This document shows, piece after piece, positions 1 to 64,000 of a stretch of DNA of 64,000 bases (its first letter is position 1; every line of letters starts with the position of its first letter). Below the pieces are notes generated by a model, which ran no database searches, was not told the origin of the DNA, and saw only the letters and a list, made by a program, of their open reading frames with translations. The stretch is from NCBI GenBank assembly GCA_042408215.1, contig JAYFMW010000022.1:35974-99973 (forward strand), given 5' to 3'. A program made the position numbers and the translations under genes. The DNA comes from Microcoleus sp. Its GTDB lineage: Bacteria > Cyanobacteriota > Cyanobacteriia > Cyanobacteriales > Microcoleaceae.

Positions 1-1
1 G

Positions 2-127
2 TTTCTCCCTGCTGAATTAACCCCTGAACGGTATGAAGAAATCTTGCGAAATATGTTTAACGAATGGTTGTCTAATGAGGTAAACTATTTGTTATACAAT
101 CAATCCGAGACTGCGATCGCTCGGTAA
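2..127 (+). CDS. 3' end of a CDS entering the window, probably a PpiC-type peptidyl-prolyl isomerase of cyanobacterial type I secretion loci
   Basis: Frame 2 reads FLPAELTPERYEEILRNMFNEWLSNEVNYLLYNQSETAIAR* (TAA 125-127); this resembles the 'FLPAEL...I...F.EWL' C-terminus of that family as I recall it. Confidence 0.45.
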   Translation, partial: FLPAELTPERYEEILRNMFNEWLSNEVNYLLYNQSETAIAR

Positions 128-134
128 TAAAACC

Positions 135-332
135 ATGAAAAAATATAAAACTATAATCAAACGGATGATCTCAGCGGATGGTTGTGCAAAAGCTGAAGCA
201 ACAAGCACAACTGTAGAGGATGGTGAAACTCAAGTCAGTCAATTTGGATCGGCAAAAGTCAGTCATGGGCACAGCAGCAGCAGTTCCAGCTCTAGCTCTG
301 CTAGCTGTAGCAGTTCTACCAATTTAAGGTGA
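135..332 (+). CDS. Small Ser-rich hypothetical protein (65 aa)
   Basis: ATG 7 nt after the upstream stop; poly-Ser/Cys tail encoded by mixed Ser codons rather than a simple repeat. Confidence 0.6.
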   Translation: MKKYKTIIKRMISADGCAKAEATSTTVEDGETQVSQFGSAKVSHGHSSSSSSSSSASCSSSTNLR

Positions 333-347
333 AGTTGCATAGAATCT

Positions 348-450
348 GATCCCCCCTAACCCCCCTTAATAAGGGGGGAACAAGATTCTGCTCTTTCGTC
401 ACCCCCTACTCACACCCTACTCCCTTATTAAGGGGGATGCGAGGGGGATC
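348..450. repeat. GATCCCCC...GGGGGATC double-hairpin dispersed repeat (family D)
   Basis: Related copies near 6375-6475, 10656-10890, 19702-19806, 36490-36570, 50413-50528, 50701-50781 and 50954-51034. Confidence 0.85.
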
Positions 451-525
451 GAGATATATGCAACGACCCATTAAATTGGTATTAGTGGGATAATGGCAAT
501 AAAGCCCTAGTGTCACACTTCAATT

Positions 526-558
526 AGAACCCCGACTTCTTAAAGAAGTAGGGGTTCT
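526..558. repeat. CCCGACTTCT-AGAAGTCGGG palindromic REP-like repeat
   Basis: Inverted repeat; relatives at 2405-2445, about 12781-12812 and about 31427-31460. Confidence 0.7.
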
Positions 559-619
559 GGGTATTTTGTTTTTTTAGGTGCTAAACTTAAATAACTACAA
601 TCCTCAAACACAGTAACCG

Positions 620-904
620 ATGCCGAAAGCAATTTGGAATGGTGCCGTTCTGGCCGAAAGCGACAAGTGTGAAGTCGTAGATAACAACTATTACTTCCCC
701 CCAGATGCCATCAAACGCGAGTATTTTAAGGACAGCAGCACCCACACTACTTGCGGTTGGAAAGGTGTCGCTAGTTACTACAGCGTCGAAGTCGGTGGAC
801 AAGTCAATAAAGATGCCGCTTGGTATTATCCTACTCCGAAAGATGCGGCCAAAAATATTGGAGGCTACATTGCTTTTTGGAAAGGAGTTAAAGTGGAAGT
901 TTGA
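620..904 (+). CDS. DUF427 domain protein
   Basis: MPKAIWNGAVLAESD...NYYFPP...C-WKGVASYY...AAWYYP-PK...AFW, the typical DUF427 pattern. Confidence 0.9.
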   Translation: MPKAIWNGAVLAESDKCEVVDNNYYFPPDAIKREYFKDSSTHTTCGWKGVASYYSVEVGGQVNKDAAWYYPTPKDAAKNIGGYIAFWKGVKVEV

Positions 905-1070
905 CATCCACCCCGCCGTGAACGGACGGGGATTCCATCTATTTAAGCAGATCAAAAATTGACAACTGCTTAAATTCTGGTTGGGTTGACGCTTCAATGG
1001 CTACTGCTACCTTGGCGGTAGTCTTACGTCTACCTCCACGTCCGTTTAGAGTCTCCGAAAGCCCTCCGGC
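885..1070 (-). ncRNA. Predicted TnpB omegaRNA (reRNA): scaffold over the tnpB 3' end and right end, guide from the flank (antisense to the DUF427 3' end); 5' boundary approximate
   Basis: Established TnpB biology plus the position of the TCAA right end; the RNA is not directly visible. Confidence 0.55.
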
Positions 1071-2165
1071 GACCTTAATATTAATTGCAGCGTTAACATC
1101 TCTATCGTGATAACTGCCACAATTAAGACAAATCCACTCTCTAACATTTAACTCTTTTTTGCCACCGCGAAAACCACAGCAAGAGCAAGTCCCAGAAGTG
1201 GGAGTCCATCTATCAATCACTCGAAAATCACGACCGTACATTACCGACTTAGCCTCTAACATAGTTCTAAAACTACGCCAGCCTAAGTCGCTAATAGCAC
1301 GGGACAACCTGCGATTTTTCATCATACCTGAAACATTCAAATCTTCCAAGACTATTGTTTGGTTTTCACGAATAATCTTAGTTGACAGTTTGTGAATAAA
1401 ATCATTTCGAGTATCAGAAATTTTAGCGTGAAGTTTAGCTAATTTTTTTCTAGCCACTTCCCTTCTTTTACTCCCTTTTTGTTTTCTTGACAAATTGCGC
1501 TGTAATTTTCTTAAACGCTTTAACTGTTTCTTTAAAGGTTTAGGTGATTTAACTTTTTCACCGTTACTTAAAGTAGCAAAATCAGTTATTCCTAAATCAA
1601 TTCCTACACTTGAACCGTTCTTAGGTAATTGTTGAGGATTAAACTCAACGACAAAGCTAACAAAGTATCTATCAGCACTATCTTTGATGAGGGTAACACT
1701 GGAAGGAATAGCTGGTAATTGTCTACTCCAGATTACTTGGATATCACCTATTTTAGCCAGGTAAATATAATCAGAATCAGGAGCGAGTTTAAAACCATTA
1801 CCAGTGAACTTAGCAGACTGTTTAGACTTACGTTTTTTAAATCTAGGCGGTTTAACTTTCTTGCCTTTTCTTTGTCCTTTACAAGATTTGAAAAAGTTTG
1901 AATAAGCCTGCTCTAAATCTCTCAAAGACTGTTGCAATGGAATAGAGGAAACTTCTGTTAACCATTGTTTTCCCTCCGTTTTTTTGATTTCTGTAAGTCT
2001 TTTAGAAAGTTCAATGCTAGAAGGTTTTTTATTCCCGTTTTGCTCCTCCTGTTTGCAATATGCTAAGGCATCGTTAAAGACTACCCGACAACAACCAAAC
2101 AATTGAGACAAAAGCCTCTTTTGTTGGGTTGTTGGGTAGATTCGATAGCGATACCTTAATTTCAT
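939..2165 (-). CDS. tnpB: RNA-guided endonuclease TnpB (IS605 OrfB)
   Basis: N-terminal RYRIYPT...LFGCCRVVFN HTH; RuvC motifs GIDLG, VLEDL and DRDVNAA; CxxC...CxxC zinc ribbon; catalytic D/E/D all present. Confidence 0.95.
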   Translation of the reverse strand: MKLRYRYRIYPTTQQKRLLSQLFGCCRVVFNDALAYCKQEEQNGNKKPSSIELSKRLTEIKKTEGKQWLTEVSSIPLQQSLRDLEQAYSNFFKSCKGQRKGKKVKPPRFKKRKSKQSAKFTGNGFKLAPDSDYIYLAKIGDIQVIWSRQLPAIPSSVTLIKDSADRYFVSFVVEFNPQQLPKNGSSVGIDLGITDFATLSNGEKVKSPKPLKKQLKRLRKLQRNLSRKQKGSKRREVARKKLAKLHAKISDTRNDFIHKLSTKIIRENQTIVLEDLNVSGMMKNRRLSRAISDLGWRSFRTMLEAKSVMYGRDFRVIDRWTPTSGTCSCCGFRGGKKELNVREWICLNCGSYHDRDVNAAINIKVAGGLSETLNGRGGRRKTTAKVAVAIEASTQPEFKQLSIFDLLK

Positions 2166-2189
2166 TGACTTATTTTGCCCTGGGAATAC

Positions 2190-2217
2190 ACTCTAATTAT
2201 AGAGTTGCTTTTAGAGT
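2190..2217. promoter_or_regulatory. Candidate operator between tnpB and the RHH gene
   Basis: ACTCTA-ATTA-TAGAGT palindrome (2190-2205) plus a second TAGAGT half-site (2212-2217). Confidence 0.4.
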
Positions 2218-2370
2218 ATGTCAAGAGCTAAAAAAATTCAATTCAATGTCAATGAAAGCGAATACCAACAACTTAAAGAATATGCAGAATTTCTTAATAT
2301 TTCAATGGCTGAAGTCTTGAGGGATTATATTAAGTCTTTGGAAATCCGTCCTAGAAGGACGGGGTTTTAA
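2218..2370 (+). CDS. CopG-like ribbon-helix-helix protein (50 aa), below the ORF-track cutoff
   Basis: MSRAKKIQFNVNESEYQQLKEYAEFLNISMAEVLRDYIKSLEIRPRRTGF*: alternating beta-strand, helix, then the 'S-AE-LR-YI' second helix; the stop lies within the IS left end. Confidence 0.75.
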   Translation: MSRAKKIQFNVNESEYQQLKEYAEFLNISMAEVLRDYIKSLEIRPRRTGF

Positions 2371-2463
2371 ACCCAAATCTCTGATCGGGGAGTTTTGAGT
2401 TAATTTCCAGATTCCCGACTTCTTGAAGAAGTCGGGAATCTGGAAGTTGAATCCTTCTCAAAA

Positions 2464-2901
2464 ACAGGCAAGATGCCTGTTCCACAAAGAGTGAGTTTTC
2501 TGGTATTGCTAATACTATAACAGGCAAGATGCCTGTTCCACAAAGAGTGAGTTTTCTGGTATTGCTAATACCATAACAGGCAAGATGCCTGTTCCACAAA
2601 GAGTGATTTTTCTGGTATTGCTAATACTATAACAGGCAAGATGCCTGTTCCACAAAGAGTGATTTTTCTGGTATTGCTAATACTATAACAGGCAAGATGC
2701 CTGTTCCACAAAGAGTGATTTTTCTGGTATTGCTAATACTATAACAGGCAAGATGCCTGTTCCACAAAGAGTGATTTTTCTGGTATTGCTAATACTATAA
2801 CAGGCAAGATGCCTGTTCCACAAAGAGTGAGTTTTCTGGTATTGCTAATACTATAACAGGCAAGATGCCTGTTCCACAAAGAGTGATTTTTCTGGTATTG
2901 C
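2464..2901. repeat. Tandem array of 8 x 56-bp units containing the REP-like palindrome ACAGGCAAGATGCCTGTTCCAC
   Basis: Units start at 2464, 2520, 2576, 2632, 2688, 2744, 2800 and 2856 and are near-identical; dispersed copies at about 13489, 13553, 46224 and 48627. Confidence 0.95.
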
Positions 2902-2906
2902 CAAAA

Positions 2907-3575
2907 CTATTCCTGTTCCCAAGCGGCCACAGCTTCCCATCCCAAACCGCGGCGAACAATAGTCGGTTCGCTGTCCGTTAAATCGAGAATGGTAGACACT
3001 TGATATCTCGGATCGGAACCGTCATCGACAATGACATCTACCAACTTGTCAAAACTGTCAAACAGTTCAGCTTTACCAAAATTTTCTGTTTGAGCGGCCA
3101 CAGCTACAGGTGCTTCACCTTCATCATCTGCACTAATGTGAGCGGAAGTTGAAATAATCGGATTTCCCAAGGCTTCCAATAGTGTAAAACAAATTGGGCG
3201 ATCGGGAACGCGAATTCCCGTGGTTTTGCGTTTCGGGTTCATCACCAGCCGCGGTACTAACTTGGTAGCTGGTAGCAGAAACGTGTAAGGTCCGGGAATC
3301 AACCGTTTGATAATTCGGTAAGCCTCATCGCTGACAACGGCGTACTCCGCAATATTTGACAGAGAAGAACAGAGGAACGTTAAGGGCTTATCATTGGATA
3401 GTTGCTTGATCTGCCTGACTCGTTCGATCGCAGATTTGGCATTGAGGTCGCAGCCGATCGCATAAACCGTATCTGTCGGGTAAAGCATCAAGGCACCACC
3501 TTTAAGGGCATCTTTAATCTTCTCTATCCGCTCTTTTTGGGGTGTAACTGGATGCAGTTCGTAAATAGTTGCCAT
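2907..3575 (-). CDS. L-threonylcarbamoyladenylate synthase family protein (Sua5/YciO/YrdC)
   Basis: YPTDTVY, PGPYTF, GIRVPD and STSA motifs; likely start MATIYELHP. Confidence 0.9.
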   Translation of the reverse strand: MATIYELHPVTPQKERIEKIKDALKGGALMLYPTDTVYAIGCDLNAKSAIERVRQIKQLSNDKPLTFLCSSLSNIAEYAVVSDEAYRIIKRLIPGPYTFLLPATKLVPRLVMNPKRKTTGIRVPDRPICFTLLEALGNPIISTSAHISADDEGEAPVAVAAQTENFGKAELFDSFDKLVDVIVDDGSDPRYQVSTILDLTDSEPTIVRRGLGWEAVAAWEQE

Positions 3576-3650
3576 GTTAAGATATTGCAGGCTAAGTGGG
3601 CGATCGAAATATCCGGTCAAACAATCAATGATGAAAATTAATTGTCAATA

Positions 3651-5060
3651 ATGAATAAAATAGCTTATTTTGAATGCCCAACCGGCATTGCTGGCGATAT
3701 GTGTCTCGGTGCCCTCGTCCACGCCGGCGTACCTTTGGAGTACCTGATCGAAAAACTCAATTTGCTCGGCATTTCGACAGAGTACCAATTGCGCGCCGAA
3801 TTAGTCCACCGCAATACTCAGCAAGCAACTAAAGTTTATGTCGATTTAACTTCGGATTTGCGGGAAAAAGCCCAAAATCCCACTGCTGACTCCACCTTCG
3901 AGCCCTCAGAAACAGAATCCCCAACTTTCGATCGCAGCCACCACCATCATCACGGTGACGAACATTCTCACAGTCACGACGAGGGCGATGCCGAAATTAG
4001 CCACAATCCTCATCGCCACTTGCCGCAAATTGAGCAAATCATCCTCTCTGCAAAGTTGCCAAAGCGTGTAGAAGCCTGGAGTTTGGCCATATTTCGGAAA
4101 TTGGCAGAAGCAGAAGGTGCCGTACATGGCATCCCCCCAAAGGAGGTTCACTTTCACGAGGTGGGGGCTACGGATGCACTTGTGGATATTATCGGTACTT
4201 GTTTGGGTTTGGATTGGTTCGATATTGACGAATTTTACTTTTCGGCGATGCCGACTGGTGGCGGTACGGTGAAAGCGGCCCACGGCAGATTGGTGGTGCC
4301 GACGCCGGCGGTGATGCGGTTGTGGGAAATGCACTCGGTGCCGGTTTACAGCAATGGGATCGATCGCGAATTGTGCACGCCTACGGGAACTGCGATCGCC
4401 TGTACTCTGGCTGAGGGGTTTGGCCCGCCACCAGAAATGCAAATTCGGGCGATCGGATTGGGTGCCGGTTCTCGAATGCTGGCAATTCCTAATATTTTGC
4501 GCCTCTGGATTGGGGAGAAGGCAGAAGGCAGTTCGGCAACGGATTCTGTAACGGATTTAACGGATTTAACGCCGGGAAGAAAGAGGGAAGTATTTAAACA
4601 ATGCCCAATTCCTGATTCCCTAGAAACTATTGCGGTGTTGGAAACACAAATTGACGATTTGAGTCCCCAGGCGATCGGCTATGTTTTTGATGCTTTGTTT
4701 GTCGCCGGATCCCTGGATGTTTTTACTCAACCAATTGTGATGAAAAAGTCGCGGTTGGGGGTTTTGTTAACTGTGATTTGTCATCCCGAAACTCAAGCAG
4801 CTTGCGAAACAGTGATCTTTCGCGAAACTACTACTTTGGGAATTAGGCGATCGACTCAACAAAGAACGATTTTGCACCGAGAAATCCAGACTGTTCAAAC
4901 AGAATACGGTGAAGTGCAAATAAAAGTTGCGAAGACTGGACAAACAATTACTAATGTGCAGCCAGAATACGAAGATTGCGCGGAAATTGCCAGACTTAAA
5001 AATATTAGCTGGCGGGAAGTTCATCGCTTGGCGCTGCAAAGTTGGTACGATCGAACTTAG
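3651..5060 (+). CDS. larC: Nickel pincer cofactor biosynthesis protein LarC
   Basis: GIAGDM, His-rich segment, VHFHEVGA-D, TPTG, ETQIDD, MKKSR-G, ETTTLGIR, PEYED. Confidence 0.92.
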   Translation: MNKIAYFECPTGIAGDMCLGALVHAGVPLEYLIEKLNLLGISTEYQLRAELVHRNTQQATKVYVDLTSDLREKAQNPTADSTFEPSETESPTFDRSHHHHHGDEHSHSHDEGDAEISHNPHRHLPQIEQIILSAKLPKRVEAWSLAIFRKLAEAEGAVHGIPPKEVHFHEVGATDALVDIIGTCLGLDWFDIDEFYFSAMPTGGGTVKAAHGRLVVPTPAVMRLWEMHSVPVYSNGIDRELCTPTGTAIACTLAEGFGPPPEMQIRAIGLGAGSRMLAIPNILRLWIGEKAEGSSATDSVTDLTDLTPGRKREVFKQCPIPDSLETIAVLETQIDDLSPQAIGYVFDALFVAGSLDVFTQPIVMKKSRLGVLLTVICHPETQAACETVIFRETTTLGIRRSTQQRTILHREIQTVQTEYGEVQIKVAKTGQTITNVQPEYEDCAEIARLKNISWREVHRLALQSWYDRT

Positions 5061-5198
5061 TTAAAACTTACGCAGGGACTGGTTGAAACCGCTCCTTGTC
5101 AAACGAAGTCTGCCGGAGCAGACTAAGAGCTCAAGGGGGTATTTAACCAAGATTAGGTCTAATAATTACTAACAGTCTTGGACGCATTTCAACCTAAT

Positions 5199-5306
5199 TA
5201 CAGCAGTTCCCGCTGTTATGAAACACGGTAGGGACACGGCTCTTGGAGTGTCCCTAGGAGGATTGAACGATAAGTGGGTGTACCTCATAACAGCGGTTTC
5301 CGCTGT
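5199..5306. repeat. About 107-bp MITE-like element (family B) with an internal TAGGGACAC/GTGTCCCTA hairpin, empty form
   Basis: Terminal inverted repeats ACAGCAGTTCCCGCTGTTATGA/TCATAACAGCGGTTTCCGCTGT; reverse-oriented, filled copy at 19575-19913. Confidence 0.85.
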
Positions 5307-5365
5307 CTGTCATTCGCAACGCTCAGAATGACAGACAATAGCTGGGTAAATCCTGACTAAAATGC

Positions 5366-6223
5366 TTATAGCAGTCGGCGGCTTTGTAAAATTTGTTGTT
5401 GCCATTGTTCAAAAGTGTGCATTTTTGAGCGATCATCTCGATCGACGATCGCCCTCATTTGCTCCATCAGCTCGATCGCCAGCGGTACGCCAAGCTGCAA
5501 TTGCTCCAAAACCTCCCGCTGAGCAAAAACTGTTTCCGGTGTTCCTTCTAAAATCAGTTGTCCTCGATCCATTACAAACACCCAATCTGCCCAGCGATAG
5601 ATGAAATCTAGATCGTGACTTGCTAAGAGAATTGTAGTACCACTGGAGTGAATTTGTTGGAGTAAACCGATCAGTTGTCGGGTGTGGCGCGGATCGAGAT
5701 AGGCGGTAGGTTCATCTAACAGCAGCAGTTTGGGTTTGAGCACCATGATATCGGCGATCGAAACGCGCTTTTTCTGTCCTAAACTGAGATTGTGAATCGG
5801 TTGACTAGCCAATTCAGTTAAATTGAATTGCTCGATCGCCTCCTGCACCATTCTAGCAATATCCGGTTCTGCTAAACCCAAATTGTACAACCCGTAGGAG
5901 ATATCTTCTTCTACCGTCGAAGCAACTAATTGATGTTCGGGATTTTGAAATACCAGCCCGATTTGTTGGCGCAATTGCATCAAGGATTTGCGATCGTAGC
6001 GTAAGGGTTCACCTTCCCAGCGAATGATTCCCTGTTGCGGTTGATACAAGCCATTTGCTAACAGAAAAAAGGTGGTTTTGCCACAACCATTTTGACCGAT
6101 TAGCCCGCAGCGTTTGCCGGCGGGGACTTTGAGGTTTAAACCGTGAATTGCCGATCGCGCACTACAGGGATAGGAGTAGAAAGTGCGATCGAATTCGAGA
6201 ATTGGGCCTGGGGAATTGGGCAT
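5366..6223 (-). CDS. cbiO: ECF cobalt transporter ATPase CbiO (start uncertain, lies within an STRR tract)
   Basis: GQNGCGKTT, VFQNPEHQL, LSLGQKKR, LLLDEP; upstream MPHALCP repeats derive from the STRR. Confidence 0.85.
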   Translation of the reverse strand: MPNSPGPILEFDRTFYSYPCSARSAIHGLNLKVPAGKRCGLIGQNGCGKTTFFLLANGLYQPQQGIIRWEGEPLRYDRKSLMQLRQQIGLVFQNPEHQLVASTVEEDISYGLYNLGLAEPDIARMVQEAIEQFNLTELASQPIHNLSLGQKKRVSIADIMVLKPKLLLLDEPTAYLDPRHTRQLIGLLQQIHSSGTTILLASHDLDFIYRWADWVFVMDRGQLILEGTPETVFAQREVLEQLQLGVPLAIELMEQMRAIVDRDDRSKMHTFEQWQQQILQSRRLL

Positions 6224-6290
6224 AGGGCATAGGGCATGGGGCATAGGGCATAGGGCATGGGGCATGGGGCATAGGACATGGGGCATTGAG
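6210..6290. repeat. Heptamer STRR tract (GGGCATA/GGGCATG)
   Basis: Tandem 7-mers. Confidence 0.9.
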
Positions 6291-6573
6291 CATTAGCTTT
6301 GTTCCCAGGCTCTGCTCATGGGTGATAACTTAAGACTAAAACCCATAATAAAATTCCCTTGTAGTCGAGTCTAGATCCCCCTAAATCCCCCTGAAGAAGG
6401 GAGTAGGGTGTGAGTAGGGGTTGACTTTGAGACTGCTCTTGTCCCCCCCTTAAGAAGGGGGGTTAGGGGGGATCTAGACTTCGATATAAACAAGAGAGAC
6501 TGAATGTTTAAGATTAAGTTGTCACCAATTTCCAATGGGCCATTCCCAAGACCCGATTCCCATTATATTTGTG

Positions 6574-7440
6574 TCAGCCTTCATCTGGTTTTGACAACTG
6601 CCAAAGTTGAATTTCATAACACAAATGCTGCTCAAAAAGTTGGCTTGCTTCCAATCCTTCAACAACCAACTTTTTGAACCAGCGACGAAATATCCAGCGC
6701 AGGAGTTTGTGTATAGGCGGAACTGCGATCGCAATCAAATCTGCAACATAGATCATTGTATTCAGTCCATATCTGCGGAAAGTATCGACATAAAGGTCGA
6801 TCGTTGGCAAAATATGGGCGGAAATATCCTCACTTTTTACTAAAGTGAATCCAGCCTGTTTTAAGGCTGCATGAAGTTCAGTCACAACATGACAATTAGA
6901 GAACATTCCTTCTTTATAATTAGCATCAGATCGCATCATGTCGGCCAGCAGCACATAGCCTCCGGGATTGAGGATTTTGGCTGCACCGTTAGCAATATCA
7001 ACAGCCGACATATATTGGCTACTTTCGCTAAAGAGAATCAGATCGTAAAATTTGATTGCTCGGAAAGTTTCAAAGGTTGTGAGGTGGAAGATGGCGCGAT
7101 CGCCCGTACACTTGAGAAAGCGCTGTTGTTGAAACGGATCTGGTGCGAGTCCTTCCACTGCAAAACCGCGATCGAGCAAATAAGCCGCATTACCGCCAAT
7201 CCCACAGCCCACATCCAGGATGCTATGAGTGCCCTTGGGGATCGCATCCAAGAGTTTGACTGTATAAGCTTGCTGAGCGCTGCGTAATCGCGCGAGTGTT
7301 AGTTCATCCGCCGGCACAGGTAGGGTTTCCCAATAGCCATAGTGAAGATAGGGGGATTCTGTCAGGCCCAAATAGTAATTAAGCGCTGCATTTTGGTAGC
7401 GAGTTACTTTGGAAATTTCGATTGATTTTGGCTGCGACAT
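6574..7440 (-). CDS. Class I SAM-dependent methyltransferase (sterol/tocopherol-methyltransferase-like)
   Basis: LHYGYW, ILDVGCGIGG, FSES, LNPGG motifs. Confidence 0.85.
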   Translation of the reverse strand: MSQPKSIEISKVTRYQNAALNYYLGLTESPYLHYGYWETLPVPADELTLARLRSAQQAYTVKLLDAIPKGTHSILDVGCGIGGNAAYLLDRGFAVEGLAPDPFQQQRFLKCTGDRAIFHLTTFETFRAIKFYDLILFSESSQYMSAVDIANGAAKILNPGGYVLLADMMRSDANYKEGMFSNCHVVTELHAALKQAGFTLVKSEDISAHILPTIDLYVDTFRRYGLNTMIYVADLIAIAVPPIHKLLRWIFRRWFKKLVVEGLEASQLFEQHLCYEIQLWQLSKPDEG

Positions 7441-7459
7441 TAGGAAAATTTAGTAACTT

Positions 7460-7900
7460 TTAGGATTTCGGGCAGGGTTGAAATTCTTCCCAGCGCTTGC
7501 ATACCTGTTCATAGCACTCAACAGGCGAAATTGCCAAGTTTTGTAATAAATTGATATCAATGTGATTATTGGCGAGCAGTAGAAAAATAATTGCTTTTTC
7601 TGGTTCGTAGCTAGCAATGATTTGGAGCAGATTTGAAACAGTATTTTCCTCTAGTTCTAGTTGTTGCAAATAAGCAGTTGCGTGCAATTGGGAAATAAAT
7701 TGCAGATCGTACTTTACAGTATCTACGCTCCAATTGATAGAACCGTTAATGGGAGTATTGATTTGGCAAACAACAATACCTCGTCCTAGATGCCAAAAGC
7801 CATTCCAAGCAGTATATCCGATCGACAAAATATTCTGGTGAATAAACAAGTTTTGCCAGTAGCTAAAACTACCCTGCCAAACACTATCTTTGATTCGCAT
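7460..7900 (-). CDS. Hypothetical protein (146 aa), first gene downstream of a cobalamin riboswitch
   Basis: ATG-initiated ORF 19 bp upstream of the methyltransferase on the same strand. Confidence 0.7.
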   Translation of the reverse strand: MRIKDSVWQGSFSYWQNLFIHQNILSIGYTAWNGFWHLGRGIVVCQINTPINGSINWSVDTVKYDLQFISQLHATAYLQQLELEENTVSNLLQIIASYEPEKAIIFLLLANNHIDINLLQNLAISPVECYEQVCKRWEEFQPCPKS

Positions 7901-8055
7901 TTCTTTTAGTTTCCCGTTGCGCCGACGAAAAGCAGTTTTAACTCAAAATTGCGTTTTTGTCGATCGTCCAAGGGAACACAACAGCCGATTAATTTTAAAA
8001 ATACTGAACTAACCATCATCCATACCTCGCAGATGAAAAACATGATTGTCAACAA

Positions 8056-8175
8056 ATCGGCGGGCATTCTGACTCAGAGATGCAATAATCTCATTACAGT
8101 TGCGGGACAGCGCCGGATTCGCACCGAACTTTCCCCCTTGCGTCTGATGTGTGTTTGTCATCAGAGCCGATCGAT
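8056..8175 (-). promoter_or_regulatory. Cobalamin riboswitch
   Basis: Minus strand: GGGGAAAGTTCGGTGCGAATCCGGCGCTGTCCCGCAACTGTAA...GAGTCAGAATGCCCGCC (B12 box). Confidence 0.92.
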
Positions 8176-8243
8176 ATAGGGGGATAGTAGCACTATTTGG
8201 GATATTTGACAAAAATAGCTCTTAAAAATTCAGCAGGCGGGCT

Positions 8244-8795
8244 TCATACAGCATTTGCTGTTTCACGTACAGATTGAAGAAAATGAACGATCTCTTGCAT
8301 AACTGAAGACAATTGTAGAATCTCAATATCTTTATTAGTCAATCGAGCGATAATCTCTGAGCGATCCTGAACTATTTCCGATCGAGCAATCAATTCTTCT
8401 AAAGTTTTTTTAGGTTTGATAACGGCGCGATCGAGTATATCTTGATGTGGTATGTATCCTAGCAACCGCGAAAGCAAAGAGACATCTTGAAAAAAGATAA
8501 TTTCCATTTCAGGAACAGCCATAACTACTTTGACTGGCGTATTTATAGATACGCTTTCAACTGTTTCTTCAATATCTTTGCGGCGTTGTTGAACTAACTC
8601 CGGTACCACTGAATCTGCATCAACTACAATAACAACTGGTACTCGTCGGCGCACCACTAGAGAACGAGCTAGTGACTCGACACCAGATACTCTACCAACA
8701 GCAACAACTCCCACATCAGTGAGTAAATTTGCTGGCAGCACAGTTTTAAGTAATTGTGCATCGAAAGACCCTTCACAAATAATGTAAGTAATCAT
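8244..8795 (-). CDS. Hypothetical protein with TOPRIM-like motifs
   Basis: N-terminal IICEGSFD, later VVDADS and PEME; ATGA overlap with the upstream nuclease gene. Confidence 0.7.
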   Translation of the reverse strand: MITYIICEGSFDAQLLKTVLPANLLTDVGVVAVGRVSGVESLARSLVVRRRVPVVIVVDADSVVPELVQQRRKDIEETVESVSINTPVKVVMAVPEMEIIFFQDVSLLSRLLGYIPHQDILDRAVIKPKKTLEELIARSEIVQDRSEIIARLTNKDIEILQLSSVMQEIVHFLQSVRETANAV

Positions 8796-9346
8796 TGAAT
8801 ATATCTCTCTCTAATGTTATAATCAGGCAACCCATCTTCTATATATCCACGATATTTTAGGATTAATAGTTCACAGATATTTTCATTATCTAACGCATAT
8901 TTTATTTCTTCTCCATCCCACAGTAGGATTGCTTGGGGTGATGAGAAACAAGATAGATTGCGGGCTGGTAGTGTAAAGCCAGTTCGACTAAAAACCAATC
9001 CAACTACACCAGCAGGACGGCGTAAAAGCTGATTGCGAAGCTTAGCAATAGGAGCAATATTAACTTTTGTTCCGTCTGCAAAGTCTTTGCTTTCAACTAA
9101 ACAAGAAAGTCCCAAACAATGGACAGCACCATCAATTTGTTCAACTTCCTCATCAAAAAGTTTCACGCTGTAAGGCCATCTTACCTGTGCAGCATCAAGT
9201 TGAAATGCTCGTAGAACCAGGTACTCAAAGGCTTTGCCCGCGTCCCATCCAGGGGTGCTACGATTCTCGATATTGTCCCATAGAGTTCGTAACTCATCCC
9301 ATTGTAGCGACTGAATCATCCTTTCATAATCTTTTGACGCAACCAA
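8792..9346 (-). CDS. Mrr-like PD-(D/E)xK restriction endonuclease domain protein
   Basis: GKAFEYL...EQIDG...VESKD...SRTGFT motifs. Confidence 0.8.
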   Translation of the reverse strand: MVASKDYERMIQSLQWDELRTLWDNIENRSTPGWDAGKAFEYLVLRAFQLDAAQVRWPYSVKLFDEEVEQIDGAVHCLGLSCLVESKDFADGTKVNIAPIAKLRNQLLRRPAGVVGLVFSRTGFTLPARNLSCFSSPQAILLWDGEEIKYALDNENICELLILKYRGYIEDGLPDYNIRERYIQ

Positions 9347-9535
9347 TTTTTATACTCCACTCCAATAACTACACGCTTCTCAGTAAGTAATCTATTTAAG
9401 TTTATCATAAAACTTGATAACTGATTATCGTCACCCGCCAGAGATTACCTCGAACGCCGAAAAGATCGCCTTTACGATCGGTACAATACTATCACATCTT
9501 GCTGTAGGCATAGCCCGATCGCCAAGATATCCCCA

Positions 9536-9600
9536 TTTTCATAATCTTTTCATTTTTGCTGAATCTGTGGTATATTAAAACAATGAAAGAATTATAAAAA
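9536..9600. promoter_or_regulatory. Candidate ManR binding sites upstream of mntC
   Basis: Minus-strand AATGAAAAGATTATGAAAA (9536-9554) and plus-strand AATGAAAGAATTATAAAAA (9582-9600) resemble the ManR direct repeat TATGAAAAGAATATGAGAA. Confidence 0.65.
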
Positions 9601-9606
9601 ACCACA

Positions 9607-10587
9607 ATGAATCATCAGGCGCTCTGCCGTAAAACGTATAAAATTGGTATATTCGGGCTATTGCTTGGTTTTTGGCTCAGCGGGTGTAACGCTCAGACGA
9701 CCGATCCTCAAACCAAGCAAAATGGCGATTCTAGCCCGATCGCCAGCAATTCCACCCGAAAAGACAAAAAAGTCATTCTCACCACCTTTACCGTCCTGGC
9801 AGACATGGCTCAGAACGTTGCGGGGGCAAAGGCGATTGTCGAATCAATTACCAAGCCTGGGGCGGAAATTCACGGCTATGAAGTTACGCCCAGCGACTTA
9901 AAACGGGGGAAAGATGCCAATTTGATTTTAGAAAACGGCCTGAACTTAGAGCGCTGGGCCACCCGATTTTACAACAGTCTCCCCAAAGTTTCTCACATTA
10001 CCCTAAGTGAGGGAGTTCAACCAGTAAATATTGCAGAAGATGCCTATCAAGGCAAACCCAATCCCCATGCTTGGATGTCGCCAAAAAATGCCTTGATTTA
10101 CGTCGATAACATTCGCAAGACATTAGGAAATCTCGACCCGGTTAACGCTGCAAGCTATAACGCGAATGCGGCAAAATACAGTGAGCAAATTAAGGCCATT
10201 GACGTAAAACTCAAACAAGCTATTTCAGCCATTCCCCCCGACAAACGCTACATAGTAAGTTGCGAAGGTGCCTTCTCCTACATAGCCCGCGATTACGGCT
10301 TAAAAGAAGTGTACCTGTGGCCAGTCAACGCCGAACAACAAGCCACACCAAAACAAGTTGAACGGGTGATTAATACAGTCAAAGCAAACCAAATACCGGC
10401 TGTATTTTGCGAGAGTACCGTCAGCAATCAAGCACAGCTTCAGGTAGCAAAAGAAACAGGCGCAAAATTTGCCGGGGTGTTTTATGTCGATTCCCTATCT
10501 CCACCCGACGGGCCCGCATCAACCTATCTTAAGTTACTTGAATATAATGTCAATACTTTGATAAAAGGACTACAGGTTAATCGGTAA
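9607..10587 (+). CDS. mntC: Mn ABC transporter substrate-binding lipoprotein
   Basis: Lipobox LSGC; EIHGYE, PNPHAW, CEGAFSY, ESTV, DSL. Confidence 0.92.
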   Translation: MNHQALCRKTYKIGIFGLLLGFWLSGCNAQTTDPQTKQNGDSSPIASNSTRKDKKVILTTFTVLADMAQNVAGAKAIVESITKPGAEIHGYEVTPSDLKRGKDANLILENGLNLERWATRFYNSLPKVSHITLSEGVQPVNIAEDAYQGKPNPHAWMSPKNALIYVDNIRKTLGNLDPVNAASYNANAAKYSEQIKAIDVKLKQAISAIPPDKRYIVSCEGAFSYIARDYGLKEVYLWPVNAEQQATPKQVERVINTVKANQIPAVFCESTVSNQAQLQVAKETGAKFAGVFYVDSLSPPDGPASTYLKLLEYNVNTLIKGLQVNR

Positions 10588-10604
10588 TGGGGCATTGGGG
10601 AATG

Positions 10605-10950
10605 GTGTCAAGTTAAGCCTGAACCCATATAAATGTCGCTTTTAGGCAAAGTTTAGATCCCCCTAAATCCCCCTTAAGAAGGGGGACTTTGAGAAGACTC
10701 TTGTCCCCCCCTTAAGAAGGGGGGCTAGGGCAGGGCTGTTTCATTCTCTGTAGGGGCGGTGCCCCCGTGCCCGCCCCCATCCATGAAACACATAACAAAA
10801 TCGTGGACGAAGAGGGTAGGCACGGGGGCACTACCCCTACAAAATGATGATTTGTCTGAGAATGAAACCGCCCTAGGGGCTAGGGGGGATCGATCCCTAA
10901 TCGTCAGACAGGAGACTGGTAGTAGGTTTTGAGCCTCGTGCGTAAGTTCT
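10605..10950. repeat. Nested repeat cluster between mntC and mntA
   Basis: Family D element interrupted by an AGGGCTGTTTCATTCTC/GAGAATGAAACCGCCCT element (10732-10875), which itself contains a GTAG REP doublet. Confidence 0.8.
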
Positions 10951-10980
10951 TTAGGTAATTGGTAATTGGGAGAAAATCAG

Positions 10981-11757
10981 ATGAATGAAATCAGCATTGA
11001 TCTTGAGAATGTGACAGTTGCTTATCATGGCAAAGTAGCCTTGCACAGCGCCTCACTGCAACTCCAACCGGGGACAATTTGTGGTTTGGTGGGGATGAAT
11101 GGCGCGGGAAAATCGACTTTATTCAAGGCAATTATGGGGTTTGTCAAGCCAAACACCGGACGAATTTTAATTAATGGTTTGCCGATTCGTCAAGTGCAAA
11201 AATGCAATTTGGTTGCCTATGTGCCTCAGTCGGAAGAGGTAGATTGGAATTTTCCGGTGAACGTTTATGATGTGGTGATGATGGGACGCTATGGGTACAT
11301 GAATCTGTTGCGGATTCCTAGATCGATCGATAAACAAGCCGTGCGAGAAAGTTTGGAAAGGGTGGAAATGTGGCCCATGGGCGATCGGCAAATCGGAGAG
11401 TTATCCGGCGGACAAAAAAAACGCACCTTTTTTGCGCGGGCTTTGGCGCAACAGGGCAAAGTTTTGCTATTGGATGAACCCTTTGCCGGAGTCGATATCA
11501 AAACCGAGAAAATGATGATTAACCTGTTAATGGAACTGCGCCAAACAGGACATACAATTCTCGTTTCAACTCATGATTTAGAATCCATTACCACATTTTG
11601 CGACCAAGTAGTATTAATTAATCGCAGCATTCTCGCCTATGGTAACACCTCGGAAGTGTTTACAGAGGAAAATCTTTCCCGCACCTTTGGCGGTTCTGTG
11701 GGTGATTTTTCGTCTGCCAAAAGTCGGTTAATTCAAGTCAATAGGGAGGAAAAATAA
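10981..11757 (+). CDS. mntA: Mn ABC transporter ATPase
   Basis: [28 protein letters not shown]. Confidence 0.92.
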
Positions 11758-12614
11758 TGGATTTAATTCAGTGGTTTGTGGCACCGTTGCAGCATGAATT
11801 TATGGTGAAGGCGATTTTAGTCAGCGCTTTAGTAGGGCTTGTTTGTTCTGCGCTTTCTTGCTACATGACTTTGAAAGGATGGGCTTTGATGGGCGATGCG
11901 GTTTCTCATGCGGTGATGCCGGGAGTTGTGATTGCTTATGTGTTGAATATTCCTTTGGCTGTGGGGGCGTTTGTGTTTGGGGTGGGTTCGGTAATGGCGA
12001 TCGGCTTTATCAAAGCGCAAACTCGCGTTAAAGAAGATACGGTGATTGGTTTAGTGTTTACGGGATTTTTTGCCTTTGGTTTAGTCTTAATTTCTAAAGT
12101 CCGAAGTTCGATTGATTTAACGCATATTTTGTTTGGTAATGTGTTGGGCATTTCGGATGCTGATATTATTCAAACGGTAATCATTAGTGTCATTACTATC
12201 GTGACGCTGGCAATTTTACGCAAAGATTTAGTCCTGTTTTGTTTTGATTCGACTCACGCGCGATCGATCGGTTTAAATATCACTTTCCTCTATTATGTGT
12301 TGCTGTCTTTGCTATCCCTCACCGCCGTAGCTGGACTTCAAACTGTGGGCATTATTTTAGTGGTAGCAATGTTGGTGACTCCGGGAGCAACGGCGTATTT
12401 ATTGAGCGATAACTTTGACCACATGACGCTAATTGCGATCGCCACTGGCGTATTTTCTAGCGTCATGGGAACATATATCAGCTACTATATTGATGCTTCG
12501 ACAGGCGGATGTATTGTGGTGCTGCAAACGCTGATGTTTGTGTTGGCGATGATTTTTGCCCCGAAACATGGTTTATTAGTTAGAGCGAGGAATTCAGGGG
12601 CGATCGGTGAATAA
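11757..12614 (+). CDS. mntB: Mn ABC transporter permease
   Basis: GDAVSHAVMPG, KEDTVIG, LFGNVL; TAATG overlap with mntA. Confidence 0.92.
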   Translation: MDLIQWFVAPLQHEFMVKAILVSALVGLVCSALSCYMTLKGWALMGDAVSHAVMPGVVIAYVLNIPLAVGAFVFGVGSVMAIGFIKAQTRVKEDTVIGLVFTGFFAFGLVLISKVRSSIDLTHILFGNVLGISDADIIQTVIISVITIVTLAILRKDLVLFCFDSTHARSIGLNITFLYYVLLSLLSLTAVAGLQTVGIILVVAMLVTPGATAYLLSDNFDHMTLIAIATGVFSSVMGTYISYYIDASTGGCIVVLQTLMFVLAMIFAPKHGLLVRARNSGAIGE

Positions 12615-12853
12615 ACAGTCCAGGACGCATTTCAAGGAAATTATGTCATTCTGAAGGTAGCGGATCGAAGTGAAGAATCTCGCCCGATTCAGCGCGCTTA
12701 CTAGGTTTATCTGAGGATTGCAATCAAAGCCTTTCCGTAAGTCGTGTAAAGCAGGAATCAATAAATGCGATCGCTGTTATATCCGCCGACTTATTTAAGA
12801 ATTCGGGGATATATGTATACCGTATTTGGTATCTAATTACCGCACTTTTCGCC

Positions 12854-13432
12854 TTATTCACTAAACTCAATATTTTCATACAAATCAGCCATCGCAATTT
12901 CCACCTGCACAGACGTTAACATCAGCCGATCGCCAATAACACCATATTCCGAAAAAATCCACTTATTCGCATCAGTCTTAGAGTATTGCTCCACCTGTAG
13001 CCGATATTGATCGATTAATAAATATTCCTGAAAACTAGGAATACTGCGATACGCAGCAAACTTTTCATCTCGATCGTAAGCTTTGGTACTTGTAGACAAA
13101 ACCTCAGCAATCAGCAGAGGATTAGTAATTGTATCCGTCCGTCCCGATTGCAGCTCGATCGGTTTCGCTACCACCATCACATCTGGGTAAGTATAATTAT
13201 TAAGCTGAGGAACCCAAAGCCGCTGATCCGAACTAAAAGTCCGATATGGTTTCCCTTTTAACGCCAGTTTCAGCGCCCCACCTAAATTAAGGGCAATTTC
13301 ATTGTGATCCGGTGTGCCGCCAGCCATCAGAATAATCTCCCCATTGATAAATTCATGCCGATCCAGAGAATTAACTTCAGCTTCCAGGTATTCCTGGGCC
13401 GTGTAGGTTTTGGTTTCAACTTGCGCGATCAT
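12854..13432 (-). CDS. Uma2 family endonuclease
   Basis: EFINGEI, YPDVMV, AEVLS-ST, YDR-EKF--Y. Confidence 0.9.
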   Translation of the reverse strand: MIAQVETKTYTAQEYLEAEVNSLDRHEFINGEIILMAGGTPDHNEIALNLGGALKLALKGKPYRTFSSDQRLWVPQLNNYTYPDVMVVAKPIELQSGRTDTITNPLLIAEVLSTSTKAYDRDEKFAAYRSIPSFQEYLLIDQYRLQVEQYSKTDANKWIFSEYGVIGDRLMLTSVQVEIAMADLYENIEFSE

Positions 13433-13749
13433 ACACAACGCTCTCCTTTAATCTACTCATTTCAGTTTATCTTAGAAATCGCTAAAAAACAGGCAAGATG
13501 CCTGTTCCACAAAGAGTTTATTTGATTATCGCAATTTTTACTATTCTTAGAAACAGGCAAGATGCCTGTTCCACAAAGAATGAATCCGATCGCACTAAAA
13601 GCAACTACCGCCATCAACCTTGACAAATTCACGTATTTCTGTATAACCATAAACGTCATAATCTTGCACCTCTAATTCTCTGAACAGTAAAGTTTTCAAC
13701 GAAAAGCTTTCAGAGAGGACAGTCATCCTCTCTACAAATTGCACTCAAC

Positions 13750-15846
13750 TCAAATATCGGACAATTCATCAAATGTCGAATCAATATCAGTTTTATCAAC
13801 AACCCCATACTGAGGAAATGGTGAATGATTAGGAGACTCCGGCGACTCCACCGAATGCACATTTGCTACTGGTGATTCGGCTACAGGTTCCACAACAACA
13901 GACTTAGATTTTTTGACATTAATTACAGGTGATTGTGCTCCATTATCTCCATTTTTACTGGTTTCATTCCGCAGCAACATTGCCATCAAACCATCCAACA
14001 AACCCCCACTACCGCCGTTACCATTGACTGTGACATCGGGAACAACGCGAACGCTACCATCTGAAACCGCCTGCATCAATTGCAACAGCGTGTAACTCTG
14101 CGTACCGAGAGCGTTGACACCAACTTGATAAGCATCGGCTTTTGCTTGTCCCATCAGCCGAATCCCTTCTGCTTCACCATTTGCGTGTTCGATCGCAGCA
14201 GTTGCACTCAATTGAGCAATTTTCACCCCTTGTTCCGCCGCCACCACCTGATTTTGAATATTTGCGATCGCCGTTGCGCGTACCAATTCTTGACGCTGAT
14301 ACTCTGAAATCCGCTGTACTTCGTAGGTTTTTTCTTGTTCCTGAGCAATTTTGCGATCGGTCAATGTTTGCATCAACTCTGCTGGCGGCGAAATCAAACC
14401 GATCAGCGTGTCCACAGCCTGCACATCATAGGCTCGTAAGGCTTCACGGACGTGTTCTGCCGCCTCTGCTTGGCGTTCGCTGCGTGCGATCAAAAAGTCG
14501 AGAATCGTATATTCTTGAGCCGAATTCCGAAAGTAATTGCCCACAATTGGACGCAACACTTGGTCGATGAGATTTTGCATCGAACCTTGGCGCGAAATGA
14601 CTCTCGGTGCATCCAAAGTACCGACATGAATGATTTGAAAAATTTCCAACTCAAAGGTAAATCCGTCAAAAGAAAGTAATTTCAGAGCGCTTAATTTTGA
14701 GTCGTAGCCATGTTCACCACTGAACCGCGATGTGAAGTTTAAAACTACATCGGTAGTGGGAACAAGTTCGACTTTCATCACCTTTGTATTGATCGGATGT
14801 TTGCCTGGATACAGCGGTTCTACCCACACACCTTTATCGCCTTTGTTGACAAGATTGCCGTGAGTAAAAGCCACGCCACTTACATCTTGGTGCGATCGCC
14901 CCACATAGGAAATCACGACGCCGACATAGCCGATCGGCACTTCGGTCATTGTCACCTGTTCAACTTGCACAAACCAGGGATTCAGGTTCCAAGAACCAGA
15001 GAGAATCACCTGTTCTTGCAAGCCCCTGCGCCCGCCACCCTTGATGAAAGATTGCGCTTTTTGGAAGTTGTCGTGACCGGGAATTATCGGCCCAGCGATT
15101 TCACCTTCATCGATCGGAATCCCGTCTAGGACGTTGGCAATTCCCACGCGATCGGGAGCAAGTTTGTAGAGTTGAAAATCCGCTGGTTTCATACCTTTTG
15201 CAGCAGCATTGGCTGAAGTAATCACCTCAAATACAGCAGTATTGATCCGATAAGTACCAGTGGTGATGATGGCGAGTTGCCGTCCTTTTTCGCCACCGTC
15301 GGTGAGGAATTTGCGGGCATTTTGAAAGTTGTCGCAATCGACGACTTTGCCTAAAATGCGATCGGAAGGAATGGTGGCTCCATCATTGGCAATAATCAAA
15401 CCAATTTCATCTTGAGGAACAACTACAACTGGTTCTTTGCGAACGCTATATTGCCAGGGAAAATAACCAAAATGCCAGCCGGGAGGCAGGGTATCTGCTT
15501 GCAAACCTCCTTCGCCATCGAGTGCAATCAATCTACTGGATGGCAAATTTTTACTGGAGAATTTTTTGACTACAATTCCCACTTCTCTTTCGCCGATCGC
15601 AATTAATCCCAAAGTCCAACCAATCTTGGGTATAAATATCAAAACTAGGAACATTGCGCCTACCGGATAGATCCAAATCGGGATGCTGAAGCCTTCTGCT
15701 TGGGCTGGTTGGACTTTTTGGGGTTGGGGAGGTGGCGATTTGACTTGAGCTGAAGTTGGTGGTGCGATCGCGCCTGCTAGTGCGATCGTGGTTGCGAAAG
15801 ATACTGCAAAGGGTAAAAGCTTGCGAAGCCAACGTGATTTAGTCAT
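13750..15846 (-). CDS. SPFH/band 7 (flotillin-like) membrane protein, paralog 1
   Basis: Signal peptide plus TM segment; repeated GYVGVV/GxxG-Q modules; S-DGF-F-LE, GNYFRN, C-terminal coiled coil. Confidence 0.85.
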   Translation of the reverse strand: MTKSRWLRKLLPFAVSFATTIALAGAIAPPTSAQVKSPPPQPQKVQPAQAEGFSIPIWIYPVGAMFLVLIFIPKIGWTLGLIAIGEREVGIVVKKFSSKNLPSSRLIALDGEGGLQADTLPPGWHFGYFPWQYSVRKEPVVVVPQDEIGLIIANDGATIPSDRILGKVVDCDNFQNARKFLTDGGEKGRQLAIITTGTYRINTAVFEVITSANAAAKGMKPADFQLYKLAPDRVGIANVLDGIPIDEGEIAGPIIPGHDNFQKAQSFIKGGGRRGLQEQVILSGSWNLNPWFVQVEQVTMTEVPIGYVGVVISYVGRSHQDVSGVAFTHGNLVNKGDKGVWVEPLYPGKHPINTKVMKVELVPTTDVVLNFTSRFSGEHGYDSKLSALKLLSFDGFTFELEIFQIIHVGTLDAPRVISRQGSMQNLIDQVLRPIVGNYFRNSAQEYTILDFLIARSERQAEAAEHVREALRAYDVQAVDTLIGLISPPAELMQTLTDRKIAQEQEKTYEVQRISEYQRQELVRATAIANIQNQVVAAEQGVKIAQLSATAAIEHANGEAEGIRLMGQAKADAYQVGVNALGTQSYTLLQLMQAVSDGSVRVVPDVTVNGNGGSGGLLDGLMAMLLRNETSKNGDNGAQSPVINVKKSKSVVVEPVAESPVANVHSVESPESPNHSPFPQYGVVDKTDIDSTFDELSDI

Positions 15847-16021
15847 AGTTTTCAATCTGTTTAAAGCTGAAACTTACGGGAAATTTGTTTACTACAATCA
15901 GTATGCAACAGATTTCTTTTGATGTCAATTCATTAAATTTATTAATTATGTTCATAAAAGTCATATTTTGAATATGATTTTGTAGGGAGTGCGATCGGTT
16001 TATCTCAAAACCAAGCAAATT

Positions 16022-16142
16022 CGGAGACGGCAATGCCGTTTCCCTACCCGATTATTTGTAGGAAAACGGCACTGCCGTCTCCTAATTTCTTTTCTACCCA
16101 AAATCATATTGTAGGGACACGGCACTGCCGTCTCCTAATTTC
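16022..16142. repeat. Cluster of three GTAG-type REP hairpins (GGAGACGGCANTGCCGT)
   Basis: Hairpins at about 16023, 16058 and 16111; the last contains the cbiQ stop codon. Confidence 0.75.
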
Positions 16143-16939
16143 TTTGAAATACCACACTTAACAGGGTTAAAACCGTGCAACCAAACAGAGCTTCTAATGT
16201 ATATCTTCGCGAAGGTTTGTAAGGGTAAGAATGCCAAACACGCAGTTCTCCGTTAAAGCCGCGCGATGCTAAACTCAACGAAACTTGACGGTAATTTACC
16301 AAAGTTCGCTGAAGCAATTGCCCGATTAAAATGCCTAAACTACGCATTCCTAATTTCCAAGTGCGATAGCCACAGCGCGAGTTTTGTGCTATCCAAAGTT
16401 CATCGGCGATCGCCAATAAGCTAAAAATGAAGCGATACATCAACAACAGCAATTCTGTCAACAACGGCGGAAAGCGTAATTGTCTGAGAATTTGCAAGAT
16501 TTCTGTAAATGGAATCGTCAAGAGGATGAAATACATACAACTTGTCGAAGCCAAGGTGCGGGTGAATAACAAACTCACTTGGTATAATCCAGTGCGACTC
16601 ACATACAGATAAAAATTGCCGATGCTAATCCCCCAACCTTGCCAAATATCCCACTGAATTGCCTGGATTTGATTTAACTGAATTCCACCGATCGCCAAAG
16701 CAGGCAAACTTGTCAGCAAAAACACTCAACGGGAGTGACAACAACCGCAGATAAAGTTTCCCAGGAATCCCTGCATAGATGACGATCCAGACTGCTAACC
16801 AAAGGGCGATCGACAATTGGACGATCGCCCCAGAAACCAGAGAAAGAATTAATAGGGCGATCGCAAACGATAATTTATGAGTTGGCGGCAACCCGCGCAA
16901 ACGATTAGTGTAAGCCAGACTATCAATCTGATGATTCAT
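16135..16939 (-). pseudogene. cbiQ: Cobalt ECF transporter T component CbiQ, frameshifted
   Basis: N-terminal part (MNHQIDSLAYTNRLR) and C-terminal part (LMYRFIF, SRCGY, SRGFNG) are in different frames; shift near 16720-16730. Confidence 0.8.
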
Positions 16940-17036
16940 TCCAAAGTCTTCCAGTCCGCGCAGGCGGACTTTGTATGTGTAGAAGCGAATTCTATTCGCC
17001 GTTTATTCGCCCTGTATTCGCGATTTATTCCGACGA

Positions 17037-17357
17037 TTAATCATCAGATTTCTGAGATTGCGATCGTCCTTTATAAAGCCCGATCGCATATCCAACCACA
17101 CCAGCCCCCAGCGCCGCTTGAGTCGCAAATAAAAGACTCGCAACTTCTCCACTAGCAGGCTCAAACAAATGATTGAACCAAGGTTTATAGCCCGGTTGAA
17201 TTTCCGTAATTGCCTTCTGTGCTTCCCCATCCGCCCCGCCGTATTCACCCCGCACAAAAACTAGCGGCATAATGGCTAGTGCAACAACTCCAATTACTAA
17301 CAGCCAATTTTGTTGTGAAGTAGCTTGCTGATTGCTAGTAGGTTTTCGATTCATCAC
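17037..17357 (-). CDS. cbiN: Cobalt transport protein CbiN
   Basis: GGADGEA, Y-PWF, PASGEV-SLLFA-QAALGAG. Confidence 0.92.
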   Translation of the reverse strand: MMNRKPTSNQQATSQQNWLLVIGVVALAIMPLVFVRGEYGGADGEAQKAITEIQPGYKPWFNHLFEPASGEVASLLFATQAALGAGVVGYAIGLYKGRSQSQKSDD

Positions 17358-18119
17358 TTAAGACTCCTGTTTCAATAATTTCAGAATTTCCAACTCTGGT
17401 TGCCCGTAAGAATGCAGCCAATTCCACACCAATAAAGTCAGCAATCCCTCACTAATAGCCAGGGGTACTTGAGTAATCGCAAAGATGCCAGCAAACTTAA
17501 GAAACGAAGCCATAAAACCGCCACTCGCAGCCGGAAAAGCTAACGCCAACTGCATCGAAGTAACCACATAAGTCAGCAAATCAGCCAAAGCCGCCGCACA
17601 AAAAATTGCCGCCCGTTGGTTGCCAGTTCGCATCAGCAATTGATAGATAAAATACGCAGCAAACGGGCCAACAATCGCCATCGAAAACATATTAGCTCCC
17701 AGCGTTGTCAGCCCGCCGTGGGCCAACAAAACCGCTTGAAAAAGCAGCACTAAAGCGCCGAGTACAGCCATCACCGAAGGGCCAAACAAAATCGCACCCA
17801 AACCCGTACCCGTCGGGTGAGAACAACTCCCCGTTACCGAAGGAATCTTCAAAGCAGAAAGCACAAAAGTAAACGCACCGGATAAAGCTAGTAATAGTTT
17901 AAGTTCCGGGTGTTCTTTGGTAATTCGGGCGATCGATCGCAAACCTAGCACAAAAAAAGGCAACGCCACAATCCACCAAAAAACAGCCCATTGCACCGGC
18001 AAAAAACCTTCAGAAATGTGCATAGCTGCGGCCGGTGTTGCCGAGCCCAAAACAAGATAACAACTCAAGCCAGCCATCAATCCCAGACTGACCAATTTTC
18101 GATTTCTCGCCTTCATCAA
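17358..18119 (-). CDS. cbiM: Cobalt ECF transporter S component CbiM
   Basis: Signal peptide followed by [27 protein letters not shown]. Confidence 0.95.
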
Positions 18120-18151
18120 GTACCTCGCCTCTGGAGACTATTTAAACCAAC

Positions 18152-18275
18152 ACATCGGCGGGCATCCTGACTCAGAAAGCAACAAAACTTTCATTACAGT
18201 TGCGGGACAGCGTTGGACTTGCACCAAACTTTCCCCATTTCCTCTAAGGGCTGCTCCCCATTAGAACCGAATTGT
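18152..18275 (-). promoter_or_regulatory. Cobalamin riboswitch upstream of cbiM
   Basis: Minus strand: GGGGAAAGTTTGGTGCAAGTCCAACGCTGTCCCGCAACTGTAA...GAGTCAGGATGCCCGCC. Confidence 0.93.
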
Positions 18276-18410
18276 TAGATTTAGTATAGTCGATCGCGCA
18301 AATCTCAGCAGATTTTTTACAAAAATTATTTCAGATTAACCAAGTCAAAATTACCTATCATCTTCTCTTCTCTTTTCTTCCTTCGCGTCCTTCGCGTCTT
18401 CGCGGTTCGT

Positions 18411-18482
18411 TCAATAAATATTATTACTGTCATTTATTCCCGCAAACGCTTTACGGAATTGGGCGGTAGTACGTGACTTCAC
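18411..18482 (-). pseudogene. Truncated 5' end of a RelE/ParE-like toxin
   Basis: The GTG overlaps the antitoxin stop (GTGA); VKSRTTAQFRKAFA is followed by unrelated sequence and a stop after 23 codons. Confidence 0.55.
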
Positions 18483-18697
18483 AATGTTTCTGGATCTAAC
18501 TCTTGGGTTTTACCTGCGCGATACTCAGCCATTGCCTCGGTTGCAAGCTTAGCAAGGAAATCTTGGGACTTTGCAAAAGTCACATCCCATTGAACTTCAT
18601 CTTCAAGTTCTGCCAAAATCATTGCTGCGATCGTGTCCTGCTCACTGGCTGGCAGGGTTTTCAATCGGGCGATTGCCCGTTCAAGTAATTCGGTCAT
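18479..18697 (-). CDS. Putative antitoxin (addiction-module-like)
   Basis: MTELLERAIARLKTLP-SEQD-IAA-IL-ELEDE--WD--F, acidic; coupled to the toxin stub. Confidence 0.7.
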   Translation of the reverse strand: MTELLERAIARLKTLPASEQDTIAAMILAELEDEVQWDVTFAKSQDFLAKLATEAMAEYRAGKTQELDPETL

Positions 18698-18810
18698 CGT
18701 TACTGTACTCCTATCAAAGAGATACTAATCATTGTAGTTTGTGGGGAGACAAAAAATCATCATCAAACCAGTAAATGTTATAATATTAGTAAGTTTTGAG
18801 GAAAGCCGCA

Positions 18811-19530
18811 ATGTTAAAGTACAACTTGCCGAGGAACTTGCCCTCAGCCGACGAACTACCAGACTCGGACGAAACGCCTGTGGATAACGAACTGCAAGAA
18901 CTAATACCAGGGTTACTAAAAGCAATCTTGCTGATACTTTGGTCAGAACGGATGGACTGGTTATTTGGCATAGATATGGGTATTTATCATCACCCAGACG
19001 AACCAGCCATTGTCCCAGATGCTTTCTTAAGTTTAGGAGTAGAACGGTTTTACGACGAAGAATTGCGTCCCAGTTACGTGCTGTGGGATGAAAATGTCAT
19101 GCCACTTTTCGTCCTAGAAGTTGTTTCCCCAACTTATCGCAAGGAATACAGCACAAAATTAGAAACTTATCAAGATTTAGGCGTACTTTATTACGTCATT
19201 TATTCTTCCCGTCGCCGTCGTAAACCTCATTTGGAAGTACACAAGTTAGTCAATGGGAAGTACGAGTTACAGTCAGGAAATCCTGTTTGGATGCCAGAAA
19301 TAGGTTTGGGAATTGGTTGTGAAAGGGGAAACTATTCTGGGGTGACAAGAGAGTGGTTGTATTGGTATGATGCCGATGGCAAACGCTATCTGACACCTGA
19401 AGAACAGGTGAAACAATCAGCGCAACTTGTCCAACAGGAATTACAACGTGCCGAACAATTAAGTCGGCGCGCCGAACAATTAGCTCAACGATTGCGAGAG
19501 TTGGGAGTAGATCCTGATAATCTCAACTAA
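18811..19530 (+). CDS. Uma2 family endonuclease with a C-terminal coiled coil
   Basis: LPDSDETPVDNELQ, VPDAF, LEVVS, K---Y--LGV; RAEQL tail. Confidence 0.9.
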   Translation: MLKYNLPRNLPSADELPDSDETPVDNELQELIPGLLKAILLILWSERMDWLFGIDMGIYHHPDEPAIVPDAFLSLGVERFYDEELRPSYVLWDENVMPLFVLEVVSPTYRKEYSTKLETYQDLGVLYYVIYSSRRRRKPHLEVHKLVNGKYELQSGNPVWMPEIGLGIGCERGNYSGVTREWLYWYDADGKRYLTPEEQVKQSAQLVQQELQRAEQLSRRAEQLAQRLRELGVDPDNLN

Positions 19531-19541
19531 TTGCTTTAGTA

Positions 19542-20020
19542 GTAGGGTGCGTCAGTCGAGTTATTTGTACTCTTACAGCGGAAACCGCTGTTATGAGGTA
19601 CACCCACTTATCGTTCAATCCTCGTAGGGACACTCAAGCGTGCCCATTGGTGTCAACTTAAGCCTGAAACCCTTGGTATCTCTCGCTTTTACCTAAGTCT
19701 AGATCCCCCTAAATCCCCCTTAAGAAGGGGAGTAGGGGTTGACTTTGATCGAACTCTTATCCCCCCCTTCTTAAGGGGGAGTAGGGGGCAAGAATGCGGG
19801 GGGATCTAGGCTTAATGGTCAAACAGCAATCTGTGACTGGGTTTAACGTTAAGTTGACACCTATGGGCTCCTGGAGTGTCCCTACCGTGTTTCATAACAG
19901 CGGGAACTGCTGTATAAATAATCAGAAAACTGACGCACCTTACTTTCAATGGTAGGGTGCGTCAGTTCGCGTTATTTGCACTCTCCGATAGAGAATCTAC
20001 TCTCCTGACGCACCTTACAA
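19542..20020. repeat. Four-level nested REP/MITE stack plus an adjacent empty outer element
   Basis: GTAGGGTGCGTCAG...CTGACGCACCTTAC (19542-19943) encloses family B (19575-19913), family C (about 19642-19868) and family D (19702-19806); an empty outer copy lies at 19952-20018. Confidence 0.85.
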
Positions 20021-20043
20021 TTTTCAATGTGCGTCAGTCATAT

Positions 20044-22173
20044 TTATTTCTGCGGGCACTTTGGATGAAAGCCACCCTGCAAACAAATATAAGCAATTTG
20101 ACTTTTATCTAAATTCTTAGCCTCGGCAAAATTAACTCCTTGCAATCTACCAGACTTAGCACTGGGGGGACTTTGAATAAACTGATCCGAAGTCTCCTTC
20201 CCCACAAACACTGCGCCTTTAAAATTTGCTCCCGCTACATTCGCGCCCCTAAAATCAGCGGAACTCACGTCAGCATTCCGCAAGTTAGCATCTTGCAATT
20301 TCGTATCTCTGAAATTTGCGTTTGCGAGTTTAGTTGAACTCAAATCAGCTTTTTGCAAGTTCGCGCCGTTCAAATCCGCACCGGATAAATCCGCACCTTG
20401 CCATTCCGATTTCTCCAAATTTGTCAAGGGCAATTGAGCGCCTTGAGCCTTGACTTTTCGCAAACGCGCACCTGACAAATTCGCTCCCGAAAAATTTGCG
20501 CTCCCTATATCTGCACCGGTAAAACTTGCATCTTTTAACATTGCTTGCTGCAAATTTGCCCCAATTAAAATAGCACTGCTAAAATTAGCTGAGTTCAAAT
20601 TTCCGTTGGAAAAATTAGCTTTGTTCAAGACAGCGCGCACAAAAGTAGTGCGATTCATTACAGCACTATTCAAAAATGCTCCTGTCAAATTTGCCCCTTC
20701 AAAATTAGCTCCGCTCAAGTCAGAAATCCAATCGTCAAATGTACCAGGTCGCCTGTCTTCCCCGGTTCCGTAAAAGCGAGTTCCCGGCAAGTTGGCATTA
20801 GTTAAATTGGTGTTTTTTAGCTTAATTCCTGACAAGTCAACTTTGTCTAATACTAATGTAAACTGAGCTGGGCCGGAAGCGTTTTGAGCTAAATCCGTGC
20901 GACTTAAATCGACGCCGTTTAATTGGCTGCTATACACTGTGAGAATTTTGCCGATCGCCCTTTGTACTGTTCGCTGGCGCACCGCCGCTAAGTCACGTTC
21001 CGGGGCCTTACCCCCGTAGCGCAGGGAATCGAGGTCATTGCGAAGAGCTTGGTTCAATCGCTGCAAATAAGGCAAAGATGAAGGCCCGGTACTGACTAAA
21101 GCTTGCTGGATCGCATCGAGCATCGTGCGGCTTTCTTCTTGGGCGAGCAAATCGGCTAGCAGCGGTACGGCGCGGGAGTCTTCCACCGTTCCCAAGGCCA
21201 AAATTGCCGATCGCCGCCCCGCTGTCCCGTTAGCTGAATTGGGAGACAATTTGTTGACTAAAGCTAAAAATACTTCGTCGTTGCGCTGCCGGGAATCCCG
21301 CAAATTTGCTTGACTTTGAATGTAGATTTGAGTGCCGACAAACAGAGTGAAAATCAATCCCGCACTGCCGATTGTCCCGATCGCTAAAGTCGCCCCCGGA
21401 TGTTGGCGAATCCAATTCCACAAACTGTGATTTTCTGTGGTGTGTGTTTCGGTAGTCAAAACCAAAGCAGCAATCTGCGCGTCTTCCTCAGTCCAATCTT
21501 GACTCTTCACCGGATTGGTAGATAATTCCTGCGATCGAGCATTGACGACCAAAGTATTCGCGAGGCGATCGTGTCCAGTTTGCCCCTTGTAGCGCAAAGC
21601 AAAAGCCCCGTCTGCGAGCATTGCCAAGCCGCTCAACCCCCCTAAAATGATCAAATCAGGAAATGCACCCGATAAGCGCCAAACGCCGTAAGCGAGGCCC
21701 AGAGGCACTCCCCAGCGCCCGAAACTTTCCCGAATTAGCACTCGCCCAAAACCCGGAGGAGTACCCGACGCTTTGACAACTTTGATGCCAAACCAGCGTT
21801 TAGGCAGAGTTTGACCGGTTCGGGCGAGCAAATATAGTTGCCACCCCGCTAAAACTGCCGGTGCGATTATACCGGCTGACCAGAATAGATTAGTTAGGGG
21901 TGCGACTCTGGGGTTGCGATCGCGCACAGGTATGCCTAAAGTACGCGAAACGGTTTCAGATGCTGCTGCTACTGAGGAGTTGAGTGGCACGGTTTGAGCT
22001 TCCTTGTTGACCAATGCCCCGATACTAAAGGGAACGAGGGCACTAGCCGCCACTAATGAAATTTCAACTACCCAAGCGCCACACCTGCGAACCAGCAGTG
22101 GCATTTGCTTGGATTGTACCAGCCAAGAGGGATCGGGTTGATTAATGCCACTAGGCGCGGTTGGGCTAGTCAT
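20044..22173 (-). CDS. hglK: RDD domain + HEAT-like + pentapeptide-repeat membrane protein (HglK-like)
   Basis: RR--AW-VE, GQT--KR-FG, HDRLA (RDD); long A(D/N)LxG C-terminal repeats; about 710 aa architecture matches HglK. Confidence 0.65.
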   Translation of the reverse strand: MTSPTAPSGINQPDPSWLVQSKQMPLLVRRCGAWVVEISLVAASALVPFSIGALVNKEAQTVPLNSSVAAASETVSRTLGIPVRDRNPRVAPLTNLFWSAGIIAPAVLAGWQLYLLARTGQTLPKRWFGIKVVKASGTPPGFGRVLIRESFGRWGVPLGLAYGVWRLSGAFPDLIILGGLSGLAMLADGAFALRYKGQTGHDRLANTLVVNARSQELSTNPVKSQDWTEEDAQIAALVLTTETHTTENHSLWNWIRQHPGATLAIGTIGSAGLIFTLFVGTQIYIQSQANLRDSRQRNDEVFLALVNKLSPNSANGTAGRRSAILALGTVEDSRAVPLLADLLAQEESRTMLDAIQQALVSTGPSSLPYLQRLNQALRNDLDSLRYGGKAPERDLAAVRQRTVQRAIGKILTVYSSQLNGVDLSRTDLAQNASGPAQFTLVLDKVDLSGIKLKNTNLTNANLPGTRFYGTGEDRRPGTFDDWISDLSGANFEGANLTGAFLNSAVMNRTTFVRAVLNKANFSNGNLNSANFSSAILIGANLQQAMLKDASFTGADIGSANFSGANLSGARLRKVKAQGAQLPLTNLEKSEWQGADLSGADLNGANLQKADLSSTKLANANFRDTKLQDANLRNADVSSADFRGANVAGANFKGAVFVGKETSDQFIQSPPSAKSGRLQGVNFAEAKNLDKSQIAYICLQGGFHPKCPQK

Positions 22174-22188
22174 ATTTAGAATTTCCTA

Positions 22189-22515
22189 TTACTTATCGTT
22201 ATTATTGGAGGACTGGGGAGAAATTGCCAACTTATACGCTATGTAGATTAGCACTCCGAGAACGGCAAGAGTAATCAGGGCAGAAATTAGCTGTACAACG
22301 GTATTGAAGACTGTCAGGACAATTATCGCCCCGATGGCAAAGACTGCAACTTGACCCGGTTTGGGGAGGCTTTGAAATTTGTTCAGAAATTGATTGTAGA
22401 AGGTTTGGGCGGCTGGGTAGTTGTCTAAATTCATTTTCATTAGTGGCGATCGCTCTAGTTTAGCTTTTAGTTCTCCGAATGCTTCCTGCCAATTGAAATT
22501 ATTTTGATAATTCAT
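22189..22515 (-). CDS. Hypothetical membrane protein
   Basis: Two C-terminal hydrophobic helices; 15 bp upstream of the hglK-like gene. Confidence 0.75.
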   Translation of the reverse strand: MNYQNNFNWQEAFGELKAKLERSPLMKMNLDNYPAAQTFYNQFLNKFQSLPKPGQVAVFAIGAIIVLTVFNTVVQLISALITLAVLGVLIYIAYKLAISPQSSNNNDK

Positions 22516-22678
22516 AAAAAAATTTGCGAGTTACTGGAGCTGTAAGTTGGTCTTTCTAGGACGGTCACATTTATAACAGTCACATTACCCTGTTCGCAAC
22601 CGCCGATTATCTTCTACTGTCAAAGAAGTGGAACTTTCCGCCATTGTGTTCGGAAACATCAGCTTAATCAGGATAAAT

Positions 22679-23128
22679 ATGAAGATACACTACCCGTGCG
22701 ATCGCGTCAGACTGCGGTTAAGTTCGATCGTAACCTTAGCCTTGGCAATGATTTTAGCTCCTGTGGGCGCTGTTCGGAGCCAACCGCTACAAATTGCTCC
22801 GGGATTTCCCGAACCGCTGAATATTTCTGGGGTTTCCGGCGGCCCGAACAATAGCGGCGACTGCGGTTTTATTTCCCAAGCACCAAACCACGTCATCAAT
22901 GTTACCCAAGATTTACCTTATTGGCGGATTGCAGTACAAACCGCTGGGGCTCCGAGTTTGATGATTCAAGGGCCGAGGGGGCGTTTCTGCGTGCTACCCG
23001 CGAATGCTGCTGCGGGGAATGTCGAATTTTCCGGTTACGGGGACAAGGGAACTTATACTATCTTTGTGGGCGATCGATCTCAAGGTCAACACCCTTATTC
23101 TCTCTCTATTTCTCAGAAACGAAACTAA
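22679..23128 (+). CDS. Hypothetical secreted protein
   Basis: Signal peptide; CGF----PNH motif; G-Y-IFVGD. Confidence 0.75.
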   Translation: MKIHYPCDRVRLRLSSIVTLALAMILAPVGAVRSQPLQIAPGFPEPLNISGVSGGPNNSGDCGFISQAPNHVINVTQDLPYWRIAVQTAGAPSLMIQGPRGRFCVLPANAAAGNVEFSGYGDKGTYTIFVGDRSQGQHPYSLSISQKRN

Positions 23129-23313
23129 AAAAACAACTGGATTTTAGATCGATATTGGTAATTGGGCATAGCGCAGAGGGCATCGGGCATTGGGAAACAG
23201 TCAAGTTTGTAGTCATGGCTAAAGTCCTCAATTTGGGATTTGAGATTTATTATCGCGTTTAAATTTGGGATGCGTGAATCTTCAATCCAAAATCCAAAAT
23301 TTAAAATCTAAAA

Positions 23314-23958
23314 TTAGGCGATTTGCTCTCTCACCCACTTACGAAACAATCTGAGAGTTTGACTTGTGCCCGCCGTTTGACTTTGTTCGCAATATAGAGA
23401 AACAGCCTCAATAATTGGCAAATTGGGAAATGTTGGACTAATTTCAGATGCAACATATTTCCCATCTTCAAGCACATTAATTTCAAGCTTGTTATTTTCG
23501 TACCGCCAAATTTCCGGTACTCCCAGCGCCTCGTAAGCATCTAGTTGAGTCTTGGAAGTTAGATCGACTTCAATTGCTAAGTCAGGCGGCGGATCGACTG
23601 TCAAGTCTATGCGCTTTTTGCCAATCATTAAAGCGTAATTCTGAATGTAAAAACATTCATCAGGTTCAATTCCTTGCAACATACTTTTTCGTTTGAAAGT
23701 CGTAGAACCAAATGGTTCAAAGTCGATTTCTAATTCCTCAAACAAAATTTTCACTAAATAGCCAATAATGATTTTAGCTTTCTCGTGTTCTGGTAGTGGC
23801 ATCCTAATCTCCAAAGTTCCTTGACTGTAAGCTATTCTAGAGGCCCGGTGTTCTCCCAACTCTTCTAAAATTGCTTCAAATTCCTGCCAGTTGACATCAT
23901 GGAACAGCACTCTATGTCCAGGCGGTACAGTGATTTGTCTTAATTGCAGCGTTACCAT
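23314..23958 (-). CDS. Uma2 family endonuclease
   Basis: VNWQEFE, EPDECFY, PPDLAIEVD, Y-ALGVPE-W. Confidence 0.92.
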   Translation of the reverse strand: MVTLQLRQITVPPGHRVLFHDVNWQEFEAILEELGEHRASRIAYSQGTLEIRMPLPEHEKAKIIIGYLVKILFEELEIDFEPFGSTTFKRKSMLQGIEPDECFYIQNYALMIGKKRIDLTVDPPPDLAIEVDLTSKTQLDAYEALGVPEIWRYENNKLEINVLEDGKYVASEISPTFPNLPIIEAVSLYCEQSQTAGTSQTLRLFRKWVREQIA

Positions 23959-23975
23959 TTCAACCTCCGATTGAT

Positions 23976-24587
23976 TTAAGTTATAGAGCTAAAAACCTGC
24001 TCAACAGTCAGATCAAGTTCCGGGAAAGCAGACGAAATAATGCGATCGCCCTTTCGGAATTGGCTAACCTGGTATTCCCCATCAACCAACTGGTAAATCG
24101 AGACAGTAGGTTGCTTCGGATTACCGATGAATCGTCGGCCACCCAAAGCAGCATAGTCAACAACCCAGTATTCCGGGATACCCAACCTTTCATACTCAGC
24201 CACTTTGACAAGGTAATCATCTTGCCAGTTAATGCTAACTACTTCGACAACAACTTTAACAGAACTACCTTGAGAAATAACTGATGATTTTTTCCAGAGT
24301 GGCTCTGAAATTAAGGCTGGTTTGTCTAGAACTATGAGATCGGGCTGGTAGCCCGTGGTCGTTTCTGGAGGTCTGACAAAATAAGTTGATGGTGTTACAT
24401 AAGGAAGATTTAAACGGTCAATTTCTACGTTAATTTTACGAATCAAAAAACCAGTAACTTCCTCATGGTCGCCGTTTGGATTCATCTCAACTATTACTCC
24501 ATTGCGTAACTCGAAACGTCCTTTTCCATCTGGATACCATTCTAAAAAATCTTCAAATGCGATCGCTTTGACTATGGCTTGAATCAT
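23976..24587 (-). CDS. Uma2 family endonuclease
   Basis: FELRNG, QPDL, VEVVS-NW-DDY--K--EYE-LGIPEYW. Confidence 0.92.
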   Translation of the reverse strand: MIQAIVKAIAFEDFLEWYPDGKGRFELRNGVIVEMNPNGDHEEVTGFLIRKINVEIDRLNLPYVTPSTYFVRPPETTTGYQPDLIVLDKPALISEPLWKKSSVISQGSSVKVVVEVVSINWQDDYLVKVAEYERLGIPEYWVVDYAALGGRRFIGNPKQPTVSIYQLVDGEYQVSQFRKGDRIISSAFPELDLTVEQVFSSIT

Positions 24588-24646
24588 TAAACATTCTCCT
24601 TTCATATAACCCTATGATATCACAGATTAATTAGGTGGTGTGATGT

Positions 24647-26092
24647 TTAATTTTTTTGCTGTTTATAAAGTTCCTTAAACTTGCGCTGCTGCTCGTTATG
24701 ATCTACGATCGGATCTGGATAAGGAAGAGTTCTTCGCACTAAAGGCAAAATATTTCCTGTGAGCAAAAGCTTCGTATCTACTCGGCGCAATTCAGGCACC
24801 CAGTGCCGAATATATTCCCCTTCCGGGTCAAATTTTTGAGCTTGACTCGCGGGATTAAATATGCGTAAAGGTTTCGGGTCCATGCCACTCGATGCACTCC
24901 ACTGCCAGCCGCCATTATTAGCAGAAAGGTCGCCGTCTATCAATTTTTGCATAAAGTATTTTTCCCCCCACTGCCAGTTAATAATTAAATCTTTGGTGAG
25001 GAAACTAGCCACTATCATCCGGCACCGATTGTGCATCCAACCTGTCTGATTTAATTGCCGCATTGCCGCATCTATAATTGGATAGCCAGTTTGGCCTCTA
25101 CACCAGGCTTGAAATAGTTTTTCATCATTCTCCCAAGGAAAGTCTTTGAATGCTTGACGGTGGGGCCCATCTGCTAATTCCGGGAAGTTATACATGGCGT
25201 GTTGATAAAATTCTCGCCACGCTAATTCCTGTTGCCAAGTACGGATATTTGTGCGCGCTTCTTCGTTGCGGCAATTGTCCATTACTCTCTGGGTAGCTTG
25301 CCAAACCGTGCGAATACCTATGGCACCAAATTTGAGGGCGGGGCTGAGTTGGGATGTGCCATTAATTATTGGGAAATTGCGTTTTTCTTGATATTCGTAA
25401 ATTGCCCGATCGCAAAATTCTTCCAACTTTTCTCGCGCTGCATCTGATCCGGGTTCTATTAACAATGGACTTTCCCAAATAAATCCCAAATCCTTCGCAC
25501 TTGGCAACAATTGAATTGCACCGGCTTGGCGTGCAATTTCTTGTTCTTCTGGGGTTAATCCTGTCATTTGTTCGAGAGACGTTATCGGCAGTGTCTCTAC
25601 TGGTTCGGCTTTAGGTTTGCTATTCCAATTTTTCCAAAAAGGGGTATAAACTGTGTAAGGATGTCCGGCACCGGTGCGAATTTCGTCCGGGGCGTGTAGC
25701 AGTTGATCCCAGAAGTTTTGGAGAGTAATTCCTGCTTGCTGAAGGGCGTTTGATACTGCCAAATCGCGCTCTTTTGCATAGGGTTCTACATCCCAATTCC
25801 AAAATACTGCTTTGGCATTTATAGCTGTGGCTAATTTCGGTATTCCTTGACTAGGCTCATCTTGAATTATCAGTAATTGGCTGCCAGATTCAGCGTAACT
25901 GTGCTGAAGTTTTTGCAAGCAGCCGATCATATATGTGACTCTGGCGGGCGCTACGTCGTCAAGATTTAAGATATTGCGATCGAGACAGAAGATCCCGACT
26001 ACTTTAGGACTTTGCTGGTGTGCCGCTGCTAGTCCGATGTTATCACAAATACGCAAGTCGCGGCGGTGCCAAAATAGAATTAGATCAGACAT
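24647..26092 (-). CDS. phrA: Deoxyribodipyrimidine (CPD) photolyase
   Basis: Start [53 protein letters not shown]. Confidence 0.92.
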
Positions 26093-26287
26093 TTGATTTG
26101 AGATTTGAGATTTTACAGTCCTGGATGCACTCCGACCAAAGAAACCGGGTTTTTTACCGAATCTGCGGGTCACAACGAAGTATTTTTGTAAAAAAACCCG
26201 GTTTCTGGACCCCCCCATGCGTAAGTCATCTTTTAGATTTTAGAACTACCTCCACGGATCGATCCGGGAGGTTGTGACCAAATCGTT

Positions 26288-26842
26288 TTAAGTTAAAAAA
26301 GGACGGGCTAAGAAAAAGCTAGAAATAGATTTTGCATCTATTGGTTCCCCAGCTAAAATAGCTTTTTCTAATTCTTCAGGAGTGAATAAAACTGTTTCCA
26401 TGTCTTCATCATCGTCTTGTGCTGGCGGCTTTTCCAGTTTTTCCAAATCTTGGGCTAAAAAAGCATAAATGATTTCGTCGGAATAACCGGGGGCGAGCAA
26501 AAATTCCCCTAATTTTTGCCATTTTCCAGCGCGATATCCGGTTTCTTCTTCGATTTCGCGTTTAATAGTTTCGGCGGGGTTTTCATTAGCTTCTATCGTA
26601 CCGGCCGGAAATTCTAAAATTCGCCCTTTAGCAGCAAAACGATATTGTCGCACCAAGACGAGTTTACCTTCGGGTGTGACGGGAACTGCAAGTGCTCCGC
26701 CCGGGTGGCGAATACATTCCCACTCGCCTTCGGAACCGTTGGGAAGACGGAGGGTGTTTACGTCAAAATTAAATTTGCGCCCTTGGTAAAATAGGCGTTG
26801 TTTGAGGAGTTGGGGTAGTTCTTCACCGATCGACATAAGCAA
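26288..26842 (-). CDS. NUDIX hydrolase (ADP-ribose pyrophosphatase-like)
   Basis: RQYR, EFPAG, REIEEETGY Nudix box. Confidence 0.9.
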   Translation of the reverse strand: MLMSIGEELPQLLKQRLFYQGRKFNFDVNTLRLPNGSEGEWECIRHPGGALAVPVTPEGKLVLVRQYRFAAKGRILEFPAGTIEANENPAETIKREIEEETGYRAGKWQKLGEFLLAPGYSDEIIYAFLAQDLEKLEKPPAQDDDEDMETVLFTPEELEKAILAGEPIDAKSISSFFLARPFLT

Positions 26843-26917
26843 GAAGTGAATAATGTTTGAGTGTACCGATTTAAGACATCATATCAAATCCGGTTGCATC
26901 GGAATGATTCTATTTTT

Positions 26918-26982
26918 TGGGAATTGGTCATTGGGAATTGGTCATTGGGAATTGGGAATTGGGAATTGGGAATTGGTCATTG
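26918..26982. repeat. Heptamer STRR tract (GGGAATT/GGTCATT)
   Basis: Tandem 7-mers. Confidence 0.9.
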
Positions 26983-27003
26983 ATGATTAGTTTTGTGCCT
27001 TTT

Positions 27004-27492
27004 CTACAGTATCATTTTTTGGACTCCCGAACAGTCTGCGGTTTGCAGGAGTTGTGCGATCGCACTTCCCGTCACTGGATGCACCCAATCCGGGGCAATT
27101 TCCGCTAAAGGTACTAATACAAAAGCTCTTTCCGTCATCCGGGGGTGAGGTAGAGTCAGTGTCGGAGTTTCTAGGATTAAATTATCATACAGCAGCAAAT
27201 CTAGGTCTAGGGTTCTCGGCCCCCATTTTTCTCGACGCAGGCGATTAAATTTTAGTTCAATTTTTAGTAACTTTGCTAGCAGTTGTTGTGGTTCTAGGGT
27301 AACTTCTAGGATGGCACAGGCGTTGATGTAATCGGGTTGTGGTGGCCCGACTGGAGCTGTTTGATACCAGCTTGAATGGGATTTTACTGCTATTCCTGGG
27401 GTGTTGTTGAGGGTGGCGATCGCGCTTTTGAGAATTGTGAGGGAGTCGCCTAGGTTGCTACCGAGGGCGATCGCACATTTTGTTGATTGCAT
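27004..27492 (-). CDS. folK: 2-amino-4-hydroxy-6-hydroxymethyldihydropteridine diphosphokinase
   Basis: [30 protein letters not shown]. Confidence 0.95.
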
Positions 27493-27692
27493 TGGAAGTT
27501 GAATTGGAATATTTTAACCGCAGAGAACGCAGAGAACACAGAGGGAGATCGGAGAGATGAATAATTCTGATGAAGAGTGGATTTGATATAAGTCTCGATG
27601 GTTCTGTAAAATATTGTTTTAATCTTAGCTTAATTTCTGCTTAATCTTTGTTGATTATCATTGATAAATATCAGTGTTTAATTGGGAAATTA

Positions 27693-28160
27693 ATGAGTTT
27701 GCACCGTCTCCTTTTGTCTGCCTTCATTCTAGTAACTATCAATTTTACAACAAGTACATCGATCGCTTTGGCTGAAACTAAGGAAACCTATTTTACAGTA
27801 AATTCCGATGATAGTCAATCTTTTGCCAGCTTAGTTCAGCAGGCGGAAGATTTAGCCGCATTGTCGATCGCCCGTGAGTTCCAAGAAAATCCCGGATTGA
27901 CAGAGGTGACGATTATAGTTACAGCGGATCGCAGCAGACGTATGGTTCCAGTTTTGCGATCGAGAGTATCTCGCAACCAGTGGCAAAAAAATTCGCGAAT
28001 CGAACAGTGGACTAGATATTTTGCTGATTCTCAATACCTGTTGGGATTCAGAGATAGCTATATTTCTTCGGCCAATTCAGGGCGATCGCCAACTATTAAC
28101 GTACCACCACCTAGTCGCCCAGCATCCAGACAAAATGACCCTGGTTTTCGAGATGACTAA
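27693..28160 (+). CDS. Hypothetical secreted cyanobacterial protein
   Basis: Signal peptide; ends DPGFRDD. Confidence 0.7.
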
Positions 28161-28345
28161 TGGGGCATGGGGAATTGGGAATTGGGAATTGGGCATGGGG
28201 AATTGGGAATTGGGAATTGGGAATTGGGAATTGGGCATGGGGCATCGGGAATTGGGAATTGGGAATTGGGAATTGGGCATTGGGCATTGGGCATGGGGAA
28301 TTGGGAATTGGGAATTGGGAACAAATAACCAATAACTAATAACCA
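28161..28345. repeat. Heptamer STRR tract (GGGAATT/GGGCATT)
   Basis: More than 20 tandem 7-mers; source of several spurious ORFs. Confidence 0.95.
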
Positions 28346-28348
28346 ATT

Positions 28349-28401
28349 ATTAACCAAAATATAATCTTACTTTAATTAACCTTCACGTTAACTTCCCTTA
28401 A
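28349..28401 (+). promoter_or_regulatory. Candidate SphR Pho box upstream of phoX
   Basis: ATTAACCA-aaa-TATAATCT-tac-TTTAATTA: 8-bp repeats at an 11-bp period resembling CTTAACCT, with further TTAAC copies downstream. Confidence 0.5.
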
Positions 28402-28465
28402 TATAACAACGATAAAATCTCATACAGAATCATTAGATTAGGGATGTGGGGTTGAACAGGAATTT

Positions 28466-30817
28466 ATGTCTAAAATAACTCGCCGACAACTGCTAATTTT
28501 CTTCGGTAGCAGTGCAGCTACCACTGTCCTTGCGCCTCAACTAACTCAAACACTATTCGGCATCAATTCTACCTCCGCCGAAGCTGCGATAAGTCCGCTA
28601 TCTTTCACTCCGTTAAGACTTCCTCACCCGCTACCAGTTTATCAGGAATTACCCAGTTTTATGCCGATCGCCCTAAACGGACAGGGAACCGTGATGGCGG
28701 CCTCGCAGAATACTAAATTAACCAGCTACAACGTTGTTGACGATGTGGTTGTGCCGCCGGAATACGAACGCTATGTAATTCTCCGCTGGGGCGATCGAGT
28801 TTTTCCCGATCCATCGGACTATTTCGGCTACAACAATGACTATACGGGCTTTGTAGGTATTCGCGGTAGCAATGACGACGGCTATCTCTGGGTAAACCAC
28901 GAGTATGTAGGTTTTCCGATGTCGAAAGTGGCGCCGGATACTCCCTCAGATGTGGCATCATTTCCCGCAACCGATCGCGCCGTCCTCGGTATAGACTTAT
29001 CGGTAAAAAATCGCGATACCCTCGGCGAATTTATGTACAATCTCGGTGGATCGATCGTCCGCATTACCAAACAGTCTAACGGTAGATTTGGGGCGATCGC
29101 CCGCGACTCCCTCAACCGCCGTATCCACGGACTTTCCGGCCTCGGAATCAACAGCCAGCGTTCCGACAAATACAAAGAAGTCACCTCCTGGGGAACCAGA
29201 AAAGGCGACGACAACTATCTTACAGCCACAGGCCCCGCAGCCACCCAAGTCTTCGCCCAAGTCAACAGCGACGGGCTGGGGAACCGCATCATCGGTACAG
29301 CCTACAACTGTTCCGGCGGCACAACCCCCTGGGGCACAATCCTCTCCGCCGAAGAAAACTTCCAGGGTAGCGAAGCATTCTTCGTCGGAGTTCAGGAAAA
29401 CATCAAACCCAACGGTAGCCAAACCGGCTACGCCAAGGGGACTACCGGTGAGGAATTCGGCTTAGTCGGCGAAAAATATGGCTGGATGGTAGAAGTCGAT
29501 CCCCAAAATCCAAGTTTCCGCCCCCGCAAACACACTGCTTTGGGTCGTTTCCGCCACGAAAACGTCGCGATTCGTGCCGAAGCAGGCCGCAAGTTAGTAG
29601 TGTACATGGGGGACGATCGCCGCGGCGGTCACACCTGGAAATTTGTCAGCAACGGTACTGTCACCAATCCCGCAGATAAAAACAACAGTCGCTTGTTTGA
29701 AGATGGCACATTGTACGTTGCCCAATATAACCGTAACGGTGCGGGAAGATGGTTGCCACTAGCATTAAATAGCCCGACAAATCCGGTGCGTCCTTCTAAA
29801 GTTGCCGAAGCAGAATTAGCCAGTTTTGGGAAAGCTCAAAGAGATGGCAATACTCGCCTGCCAAAACGTACCGGCATTGCAGCTCAAACCGAAGACGGCG
29901 GTGCTTTTGTGATGGATACAACGAATGAAGCAACAACAATTTCTGGCTACAAAGATAAAACTCTTGCTAGTTTCTACACCAGCCAAGGTGCGGTTTTAGT
30001 TGATGCTTTTTTAGCTGCTAATTTAATTGGCGGTACTCCGACGGCGCGGCCGGAAGATTTGGAAATTAACCCGACAACTAAGGAAGTTTTCATTGCTTAT
30101 ACTGACGGCGCACCTGGTAGTGACGGTTATCCAGATTCTCGGATTTTTACTGTTGCTAAATACGGTAGCGGAGTCAATAGCACCCAGCAGTCGGGAGGAA
30201 TTTACAAAATAATTGAAGATAGTTCCGATGGTGCGGGTTCGACATTCCGCTGGCAGCGTTTTGCTCAAGGTGGAGAAGCGGGTTCAGTTTCTGGCGCAGG
30301 ATTTGCTAGTGTAGACAATTTGGATTTTGACACTCAAGGCAATATTTGGGGTGTCACTGATATGTCTACTAGCACGCATAACGGTTTTGATGTAGGGAGT
30401 GTGGGAAAGCAAAGTGCGATCGACCACAAAAAGACTGGAAATGTGTCAGATTTTACTGGTGTTTTCGGCAACAATTGGCTGTTTTATATTCCGACTTCCG
30501 GCCCCAATGCGGGCACAGTAATTCCGTTTGCTTACGGGCCGAACCGGTGCGAAATGACGGGGCCGACTTTTGTGGGAGATACGCTGTTGCTTTCGGTGCA
30601 GCATCCGGGGGAAGATTGTCCGATCGATGATGGTACTGTATTGAGCCGCCAAATTGAAATGTTGGATTTGAACGGTGCTGTTTTCAATCAGACTAGGACT
30701 GTTTCTCGTGGTAGTTTGTGGCCGAGTAATATCTCGAATGATTCCCGTCGTTCCCCCATGCCTTCGGTGATTGGGATTCGTCGCGTGCGATCGACTACAA
30801 CCGGTCAGTTTGTGTAA
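28466..30817 (+). CDS. phoX: Alkaline phosphatase PhoX (Tat-exported)
   Basis: TRRQLL Tat motif; NHEY, NCSGG-TPWGT-LSAEEN, GRFRHE, RPED, DNL-FD, E-TGP, QHPGE. Confidence 0.92.
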   Translation: MSKITRRQLLIFFGSSAATTVLAPQLTQTLFGINSTSAEAAISPLSFTPLRLPHPLPVYQELPSFMPIALNGQGTVMAASQNTKLTSYNVVDDVVVPPEYERYVILRWGDRVFPDPSDYFGYNNDYTGFVGIRGSNDDGYLWVNHEYVGFPMSKVAPDTPSDVASFPATDRAVLGIDLSVKNRDTLGEFMYNLGGSIVRITKQSNGRFGAIARDSLNRRIHGLSGLGINSQRSDKYKEVTSWGTRKGDDNYLTATGPAATQVFAQVNSDGLGNRIIGTAYNCSGGTTPWGTILSAEENFQGSEAFFVGVQENIKPNGSQTGYAKGTTGEEFGLVGEKYGWMVEVDPQNPSFRPRKHTALGRFRHENVAIRAEAGRKLVVYMGDDRRGGHTWKFVSNGTVTNPADKNNSRLFEDGTLYVAQYNRNGAGRWLPLALNSPTNPVRPSKVAEAELASFGKAQRDGNTRLPKRTGIAAQTEDGGAFVMDTTNEATTISGYKDKTLASFYTSQGAVLVDAFLAANLIGGTPTARPEDLEINPTTKEVFIAYTDGAPGSDGYPDSRIFTVAKYGSGVNSTQQSGGIYKIIEDSSDGAGSTFRWQRFAQGGEAGSVSGAGFASVDNLDFDTQGNIWGVTDMSTSTHNGFDVGSVGKQSAIDHKKTGNVSDFTGVFGNNWLFYIPTSGPNAGTVIPFAYGPNRCEMTGPTFVGDTLLLSVQHPGEDCPIDDGTVLSRQIEMLDLNGAVFNQTRTVSRGSLWPSNISNDSRRSPMPSVIGIRRVRSTTTGQFV

Positions 30818-30819
30818 AT

Positions 30820-30928
30820 AGTCCTGGACGCATCGGGGCCCAGAAACCGGATTTTTTGCCCAGATATGTCGTCGCAGTCGGCAGATTTGGTAAAAACCCG
30901 GTTATGAAGGTCGAGTGCGTAAATCCTG
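30820..30928. repeat. MITE-like repeat (AGTCCTGGACGCA...TGCGTAAATCCT) with an internal AGAAACCGG/CCCGGTT palindrome
   Basis: Similar element at about 26118-26231. Confidence 0.6.
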
Positions 30929-30933
30929 CTTAA

Positions 30934-31397
30934 TTGACACTCCCCGGCAGTCAGGGCGCGGGGATTCTTGGTTCACAGACATACCTTAAAATTGTCCATC
31001 CTTTCGGCAATACTTAAACCAAAAACCCGTTCGATAGAACCTGTGTTTTGAGCCTAATTTGAACAATCCCAGAGGGCTGATCTCCCCAAGCTTTTAAGAG
31101 TTTCCTCTCTGGTTTCCGTGTGCCCCACGGTACGTTTAATATTCAAGATTTTAGTTTTCTGGTCTGGGTTACGTTAGTTACCCTAGCTCTGTTTTTCGTG
31201 GTGTTCGCCACCCACTAACCATTATTATTTCCCGACCAGTCGTTTGAGCTTGGTGCGCACTGTGTATCGGCGGTTATTCTACCTGTAGTATTACTCTATT
31301 ATACCATACTGTTAAATTGATTTCCGAAAACCTTGAACAAGAAATTTAGATAATTAAAGCCGTCCTAAAAGGACGGGGCTTTAGACCCAATTTTCTG
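30934..31397 (-). mobile_element. Gene-less miniature IS200/IS605 derivative (PATE-like) retaining the tnpB 3' end and omegaRNA region
   Basis: Right end GAAT-hairpin-TCAA (TTGA 30934-30937); left end TTAC|CAGAAAATTGGGTCTAAAG-CCCCGTCC; residual tnpB tail KILNIKRTVGHTET at about 31110-31155. Confidence 0.85.
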
Positions 31398-31610
31398 GTA
31401 AGCCCATCTCCAAAAGCTAAATACCCAGAGCCCCGACTTCACCCAAGAAGTCGGGCTCTGAAATATTAGTCTCAAGCGAGAGGGACGAAAGTTTGTGTAG
31501 TAGCGATCGCCTCGCCTAGTAAATTGTCAAGTTTTTTTGCGAAACAGACTTGACAATTTAGTAAAGTGGTAAGGATAATGGGATTAAGACCCTGACCTCG
31601 GATTTGAGTG

Positions 31611-32327
31611 ATGAAAAGGAGTCAAGTCAACACAGCAGAGTTAATTCGCAGACAGATTGAGGAACGGCCAGAAGGCTATTGGCGGCACTCTGACTTTTCT
31701 AACCTGCCGTCAACTGCGGTCAGCAAGGCACTTTCCCGAATGGCGGAAAACGGAATTTTGGAGCGAGTCAGCAAAGGACTATACTATCGATCGCGCCCGA
31801 CTCGATTTGGTCGCAGTCGTCCCTCTCCAAGCGATATCCAAAAACTGCTGACAAAACAGAACTTGCATCCGGCTGGACTGAGTGCGGCTAATTTATTGGG
31901 GTTTACCACTCAAAACGCAATTCAAGGTGAATTTGCTACCTCAGCGAACAGTGTCCCCCGCACTATAATTGGTTCTCGCGCCCGACTCCACACTCGCAGA
32001 CCTGAAACTTGGAATCGCTTAGAAGCGACTGATGCAGCAATGCTTGATTTTTTAAGGTCTAGGGGTAAGTTGAGCGAGTTGTCTCTGACGGAGACTAAGC
32101 AAAGGTTGCTAGACTATTTTCGAGAAGGATCTCGCTTTGAACGTTTGTTGGCAGTTGCAGATGCGGAACCGCCACGAGTACGAGCTATGCTGGGTGCGAT
32201 CGGACAGGAACTCAGAAAGAGTCTTAAAGAGCTAGAAAAACTCCGAAAAAGCCTAAATCCAGTCTCTCGGTTTGATTTTGGTAACTTCAGCAATCTGAGT
32301 TATGCCAAGGAGTGGCAAGCCGAGTGA
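31611..32327 (+). CDS. Type IV TA antitoxin, AbiEi-like (DUF6088-type)
   Basis: N-terminal wHTH (KALSRM---G-LERV-KGLYY), AAN-LG-TTQ. Confidence 0.8.
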   Translation: MKRSQVNTAELIRRQIEERPEGYWRHSDFSNLPSTAVSKALSRMAENGILERVSKGLYYRSRPTRFGRSRPSPSDIQKLLTKQNLHPAGLSAANLLGFTTQNAIQGEFATSANSVPRTIIGSRARLHTRRPETWNRLEATDAAMLDFLRSRGKLSELSLTETKQRLLDYFREGSRFERLLAVADAEPPRVRAMLGAIGQELRKSLKELEKLRKSLNPVSRFDFGNFSNLSYAKEWQAE

Positions 32328-33283
32328 AAATGTTTGAACATCCTGATTTCCGCGATGCTGTCATCGCAGCTAGGGAACATTTCGATCGCTTTGGACTCAC
32401 CGAACAATTCATCGAGAAAGATTACTATGTCACCTCGGCGCTGCGAATTGTGGCGAATCAGTGGCGTACTCAAGTCATTTTTAAAGGCGGAACCAGTCTC
32501 TCGAAGGGGTGGAAACTGATAGAACGATTCTCGGAGGATATCGATCTGTTTTTGAACAAACAGGCATTCGTTCCTCCCCTTGGTGCAAACAGAATTGATC
32601 GAGAATTAGCAGCAATCGAAAGTGCTGTGGGAGAGCATCCTGCTTTGACGCTAGAACCTGATTCGTCCAAGCGGAAGCGGGGGGTTTTTCGCAATAGCTA
32701 TTTCAGCTACACTCAGCAATTTTCGGGGAATCAGGCGATCGCCAATCGTGTATTCTTAGAAATGGGAACTCGCAGCGGCACTTATCCTACGCAGACTGTA
32801 CAACTGTCTTCCTATGTGGCTGAATTTCTGCGTGAAATTGGGCAGAGTCTTGATACTGAAGATGAATTGCCTTTCTCTATGCTATTGCTGGACTTTCGGC
32901 GCACCTTTGTTGAGAAGCTGTTTGCAATTCACTCTAAAGTAGTGAAGATTCAGCAGGATGGGCAATCAATTGGAACCTACGCCAGACATTACTACGACCT
33001 GTTTTGTTTAGCTCAAAAGTCCGAAGTGCGCCAAATGTTCCAAACTGAGGAATACAGCCAGATTAAAGAGGATTGCGATCGCATTAGCCGCGAACACTTC
33101 CCAGATGATCGGCCGCCGTCAGCGATGAAATTCTCAAACAGTTCGGCTCTCTTCCCAACTGGAGAACTGCGTCAAACTATTGCTAGAGAATACGAACAGC
33201 AGTGCGGTAGACTCTGCTATGGAAATTATCCAACATGGGAGGAGATTGAAGCTTGTTTTGAAGAACTTCGCGATCGACTTTGA
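32324..33283 (+). CDS. Type IV TA toxin, nucleotidyltransferase AbiEii/AbiGii
   Basis: IEKDYY, FKGGTSL-K, RFSEDID, EKL, RHYYDL; GTGA overlap with the antitoxin. Confidence 0.92.
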   Translation: MKMFEHPDFRDAVIAAREHFDRFGLTEQFIEKDYYVTSALRIVANQWRTQVIFKGGTSLSKGWKLIERFSEDIDLFLNKQAFVPPLGANRIDRELAAIESAVGEHPALTLEPDSSKRKRGVFRNSYFSYTQQFSGNQAIANRVFLEMGTRSGTYPTQTVQLSSYVAEFLREIGQSLDTEDELPFSMLLLDFRRTFVEKLFAIHSKVVKIQQDGQSIGTYARHYYDLFCLAQKSEVRQMFQTEEYSQIKEDCDRISREHFPDDRPPSAMKFSNSSALFPTGELRQTIAREYEQQCGRLCYGNYPTWEEIEACFEELRDRL

Positions 33284-33441
33284 CCAAGAATTTCTTGATG
33301 GTACAAGCCCCCGGATTTATCCGTGGAATCAATCCAAAATCGAAAATCCTCAAGAAAGAGCATTTATCCGTGGGGTCAATCTAAAATCTAAAATCTAAAA
33401 TCTAAAATCGATTGACTGTTGAGCCTGAAGCATATCGTTGG

Positions 33442-34818
33442 TTATAACCCTTTGATATATTCCCTGATTACTGGCGGCAGAGTGTAAAAATTTGCTTGTT
33501 GTTCAATCCAGCAGCGCCGCGATAGAGATTGCAGCGAATTTACCAAATTTGACAGCGGAATCATGTCATTTTCTAGCAGTTTTGCCCGGTTGATTGGCTG
33601 GCTTTCTTTCGCCAACAAGGAGATTACTTGTTTTTCTAGTTCCGATAGGCGATCGAACTGCTGCTGTAAAACATCTTTCAAATCTTCCGGCAACAATATG
33701 GTATCATTTGGTAATAACTCTGTCACGCCTCCACCCAATTCTTGAATCAGACTGGCCACGCTTTTTAACCATAACGGGTTGCCTTGGTAGCGATGAATGA
33801 GTGTTTCGCTGTTGTCGATTTCTGCTAACCCATTATCTCTCAGTATTTCCCCGGCGGCTGCGATGTCTAAACCTTTGAGTTGTAAAGTACGAATGGGAGT
33901 ATTTTGGTTTTTAACTTGAGTCACTTCTCTGGGTTGTTCCCAACCGATTAGCAGCAAGCAACTTTGATGGGATAATTTTTCTATTTGTTTGAATAAAGAG
34001 CGATATTCTTCGGATTCTGGTTTATATTTTCCTGCAAATTCGCCGCTACAGAAAAGGTGGTGAACGTCATCTAAAACTATTAAACATCGATGGTTTTGTA
34101 AATACTTAATCAGCGGTAAGTGTTTCTGGTTTGTTGGGGATGAATCTTGTTTTTCTGAGTTGGATAAAAGCTGTATTAGGTTAGATTGAAATTTATCTAT
34201 GGTGGGGAATTCGTCTAGTGTGTACCAAACTGCGTACTCAAACTCGTCTTTGATTTGTTTTACGAGTTGTACTGCTATGGTGGTTTTGCCGATTCCGCTG
34301 ATACCGATGAGGGTAATCATGCGGCTGTTTTGTTGTAGAATCCAGGTTGTGAGGGTTTGGAGTTCGGAAGTGCGATCGTAAAAATCACCCAACTCTGGCA
34401 TTTCGCTTAAATCGTGATGTAAAGTTGGGGTTTGTTGTGGGTTAGAGGTTTGCTGATTGGGTGGGTGTGAGTTTGGGATGTTTGGCGGGTGTCTAGCTTC
34501 TCCACAATAATTAACGCAACTTATTTGCACACAGTCTTGTGCAAAATGCGAAACAATGGAGACTTGGAACCTCTCCATTGCCGATCTAAAATTTTTTTTA
34601 TTAATATCTTCTCCCAACTCTTCTGAAAATATCTGCCATAATTCCGATCCGATTTCCCTGATACGACTTTCAGAACAGTCAAAGTCTTTCGCTATTGCTT
34701 TGTATGTCTCACGTTGTAGAGTGCCTTTGAGTACCGCTTCCTGTAAATCGTCAAGGTGTTGACCCGTTTTAGCAAATACTAGAGCGTCAGCGAATTTTAA
34801 CATTTCTTTAAGATTCAT
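33442..34818 (-). CDS. NB-ARC/STAND NTPase with an N-terminal wHTH and no C-terminal repeats
   Basis: FYDRT-EL, GISGIGKTT, LIVLDD, GNPL-L; ends Y-L-PVIREY-K. Confidence 0.85.
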   Translation of the reverse strand: MNLKEMLKFADALVFAKTGQHLDDLQEAVLKGTLQRETYKAIAKDFDCSESRIREIGSELWQIFSEELGEDINKKNFRSAMERFQVSIVSHFAQDCVQISCVNYCGEARHPPNIPNSHPPNQQTSNPQQTPTLHHDLSEMPELGDFYDRTSELQTLTTWILQQNSRMITLIGISGIGKTTIAVQLVKQIKDEFEYAVWYTLDEFPTIDKFQSNLIQLLSNSEKQDSSPTNQKHLPLIKYLQNHRCLIVLDDVHHLFCSGEFAGKYKPESEEYRSLFKQIEKLSHQSCLLLIGWEQPREVTQVKNQNTPIRTLQLKGLDIAAAGEILRDNGLAEIDNSETLIHRYQGNPLWLKSVASLIQELGGGVTELLPNDTILLPEDLKDVLQQQFDRLSELEKQVISLLAKESQPINRAKLLENDMIPLSNLVNSLQSLSRRCWIEQQANFYTLPPVIREYIKGL

Positions 34819-35088
34819 CTGGTTAGGTAGATGCGATTATTTTATGTATTATAACTCACATCTGCCAACATTTTCGTACATTTTCGTACAGTCTCGTACA
34901 AAGCCAGATGAAAGAGAGTGAAACTGGGGGTAAATTGGCGGCAAAATAGGACATTTTGGGGCTAGACAAAGTTTTGATTTGTAAGGAATAATGGGAAAAG
35001 TATAAAGCGTAAATTCAAAGATTAAACCCTTGCCGCTTTATAGCCTCTATTGTTGTGTTAAAACGCCTTAATCGTGTTGTGAAATAAT

Positions 35089-36012
35089 ATGAGCCGTAAG
35101 AGCCGTAAGGGTCTAGCAATCATAAGTATTTACTTATTCCTCTTAATTGTTATTATATGGTGGATATTTTCTTCTAATTTTCCACATCCAGAAGCTGCTG
35201 TAACTATTGTAATTTTCGTATCTGGTGCAATTGGAGCATTGTTATTTAATCCTCTCCGAGACGAATTAGATTCTTTTATTAGTAATTTATTTATCGAACA
35301 AACAATTTATAGGATTTGCATTTTTGGTCGCCCTGGCAGTGGTAAAACTACTTTTATAGAAACTGCTTTTACGCTCGCAGATCCCGATAAAAATAGAAAA
35401 TCAACTGATGCTTTTGACTATTATCATTTCCAGATTCAGTTCGGATTAAATAACTCCCCCCTGCGGGAAGTGGCAATAGCGGACTACAAAGGGCAAAAGC
35501 CCAGTCAGGTAATACTGGAAAGTTCGCCAGACTTTTTTGGTGCTGAAGGTCGTCGTGTAATTAATGCGATTTTATTCATTGTAGATATTGTCCCTAGAAA
35601 AAGTGACGAACATGGCAACCCGCTTAATGATGAATCTCTACTTAAGTGGCTTAGTGAGGGAAATATCTTAGAGAAAATAAAATTCAGAGTTCAAGAACAA
35701 TACGAATACATTAATCAAGCTTCCTTAGAATTACTCCTTACTAGCTTACATAGCAAAAACTTGAAAAGTGTTATATTTGCGATCAATAAATTAGATATAA
35801 TTGATAAATTGATCGATCGCGGATATTTAGATATCAGCCAATTTCAGAATTCTACAGAGTATGCTGAACATCATTTTGAAAGGATGAGCAACGAAATTGA
35901 GAGAGCTTGTTCGGAATCGAAGATAGAAAATTTTTCAAGTTTTACAATATCTGCAAAAAAGACAGACGATCTTAAACCTTTAATCCGCCGTCTATTAACA
36001 GGAGGGAATTGA
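35089..36012 (+). CDS. Membrane-anchored P-loop GTPase (TRAFAC-like)
   Basis: Two N-terminal TM helices; G1 GRPGSGKT, G3 DYKG, G4 NKLD, G5 SAK. Confidence 0.8.
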   Translation: MSRKSRKGLAIISIYLFLLIVIIWWIFSSNFPHPEAAVTIVIFVSGAIGALLFNPLRDELDSFISNLFIEQTIYRICIFGRPGSGKTTFIETAFTLADPDKNRKSTDAFDYYHFQIQFGLNNSPLREVAIADYKGQKPSQVILESSPDFFGAEGRRVINAILFIVDIVPRKSDEHGNPLNDESLLKWLSEGNILEKIKFRVQEQYEYINQASLELLLTSLHSKNLKSVIFAINKLDIIDKLIDRGYLDISQFQNSTEYAEHHFERMSNEIERACSESKIENFSSFTISAKKTDDLKPLIRRLLTGGN

Positions 36013-36014
36013 AT

Positions 36015-36284
36015 ATGTCTGAAGAACCACCGAAATATAGCGATTCTGGAGAACAGGTAGACTATAAAGTTATCAAGTCTTATGGACGTGCCAGTAGATC
36101 CATTGTACCCAATAACTTATATTATACAGTTGCTGTTGTTATCATCGTTTTAATTTATTTTGTGACAATTTTTCAGACAGCAGAATTTAGAGAAACAGTG
36201 GAAAAAAGAGTAACACAATTGGAAAAAAGAGTAACGGAATTGGAAACAAAGCTTACTAAACTAGAATCTCAGCGATCGAGATAA
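36015..36284 (+). CDS. Small TM + coiled-coil protein
   Basis: Abuts the GTPase stop; one TM helix; heptads VEKRVTQLEKRVTELETKLTKLE with a 21-bp internal duplication. Confidence 0.7.
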   Translation: MSEEPPKYSDSGEQVDYKVIKSYGRASRSIVPNNLYYTVAVVIIVLIYFVTIFQTAEFRETVEKRVTQLEKRVTELETKLTKLESQRSR

Positions 36285-36411
36285 ATTTATGTTCTGAGAG
36301 ACCTTATCGGTTAGCTTGACGCTCCTGAAACCCAACCACTTTTTCCCCTCACCATCTGATCGCGTTGGAAATTGTCTGAGGTACGCGGTCCTTACACGGC
36401 AGGTAGCAGGT

Positions 36412-36647
36412 AGGGACACTCAAGCGTGCCCATTGGTGTCAACTTAACGTCAAACCCAGTCAGAGACTGCTGTTTGACTATTAAGCCTAGATCCCCCCTA
36501 GCCCCCCTTCCCAAGGGGGGGACAAGAGTCTTCTCAAAGTCCCCCTTCTTAAGGGGGATTTAGGGGGATCTGGACTCAGGTAAAAACGAGATTTATCAAG
36601 GCTTTCAGGCTTAAGTTGACACCTATGGGCACGCTTGAGTATCCCTA
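36412..36647. mobile_element. About 236-bp MITE (family C) with 37-bp inverted ends, carrying a family D hairpin
   Basis: TAGGGACACTCAAGCGTGCCCATTGGTGTCAACTTAA...TTAAGTTGACACCTATGGGCACGCTTGAGTATCCCTA; near-identical to 50621-50858. Confidence 0.9.
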
Positions 36648-36687
36648 CTCAGGCGATCGCGCCACCACAAGAAACCGCTTCCAACCC

Positions 36688-37128
36688 AGAAACCGGGTTT
36701 CTCAAATAGCTGTTGCATCTCAACCGAGATTTGGTTAAGAAACCCGGTTTCTCATCCCCACGCGATACGGCCCAGAAACCGGGTTTCTCAGATCACTTTT
36801 GTCTCCCAACCGAGATTTGGTTAAGAAACCCGGTTTCTCATCCCCACGCGATACGGCTAAACCCAGAAACCGGGTTTCTCAGATCACTTTTGTCTCCCAA
36901 CCGAGATTAGGTTAAGAAACCCGGTTTCTCATCCCCACGCGATACGGCTAAACCCAGAAACCGGGTTTCTCAGATATCTTTTGTCTCCCAACCGAGATTT
37001 TATTCAGAAACCCGGTTTCTCATCCCCACGCGATCGCGCTCACAAGAAACCGGGTTTCTCAAATAGCTGTTGCATCTCAACCGAGATTTGGTTAAGAAAC
37101 CCGGTTTCTCATCCCCACGCGATACGGC
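36688..37128. repeat. Tandem array of 5 x 86-91-bp units, each with AGAAACCGGGTTTCT...AGAAACCCGGTTTCT inverted repeats
   Basis: Units start at 36688, 36774, 36865, 36956 and 37045. Confidence 0.9.
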
Positions 37129-37580
37129 CACCATCAGAAGCCGCGATGATGATTGTAGAGGTCGCGATACGGCCCCATATTAAATTTAACTTCATTTTTT
37201 CTTTTCGCCATGTTCCCCTTGATAATGCGATGATTGTACTGGTAGCGATCGCCCCATTAAAACGAATAGCGTGAATCTGATGATTTCGCTGAACCGCTGG
37301 AAGATTTAAAGGAATATATATAACATGGAATCCCTGTCTCGTAAATAGCGTGACTTGAGAGCAGTCCAATCTCTCATAATCCTTCTATTGATTGTTTTTA
37401 TCTCAGACTCCAGAAACTTCGATCGATTCTAGCTTACCTCAAAGCTGTTCGCATTTACCAGTATCTTGACATCAGGATTTACTAGCGCTCTTTGCTTGCC
37501 AAAAGAAGCCGTTTAATTAAGTTTTATGTAGGCATTTGGAATCAAGGCTAAGCTAGATGTAATAAAACACTATAGCTTGT

Positions 37581-39737
37581 ATGAAAAAAATGCTTTATTC
37601 ACTTTTGCCTAAATCTCAAATCAAAGTTCGGGTTTTAAAACAGTTAGCAGCCACTGTTTCGGCTGCCTTAGCTCTCAGTGCAATTAGCACTTTGAAACCC
37701 TCGCCAGTAACGGCTGCTGGCGATATCCCCCTAGCACAAACTCCGACTCAGCTAGCAGCAAAACCTCCCAAGTTGCTGCGGAGCCAGCTACCTCAAAATA
37801 CTGTTGCTGTGCAGACAGTGCAGATGGACTTATTGGATGGAATTATACCAATTGTTTTCGGCGGTGCGGTGCTGATTTGTATTCCGCTATTTTTTGGCGG
37901 ATTGGTGGTAATTGGCGATCGCGAAGTTGGCATTGTCAGTAAAAAGTTTAGCTTTGGTGGCAAGTCTTTACCCCCCGGTGATTTAATTGCCTTAAACGGA
38001 GAAGCTGGATATCAAGCTGATACTTTACCTCCCGGTTGGCACTGGGGTTATTGGCCTTTGCAATACAATGTTCGCAAAGAGTCTCTAACTGTGGTTCCAC
38101 AAGGTGAAATTGCTTTAATTATCGCCGCAGGCGGCGCGTCGATTCCGCCACAGCGGATTCTTGGTAAAATCACAGAATGCGACAATTTTCAAGATGCTCG
38201 CAAATTCCTTAAAAGCGGTGGGGAAAAAGGCAGGCAATTGGGGATTATTACTGGCGGCAGTTATCGGATTAATACCGCACTGTTTACGGTAATTACAGCA
38301 ACAAATGCTGCCAAACACGGGATGACAGCGGAACTGTTGAAATTGTACAAAATTGCCCCAGATAAAGTTGGAATTGTCACCACCTATGACGGTGTTCCGA
38401 TTCAAGATGGCGAAATTGCAGGCCCGATTATTCCGAATCACGATAACTTCCAAAACGCGCAGAAATTTATCACCGGCGGCGGGCGGCGCGGCTTGCAGGA
38501 ACAGGTTTTGCTTTCCGGTTCGTGGAACTTAAATCCTTGGTTTGTCGGGGTGGAACAAGCAGCGATGACTGAAATCCCGATCGGCTATGTTGGCGCTGTT
38601 ATTTCCTATGTCGGTAAAACGTCAGAAGATGTGAGCGGCGCTGCTTTCACTCACGGCAATTTAGTAAATGTAGGGAATAAAGGGGTGTGGATAACTCCTC
38701 TTTATCCGGGAAAACATCCGCTGAATACTCGCATTTTGAAGGTAGAGTTAGTGCCGACTACAAATATTGTTTTGAATTGGTCAAGTAAAACGGAACGGCA
38801 CAGTTACGATTCTCAACTTTCCTCTTTAACGGTGCGTTCTCGCGACGGTTTTGCCTTTGATTTAGAAGTAGCTCAAATTATTCACGTCGGCGCTTTGGAT
38901 GCTCCGAAAGTCATCTCTCGCGTGGGTTCGATGCAGAACTTAGTTGACCACGTTTTGCAGCCGACAATTGGGAATTATTTCCGCAATTCGGCTCAAGCTT
39001 ATTCTGTGTTAGATTTTCTCTCTGCAAGGAGCGATCGGCAAGCCGAAGCCGCGGAGTATATCAAAGCAGCTTTGCGTACCTATGATGTGCAAGCAATTGA
39101 TACTTTGCTCGGGGATATTTTGCCGCCCGCAGAGTTGATGCAAACTCAAACCGATCGCAAAATTGCTGAGGAACAATGCAAGACTTATGAAGTGCAGCAA
39201 TTAGCGCAAACTCAGCGGCAACAATTGGTGCGAGAAACGGCGCTGGCTGAGATTCAGCAAGAGATGGTCAAATCCGAGCAAGGTGTCAAGATTTCTGAGT
39301 TGAAAGCGAATTCTCAGGTGAAACAAGCTCAAGGCGAAGCTGAGTCGATTCGGGTGAAGGGAAATGCTCAAGCTGAAGCTTACCGCGCGGGTGTTGTTGC
39401 TTTGGGTGGTTCTGGTTATACGGCTTTGCAGTTAATGCAAATTATTGGCGATCGCCATGTGCGAGTTGTGCCGGATGTTGCTGTTAGCGGCAGCGGTAGC
39501 AGTGGGGGTTTAGTTGATGGTTTGCTGGGGATGATGATGTGGAATCAAACTAGCAAAAATGGAGAAAATGGTGGGGAATTACCTGTAGTTAAGTTACAGA
39601 AATCGGAGCCTGCTGTTTTGGAATCTGCGGCCAAGTTGCCGATAGCAAAGGTGCAATCTCGCGCTAATTCGCCCGTTGCTAAGTCTGAGGCTGATATTGA
39701 TTCGCTGTTTGATGAATTGCCGTTTGACGATCTTTGA
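37581..39737 (+). CDS. SPFH/band 7 (flotillin-like) membrane protein, paralog 2
   Basis: Co-linear with 13750-15846 (ADTLPPGWH, GGRRGLQEQV-LSGSWNLNPWFV, GNYFRNSAQ). Confidence 0.85.
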   Translation: MKKMLYSLLPKSQIKVRVLKQLAATVSAALALSAISTLKPSPVTAAGDIPLAQTPTQLAAKPPKLLRSQLPQNTVAVQTVQMDLLDGIIPIVFGGAVLICIPLFFGGLVVIGDREVGIVSKKFSFGGKSLPPGDLIALNGEAGYQADTLPPGWHWGYWPLQYNVRKESLTVVPQGEIALIIAAGGASIPPQRILGKITECDNFQDARKFLKSGGEKGRQLGIITGGSYRINTALFTVITATNAAKHGMTAELLKLYKIAPDKVGIVTTYDGVPIQDGEIAGPIIPNHDNFQNAQKFITGGGRRGLQEQVLLSGSWNLNPWFVGVEQAAMTEIPIGYVGAVISYVGKTSEDVSGAAFTHGNLVNVGNKGVWITPLYPGKHPLNTRILKVELVPTTNIVLNWSSKTERHSYDSQLSSLTVRSRDGFAFDLEVAQIIHVGALDAPKVISRVGSMQNLVDHVLQPTIGNYFRNSAQAYSVLDFLSARSDRQAEAAEYIKAALRTYDVQAIDTLLGDILPPAELMQTQTDRKIAEEQCKTYEVQQLAQTQRQQLVRETALAEIQQEMVKSEQGVKISELKANSQVKQAQGEAESIRVKGNAQAEAYRAGVVALGGSGYTALQLMQIIGDRHVRVVPDVAVSGSGSSGGLVDGLLGMMMWNQTSKNGENGGELPVVKLQKSEPAVLESAAKLPIAKVQSRANSPVAKSEADIDSLFDELPFDDL

Positions 39738-39824
39738 GTTAGGCTGTGCAGTTTGTAGTGAGGACGACCGTCCTCTCTTAAAGCTTTTAGTCAATCAGGA
39801 CTAAATTCCTTACTACAAACAATT

Positions 39825-40244
39825 TTAGGCCGCATTACCAACAACTTGATGCAGTGGAAAGAAAACAGCCGGCGAGACACTGAAAAACTCTGCAAGTTTT
39901 TGTATGTGTTCTGTTGTAAGTTGACGCTTTTCATGGAGGATATCTGAGACAATAGACTCGGTTTTAAAAATAGGAACTAGGTCTTTTTGTCTCAGGTCAA
40001 ATTCTTCTATTAAAGCCTTCAACAGTTCTACTCCGTAAATGTCAGGTATGGGTTCTAAAGTTTGCTCGTATTCATAAACCAGAGTTCCAAGTACGTTTAG
40101 ATAGTCACGTTCGTCTGAAGTCAGTTCGCCTTTGTCCAACAGAGAATCGATCGCTTTTTGAGTTGCAATTAATTCCTCCTCAGCAGTTATGGGTCGCGGC
40201 GGAAATGTTTTGAGTAGTTCGATATAAGCGCTAGAATTTTTCAT
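39825..40244 (-). CDS. higA: HigA-type antitoxin (HTH)
   Basis: PRPI--EEE, L-TLV-EYE, QKDL--IF--ES-VS-IL--KR-LT. Confidence 0.88.
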   Translation of the reverse strand: MKNSSAYIELLKTFPPRPITAEEELIATQKAIDSLLDKGELTSDERDYLNVLGTLVYEYEQTLEPIPDIYGVELLKALIEEFDLRQKDLVPIFKTESIVSDILHEKRQLTTEHIQKLAEFFSVSPAVFFPLHQVVGNAA

Positions 40245-40281
40245 GTGAGTATGCAAGATTAAGAAAGTAGAACACGATCGT

Positions 40282-40361
40282 TAGACATCTCCAGAAAAGC
40301 CTGTAAAGGGCAGGCAGGATGCCTAACCCCTACTCCCGACAATAATTATTCGAGATGTCTA
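40282..40361. mobile_element. 80-bp miniature inverted-repeat element between higB and higA
   Basis: TAGACATCTC...GAGATGTCTA with TA at both ends; related copy at 48600-48670. Confidence 0.8.
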
Positions 40362-40667
40362 TTCATACCACGGGTCTTTTTTCCATTGATCTTCGTCGTA
40401 TTCTTCATGTGTAAGTACAGCTCTAATAAAAACTTTTTTAGGTTTAAATTCATAATCTATGAAAGTAATCAGTCTGTAATTATTACCTCTGATGTTAAAG
40501 ACAGTAAAGTTACCAACTCGATCGGCAGAGGAAAAAACTGATTTCACTTCAGCTAGATTTGACCACTCGGCTATTGTCGCAATTTTGTACCAATAGCGCA
40601 GGCTTGTTTCGGCATCAGGATGCTTTTCCCAAAATTTCCTGAGCGCTGATTGAGAGATAACGTGCAT
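40359..40667 (-). CDS. higB: HigB-type toxin (mRNA interferase)
   Basis: MHVIS--ALR-FW--HP, VFNI-GN-YRLI, LTH-EYD. Confidence 0.9.
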   Translation of the reverse strand: MHVISQSALRKFWEKHPDAETSLRYWYKIATIAEWSNLAEVKSVFSSADRVGNFTVFNIRGNNYRLITFIDYEFKPKKVFIRAVLTHEEYDEDQWKKDPWYE

Positions 40668-40810
40668 ACAGTTCCTGGATAACAAATAAATTTACGCATC
40701 GATGAGGCTCCCGCTAGAATCGTTTTAATGTTATCTTAGCAAATTGCGAAGTGATTTGTCAACTCCGATCGCAGTACAATTGATGAATATTGCATCTGAG
40801 GAATTTACCC

Positions 40811-41095
40811 ATGTCAGAACCGTTTTCTACTGAGATTAGCGATCGCATCTGCACCCACATGAACGAAGATCACCCTAGTGCTGTAGTGCTTTACGCTCAA
40901 GCATTTGGCGACAAACCGGATGCAACCGCAGCTCAAATGCTGGCTATTGATGCCAATGGCATGGATTTAACCGCTGAAGTCAATGGCGAAACTTTGCCTG
41001 TTAGAGTTAAATTCGAGCGCACTTTAAAAGACGCCGAAGATGCTCACCACACTCTGATTGAAATGGTGAAACAAGCTCGAAAAGTAGCAAAATAG
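40811..41095 (+). CDS. DUF2470 domain protein
   Basis: RIC-HMNEDH, M-AID--GMDL, L--M. Confidence 0.85.
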   Translation: MSEPFSTEISDRICTHMNEDHPSAVVLYAQAFGDKPDATAAQMLAIDANGMDLTAEVNGETLPVRVKFERTLKDAEDAHHTLIEMVKQARKVAK

Positions 41096-41236
41096 CCAAC
41101 GGTCTCCTCTTCTGTTATAATGGGAAGGTTCGTAGTAAGGAATTTAGTCCTTTTAAATATTTTATAATGACTTTAGTCCTTACTACAAACAGTATTTTTT
41201 ATCCAACTTAAACGGCACTCTAAAATATTAAATAAA

Positions 41237-42853
41237 ATGACAGAAAATTCCCTCCAACCCAAAGCAGGCGATGCCGTCGGCGGTCAAAATAATCCATTTG
41301 AGGCACTGACAAGACAGCTAGATTTGATGATTCGCGCGCGCTATCCGCTGCTGTACATTGTGGGCGCGGAAGAGGAACCAGTCGAAGCCGTAATTGACCA
41401 AGTTGCGCTGCAAGTAACTCCCGCACGCCGGGTATTGCGGTGGGATATCGTGCGCGGCTGGGAGGACAACGGCTCCGGGAAAGGCTCAGCAATGGCGGCG
41501 CTCGATCGCATCGGCAAGACTGCTGTGGAAGAATATACCATATTTGTGTTGCGGGACTTGCACCCAGTTTTGAAATATCCCTACACGGAAAAAAATGCGC
41601 CTGTCGTGCGGGAATTACGCAATTTAACGCGGGAATTGAAGCGCAGCAAGAAAACGATCATTTTGACTTCTCACGCGCTGGAATTGCCGGAAGAATTGAA
41701 AGAAGAAGTAACAGTAATTGATTTTCCTTTGCCCAACGTTCAGGAAATCAATTATTTAATTTCCCACGTTGTGGCTAAGCCGGAACAGTTACAAGTTACG
41801 GGTTTAGCAAGGGAACAGTTAGTTAAAGCTTGTCAAGGTTTGAGTCGCGCCAGAATCGGACGATTTTTAGCTAAAGCTTTGGCCGCCAAACAGCAAATCA
41901 ACGAATCAGATATTGACGGAGTTTTGGAGGAGAAACAGCAAGCAATTCGCCAAACTGGAATTCTGGAGTTTGTGAATTCCCGAGAATCCCTCAAAACAGT
42001 GGGCGGATTGGATAATTTGAAGCAGTGGGTAAAGATGCGGAAAGATGCTTTTACTGATGAAGCCCGAAGCTATGGCATACCGAATCCTAAAGGCGTTTTG
42101 TTAGTAGGAATTCAAGGTACTGGCAAATCTTTATCAGCGAAAACAATCGCCTCGGAATGGCGTTTGCCGCTGTTGCGGTTGGATACTGGGAGGTTGTTTG
42201 GTGGCCTGGTTGGGGAAAGCGAAAGTCGCGTCAGACAGATGATCCAATTGGCCGAGGCGATCGCACCTTGCGTTTTGTGGATCGATGAAATAGATAAAGC
42301 TTTCGGCAACATTATTAGTGGCGGCGATGGCGATTCGGGAACGTCGCGCAGGGTATTCGGTAGTTTGATTACTTGGATGCAGGAAAAAACCAGTCCGGTG
42401 TTTATTGTCGCCACTGCAAATAACGTGCGGATTTTGCCGGCAGAGTTACTCAGAAAGGGAAGATTTGATGAAATTTTCTTTCTGAATTTGCCTTCAGAAT
42501 TGGAACGACAAGACATTTTTCAAGTACACTTACAGCGGGTGCGGCCGACTAGATTGCGGGAATTCGATCTGGGAGTTTTGGCGAAGCGCGCTGAGAATTT
42601 TAGTGGTGCAGAAATTGAGCAAGTGGTGATAGATGGATTGTATCGGGCCTTTGGAACCTTTGTAAACGGGCAGCGCCGAGATTTGACGACGGAGGATATT
42701 TTGAGGTCCATCGAGGATACTGTACCTCTAGTGGCGATCGCGCGATCGCAAATCGAAGATTTGAAGCGCTGGGCGGCGGAAGCAGGAGCGAGAACAGCAT
42801 CTAACGATAGTCAATTAATTGATGAATTAAAACGCTATAGCAATCCTAAATGA
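41237..42853 (+). CDS. ycf46: Ycf46-type AAA+ ATPase
   Basis: RARYPL-YI---EE, G-QGTGKS, WIDE-DK, LLRKGRFDE. Confidence 0.88.
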   Translation: MTENSLQPKAGDAVGGQNNPFEALTRQLDLMIRARYPLLYIVGAEEEPVEAVIDQVALQVTPARRVLRWDIVRGWEDNGSGKGSAMAALDRIGKTAVEEYTIFVLRDLHPVLKYPYTEKNAPVVRELRNLTRELKRSKKTIILTSHALELPEELKEEVTVIDFPLPNVQEINYLISHVVAKPEQLQVTGLAREQLVKACQGLSRARIGRFLAKALAAKQQINESDIDGVLEEKQQAIRQTGILEFVNSRESLKTVGGLDNLKQWVKMRKDAFTDEARSYGIPNPKGVLLVGIQGTGKSLSAKTIASEWRLPLLRLDTGRLFGGLVGESESRVRQMIQLAEAIAPCVLWIDEIDKAFGNIISGGDGDSGTSRRVFGSLITWMQEKTSPVFIVATANNVRILPAELLRKGRFDEIFFLNLPSELERQDIFQVHLQRVRPTRLREFDLGVLAKRAENFSGAEIEQVVIDGLYRAFGTFVNGQRRDLTTEDILRSIEDTVPLVAIARSQIEDLKRWAAEAGARTASNDSQLIDELKRYSNPK

Positions 42854-43221
42854 GTCGTAAAGTTTTTTACCCCACCCCAACCCTCCCCTTATTAAGGGGA
42901 GGGAGTAAGAAATTCACAAATGATTTAGGATTGCTATAGCAATCAACAAGGAAAAGATCTGTAGTAAGTAGGTAAGCACAAAAAAAACAATCATATCTTA
43001 TAGCTAAAGTCAATGATAATTCCCAGATTCCTGCATTCTCGACAAGCACAAAAAGCCGTTAGGGATTTAAACCCACGGGGTTTTTAGCTAAAGTCGGTTA
43101 AAACCGAACCTCCATAGACGGATACCACCCTAATTGAAAGATTCACATCCTCGTTACATTTCGTTACTATAAGGAAACAGAGAGAAAAAACCTCTCCCCC
43201 ATAAAATCAGAGGTAGCCATT

Positions 43222-44325
43222 ATGAATGGTACATTTCGCGTCGGCAACCTGTTTGGAATACCCTTTTACATCAACGCATCTTGGTTTTTAGTCCTAGGCT
43301 TAGTAACCTGGCAGTACGGCGGCCAATTAGCCTTTCTGTTTCCCGGACTCGGCCCCGTAGCGCCCTGGATGTTAGGATTATTCACAGCAATTCTGTTATT
43401 TGCTTCCGTTTTAGCCCACGAATTGGGACATAGTTGGGTAGCCATCAAACAGGGAATTGGCGTGAAATCAATATCGCTATTTCTGTTTGGCGGACTGGCA
43501 AATTTAGAAAGAGAATCAACAACTCCCGCTGAGGCATTTTGGGTGGCGATCGCAGGCCCGCTAGTCAGCCTATTTTTATCCGGTTTGTTAACAGCAGTAG
43601 GTATCGGTACTGCGGCCACAGGCCCCGCAGCCGCCATCCTCGGACTGTTAGCTTCTATCAACTTAGTCCTAGCCTTATTTAACCTGATCCCCGGTTTGCC
43701 CCTAGACGGCGGTAACATCCTCAAAGCGATCGTTTGGAAAATCACCGGCAACCCTTACAAAGGCGTAATTTTTGCTAGCCGCGTCGGTCAAATTATTGGC
43801 TGGATTGCCATTGCTACAGGAGTATTCGGCAATATCTGGAATCTAGTAATCGGTTGGTTCTTGTTGCAAAATGCCGGTCAATCTGCACAGTATGCTACAG
43901 TGCAAAATCAACTAGCAGGGCTGACAGCCGCAGATGCTTTAACCCCCCAAAGTCCGATAGTCTCAGAAAACTTGTCCCTCAGAGAATTTGCTAACAATTA
44001 CGTAATTGGTAACGCTCAAAACTGGCATCGGTATCTGGTAACAGATGATGCAGGACAATTGGTAGGTGCGATCGAGCTTGACGACATCAAAACCATTCCC
44101 ACCTCCCGTTGGCCGCAAGTTCTAGTCAAAGAACTCTTAAAGCCGATCGAATTTTCCGCCACCGTCGAACCAGAATTATCCCTCCTCGAAGTCGTCACAC
44201 TCCTGGAAACACTCAAAGTACAAGAACTCCCCGTCATGCACAACAACGGCGTGCTCGTCGGACTTGTAGAAAAAGCTGAAATTGCCCGCCTGCTTCAAAG
44301 ACGAGCTCAAGCCAACCCTGCTTAA
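43222..44325 (+). CDS. Site-2 protease (M50) with CBS domains
   Basis: HELGH, NLIPGLPLDGG, C-terminal CBS pair. Confidence 0.92.
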   Translation: MNGTFRVGNLFGIPFYINASWFLVLGLVTWQYGGQLAFLFPGLGPVAPWMLGLFTAILLFASVLAHELGHSWVAIKQGIGVKSISLFLFGGLANLERESTTPAEAFWVAIAGPLVSLFLSGLLTAVGIGTAATGPAAAILGLLASINLVLALFNLIPGLPLDGGNILKAIVWKITGNPYKGVIFASRVGQIIGWIAIATGVFGNIWNLVIGWFLLQNAGQSAQYATVQNQLAGLTAADALTPQSPIVSENLSLREFANNYVIGNAQNWHRYLVTDDAGQLVGAIELDDIKTIPTSRWPQVLVKELLKPIEFSATVEPELSLLEVVTLLETLKVQELPVMHNNGVLVGLVEKAEIARLLQRRAQANPA

Positions 44326-44356
44326 TCCCCTGGGATAGGCGGGCCAATCACAGTTT

Positions 44357-44397
44357 ACCCCTCGATCGCCCGATTTTTTGGGCGATCGGGGGGTTTA
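44357..44397 (+). terminator. Probable intrinsic terminator
   Basis: CCCCTCGATCGCCC...GGGCGATCGGGGGG hairpin followed by TTT. Confidence 0.55.
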
Positions 44398-44503
44398 ACT
44401 GTAGCTTTAAAAAAGAAAAGTTCGGCAATAAATTATTAGCTGCAAATCAAGGAGAATAACTATAATATATTAATCCAAATTAATCCAACTGAGCGAGGAC
44501 ACT

Positions 44504-45889
44504 ATGCCATCTCAGGACTTTTCCCCTCAACCCACAACACAAGAGTCACAACTTCTACATCCTCTCACAAACAATACATTGCCCGAGGCGACAGCAGCTC
44601 AACCAAAAGCTAAATTAAACAATTCAGCTCCTACTGTTGGCGCAGCTCAAGATATCATTTACAAATTTTTTATGAATCTGACTCAAAAATATGAACCAGA
44701 ACTCGTTTTGCAGCAATTTAAAAACTTATTTATCGAACAGATTGCTCCGGTAGAACCCAAATTCATTCAAGCCATACACACAATAATTGATTGCGACAGC
44801 CAACTAGAATTTAATAACTTATTTAAACGGTGCTGCTACATTTTATTAAATAACTGGATCGCTCATAGAAAATATCAACTTCCTCAAGACTTAATTAAAA
44901 TTATTAGCCAGAGAAACCTCGGCGAACCCGATGGGGACAATTCTCTCAAACTACTGAGAGTTTGGCTGACAAACTTTGTCAACAGCCCAGAATACGAAGA
45001 GCTGAAGGTATTTGTATTTAAGCAGGAAAATCCGTTTCAAAATCACTGGACTTCTCGCTACCAGCCTTACTTGCTAGCAGCTCAATATCTAGATCCTAAC
45101 AACACCCCCAAACAACGCCAAACTGCCAGACTATTGTCGCAGCAGCTCAAAGACAAGTACAAGTTCGATCTGGCCATGTATACATCTCGCTCTCAGTCGG
45201 CTGCCTTCAAATTTAAAGGTTATTATAATCCCACACTTTTAGGAGATGAAGCCCTGCGTTTAATCAAAATAATCTTGGTTAACCGGGGCTCCATGAGTTA
45301 TCGAAACTTAGCCAATATTTTTCTGAGTCAGACTCAAGATATTACCTACAAACAGTTTAAGAAAAATCTGATTAAGTATTTATTTTATTATGGTGACAAG
45401 TTTTATTCTACAGACTTGATTAGAGACAAAATCATTAATTGTTTAGAAAATTGTTCTCCAGAAAATGACGAAAACAATCTGAATAACAGCCTGCTGCTCA
45501 GAACTTGCAATTATCTGATCAAATGTTTCACTGTGGAAAATTCAGGGGAACCTAGCGCCTTATTTTTAATATGTGCTACCCAAATAAATCCTTTAAAACT
45601 CGCAATTTTAATGCTAAAGATAATTTTAATTTCGCCCTATTCTCGAAGATATTTAGAACTTTGTTTTGCCAGGTTAATCGAATACTATCAAGATCGAACT
45701 ACCGCCGAATGTCAGTGGCTAATTAACTTTTTTGAAGTTTCCCAGATCGCCCTAACTATTTATGGAGATACTGTTCAATATAACCTGGTAAATATGTCAG
45801 ATAAGCATCAAGAAGAACAGTTGATTACTGACCTGAATAACTGTCGAATTTTTTCTCAACATAAACCTTTGAAAAAAAAGCCAGATTAA
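44504..45889 (+). CDS. Hypothetical cyanobacterial protein (461 aa)
   Basis: Long ORF with a good RBS (GAGG); RCCYIL-NNW and NPTLL motifs; no family recognised. Confidence 0.75.
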   Translation: MPSQDFSPQPTTQESQLLHPLTNNTLPEATAAQPKAKLNNSAPTVGAAQDIIYKFFMNLTQKYEPELVLQQFKNLFIEQIAPVEPKFIQAIHTIIDCDSQLEFNNLFKRCCYILLNNWIAHRKYQLPQDLIKIISQRNLGEPDGDNSLKLLRVWLTNFVNSPEYEELKVFVFKQENPFQNHWTSRYQPYLLAAQYLDPNNTPKQRQTARLLSQQLKDKYKFDLAMYTSRSQSAAFKFKGYYNPTLLGDEALRLIKIILVNRGSMSYRNLANIFLSQTQDITYKQFKKNLIKYLFYYGDKFYSTDLIRDKIINCLENCSPENDENNLNNSLLLRTCNYLIKCFTVENSGEPSALFLICATQINPLKLAILMLKIILISPYSRRYLELCFARLIEYYQDRTTAECQWLINFFEVSQIALTIYGDTVQYNLVNMSDKHQEEQLITDLNNCRIFSQHKPLKKKPD

Positions 45890-46014
45890 TTGGTGATGGG
45901 TGATTGGTGATGGGTGATTGGTGATTGGTGATGGGTGATGGGTGATTGGTGATGGGTGATTGGTGATGGGTGATTGGTGATTGGTGATTGGTGATTGGTG
46001 ATTGGTTATTGGTT
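45890..46014. repeat. Heptamer STRR tract (TGATTGG/TGATGGG)
   Basis: Tandem 7-mers. Confidence 0.92.
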
Positions 46015-46089
46015 ATGATCTAGCAACCCGATCGCTTCCACCGGACGTGATTAATTGCTGAAACCATTGCTGGGAATTGCCCGATCGCA

Positions 46090-46661
46090 TCGACTGATTT
46101 TTACCCGCTCAGCTTCGCCGCTATAGCCTTCTGACTTCAACATCCGGCAGATATTGCACCATTGTCAATCAGGCTTTCAGGGGCGGGCTATCAGAGCCCA
46201 CCCCACAAGAAAATTCACTCTTGGTGGAACAGGCTTTCCCGCTTGTTCCACCAAGAGGTACTCTTCGGTCAGATTCATCCCTATGGTTTTACTCTCAGGA
46301 TCGATCGCTACCAAAAAATTAGGGCAATTTTCGAGTAGAGTCAAGTTTATATCCCGCTCTGGGCGGCTCATTTTTTCAGCTTGCTGGCGCTGCTCAATTT
46401 CGAGTTCCAAACGAGCATTGATTTCGGATAACTCGATCGTGCGCTGAGCTACTTCGATTTCTAGCGTTCGGTTGTAGTCGGCCCATATTTGCGATCGTCC
46501 GTTGGCGATCGGTTAGAGCTTGAAAAACATTTGCGAAGGGAGAGATAGCCAAATAGGCCCACAGTGCCGACTATTTGCACGACAAAGGATGGGATTAGAA
46601 CCAAGCGCAGGGGATTTTTGGCGATCGTGCGCGAAATGTGGCTCCCATCTGAAAGCGACAT
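46090..46661 (-). pseudogene. Collapsed remnant of a membrane sensor/PAS (possibly GGDEF) signalling gene
   Basis: PLRLVL...VQIVGTVGL-GYLS N-terminus, EVAQRT-EL coiled coil, LLEN-P-FLVAID PAS start, a REP insertion and an AK--GKN-like tail, in different frames. Confidence 0.6.
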
Positions 46662-46927
46662 AGGCTGCTAACTAAGTGCTACCTATTACTTTACCTGTTC
46701 CGGCTCGATCGTATTTGCTCATCACCTCTGCTTCGTTTCCAGGGCTTTGAAAAGGCAATAAATCTATGGCATTTGAGCAAGTGCTTTTCCCGCCAACAAA
46801 AAAAAGATCGGGCTGATTCATTATTTCCGCAATCCCAACCCGTTTAACAGCTATACAGAAAATTCCCCGCTTGCCTTTACGGGTATAGCGAGGAGTGAGA
46901 ATAGGTATTCTCGGGAAACATCAAGGT

Positions 46928-46957
46928 TGGCAGTGGCTTTGATCGAGCCATTGCCAT
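46928..46957. terminator. Strong hairpin downstream of cyAbrB
   Basis: TGGCAGTGGCT-ttgatcg-AGCCATTGCCA. Confidence 0.5.
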
Positions 46958-47042
46958 CTTTATAAGTGATACTGTTTTAGGCGCGCCCAGAGCGATAACA
47001 GAGCCAACTCTAATCCTTGAAGTCAAAGCAAGTAGTAAGTGC

Positions 47043-47429
47043 TTAGGCTACATCTTCTTGATCGATTTGGCGCAGGTGAATGTGCTTGCGTCCCAGAGAG
47101 ATTTCAAATTCATCTCCTGGCTGGAGTTCCATCTGTTTGGTGTAGGCTGCTCCAATCAGTAAGTTGCCGTTAGATTGAACGCTAATCCGATAGCTAGCCG
47201 AGCGTCCGCCTCGTCCGTTGCCGTTTTGCTTGCCGTCTAGCTGAATGCCCTCAGCATCAATCAGGGCATTCAGGAATTTCATCATGTTGACCCGTTCTAC
47301 TCCATTTTTGGTAATGGTGTAGTAGCCACAGGCTCTAGCTTTTTCTTCCTTGGTAAGGTTCTCTAGGTCTTTGACCTTTTTGATCAGACCTTCGCCTTCG
47401 AGGGTTTCGATATTTTTCTTTTTAGCCAT
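47043..47429 (-). CDS. Cyanobacterial AbrB-like regulator (clade B, cyAbrB2/CalB-like)
   Basis: CGYYT-TKNG-ERVNMMKFLNALIDAEG, SYRISVQSNGNLLIG-AYT. Confidence 0.9.
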   Translation of the reverse strand: MAKKKNIETLEGEGLIKKVKDLENLTKEEKARACGYYTITKNGVERVNMMKFLNALIDAEGIQLDGKQNGNGRGGRSASYRISVQSNGNLLIGAAYTKQMELQPGDEFEISLGRKHIHLRQIDQEDVA

Positions 47430-47692
47430 ATACTGAGTCCTGAAATATTCAACTGGTGTACGTTTTTTTTCTCGGTTGCTTTTTGGTTTGGCCAAGAAAC
47501 TTTAGCTTTATAGCTGGTCATAAAACCATATTACACCGATCGGCCCGAATGTTAACCACTATTATCTAAATATTTTTAACAATGTGCAGTCTTTCTTGAG
47601 GAGTAGCTGTCGATGCAAGCAATCTCTAAACTCTGTAGCTTATGCTATCAGCTATCATCTAGCTGAATATTTGCCCCCAATCTTAAAATCCG

Positions 47693-48136
47693 ATGAAGTT
47701 AACCGCACGCGGACACTACAGTGTCAAAGCTCTACTGGATCTAAGTTTGCAACCTCGGTTTGGTCCGACATCGGTGAAATCGATCGCGAAGCGACAGGAG
47801 TTACCGGCTCCCTATCTCGAAAAATTGCTGATTGAAATGCGACGTGCCGGTTTAGTCCAATCAGTTCGAGGTTCCCAAGGAGGGTATCAATTGGCCCGCG
47901 ATCCCGCTCAAATCTCTTTAGGACAAATCTTAGAGGCTGTAGGTGAAACTATTGAACCTTTACCTCGACATTCTCCTGACGCATCCCTTGCTGAGGACTG
48001 GGTAACATTCAGTTTGTGGAACCGACTGCACAAAAAACTTGCCGAAGCGCTGTACAGTATTTCTCTCGAAGACTTATACTATGATGTCCGAAGTTGGCAA
48101 GCAGCCCTTGGGGAAGAAACCAGCTTTATCATTTAG
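47693..48136 (+). CDS. Rrf2 family transcriptional regulator (no Fe-S Cys ligands)
   Basis: MKLT-RGHY-VKAL, YLEKLL, SVRG--GGY-L. Confidence 0.9.
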   Translation: MKLTARGHYSVKALLDLSLQPRFGPTSVKSIAKRQELPAPYLEKLLIEMRRAGLVQSVRGSQGGYQLARDPAQISLGQILEAVGETIEPLPRHSPDASLAEDWVTFSLWNRLHKKLAEALYSISLEDLYYDVRSWQAALGEETSFII

Positions 48137-48181
48137 ATGGTAAGCTCAAACTCTTCGACAACATACTGATCGCCTGTCAAT

Positions 48182-48577
48182 ATGGATCACACACTTGTTA
48201 TGTACGAAGGTGGCTGTCACTGTGGTGCTGTCCGCTTCCGAGTCGCGGTTGACAAACACGAAGCTGCTGATTGCAACTGTTCTATCTGTCACAAGAAGGG
48301 ATTTTTGCACCTAATTGTGCCACCAGAACATTTTACATTGCTAAGTGGCGAAGATGTTTTGACAACTTATACGTTTAATACGGGGATTGCCAAACATACT
48401 TTCTGCCGGATTTGCGGTATTCACCCGTTTTATCGACCCCGATCGCATCCCGATCAATTTGATGTGAATGTCCGCTGTCTTGACTCAGATGCAATTTCTC
48501 AATTTCGCATCATACCCTTTGACGGTGTTAATTGGGAGCAGAACGTGCACCTGCTGCGGGACGAAAACAATCTGTGA
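48182..48577 (+). CDS. GFA/CENP-V family protein
   Basis: GGCHCGAVRF, CNCSIC, FC--CG. Confidence 0.92.
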   Translation: MDHTLVMYEGGCHCGAVRFRVAVDKHEAADCNCSICHKKGFLHLIVPPEHFTLLSGEDVLTTYTFNTGIAKHTFCRICGIHPFYRPRSHPDQFDVNVRCLDSDAISQFRIIPFDGVNWEQNVHLLRDENNL

Positions 48578-48670
48578 ACTTAAAACCGTATCTATATAAT
48601 AGACATCTCCATAAAAGCCAGTCTTGAACAAGCATCCTGCCTGTTCCACAATAAATATGGTCGAGGTCTA

Positions 48671-49750
48671 ATGATGTCGGATGAATTTGCTGTTTTGATT
48701 TTAGCTGCTGTATTAGATTACTCGATCGGCGATCCTTGGGGTTGGCCACATCCTGTACAGGCGATGGGTTGGGCGATCGACCGCTATACTCGGCTTGTCT
48801 TTAATATCTGGAATCATCCCCCTGGTAAAAGGCCTCACTTGGGCGATCGTCCCCCTGGCGATCGACCTAAACTGCTACTGAGGTGTGCTGGTATAATACT
48901 AGCGATCGGGCTGATTCTAGGCAGTTATACTGTCAGTTGGTCGAGCGTGCAAGCTGCTAGTTGGGTGCATCCTCTTTTGGGCCTTGCCTTACAGACCATT
49001 TTACTAGCAAGCTGTTTTGCCGGTCGGAGTTTGAGGGCCGCTGCGGAGGATGTGCTGGCACCTCTTTATGTGGGAGATTTAGTCAAGGCGCGAGAACGGT
49101 TGAGTCTTTACGTCGGTCGGGATACCGAAAACTTATCCGAGCCAGAAATTCTGCGAGCATTGTTAGAAACTGTAACAGAGAATGCAGTCGATGGCGTGAG
49201 TGCCCCGCTATTTTATGCCTTAGTTGGGTTCGCTCTACCACATCTATTATTAAGTGTTGGCAATTTGTCGATCGCCGACTCCTCGATGTCAGTGAGCGCG
49301 ATCGTCCCCTTGGCGATCGCCTATAAAGCAGCCAGTACATTAGATTCTACAGTTGGCTACAAAGAAGCACCTTACACCGATTTAGGATGGTTTAGCGCCA
49401 AACTAGAAGATGTCCTGACTTGGCTTCCTTGCCGATTAACAGTGATTACTTTAGCAGTTATATCGGGGAAACCCCTGTACATTTGGAAGATGTGTCAGAG
49501 AGATGCGGTGAAAGATGCCAGTCCCAATTCCGGTTGGAGCGAGTGCGCCTACGCCGCCATCTTGGGAGTGCAACTAGGAGGTACAAATTCCTATCGCGGA
49601 GTTGTTAAACACAAACCGCTGTTAGGCGAGCCGACTCAATCTATCACAGCGCAGCATATTTGCCAAGCATTGCAATTAACTCGGTATTGCTTTCTGATTT
49701 GGTTGGGATTATCATTGCTTTTTGATGCTTGCTTCATTTTTGTCCGCTGA
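48671..49750 (+). CDS. cbiB: Adenosylcobinamide-phosphate synthase CbiB/CobD
   Basis: GDP---PHPV, VGRDT, EN--DGV-APLFY, TLDS-VGY, SPNSG. Confidence 0.92.
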   Translation: MMSDEFAVLILAAVLDYSIGDPWGWPHPVQAMGWAIDRYTRLVFNIWNHPPGKRPHLGDRPPGDRPKLLLRCAGIILAIGLILGSYTVSWSSVQAASWVHPLLGLALQTILLASCFAGRSLRAAAEDVLAPLYVGDLVKARERLSLYVGRDTENLSEPEILRALLETVTENAVDGVSAPLFYALVGFALPHLLLSVGNLSIADSSMSVSAIVPLAIAYKAASTLDSTVGYKEAPYTDLGWFSAKLEDVLTWLPCRLTVITLAVISGKPLYIWKMCQRDAVKDASPNSGWSECAYAAILGVQLGGTNSYRGVVKHKPLLGEPTQSITAQHICQALQLTRYCFLIWLGLSLLFDACFIFVR

Positions 49751-49791
49751 CTGTCGATCCGCCAACAGCCAACAATTAGCAACAGCCACCA

Positions 49792-50325
49792 ATGACTAAA
49801 ATTATCGAAATTTTATCGCCGGATGAAGTGCGCCGCACTCTCACCCGTATAGCTTCCCAGATTGTGGAAAGGTCAGGCGACCCAGGAGAGTTAGTCCTGT
49901 TGGGTATTCATACTAGAGGAGTACCTTTAGCTCAAATTCTCGCTGCTCAAATTGAAGTCCTCGAACAAGTCAAAGTATCGGTGGGTGCTTTGGATATTAC
50001 GTTTTACCGAGATGATTTGGATCGAGTTGCGATGCGGACACCGGCTAAAACAGAAATTCCCTTTGATTTGACTGGCAAAACGGTTGTGTTGGTAGATGAC
50101 GTTATATATAAAGGTAGAACGATTCGAGCGGCTTTGAATGCAGTAAATGATTACGGCCGACCGGAGAAAATTTGGTTGGCGGTGTTAGTCGATCGCGGGC
50201 ACCGAGAAGTACCGATTCAGCCAGATTTTACGGGTAAAAAGTTGCCGACGGCGAAGGAAGAACAAGTTAAGGTTTACGTTCAAGAGATTGATGGGCGCGA
50301 CGGGGTGGAGTTAATTAAAGGTTGA
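49792..50325 (+). CDS. pyrR: Pyrimidine operon regulator / UPRTase PyrR
   Basis: [30 protein letters not shown]. Confidence 0.95.
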
Positions 50326-50334
50326 CAACGAAAT

Positions 50335-51110
50335 TAGGGACACGGCAATGCCCATAGGTGTCAACTTAACGTCAAACCCACTCAGAGACTGTTGTTTGAC
50401 GATTAGAGCTAGATCCCCCCGCATTCTTGCCCCCTACTCCCCCTTAAGAAGGGGGGGACAGGAGTCTTCTCTTTCGTCAACCCCTACTCACACCCTACTC
50501 CCTTCTTAAGGGGGATGCGAGGGGGATCTAGACTTATGTAAAAGCGAGAGATACCAAAGCTTTCAGGCTTAAGTTGACACCAATGGGCACGCTTGAGTGT
50601 CCCTACAAGGTGATTTTGGGTAGGGACACTCAAGCGTGCCCATTGGTGTCAACTTAACGTCAAACCCAGTCAGAGACTGCTGGCAAGACTATTAAGCCTA
50701 GATCCCCCCTAGCCCCCCTTCCCAAGGGGGGGACAAGAGTCTTCTCAAAGTCCCCCTTCTTAAGGGGGATTTAGGGGGATCTGGACTCAGGTAAAAACGA
50801 GATTTATCAAGGCTTTCAGGCTTAAGTTGACACCAATGGGCACGCTTGAGTGTCCCTACAAGGTGATTTTGGGTAGGGACACTCAAGCGTGCCCATTGGT
50901 GTCAACTTAACGTCAAACCCAGTCAGAGACTGCTGGCAAGACTATTAAGCCTAGATCCCCCCTAGCCCCCCTTCCCAAGGGGGGGACAAGAGTCTTCTCA
51001 AAGTCCCCCTTCTTAAGGGGGATTTAGGGGGATCTGGACTCAGGTAAAAGCGAGAGATACCAAAGCTTTCAGGCTTAAGTTGACACCTATGGGCACGCTT
51101 GAGTGTCCTA
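50335..51110. mobile_element. Three head-to-tail family C MITE copies, each set in a REP hairpin and joined by CAAGGTGATTTTGGG linkers
   Basis: Copies at 50335-50605, 50621-50858 and 50874-51110. Confidence 0.9.
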
Positions 51111-51151
51111 ATTTCTTACCGAGTATTTTTCTGAAATATCTTTTGTGAAAA

Positions 51152-51224
51152 TCGGCAGTGCAGGAGTTGAACCTGCCTGGGGCGAATTATGAGTTCGCTG
51201 CCTAAACCGCTCGGCCAACTGCCG
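51152..51224 (-). tRNA. tRNA with CAT anticodon, most likely tRNA-Ile2 (lysidine); CCA not encoded
   Basis: Cloverleaf: CGGCAGT/ACTGCCG acceptor, GCGAA-CTCATAA-TTCGC anticodon arm, GCAGG-TTCAACT-CCTGC T-arm; body resembles cyanobacterial Ile2. Confidence 0.9.
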
Positions 51225-51407
51225 TTAAATCGCTTGGTGCGATCGAACTTAAAATGAATGATAACATAATTTCCCAGTCCGTGCTAGAACTAGAGAACAA
51301 AAATCACAATCTTGGATCTGCTGACCCCGATCGCCACAAAGAAGCGCAAGCTAGAGTCGATCGGGCAAACAAAGCAGTTCTAGGACTTGGCATAAAACTT
51401 ACAGGAA

Positions 51408-52100
51408 ATGGTACTGAATTCGACGGTAGTGCTGACTCTGATTCTGCTAACTCTGATGTTCGGAGCTGGTGTGACGAGTTCTGTTTGGGGATTTACTTTA
51501 GGTCGCGAAGCTTTGACAGGAACGACTCAACCCGACGTTCGCCCCAGCAGTAATGCAGGCGGCAAGCAGGGAACTCCCGCTAAAGGCGACCAAGTGAGCA
51601 TTTTGAAAGAAAAAGACATTCTGAAAACCGTCAAAGCGCGGATAGAAGGTCGCGATCCAGATAAAACAAAGGCTCAAGGGAATACCAAAGCAGACAAGGC
51701 TAGCTCTAAATCAGCTACAGCCAAAAAAACAGCCACTGGGCAAAATGCCAGCGCCAAGTTTCCCATGAACAGTCGCGACGGGGGAATCACCCTGGAAGTG
51801 ACTGCGGCTAATCAACGAAGCAACTCTATGCTGCTAGACGTGAGCATGAAGAACGAAGGCACCCAAGCTGTACGGTTTCTCTACAGTTTCTTGAACGTCA
51901 CTGACAATCAGGGCCGGGTACTGAGCGCGACGGCCGAGGATTTGCCGGCGGAACTGCCCCCCAACGGGCAGATCTTTTACGGTACGGTTAGTATTCCGAC
52001 AGCTTTGCTGGAAAATGCTAAAGAACTTTCGCTGACGCTGACAGATTATCCCGGTCAAAAACTCCAGTTGCAAATAGTTGGCATTCCAGTGCCGAAGTAA
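51408..52100 (+). CDS. Hypothetical membrane-anchored cyanobacterial protein
   Basis: N-terminal TM helix, Lys/Ala-rich linker, VRFLYSFL-V-D and LTDYP C-terminal domain. Confidence 0.8.
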   Translation: MVLNSTVVLTLILLTLMFGAGVTSSVWGFTLGREALTGTTQPDVRPSSNAGGKQGTPAKGDQVSILKEKDILKTVKARIEGRDPDKTKAQGNTKADKASSKSATAKKTATGQNASAKFPMNSRDGGITLEVTAANQRSNSMLLDVSMKNEGTQAVRFLYSFLNVTDNQGRVLSATAEDLPAELPPNGQIFYGTVSIPTALLENAKELSLTLTDYPGQKLQLQIVGIPVPK

Positions 52101-52310
52101 TAGCAAAAGGCAATAGCGTCGCTGAATTAAGAATTGGAAAATATTTGCAGATGCTTGCCCCTGTTGTGTTCGTGTTAGGGGGATTGTCAACAATTTTAGC
52201 TTGCTGCGGGGGAGGCCAAACCGATCGACTGGTTCTCTGGCTCGATCGAGAAAGTTGTTCTAGGCAGGGCTGTGTCACTCCAAGGGGCATTCGCCCGGAG
52301 AGTTTAGGAG

Positions 52311-53726
52311 ATGGCTGAGTTGCCTGGGATGACTTGGACAGAGGTGCTGTCACGGTTGCTGTCAGTGCTGCTGCTGATTGCGATCAATGCTTTTTTTGTG
52401 GCGGCTGAGTTTTCGATGGTGACGGTGCGCCGATCGCGCATCAATCAGTTAGTTGAGGCCGGCGATGCTCCGGCTCTAACTGTTCAATCTTTGCTGCAAA
52501 GTATCGATCGATTGCTCTCGACCATGCAGTTGGGAATCACTCTTTCTAGTTTAGCTCTCGGCTGGATTGGGGAAGATACGATCGCCGTGCTGATCCGAGT
52601 TGCGATCGGCTGTTTGCCACTGCCAACTTATATCCAGGAGTCGATCGCCCATTCCTTTAGCATATCCATAGTAACTTTTTTCCTACTAGCTTATCTACAA
52701 ATCGTATTGGGAGAACTGCTTCCGAAATCTGTAGCGTTACTTTATTCCGAAAAATTAGCCAGAGGTTTAGGCACTCCCAGTTTACTGATTGCTCGTTTAT
52801 TCAATCCATTTGTGTCCTTGCTCAATCAATCAACTCGATCGCTCCTAGGACTCGCCGGCATTGAATACGATGTCACCCATCGGCCAGTGACTCCCGAAGA
52901 ACTGCAATTAATTATAGCTACTTCCAGCGAGTCAAGCGGCTTCGGGGCCGATGAGCGAGAATTGCTCAACAACGTGTTTGAATTTGGCGAAGTTTGGGTA
53001 CAAGAAGTGATGGTGCCGAGGCCCAGCATTGTCGCGCTTCCCAAGACGGCCACTTTTCAAACTTTGCTCTCGGAAATTGCGATTTCCAACCATTCCCGCT
53101 ATCCCGTGATGGGAGATTCTTTAGACGACATGATCGGCATTATTGACTTCAAACAACTTGCTAAACCCCTAGCTGAAGGTTTGTTATCACCCGACACGCC
53201 AATTATAAATTGGATGCGTCCAGTGAGGTTTGTGCCGGAGATGATGCTGCTGGGGGAATTGCTGCCTTTGATGCAGCGTTCGTCGTCAGAAATTGCGATC
53301 GTCGTCGATGAATTTGGTGGCATTTCCGGGTTAGTGACACTGCGGGATTTGATTGCGGAAATTATCGGCCACAGCTACGAGTCACCCGACAGCAAAGAAA
53401 TTGCTGTGCAAGTATTGGACGATCGCACTTTTTTAGTACAAGCGCAGTTAAATGTAGATGATGTGAATCAAATATTGAATTTGGATCTGCCAGTAACTGA
53501 TGAATACCAAACCATTGGAGGTTTTTTGAGCTATCAGTTGCAAAGAATGCCGGCTGTGGGGGAAGTGTGGCGCTGCGAAAATGTGGAACTGGCGGTGGTT
53601 TCTGTTTGCGGGCCGCGGTTGGATCAAATTCAAGTTCAGTTGTTGTCAGGGGCGGCGGGCGATCGAACTTTAGGTGAAGTTGGACAGACGGATGGGGAAA
53701 TTGTGGGAAAAGGGCGATCGAACTAG
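52311..53726 (+). CDS. CNNM/CorC (hemolysin-like) transporter-associated protein
   Basis: NAFFVAAEF, GEL-PK, HSRYPV, VVDEFGG, CBS pair plus CorC domain. Confidence 0.92.
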   Translation: MAELPGMTWTEVLSRLLSVLLLIAINAFFVAAEFSMVTVRRSRINQLVEAGDAPALTVQSLLQSIDRLLSTMQLGITLSSLALGWIGEDTIAVLIRVAIGCLPLPTYIQESIAHSFSISIVTFFLLAYLQIVLGELLPKSVALLYSEKLARGLGTPSLLIARLFNPFVSLLNQSTRSLLGLAGIEYDVTHRPVTPEELQLIIATSSESSGFGADERELLNNVFEFGEVWVQEVMVPRPSIVALPKTATFQTLLSEIAISNHSRYPVMGDSLDDMIGIIDFKQLAKPLAEGLLSPDTPIINWMRPVRFVPEMMLLGELLPLMQRSSSEIAIVVDEFGGISGLVTLRDLIAEIIGHSYESPDSKEIAVQVLDDRTFLVQAQLNVDDVNQILNLDLPVTDEYQTIGGFLSYQLQRMPAVGEVWRCENVELAVVSVCGPRLDQIQVQLLSGAAGDRTLGEVGQTDGEIVGKGRSN

Positions 53727-53905
53727 CGGGTTGAAAGGTGCGGCGAAATTTTCTAGTTAAGATTTTGATTAAAAGGGCGATCGAAATAGCACAACTCATT
53801 AGTTAGTAAAACCTCTAGGTTCGTAGTTGCCCTTTTTTAGCGTCGCATCCCTTATACAATCGGCGCTAAAGCCAACGCCAAGCACAACTACAAACTTGGC
53901 AAGCC

Positions 53906-55387
53906 CTAAATATAAGAAATATCAGTGGGAGCGACTTGATATCCCATCACTTTTACAATCAAATCTCCTCCCTTGAGAAGCTGAGTATCGGCACCAACGA
54001 TCTGCCTGACAGTACCCATTGCAACTGTGATTTTATCTCCTGCCTGCCAGTTCATAATTTGGGCATAGTCAGATGCACCTCCGCCCTCATAGAAATTAGC
54101 CCCATTTTCTGCAACAATGTATTTAACAAATGAATTGGCATCAGCAGAATGATACAAAACATCCACTTCACCAAATCCAATTTTTCCTGCTGAATTTACA
54201 CCTGCACCGCGAAGTGTATCGGAGCCCGCACCTCCGAAGAGAGTATCATTGCCAAGGCCTCCAAAAAGATAGTCATTCCCTGGCCCGCCAAGCAGCCTGT
54301 CATTGCCAGCTCCTCCAAACAAAGAGTCATTTCCGCTACCTCCAGTGAGAGTGTCATTTCCAGGGCCACCGGCAAGCGTGTCATTTCCCAGGCCGCCTGT
54401 TATACTGTCATTTCCCTTCGTTCCTCCGATCACAACACCCAATTTTCCCGGACTTAACTGATCTTTGATAGTTGGTGCTGTCAGTGGAATCGGAGTTAAA
54501 TTAATTCCAGCCGCGATCGAATCAATGTTGTATCCTATATCTGCTAATACTGAAAGATCCAACTTGGTAATTCCCGTATAGTCAGGAGAGTTAGGGTTAG
54601 CGTAATTAACTCCAGAACCATACTGGGGGATCATCAATTCTTTAACAGACCGCGTGCTTCCTGCCAGTGTACCTTGAACACTAGCATCAAAATGGTCTTG
54701 TTTGCTTAGCTCTTTGGAAAGCGGGACACCATTCGGGGTATTTAATCCTTTGAATACAGGAGGAGTATCAAGATTCCCAGTTGCTGGATTTAGAGTACGC
54801 AAGCGGTAAGCTGTTTGATTCTTGGGGCCGAAAAGCAAACTGTTGTCAGTTGTAAAACCTAAAGCGTGTCCAATTTCGTGCAATGCAACTGTATACAGGT
54901 CGAAATCTTGAGGACCAAAAACAGTATTAGCACCCCATTTAAAACTCCGATCGGAATTAAAAGATATGGCAGCTACAGATGGTTCAAAATTAATTCCATG
55001 TCGTCTTGCCAAAGCATATTCATAATCATATTTGACTGCTGAATCGCCAGGTTTTTGAATGATGAGACCATTCGTTGTGCCGGCGATACCTTTGTCGCCT
55101 GGATTACTAGCAGAATACGATTTAGTGCCTACATAAATTCGCAAATCTGGAATAGTATCATTGGGTGCAAGAGTAATAGTTGAAGAGCCAGCACCGGCCG
55201 GATTTGCTATAAGTTGGAATGTAGTACCTCCAGGAATTTCATCAAAGTCATCTTTGATATACTTTGCCCATTCAGCAGCAGCTCTTCTGACAGTTTCTTG
55301 TGCAGCTTTTCCGTCTGGGGTGGAGCTATTGAACAGTTGCGAGGTTGAGGCAAATTTATCAAAATCTATTTGTATGTTGAATGCCAT
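53906..55387 (-). CDS. Zinc metalloprotease (metzincin-like) with RTX Ca-binding repeats
   Basis: HEIGHALG, downstream DH and ELM (Met-turn-like); about 8 GGxGNDxL repeats; no Sec signal. Confidence 0.85.
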
Positions 55388-55454
55388 GACTGCTTCTCCC
55401 TGATGTTATGATGCTTGTTGTAGTTAACGTTAACTCATCCGCAACCTAAAAAAC

Positions 55455-56498
55455 ATGATTATTTGGAAGATTCATCAACTCTTAACAAACTTGGTAGAAT
55501 TACTGAGTTTTGTTCCTCGCAAAATAGTTCAAATATCCCTCGTTTTTGGCATAGCTGTGCTCATCACCATAGCAAAATACAATATTCCTGCGTCAGTAGC
55601 AGTGTCCAAAGATAGCAGCACTTACCGTACTTTTACTGAGTGGTGTTTAAAGAAAGAAACTCTTCAGCCCGGTACGAGAGATATTGTCAATGAAATGTTG
55701 AGGAAAACTGCTACTTCTGACTGCAAAGAAGCTAGCCTGAAACTTTCAGAAATTAAAGACTTCGCACCCTCACTGTCAGACAGTAAAAATGTTGACATCA
55801 CACCAGTGAAATTCATGACTAACTTAACTATGCTAACTTTGGGCGATCAAATCTCGGATATCAGTCCTCTAAAATTTCTCACCAAATTAGAATACGTTTC
55901 CCTCAATGGCAACAAAATTTCCGATCTGGGCCCGCTGAAGTCTTTGACCAATTTATCAGAACTTTACCTCGGTAACAATCAAATTTCCGATCTGGGCCCT
56001 CTAAAATCCCTAGTTAATCTATATGAACTCCAGCTCGATCACAATCAAATTTCCGATATCAGTCCACTAATGTCTTTGAGCAATTTAGGCAAACTTTACC
56101 TCGACAACAATCAAATTGTTAGTATTAACCCCCTAAAATCCCTCACTAAGCTATTTCATTTATACCTCAGCAACAATCAGATTTCGGATATTAGCCCGAT
56201 CGAAAATCTCACTAAACTCGTTCGACTAGAACTCGACAACAATCAAATCTCGGATATTAGCCCGCTCAGGTATCTCACTAATCTATTTCCTGAATTAAGA
56301 CTCCACAACAATCAAATTTCCGATATTAGCCCGCTCGCTTTTCTCACCCAATTAGAAGGTTTGTCGCTTCACAACAATCAAATTTTTGATATTAGCCCAC
56401 TCAGATATCTCACAAATTTAAATGGGGTATTGCTAATGAACAACCCGATCGCAAATAAATCTTGTCCGTTAAAACCTGAGTCTATTTGTAGATTTTAA
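55455..56498 (+). CDS. Internalin-like leucine-rich repeat protein
   Basis: Hydrophobic N-terminal segment; F-EWC cap; about ten 22-aa L-L-NNQISDISPL repeats; CP---ESIC end. Confidence 0.9.
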   Translation: MIIWKIHQLLTNLVELLSFVPRKIVQISLVFGIAVLITIAKYNIPASVAVSKDSSTYRTFTEWCLKKETLQPGTRDIVNEMLRKTATSDCKEASLKLSEIKDFAPSLSDSKNVDITPVKFMTNLTMLTLGDQISDISPLKFLTKLEYVSLNGNKISDLGPLKSLTNLSELYLGNNQISDLGPLKSLVNLYELQLDHNQISDISPLMSLSNLGKLYLDNNQIVSINPLKSLTKLFHLYLSNNQISDISPIENLTKLVRLELDNNQISDISPLRYLTNLFPELRLHNNQISDISPLAFLTQLEGLSLHNNQIFDISPLRYLTNLNGVLLMNNPIANKSCPLKPESICRF

Positions 56499-56607
56499 TA
56501 GCGAAAATACAGGTCAGATGCTGGGATTGCTTTCATAAGAGATCGCGAAAGCTAACGCTCTTCTAGTGAGCAATGACAGAAATACGTTCTTGATGCGTAA
56601 GTCATAT

Positions 56608-57282
56608 TTAAGCATAAGGCACCGGATCTTGCAATCCCAATTCTTCAAAAGCCGCCAGCCGCAGCCGACAAGAATCGCAAACGCCGCACGCATTTTCTCC
56701 GCCGGCGTAGCAAGACCAAGTTTGCTCCCAAGGCACTCCTAATTTGTTACCCAATTGAATAATTTCTGTCTTTTTAAGTTCAATCAAAGGTGTTATAATA
56801 TTAATAGGTTCTCCTTCCCTTCCCTGCTTTGTTCCCAACCGAAATACTTCCTGCATGGCTTGGATATAATCGAGGCGACAGTCGGGATAGCCGGAATAAT
56901 CTAAAGCGTTGACGCCGATGTAAATTCGCTGAGCTCCTAGGGTTTCGGCGTAGGCTAGGGCAAAACTGAGAAATATCGTATTTCTAGCAGGAACGTAGGT
57001 AATTGGGATGTTTTGGGACATTTCTGTGAGACTGCGATCGATCGGCAATTCGATCTGATTATCCGTCAAAGCCGAACCTCCCCAAAGCGTCAAATCAAAG
57101 TTGACTATCTGATGCGCCTTAACACCTGCCGAAAGTGCGATCGCCCTTGCTGATTCCAACTCCCGCCGGTGTCTTTGCTTGTAGTCAAAGGAAATCGCGT
57201 AACACTCGCAGCCGTCGGCTTTGGCTTGATACAAAACTGTTGAGGAATCCAGCCCTCCTGATAATAAAATAACTGCTTTCAT
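56608..57282 (-). CDS. queC: 7-cyano-7-deazaguanine synthase
   Basis: LSGGLDS, YVPARN, DYSGYPDCR, TWSCY...CG-CDSC. Confidence 0.96.
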   Translation of the reverse strand: MKAVILLSGGLDSSTVLYQAKADGCECYAISFDYKQRHRRELESARAIALSAGVKAHQIVNFDLTLWGGSALTDNQIELPIDRSLTEMSQNIPITYVPARNTIFLSFALAYAETLGAQRIYIGVNALDYSGYPDCRLDYIQAMQEVFRLGTKQGREGEPINIITPLIELKKTEIIQLGNKLGVPWEQTWSCYAGGENACGVCDSCRLRLAAFEELGLQDPVPYA

Positions 57283-57512
57283 TTAAAACATCCTCAATCG
57301 AATTAGCTTTTATATTTATATCAAATCTTTTGTGAATTGACAAGATAGCAATTCTCAATTTGAACGAACCGCGAAGACGCTCATGACGCGAAGGAAGAGC
57401 AGAGAAGATAAGAGAAGATAAGAGAAGATAAGATCAGAGTAAGAGTTCACCTTTGATGGGAGGATTGCTATACAGCAGATTCCACATTTATGAAGGACAC
57501 CGCGCGATCGAT

Positions 57513-58593
57513 CTATCCCCACCCTAGGGACACGGCATTGCTGTTAGTATCGCGACAATTGTCGCTAGCAACTGCAACGGGAATTCCTGCTGCTTTGAGT
57601 TCGTGCAATAGCGTCACTCCCCGCCAGCGTGGCGTACTCTGAGATTGTCTGTCTTGTAGGTAAAGATTGCACATCGGTAAGCTGATAATGCCGATATTTG
57701 CTTCTTTGACTAAGGTCATGGTTTCTGTTACTAAGTCTGACGTTTGTACGGTTAAAATGCGGCAGTGTCCGCAGATAATTTGACCTGCAAATTGATGGCG
57801 TAAACGGTCACTGAGCGGAGTTGAATTGTTGCTACTTCTCTCAATGTTACTGATTCTGGATCGTCGTTTTCGTCGGTGTGTAAGTCGAGGTTTAAGCCTC
57901 GTTCTTGGGCTAAGGTAAAAACTCGATCGAGTTGTTTGTCTAAGTCGGGATTCATGTAGGCAAAACCGCCGAGAATGCCGCCAATTTCAGCAATTTTGTC
58001 GGCTAATTTTTCCCCTGCTGGTGTCAGGAAATAGTCGAGGGAAACTAGGCTAACTGCTTGCAAGATTAGCCGATCGCCCCATTTGGCTCGCAACTCTTGA
58101 AATACTGCTAAACTAATGGTTCCCTGTTCGCCTGCTGGGTCGATGTGGGTGCGGATGGCTTTGGTACCGTGGGCATAACTGCACTCGATCCCGAACTCCA
58201 TGCGCCGATAAACATCGTCTGCATTCCAGTTTTTTTGAGCGTCAGCGCCCACAGCTTCGATCGCACTGGCGAAAGTTCCATCGGGATTGGGCGATCGCTC
58301 CCAAGCATGACCTTTGTCTAAATGGGTGTGCAAATCCACAAAGCAAGGAAAAACACAAACCCACCGCGCAAATCTACAACTGGGATATCTGCAATTTGGG
58401 ATGGGGCTTCTGTACTTGCGGGGGTAATTTGGGCGATCGCACCTGCGGCAATTTCCAAATCCACTAAACACAAACCCTCGCCAGTCTGTCTGACTGCGAC
58501 TGGATCGGGCTTAAGTGCGATCGATTGCGTCTCTGAGAGAGACAGGGGCACGCAAGCATTTTTTAGCAAATAATTAGATGTACTTGGCAACAT
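57513..58593 (-). pseudogene. Cytosine deaminase-like amidohydrolase, frameshifted and 3'-truncated
   Basis: DLHTHLDK, RTHID, DLHTDE and SDN-RD motifs spread over three frames; ends in a REP arm near 57525. Confidence 0.85.
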
Positions 58594-58827
58594 TCAATTT
58601 ATGAGTTAATATTTTCTTGATAATTCAGTGCTATCATCTGTAACTATAGCAACCTTTGCAGGAGTTGTAAACATCTATCTTTACCTATTTCTCTATTTGT
58701 TGATTTTTCTGTTACCTCTGTATTTGGATTCAACAAAAATATCCACAAATTAGATCAATTTACTAGATAAACTCAGATTTAGCCTCCCAACCAACAGCAG
58801 TATCCATAGCAAGAGCAAAATCAAACT

Positions 58828-60131
58828 GTGTCAAAACTCAAGCATCTAGTTTTAACATCCGATTCGGGAACTTCCGACGCTTCATCTATTCCCATTTGTT
58901 GCGGAGAAATAGATCCGCTGAAACGGCGGCCTGTGATTGGTAGCCTCACCAAATCGTCTCACCGTAATGCGATCGGCACTCACTCCGGTTCCTACTCTGT
59001 CGATCGGGCACTAGCAGTAGCCAGTGGTACACTCCAAGCAGAGCACCGCCCTGATTTTACCAATACATCTCCCGCCGAACGCATCGGCCCGCACGATGGC
59101 GTTGGGGCGACGCCAACCAAATTGTGTCTCTCGATCCCTTTGGGGGTTTGGTTAGGGAAATTTACAGCTCATTATCCCTGCTGGGATACGATATTCGACC
59201 GACAATTGCTGTGACAAAAGCTCACATTAATCTGCCGGAACTGCAAGATGCTATTGCCAAAAAGCGGGTGCTAATTGATGGCAAAATAGTTAAAGCAGGA
59301 GGGAATTTGGCGGTAACTAAAATCGCGATCGATCCCCTGTGGTATTTGCCAGGAATTGCCCAGGGACTTGGTGTTGAAGAAAACGATCTTCGTCGCGTTC
59401 TTTTTCAACAAACAGGGGGAATGTTTGCGGACTTAGTGAGGCGGCCTGACTTGCAGGTTTTATTGCCACCAATTGGCGGAACTACAGTCTATATTATTGG
59501 GGATGTCGCGCATATTTCTGACCCACAGAAGCAGTTGGCGGTGCTCTTCCACCACGAGTGCAACGGTTCAGACGTTTTCAGTTCTGATATTTGCACCTGT
59601 CGCCCTTATCTAGTACAGGGGATTGAGGTTTGCATCCAAACGGCACAGGCTGGCGGCTCTGGGGTAATTGTTTACTTCCGCAAGGAAGGGAGAGCTTTGG
59701 GCGAAGTTACTAAGTTTTTGGTGTACAATGCTAGAAAACGTCAGTCAGGAGGCGATCGCCCTGATGCGTATTTTACTCGCACTGAATGTGTCGCCGGAGT
59801 TCAAGATATGCGGTTTCAAGAATTAATGCCAGATGTGTTGCACTGGTTGGGGAACTCTCGAATTGACCGTTTAGTTTCCATCAGCGATCAGAAATACAAT
59901 GCGATTAGTAATTCTGGCATTCAGGTAGTCGATCGCATTCCCCTTCCTGAACATTCGATTCCCGCAGATGCACAAGTTGAAATCATCGCCAACAGAGCCG
60001 CTGGTTACTATACACCAGACAAGGGGCCAGATGCTACTATCCTTGCAGAAACATTCATGACGAGATTGAGGAGATCGATCGGGCACAGGCGCGAGGGATC
60101 GGAGGCGAATCGGCGCGTCTTTGCCAAATAA
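58828..60131 (+). pseudogene. URC1-like GTP cyclohydrolase II family gene, frameshifted
   Basis: RNAIGTHSGSYS, DIRPTIAVTKAH, ECNGSDVF-SDICTCRPYL, RKEGRALGEVTK; frameshift near 59095-59102; degenerate conserved residues. Confidence 0.85.
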
Positions 60132-60168
60132 AATTTATTGCTTGTTTTTTTATAAATCAGGGCAGGTT

Positions 60169-61251
60169 ATGGCTAATTTGCGTTCTACTGTGATCGTAAA
60201 AACAGATATTTGCGGATATACCGCCAGAGTTAAAAAATTATCTCAGTCGGACTTAAGTAGCTTATTAAACGATCATAAAATTTTTATTTCAGATATTAGC
60301 ACCAGAAATGAAGGAAGTGTGATTAAAGGGGAAGGTGATTCATTTTGGATGATTTTTCCCAGCGTCACAGCAGCGGCTATGGCTGCCATAGAAATGCAGC
60401 AGGAATTGAGGGCTCAGCAGTCTAGCAAATCGAGCGACGAACGATTGGCTATTCGGGTGTCGATTACCTTAGGAGATGTCTTGCACCAAGATAAAGATAT
60501 CTTTGGGGATACTGTGAATTTAACAGCTCGCATAGAATCTGTCACGCCCCCTGATGAAATATATTTGTCCCAAGCAGCTTGGCTGGCACTCAACAAAGCA
60601 GAAGTGCAAACATCCTTCGTGAATGAGTTTGCTTTGAAAGGGATGAGCGAACCTGAAAAAGTCTACAAAGTTGACCAAAGTTATAAGACGCGAATTGTCA
60701 AAAATCAAGCAATAATTAAAGCTGAATTGAGAGGTTTTATTGCTTATCAAGAATCCAACTCAATCAAAGATGTTGAATACCTGCTGACAAACTTCGATAA
60801 TTTTGAAAAAACAATTTGCGAAGAATACGGAGGCACAATTCGGAGTATCGTTGGCGATTCGCACCTTTTAACTTTCCCGGAAGCTCATGCGGCTTTAGCG
60901 GCAATGGAAAGTTTGTGCGAAAATTGGAAACTTTTTATTCACGGCAATCACATACCTTGCGGCTTGTCTGTGGGAGTTACTAAAGGAAATTTATATATAT
61001 TTCGCTCTTGTACTTACGGTAAAGATATTAACATAGCCGATCGACTGGAACATTTAAGTAAAATAGTATCTCCGGGCACAGAAAAAAATTCGGTGATAGT
61101 TTCCGATCGCATCAAACGGGAAGTCAGCGGCTCGAAATGGGAATATAAGTTGATCAAGCTCGATAAAAATGCGATCCTAGATAATATTTTGGATTATAGT
61201 CAGTTTGACTTTTTTAAAGAAAATGATGTTTATCGGTGTCTAGTTGCATGA
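60169..61251 (+). CDS. Class III nucleotide cyclase with two cyclase domains
   Basis: Domain 1: TDI-GYT, KGEGD, DIFGDTVNLTAR; domain 2: AELRGF, SIVGD, CTYGKDINIADR. Confidence 0.88.
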   Translation: MANLRSTVIVKTDICGYTARVKKLSQSDLSSLLNDHKIFISDISTRNEGSVIKGEGDSFWMIFPSVTAAAMAAIEMQQELRAQQSSKSSDERLAIRVSITLGDVLHQDKDIFGDTVNLTARIESVTPPDEIYLSQAAWLALNKAEVQTSFVNEFALKGMSEPEKVYKVDQSYKTRIVKNQAIIKAELRGFIAYQESNSIKDVEYLLTNFDNFEKTICEEYGGTIRSIVGDSHLLTFPEAHAALAAMESLCENWKLFIHGNHIPCGLSVGVTKGNLYIFRSCTYGKDINIADRLEHLSKIVSPGTEKNSVIVSDRIKREVSGSKWEYKLIKLDKNAILDNILDYSQFDFFKENDVYRCLVA

Positions 61252-61325
61252 ACTTGAGTAATAGTGAATTGGAGACTGTGGAAGATCCGATCGCACCTAG
61301 TGCTATTCGCCAAAAGTGCGAGGAG
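61248..61325 (+). pseudogene. Probable 5' stub of URC4 (DUF1688)
   Basis: ATGA overlap with the cyclase stop; PSAIRQKCE resembles the URC4 N-terminal P-AIRERC motif; runs into repeats. Confidence 0.5.
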
Positions 61326-61417
61326 AGGGGGGAGAGGGAAGAGGGGGAGAGACGGGCTACCAATGCCCTATGCCCTATGCCCTATGCCCTATGCCCTATG
61401 CCCCACTCTCCACATCT

Positions 61418-61987
61418 CTAGCGACAGGTGCGATATTTGATGTGATAAACCAAACCACGGTGAGCCAAATCAAAAGAGTCAACGGTGGCCATACCAGCAC
61501 CACTGGCAGTCATCGCAGCATTCACGCGCATATTTATACTGTCACCGCAACGAGACCAAACATCTGCTACGGTTGCTAAGCTGTCTCGAACGTTATAGTT
61601 AGTTTCGCCGTTGAAAGTCCGGGAAAAAACTGGGCCACGGGTGCCAGCGAAAAAGTATTCTGCTCGTAGATTTCCGCTGGTTTTTGGTGCGACATAACCA
61701 CGATAATCAGCATCGTAGAGAGAAATCTGGAAGCCTTGGGGTACTTTGATCGGAATGCTCAGATTACAGCTTTTCCGCTTTTCTGCTGAGACATTTCCCA
61801 GGGCTGCAAACTTATCAAATAGAATGGTTAGTTCTTGACCGTCGGGGCTGACGCTGACACTGGCGGATCTGTCGGGGCAACCACTACCACCATAGCTTGC
61901 GCCTAAAATTTGAACTTGTTGGGCCAAGGCGGGGCTAATCGAAGCAGACATTAATGCTGCGGCCAGTAAGAGTTTTACAAACTTCAT
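61418..61987 (-). CDS. DUF4360 secreted protein
   Basis: Signal peptide; GSGCP, S-DG--LT-LFD, RK-C-L, DYRG, WS-CG. Confidence 0.85.
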   Translation of the reverse strand: MKFVKLLLAAALMSASISPALAQQVQILGASYGGSGCPDRSASVSVSPDGQELTILFDKFAALGNVSAEKRKSCNLSIPIKVPQGFQISLYDADYRGYVAPKTSGNLRAEYFFAGTRGPVFSRTFNGETNYNVRDSLATVADVWSRCGDSINMRVNAAMTASGAGMATVDSFDLAHRGLVYHIKYRTCR

Positions 61988-62184
61988 GGATGTTCTCCTT
62001 AATCAATTAAGTTTTGTGTGAGAATCACCCCGATCAATTGAATCAGCAAAATTTAGGTAATCCCTGTTAAACTAGGAGATTATAAGTCTTATTTTCTCAT
62101 CTTAAAAACTAGGAAAACCTAGAGGATGATCTAAATGCTAGTACCTAGCTCAGTGCTTTTTCGAGGTGTGGAATTCATCGAAAA

Positions 62185-62373
62185 AGATTGATTTTTTGCT
62201 TTGACTTTCTAAGATTCATGCCAGCTAAACAATGTTCCGGAAGATCCGAGGCCAAAATCCGGCTCTTCCTGGAAAGGAAGAGCCTAGTAACCAGAGAACT
62301 CTCTCTGGAGTTTCGGGTGACTAAGACGGTAACAGAGCGAAGTCGCAGTGGACGATTGTTGAGACGAATAGCT
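62185..62373 (-). ncRNA. ssrS: Probable 6S RNA (boundaries approximate)
   Basis: About 185-nt self-complementary region (GACTTCGCTCTGTTACCG...GGCATGAATCTTAGAAAGTC) with a terminal GGCTCTTCC/GGAAGAGCC stem and a -10-like TATACT at 62380-62385; resembles cyanobacterial 6S as I recall it. Confidence 0.6.
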
Positions 62374-62384
62374 GGTAAAAGTAT

Positions 62385-62567
62385 AGTCATTTATTACAGT
62401 GCCGTGGGAGGCATGAAGTCCCTCCCCTTTCGCTTTCACTTCGAGCGGATTAACCCTTCTAAAGCTGAACTACGCAGCTCTCTATCAAGAGTGCTAAACG
62501 CATTTGGGATTGCTTTTCTCAAAATATTGTAAGACCCGTTAACATCGGCGTTAATCAATCGATCCTT
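62385..62567 (-). pseudogene. tnpB: 3' remnant of a tnpB/IS605 OrfB gene and its right-end region
   Basis: RLINADVNGSYNILRKAIPNAF (RuvC-III of the INADVNG TnpB clade), preceded by a stop. Confidence 0.75.
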
Positions 62568-62590
62568 CTAACTATATGATACTACCATTA

Positions 62591-62683
62591 TCTATTGATG
62601 CTTACAATCTTAATGAAGTTTTACAATACGGCTATGTTGTACCGGGACTGGGAGATGCTGGCGATCGGCTTTACGGCAAGAAG
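62591..62683 (+). pseudogene. upp: 3' fragment of uracil phosphoribosyltransferase
   Basis: SIDAYNLNE...GYVVPGLGDAGDRLYGKK, the UPRTase C-terminal signature. Confidence 0.85.
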
Positions 62684-63140
62684 GGGATGGGGTTGGGGGA
62701 TGGGGTTGAGGGAAGTACAAAGGTAATATCAAGAAAGAATGTTGCTCAAGATTAATCATTAAATATTAACGCCCCGGCATTAATTGACGAGCTTGTTTTT
62801 GGCGGTCTTGCTCCTTTTTGACCTGTGCTCAAATGATTGTCTGCTGTATAGGTAAATACATTCATTTAAATATCAGTGTATTAACATAAGTCTTGGTTTG
62901 ATAGTGTTTTACAACCTAAATTGTAAGAATCAAACTTCCAGGAAAACCGATCGCACGCACAGATTGCAGGAAGTTTTCAAGTGACATTCGGAAATTGCAT
63001 TGATTAAATGTATTTACTGCATATGTTGGGTAAATATTATGTATTTACTGCTAATACTTCCTGCAATTAGTTCATAGAATAGATCTATGATGCTGACGGC
63101 TGGCGATCGACTACTAACATTTTGTGGACGAGGAAAAAAA

Positions 63141-63287
63141 ATGGAGACTACAGTACAGAAGGAAGCCCCCCACCAACCTGTTGAGGAAGTTAAAATTAAC
63201 ACCACCAACAGTGTTGATTTTGAGCTTTGGGCTAAAGCAGTTAAACGCCAGATGATTGCAGCACTCTCTAAAAAGGGCGAGAGCTAA
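63141..63287 (+). CDS. Small protein (48 aa)
   Basis: GAGG RBS; DFELWAKAVKRQMIAAL amphipathic motif; long AT-rich upstream region. Confidence 0.6.
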   Translation: METTVQKEAPHQPVEEVKINTTNSVDFELWAKAVKRQMIAALSKKGES

Positions 63288-63483
63288 TATCTCAAGGGTT
63301 TTTGTGTGCAAGTTTTGTAAAGTGAATTAACAAAATTGTTGTTTACTTTGTTGTCTGCGAGGACGAGATCTAGCTGGCTTCTGCTATTTTTTGTCCTCAA
63401 TTGAGAGGGTGAAAGAGGGGGAAAGAGGGGAGAGAATAAACTCTCAAATCTCCCATTGTTAATGTTGAATGTTTAATTGTTAA

Positions 63484-64000
63484 TTGCTTAAGGAACGAGA
63501 TTCCCAAAGTGGCGACGACGGCAATGATTTGCTGTTTGGCAACCAAGATAGTGATTCTTTGTTGGGTGGTGCGGGTAATGATACTCTATTTGGGGGGGCC
63601 GGCGATGACTCGCTGTTTGGCGGAATCGGTGATGACTGCCTTTCGGGCGATCGGGGCCGAGATACTTTAACTGGCGGCACCGGGAATGACACGTTTGCGA
63701 TCGGTCGTTTGACAGATGGGGACGTGATTACAGACTTTACTGATGGTGGCGATCGAATTCGCTTGAGTGCCGGTCTTACCTTTGCTGAACTCACAATTTC
63801 CGCAGGCACTGCCGGAACTTCGCCTAGTACAATTATTCAGCTTACAAGCACTAAGGAAACTCTGGCACAATCAACAAACAACAAACAACAAACAACAAAC
63901 AACAAACAACAAACAACAAACAACAAACAACAAACAACAAACAACAAACAACAAACAACAAACATCAATCAACAAATCATCAATCAACAATCAACAATCA
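63484..64000 (+). pseudogene. RTX Ca-binding repeat fragment running into a heptamer tract, open at the window end
   Basis: Frame 1: GNDLLFG...[17 protein letters not shown]...DVITDF-DG-DRI-L; no ATG start; no stop before 64000. Confidence 0.65.
63872..64000. repeat. Heptamer STRR tract (CAAACAA/CAATCAA)
   Basis: Tandem 7-mers. Confidence 0.92.

Follow-up and report, generated by a model that had tools for sequence, protein, structure and literature searches.

A two-gene membrane module in an AT-rich segment

Two genes lie end to end on the forward strand of the window, by which we mean the whole 64-kb stretch of cyanobacterial DNA that was analyzed. Gene A (positions 35089 to 36012, + strand) encodes a 307-aa GTPase of the Ras superfamily (TRAFAC) whose N terminus is predicted to form a transmembrane hairpin; the family has no name. 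Gene B (36015 to 36284, + strand), whose ATG at 36015 falls two bases past the stop codon of gene A, encodes an 89-aa predicted single-pass membrane protein that consists of a disordered N-terminal tail, a hydrophobic segment (residues 35 to 53), and, directly after that segment, a coil of heptads (residues 54 to 88). The heptads are encoded by a 21-bp tandem repeat (36199 to 36251, + strand; 2.5 copies, 90% matches), the copy number of which differs among relatives. Each gene is present in one copy in its genome.

This anatomy agrees with a sequence-only reading of the same DNA, which had described an AT-rich segment with a two-pass membrane GTPase, an abutting single-pass heptad protein, and a 21-bp duplication in the coil of the latter. 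The AT richness stands out at the genome scale: the GC content of the pair is 0.349 versus 0.451 for the genome, only 32 of 6,140 same-size tiles are equally low, and its GC3 ranks 67th among the 3,578 genes of the genome. The same reading had pointed to the absence of a perfect HIP1 site from the segment, in a HIP1-rich cyanobacterium (39 sites across the window). The absence is true of the pair but uninformative, because it is shared by 2,892 of the 6,140 tiles (47%), and we therefore discarded it as a sign of foreign origin.

Predicted Ras-type fold and membrane anchor of gene A

All five G motifs were found in gene A: the G1 P-loop GRPGSGKT (residues 80 to 87; 35326 to 35349, + strand), G2 Thr106 (35404 to 35406, + strand), G3 DYKGQ (residues 132 to 136; 35482 to 35496, + strand), G4 NKLD (residues 233 to 236; 35785 to 35796, + strand), which is followed by a helical insertion with a weak likeness to G-alpha, and G5 SAK (residues 288 to 290). 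In a 95-row alignment of homologues, G85, G135, and K234 are conserved in 95/95 rows, K86 and D132 in 94/95, and T106 and D236 in 92/95. The G3 motif had initially been regarded as unusual, but it is a canonical DxxG followed by Gln (76/95 homologues; Glu in 14/95), and its Tyr (93/95) is the sole mark of the family within DYKG. Ahead of the G domain, two helices (residues 5 to 28 and 34 to 67; 35101 to 35289, + strand) are predicted from the model and a hydrophobicity tally to form a transmembrane hairpin, and in the model the second helix extends as a linker. Two N-terminal hydrophobic segments are likewise predicted in 80/95 aligned homologues.

The model of gene A (pLDDT 94.4) has a six-stranded G domain of the Ras type, in which additional helices follow strand 4 and NKxD and a stalk is absent; the last G-domain helix (residues 292 to 304) ends the protein. 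Foldseek retrieved chains of Gtr1, Rab6, and G-alpha with E values close to 1e−8. By VIA-align, the best matches were LokiRagO (Z = 16.9), RagD and a viral Rab (16.2 each), the GTPase chain of a tubulin-cofactor complex, which we take to be Arl2 (16.2), Rab3C (16.0), Gi1 (15.8, 180 residues aligned), and Gs (15.7, 187 residues aligned); overall, the top matches have Z values of 15.7 to 16.9, rmsd of 2.6 to 3.2, 163 to 187 aligned residues, and 16 to 20% identity. Because the Rag, Arl, Rab, and G-alpha rows largely tie, a single parent cannot be named. The 50 rows listed by each of the two fold searches include no dynamin-like chain, and dynamin-like proteins (LeoA, DynA, Eleos) were rejected as relatives on the missing stalk; one homologue of gene A matched LeoBC, in the P-loop only (E = 0.011).

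Neither gene A nor gene B reaches any curated cutoff in Pfam or NCBIfam, and neither has a convincing match in PADLOC. Gene A maps to none of the housekeeping GTPase families of Pfam and NCBIfam, an outcome that would have refuted the sequence-only reading. The Atlas returned only the probable own cluster of gene A (0.97), with all other leads under 0.9. Judging from motifs and modeled fold, gene A is a member of the Ras-like TRAFAC superfamily that is predicted to bind and hydrolyze GTP.

Distribution and phylogeny of the gene A family

A profile search retrieved 313 representatives at E ≤ 0.001 and 93 at E ≤ 1e−30, so the family, for which there is no curated model, comprises at least 93 clusters (50% identity, E ≤ 1e−30). 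Named close homologues come from Microcoleus, Argonema, Limnofasciculus, and Symploca. With a close profile, gene A relatives were detected in 6 of 401 genomes of the phylum and in 4 of 144 genomes of the taxonomic family, all 4 of them within its own genus (4/79 genomes). With a wide profile, relatives were found in 5/401 genomes in the class, 15/251 in the order, and 0/201 in another phylum, that of genome G1176. All of these genome counts are lower bounds, as few candidates were scored per genome. In taxonomic family f5, the wide profile matched 138 of 389 genomes, and the 15 best matches (E ≤ 2.3e−21) were retained; those left out are short stretches in long, probably Roco-type ORFs, and long ORFs of this kind matched the wide profile weakly (E of about 1e−9 to 1e−11). 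Gene A itself is not a Roco protein, given its 307-aa length and the absence of COR and LRR matches.

One homologue of gene A is labeled Chloroflexota; the neighborhoods that we examined are those of cyanobacterial loci and one metagenome contig. The family was not found in the plasmids and phages searched. Three matches on viral contigs were dropped because they cover the P-loop only, and locus L088 has no ORF of the family. Among 10 genome-contig and 12 metagenome-contig loci, L003 and L021 are real relatives, and the other 9 and 11, respectively, were dropped as P-loop matches. A longer, fused form of gene A was not seen among proteins of 539 to 2,000 aa, which is weak evidence against one; P0145, with 20 repeated stretches, was dropped as spurious. 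G domains do occur fused behind a TIR domain (P0093) and behind pentapeptide repeats (P0124 and P0039).

A tree was built from 34 intact G domains; five broken genes were excluded, and the tree carries a long-branch warning. In it, the window protein falls inside a nine-row clade (support 99/98) drawn from at least five families, with members from its own genus, Microcystis, f76, f5, f67, and a metagenome contig. Such a composition fits horizontal spread. Together with the patchy distribution and the low GC content, it makes the horizontal acquisition proposed for this segment look right.

A different history may apply to family f14, where 9 of 13 genomes carry a GTPase without an adjacent partner (loci L092 to L100). 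These solo GTPases form one clade (100/99), and their inheritance looks vertical. Their neighbors are housekeeping genes, among them ORFs that by eye resemble clpP or polA. Domestication of the GTPase, or a partner encoded elsewhere, would be possible explanations.

Gene B partners share an inner motif and differ in their outer domains

To quantify the linkage, we tallied one locus per genome or contig (39 in total, 33 near-family and 6 sister-clade) and counted as a partner any gene on the same strand that encodes one hydrophobic segment and starts between −32 and +110 bases of the GTPase stop codon. A partner follows the GTPase at 22/33 near-family and 6/6 sister-clade loci, whereas a single-pass gene follows only 67 of 1,379 genes of the window's own genome (4.9%); many of the loci are closely related, so these counts overstate independence. 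A broken remnant of the partner is present at L102, and an adjacent partner is absent from 10/33 near-family loci, namely, the nine f14 loci and L074. The pair is thus conserved, as the sequence-only reading had required, and we conclude that genes A and B are a real, conserved two-gene module.

The tails of the partners carry a short motif. In gene B, it is Val-Asp-Tyr (residues 15 to 17; 36057 to 36065, + strand), which we propose as a docking site for the GTPase. The pattern hydrophobic-[DE]-[YF], which was defined after inspection of the data, occurs in the tails of 20/22 partners versus 5/67 controls, lies 16 to 34 residues ahead of the membrane segment, and is missing only from the partners at L077 and L101. 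Folded alone, gene B has a low-confidence, disordered tail and a single helix from residue 33 to 88, and short docking motifs typically sit in disordered tails. The sister clade (L037, L080, L081, L082, L087, and L104; E of 1e−21 to 1e−29), whose GTPases mostly have one predicted membrane segment, has a tail of its own: it starts with MSNWR(D/E) in 6/6 partners and carries the hydrophobic-Asp-Tyr motif in 0/6. Given that each clade has its own motif and that the two are split in the tree with 100/100 support, the type of tail tracks the clade of the GTPase.

These observations bear on the idea that the two genes are functionally independent pieces of cargo that were transferred together. Solo GTPases at 10 loci would be expected under that idea, but the linkage spans deep branches and a clade-specific tail motif persists in partners that otherwise change, and we consider independence very improbable.

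The part of the partner behind the membrane segment is variable. By eye, 14 of the 22 outer domains are coils with varying numbers of 7-residue repeats; one is a coil plus HTH_3, six are beta-sandwiches (two with weak CarboxypepD_reg matches, the remainder assigned by alignment), and one is a Peripla_BP_6/ANF domain (above the cutoff). In the sister clade, the outer domains include a coil, a B_lectin domain (above the cutoff), domains of unknown type, and a WD40 ORF behind a stop codon; at L037, the partner ends just past its membrane segment, and the tail and the GTPase are intact. Charge bias favors an N-in/C-out orientation in 25/27 partners (L076 and L080 are contrary), and at L075 the HTH domain is placed on the predicted outer side. 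The predicted topology of gene B is therefore N-in/C-out with the coil facing outward. A constant inner peptide combined with a swappable outer domain amounts to a receptor-like anatomy, in which, we infer, the tail acts on the linked GTPase.

The presence of an anchor, a GTPase, and a coil in one module could also describe a machine for membrane fusion or remodeling, in which a dynamin- or atlastin-like GTPase works with a SNARE-like coiled partner. This had been one of the options of the sequence-only reading, and true dynamin-like genes do fill the same genomic slot in other genomes (see below). However, the modeled G domain is of the Ras type and lacks both stalk and helical bundle, Rag, Arl, Rab, and G-alpha head its structural matches, the prediction places the coil on the far side of the membrane, and 7/22 partners have a non-coil domain, often of a ligand-binding type, in its place. 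A fusion machine is hence the least probable of the explanations that we weighed, and a receptor-like switch fits better.

A STAND gene heads a variable cargo slot

A divergent gene (33442 to 34818, − strand) encodes a 458-aa HTH-NB-ARC (STAND) protein with an HTH-like N-terminal part. This gene and about 200 bases of intergenic DNA have matches in 79/79 genomes of the genus, and, among the matches listed, the match runs on through the pair in only 3/78 other genomes. The STAND gene likewise faces the pair at L146, from family f76. Since loci outside its own genus and f76 lack the STAND gene, it is not a third core component of the module.

We took 39 high-scoring matches of the slot (L107 to L145) and scanned 25 of their cargo proteins. 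The most common cargo, in 18/39 slots, is a 193-aa Gly/Ala-rich protein without annotation, in many cases with a 114-aa hydrophobic protein behind it; neither has a Pfam or PADLOC match at E ≤ 1e−4. Other GTPases are present in 3/39 slots, two of them dynamin-like or LeoA/BC-like, and further cargo comprises an SNF2-type helicase, an RTX-vWA protein, and TPR, RDD, and unknown proteins. Individual slots hold a three-gene unit without a library match (L109, positions 1491 to 4420), a LeoA/LeoBC-like GTPase pair (L140, 284 to 3776), and a DrmD/BrxH-like helicase (L143, 776 to 3940).

The shared intergenic region contains a 10-bp tandem repeat (34868 to 34900; 3.3 copies) and an inverted repeat, CAAAAT-N5-ATTTTG (34942 to 34958, + strand), either of which is a possible operator. 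Just past the inverted repeat is a sigma-70-like match, TAGACA..AATAAT (34963 to 34992, + strand), a possible promoter of the cargo; the promoter scan alone is not significant (6 sites versus 4.8 ± 2.0 expected). The 10-bp repeats are conserved in this region, and an inverted repeat precedes TAGACA in 26/44 loci under a strict pattern and in 36/44 under a loose one, and four loci alter both arms with symmetry preserved. We suggest that the HTH-STAND gene is likely a transcription regulator that heads a cargo slot in the genus.

A precedent is XssQ of Synechocystis PCC 6803, an HTH-STAND protein and demonstrated transcription activator of exopolysaccharide genes (PMC8205485). Compared by the architecture described in the available part of that paper, both proteins combine an N-terminal HTH with a STAND ATPase, and both genes face a conserved, repeat-bearing promoter region (PMC8205485). 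Differences lie in the XssQ site, AAGTTXXAC, which is unlike the palindrome in the window, in XssR and XssS, which were not seen here, and in the variability of the cargo (PMC8205485).

Fast protein evolution and no defense island found

The GTPase gene is broken at 5/33 near-family loci, and at three of them (L070, L079, and L086) the partner is intact. Pairwise dN/dS values of gene A range from 0.26 to 0.78, but they come from few estimates, and relaxed selection or recombination could explain them. Between L034 and L038, the GTPase has a dN/dS of 0.50, the STAND gene 0.23, and two flanking enzymes 0.02 and 0.08. In 4/4 pairs, the part from G1 to the switches has a higher dN/dS than the C-terminal half, and sequence change is visible around both switch regions. 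The patchy spread, the low GC content, the high dN/dS, and the swappable slot suggest a role in conflict, and the broken GTPase genes, the dynamin-type occupants of the slot, and the TIR and pentapeptide fusions point the same way. The f14 clade, with its solo GTPase, counts against it.

One form that such a role could take is a toxin-antitoxin or abortive-infection system, in which gene A would be toxic (for example, through a hairpin that depolarizes the membrane), gene B would be its inhibitor, and the outer domain would be a trigger or incidental. Under that explanation, one would understand why a broken GTPase sits beside an intact partner, why among close relatives the partner is more conserved (dN/dS of 0.07 to 0.32) than the GTPase (0.39 to 0.78), and why the effector gene precedes the inhibitor gene; the frequent toxin-antitoxin genes in the neighborhoods also agree with it, although these are raw counts without a background rate. 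Yet 10 loci have an intact GTPase and no adjacent partner, and swapped lectin or solute-binding domains would be needless for a plain antitoxin. We therefore regard this explanation as unlikely, if still one to reckon with.

Among 95 neighbors from 20 loci, we found no clear defense-system gene or defense island, and the defense neighborhood that the sequence-only reading had held out as a check did not emerge. The PADLOC matches in this set are RecQ, FtsH, UvrA, and two small domains; the neighbors are mostly housekeeping genes, with scattered toxin-antitoxin genes (YhaV, YafQ, PIN/FitA, and Phd). In the window, an AbiEi-like gene and an AbiEii gene (PF08843, above the cutoff) form a type IV toxin-antitoxin pair beyond the STAND gene (31608 to 33283), which was not seen at other loci of the family. 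Downstream of the module are a gene for a 718-aa SPFH/Band 7 protein (37581 to 39737), which is not a conserved neighbor, and a HigB-type toxin gene with a probable antitoxin (39825 to 40685).

The lack of defense neighbors would also be expected if the module served signaling without conflict, as a niche-specific receptor-GTPase switch that governs the envelope, sheath, motility, or biofilm. In keeping with this, the GTPase appears to be vertically retained in 9/13 genomes of family f14, the slot also carries RTX-vWA, TPR, and RDD proteins, XssQ, the model for HTH-STAND proteins, switches on exopolysaccharide genes (PMC8205485), and Group 1 Rup systems have been proposed as signaling modules (PMC4316618). 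Against it, no kinase, cyclase, or regulator output gene accompanies the pair outside the STAND slot, and fast evolution with frequent breakage is unusual in core signaling. On balance, we rate signaling without conflict as unlikely and as the foremost competitor, by a small margin, of the reading proposed below.

Contigs of three RNA runs touch genes A and B. The intergenic repeats are covered far deeper than the genes, so DNA in the RNA libraries is likely. Five copies of a 91-bp intergenic repeat occupy 36683 to 37129, and the adjoining region (about 36390 to 36680) has very deep coverage in public contigs and is thus probably a dispersed high-copy element. Elsewhere in the window, short tandem repeats at 28021 to 28357 give rise to spurious GIGNWEL/PIPNSQF ORFs in several frames.

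Comparison with known GTPase systems

For bacterial Ras-like GTPases, we relied on PMC4316618, whose authors we take to be Wuichet and Sogaard-Andersen.

Group 1 Rup proteins are bacterial Ras-like GTPases, found in cyanobacteria among others, with a proposed role in membrane signaling (PMC4316618). As in our pair, the GTPase is encoded beside a membrane-spanning protein with an outer domain (PMC4316618). In the available part of that paper, however, Rup members are 150 to 240 aa, as opposed to 307 aa and a predicted membrane hairpin in gene A; Group 1 lacks the G3 Gln that gene A keeps in DYKGQ; and three additional genes, a kinase or cyclase output among them, accompany the GTPase, compared with two genes in all here (PMC4316618). 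The four-gene Rup set, with its kinase or cyclase output and TM-OmpA protein, was absent from the neighbors of the 20 loci.

DO-GTPase systems place a TRAFAC GTPase at the membrane (13% have N-terminal TM segments) in multicellular hosts (PMC7159879), and they resemble the module in having variable components that carry beta-sandwich or ligand-binding domains on the outside (PMC7159879). As described in the available part of the paper, they have a conserved Walker B Glu, where gene A has Gln and its family has Glu in only 14/95 members, and they often include paired paralogues and zinc ribbons, along with GAP1 and GASH or FNIII components, none of which was seen here (PMC7159879). No GAP1 family member was found among the partners or 69 scanned proteins (E ≤ 1e−7), and the PF19993 match to gene A covers the P-loop only (E = 0.073). 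The likeness to GTPase-centered conflict systems that the sequence-only reading had drawn thus holds as an analogy, but it does not extend to the Walker B Glu or a GAP1 gene.

Conservons combine a membrane sensor with a small GTPase of the Ras-like type in one operon and are described from Actinomycetota only in the available part of PMC13343842; unlike the pair, they have four core proteins, including a histidine kinase, a roadblock protein, and an MglA-type GTPase (PMC13343842). MglA and conservon GTPases are marked by an MglB roadblock gene within four genes or by the histidine kinase CvnA, and this mark was not seen here, with no roadblock family among the scanned neighbors; gene A also retains the G3 Asp that MglA does not (PMC4316618). 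The module resembles all three kinds of system (Group 1 Rup, conservon, and DO-GTPase) in that a Ras-type/TRAFAC GTPase is paired with a membrane component, but it lacks the defining marks of each.

Among the eukaryotic-type matches, Rag/Gtr1 proteins have the same fold but carry a C-terminal roadblock domain, of which gene A has none, and Rag, Arl2, Rab, and G-alpha proteins use lipid anchors in place of a membrane hairpin. G-alpha has an all-helical domain between G1 and G2, where gene A has only 18 residues up to Thr106. The catalytic Arg of G-alpha lies three residues before the G2 Thr; gene A has Arg103 at that position, but only 17/95 homologues keep an Arg there. Among the top fold rows, the longest alignments are those to G-alpha, PF00503 matches 20/31 close members weakly (E ≤ 0.01; best score of 28.1 bits versus a cutoff of 48.8), and when the C-terminal half alone, which excludes the P-loop, serves as the profile, G-alpha-i comes out first (weak E of 0.038), in register at NKxD. 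We treat the likeness of gene A to G-alpha as a lead only.

We found no description of the gene A/B family in the open-access literature covered. The available part of the supplements of PMC7159879 gave zero matches to three family motifs and one accession, and that of PMC4316618 contained nothing relevant. The available part of the Juk preprint makes only a mention of JukA fused to a Ras-like GTPase (10.1101/2022.09.17.508391). The two-gene module is apparently new to the literature.

A proposed receptor-G-protein switch

We propose that the module is a minimal receptor-G-protein switch with a stress or anti-infection output, a reading to which we assign a probability of roughly 0.45 and in which binding and output are both inferred. 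The GTPase would be held in the membrane by its predicted two-helix anchor, and the outer domain of the partner would detect a stimulus at the cell envelope. By docking on the GTPase, the inner hydrophobic-Asp-Tyr peptide would determine the nucleotide state of the latter, perhaps by GEF- or GDI-like control, and the GTP-bound GTPase would then likely trigger a stress or anti-infection response. The STAND protein would activate the pair. Because no effector gene accompanies the pair, the output would be a host target, reached via the fast-changing switch regions, or the hairpin of the GTPase itself. Of the fusion, pore, and sensor functions that had been floated for the segment, a sensor is the best match; that earlier account had not included G2 Thr106, the motif in the tail, the exchange of outer domains, or the slot headed by the STAND gene upstream.

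A bolder version, which we consider quite unlikely, would make gene A a membrane-tethered relative of G-alpha without the helical domain, gene B an interchangeable single-pass receptor that switches it directly through its short cytoplasmic tail, and the module an innate-immune sensor of cyanobacteria.

Implications

Further candidate conflict genes of this genus could be collected from the STAND-headed slot. Small-GTPase circuits described from bacteria depend on a histidine kinase, a roadblock GAP, or multiple accessory proteins. The tail of a single-pass protein with exchangeable outer domains that couples directly to a membrane-anchored Ras-type GTPase would, if true, be a new wiring, and the two-gene unit is small enough for reconstitution and for re-engineering as a modular sensor. 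The weak likeness to G-alpha makes the origin of G-alpha testable by phylogeny. If the bolder version above proved true, the module would be the simplest known receptor-G-protein circuit and a candidate relative of the ancestor of G-alpha.
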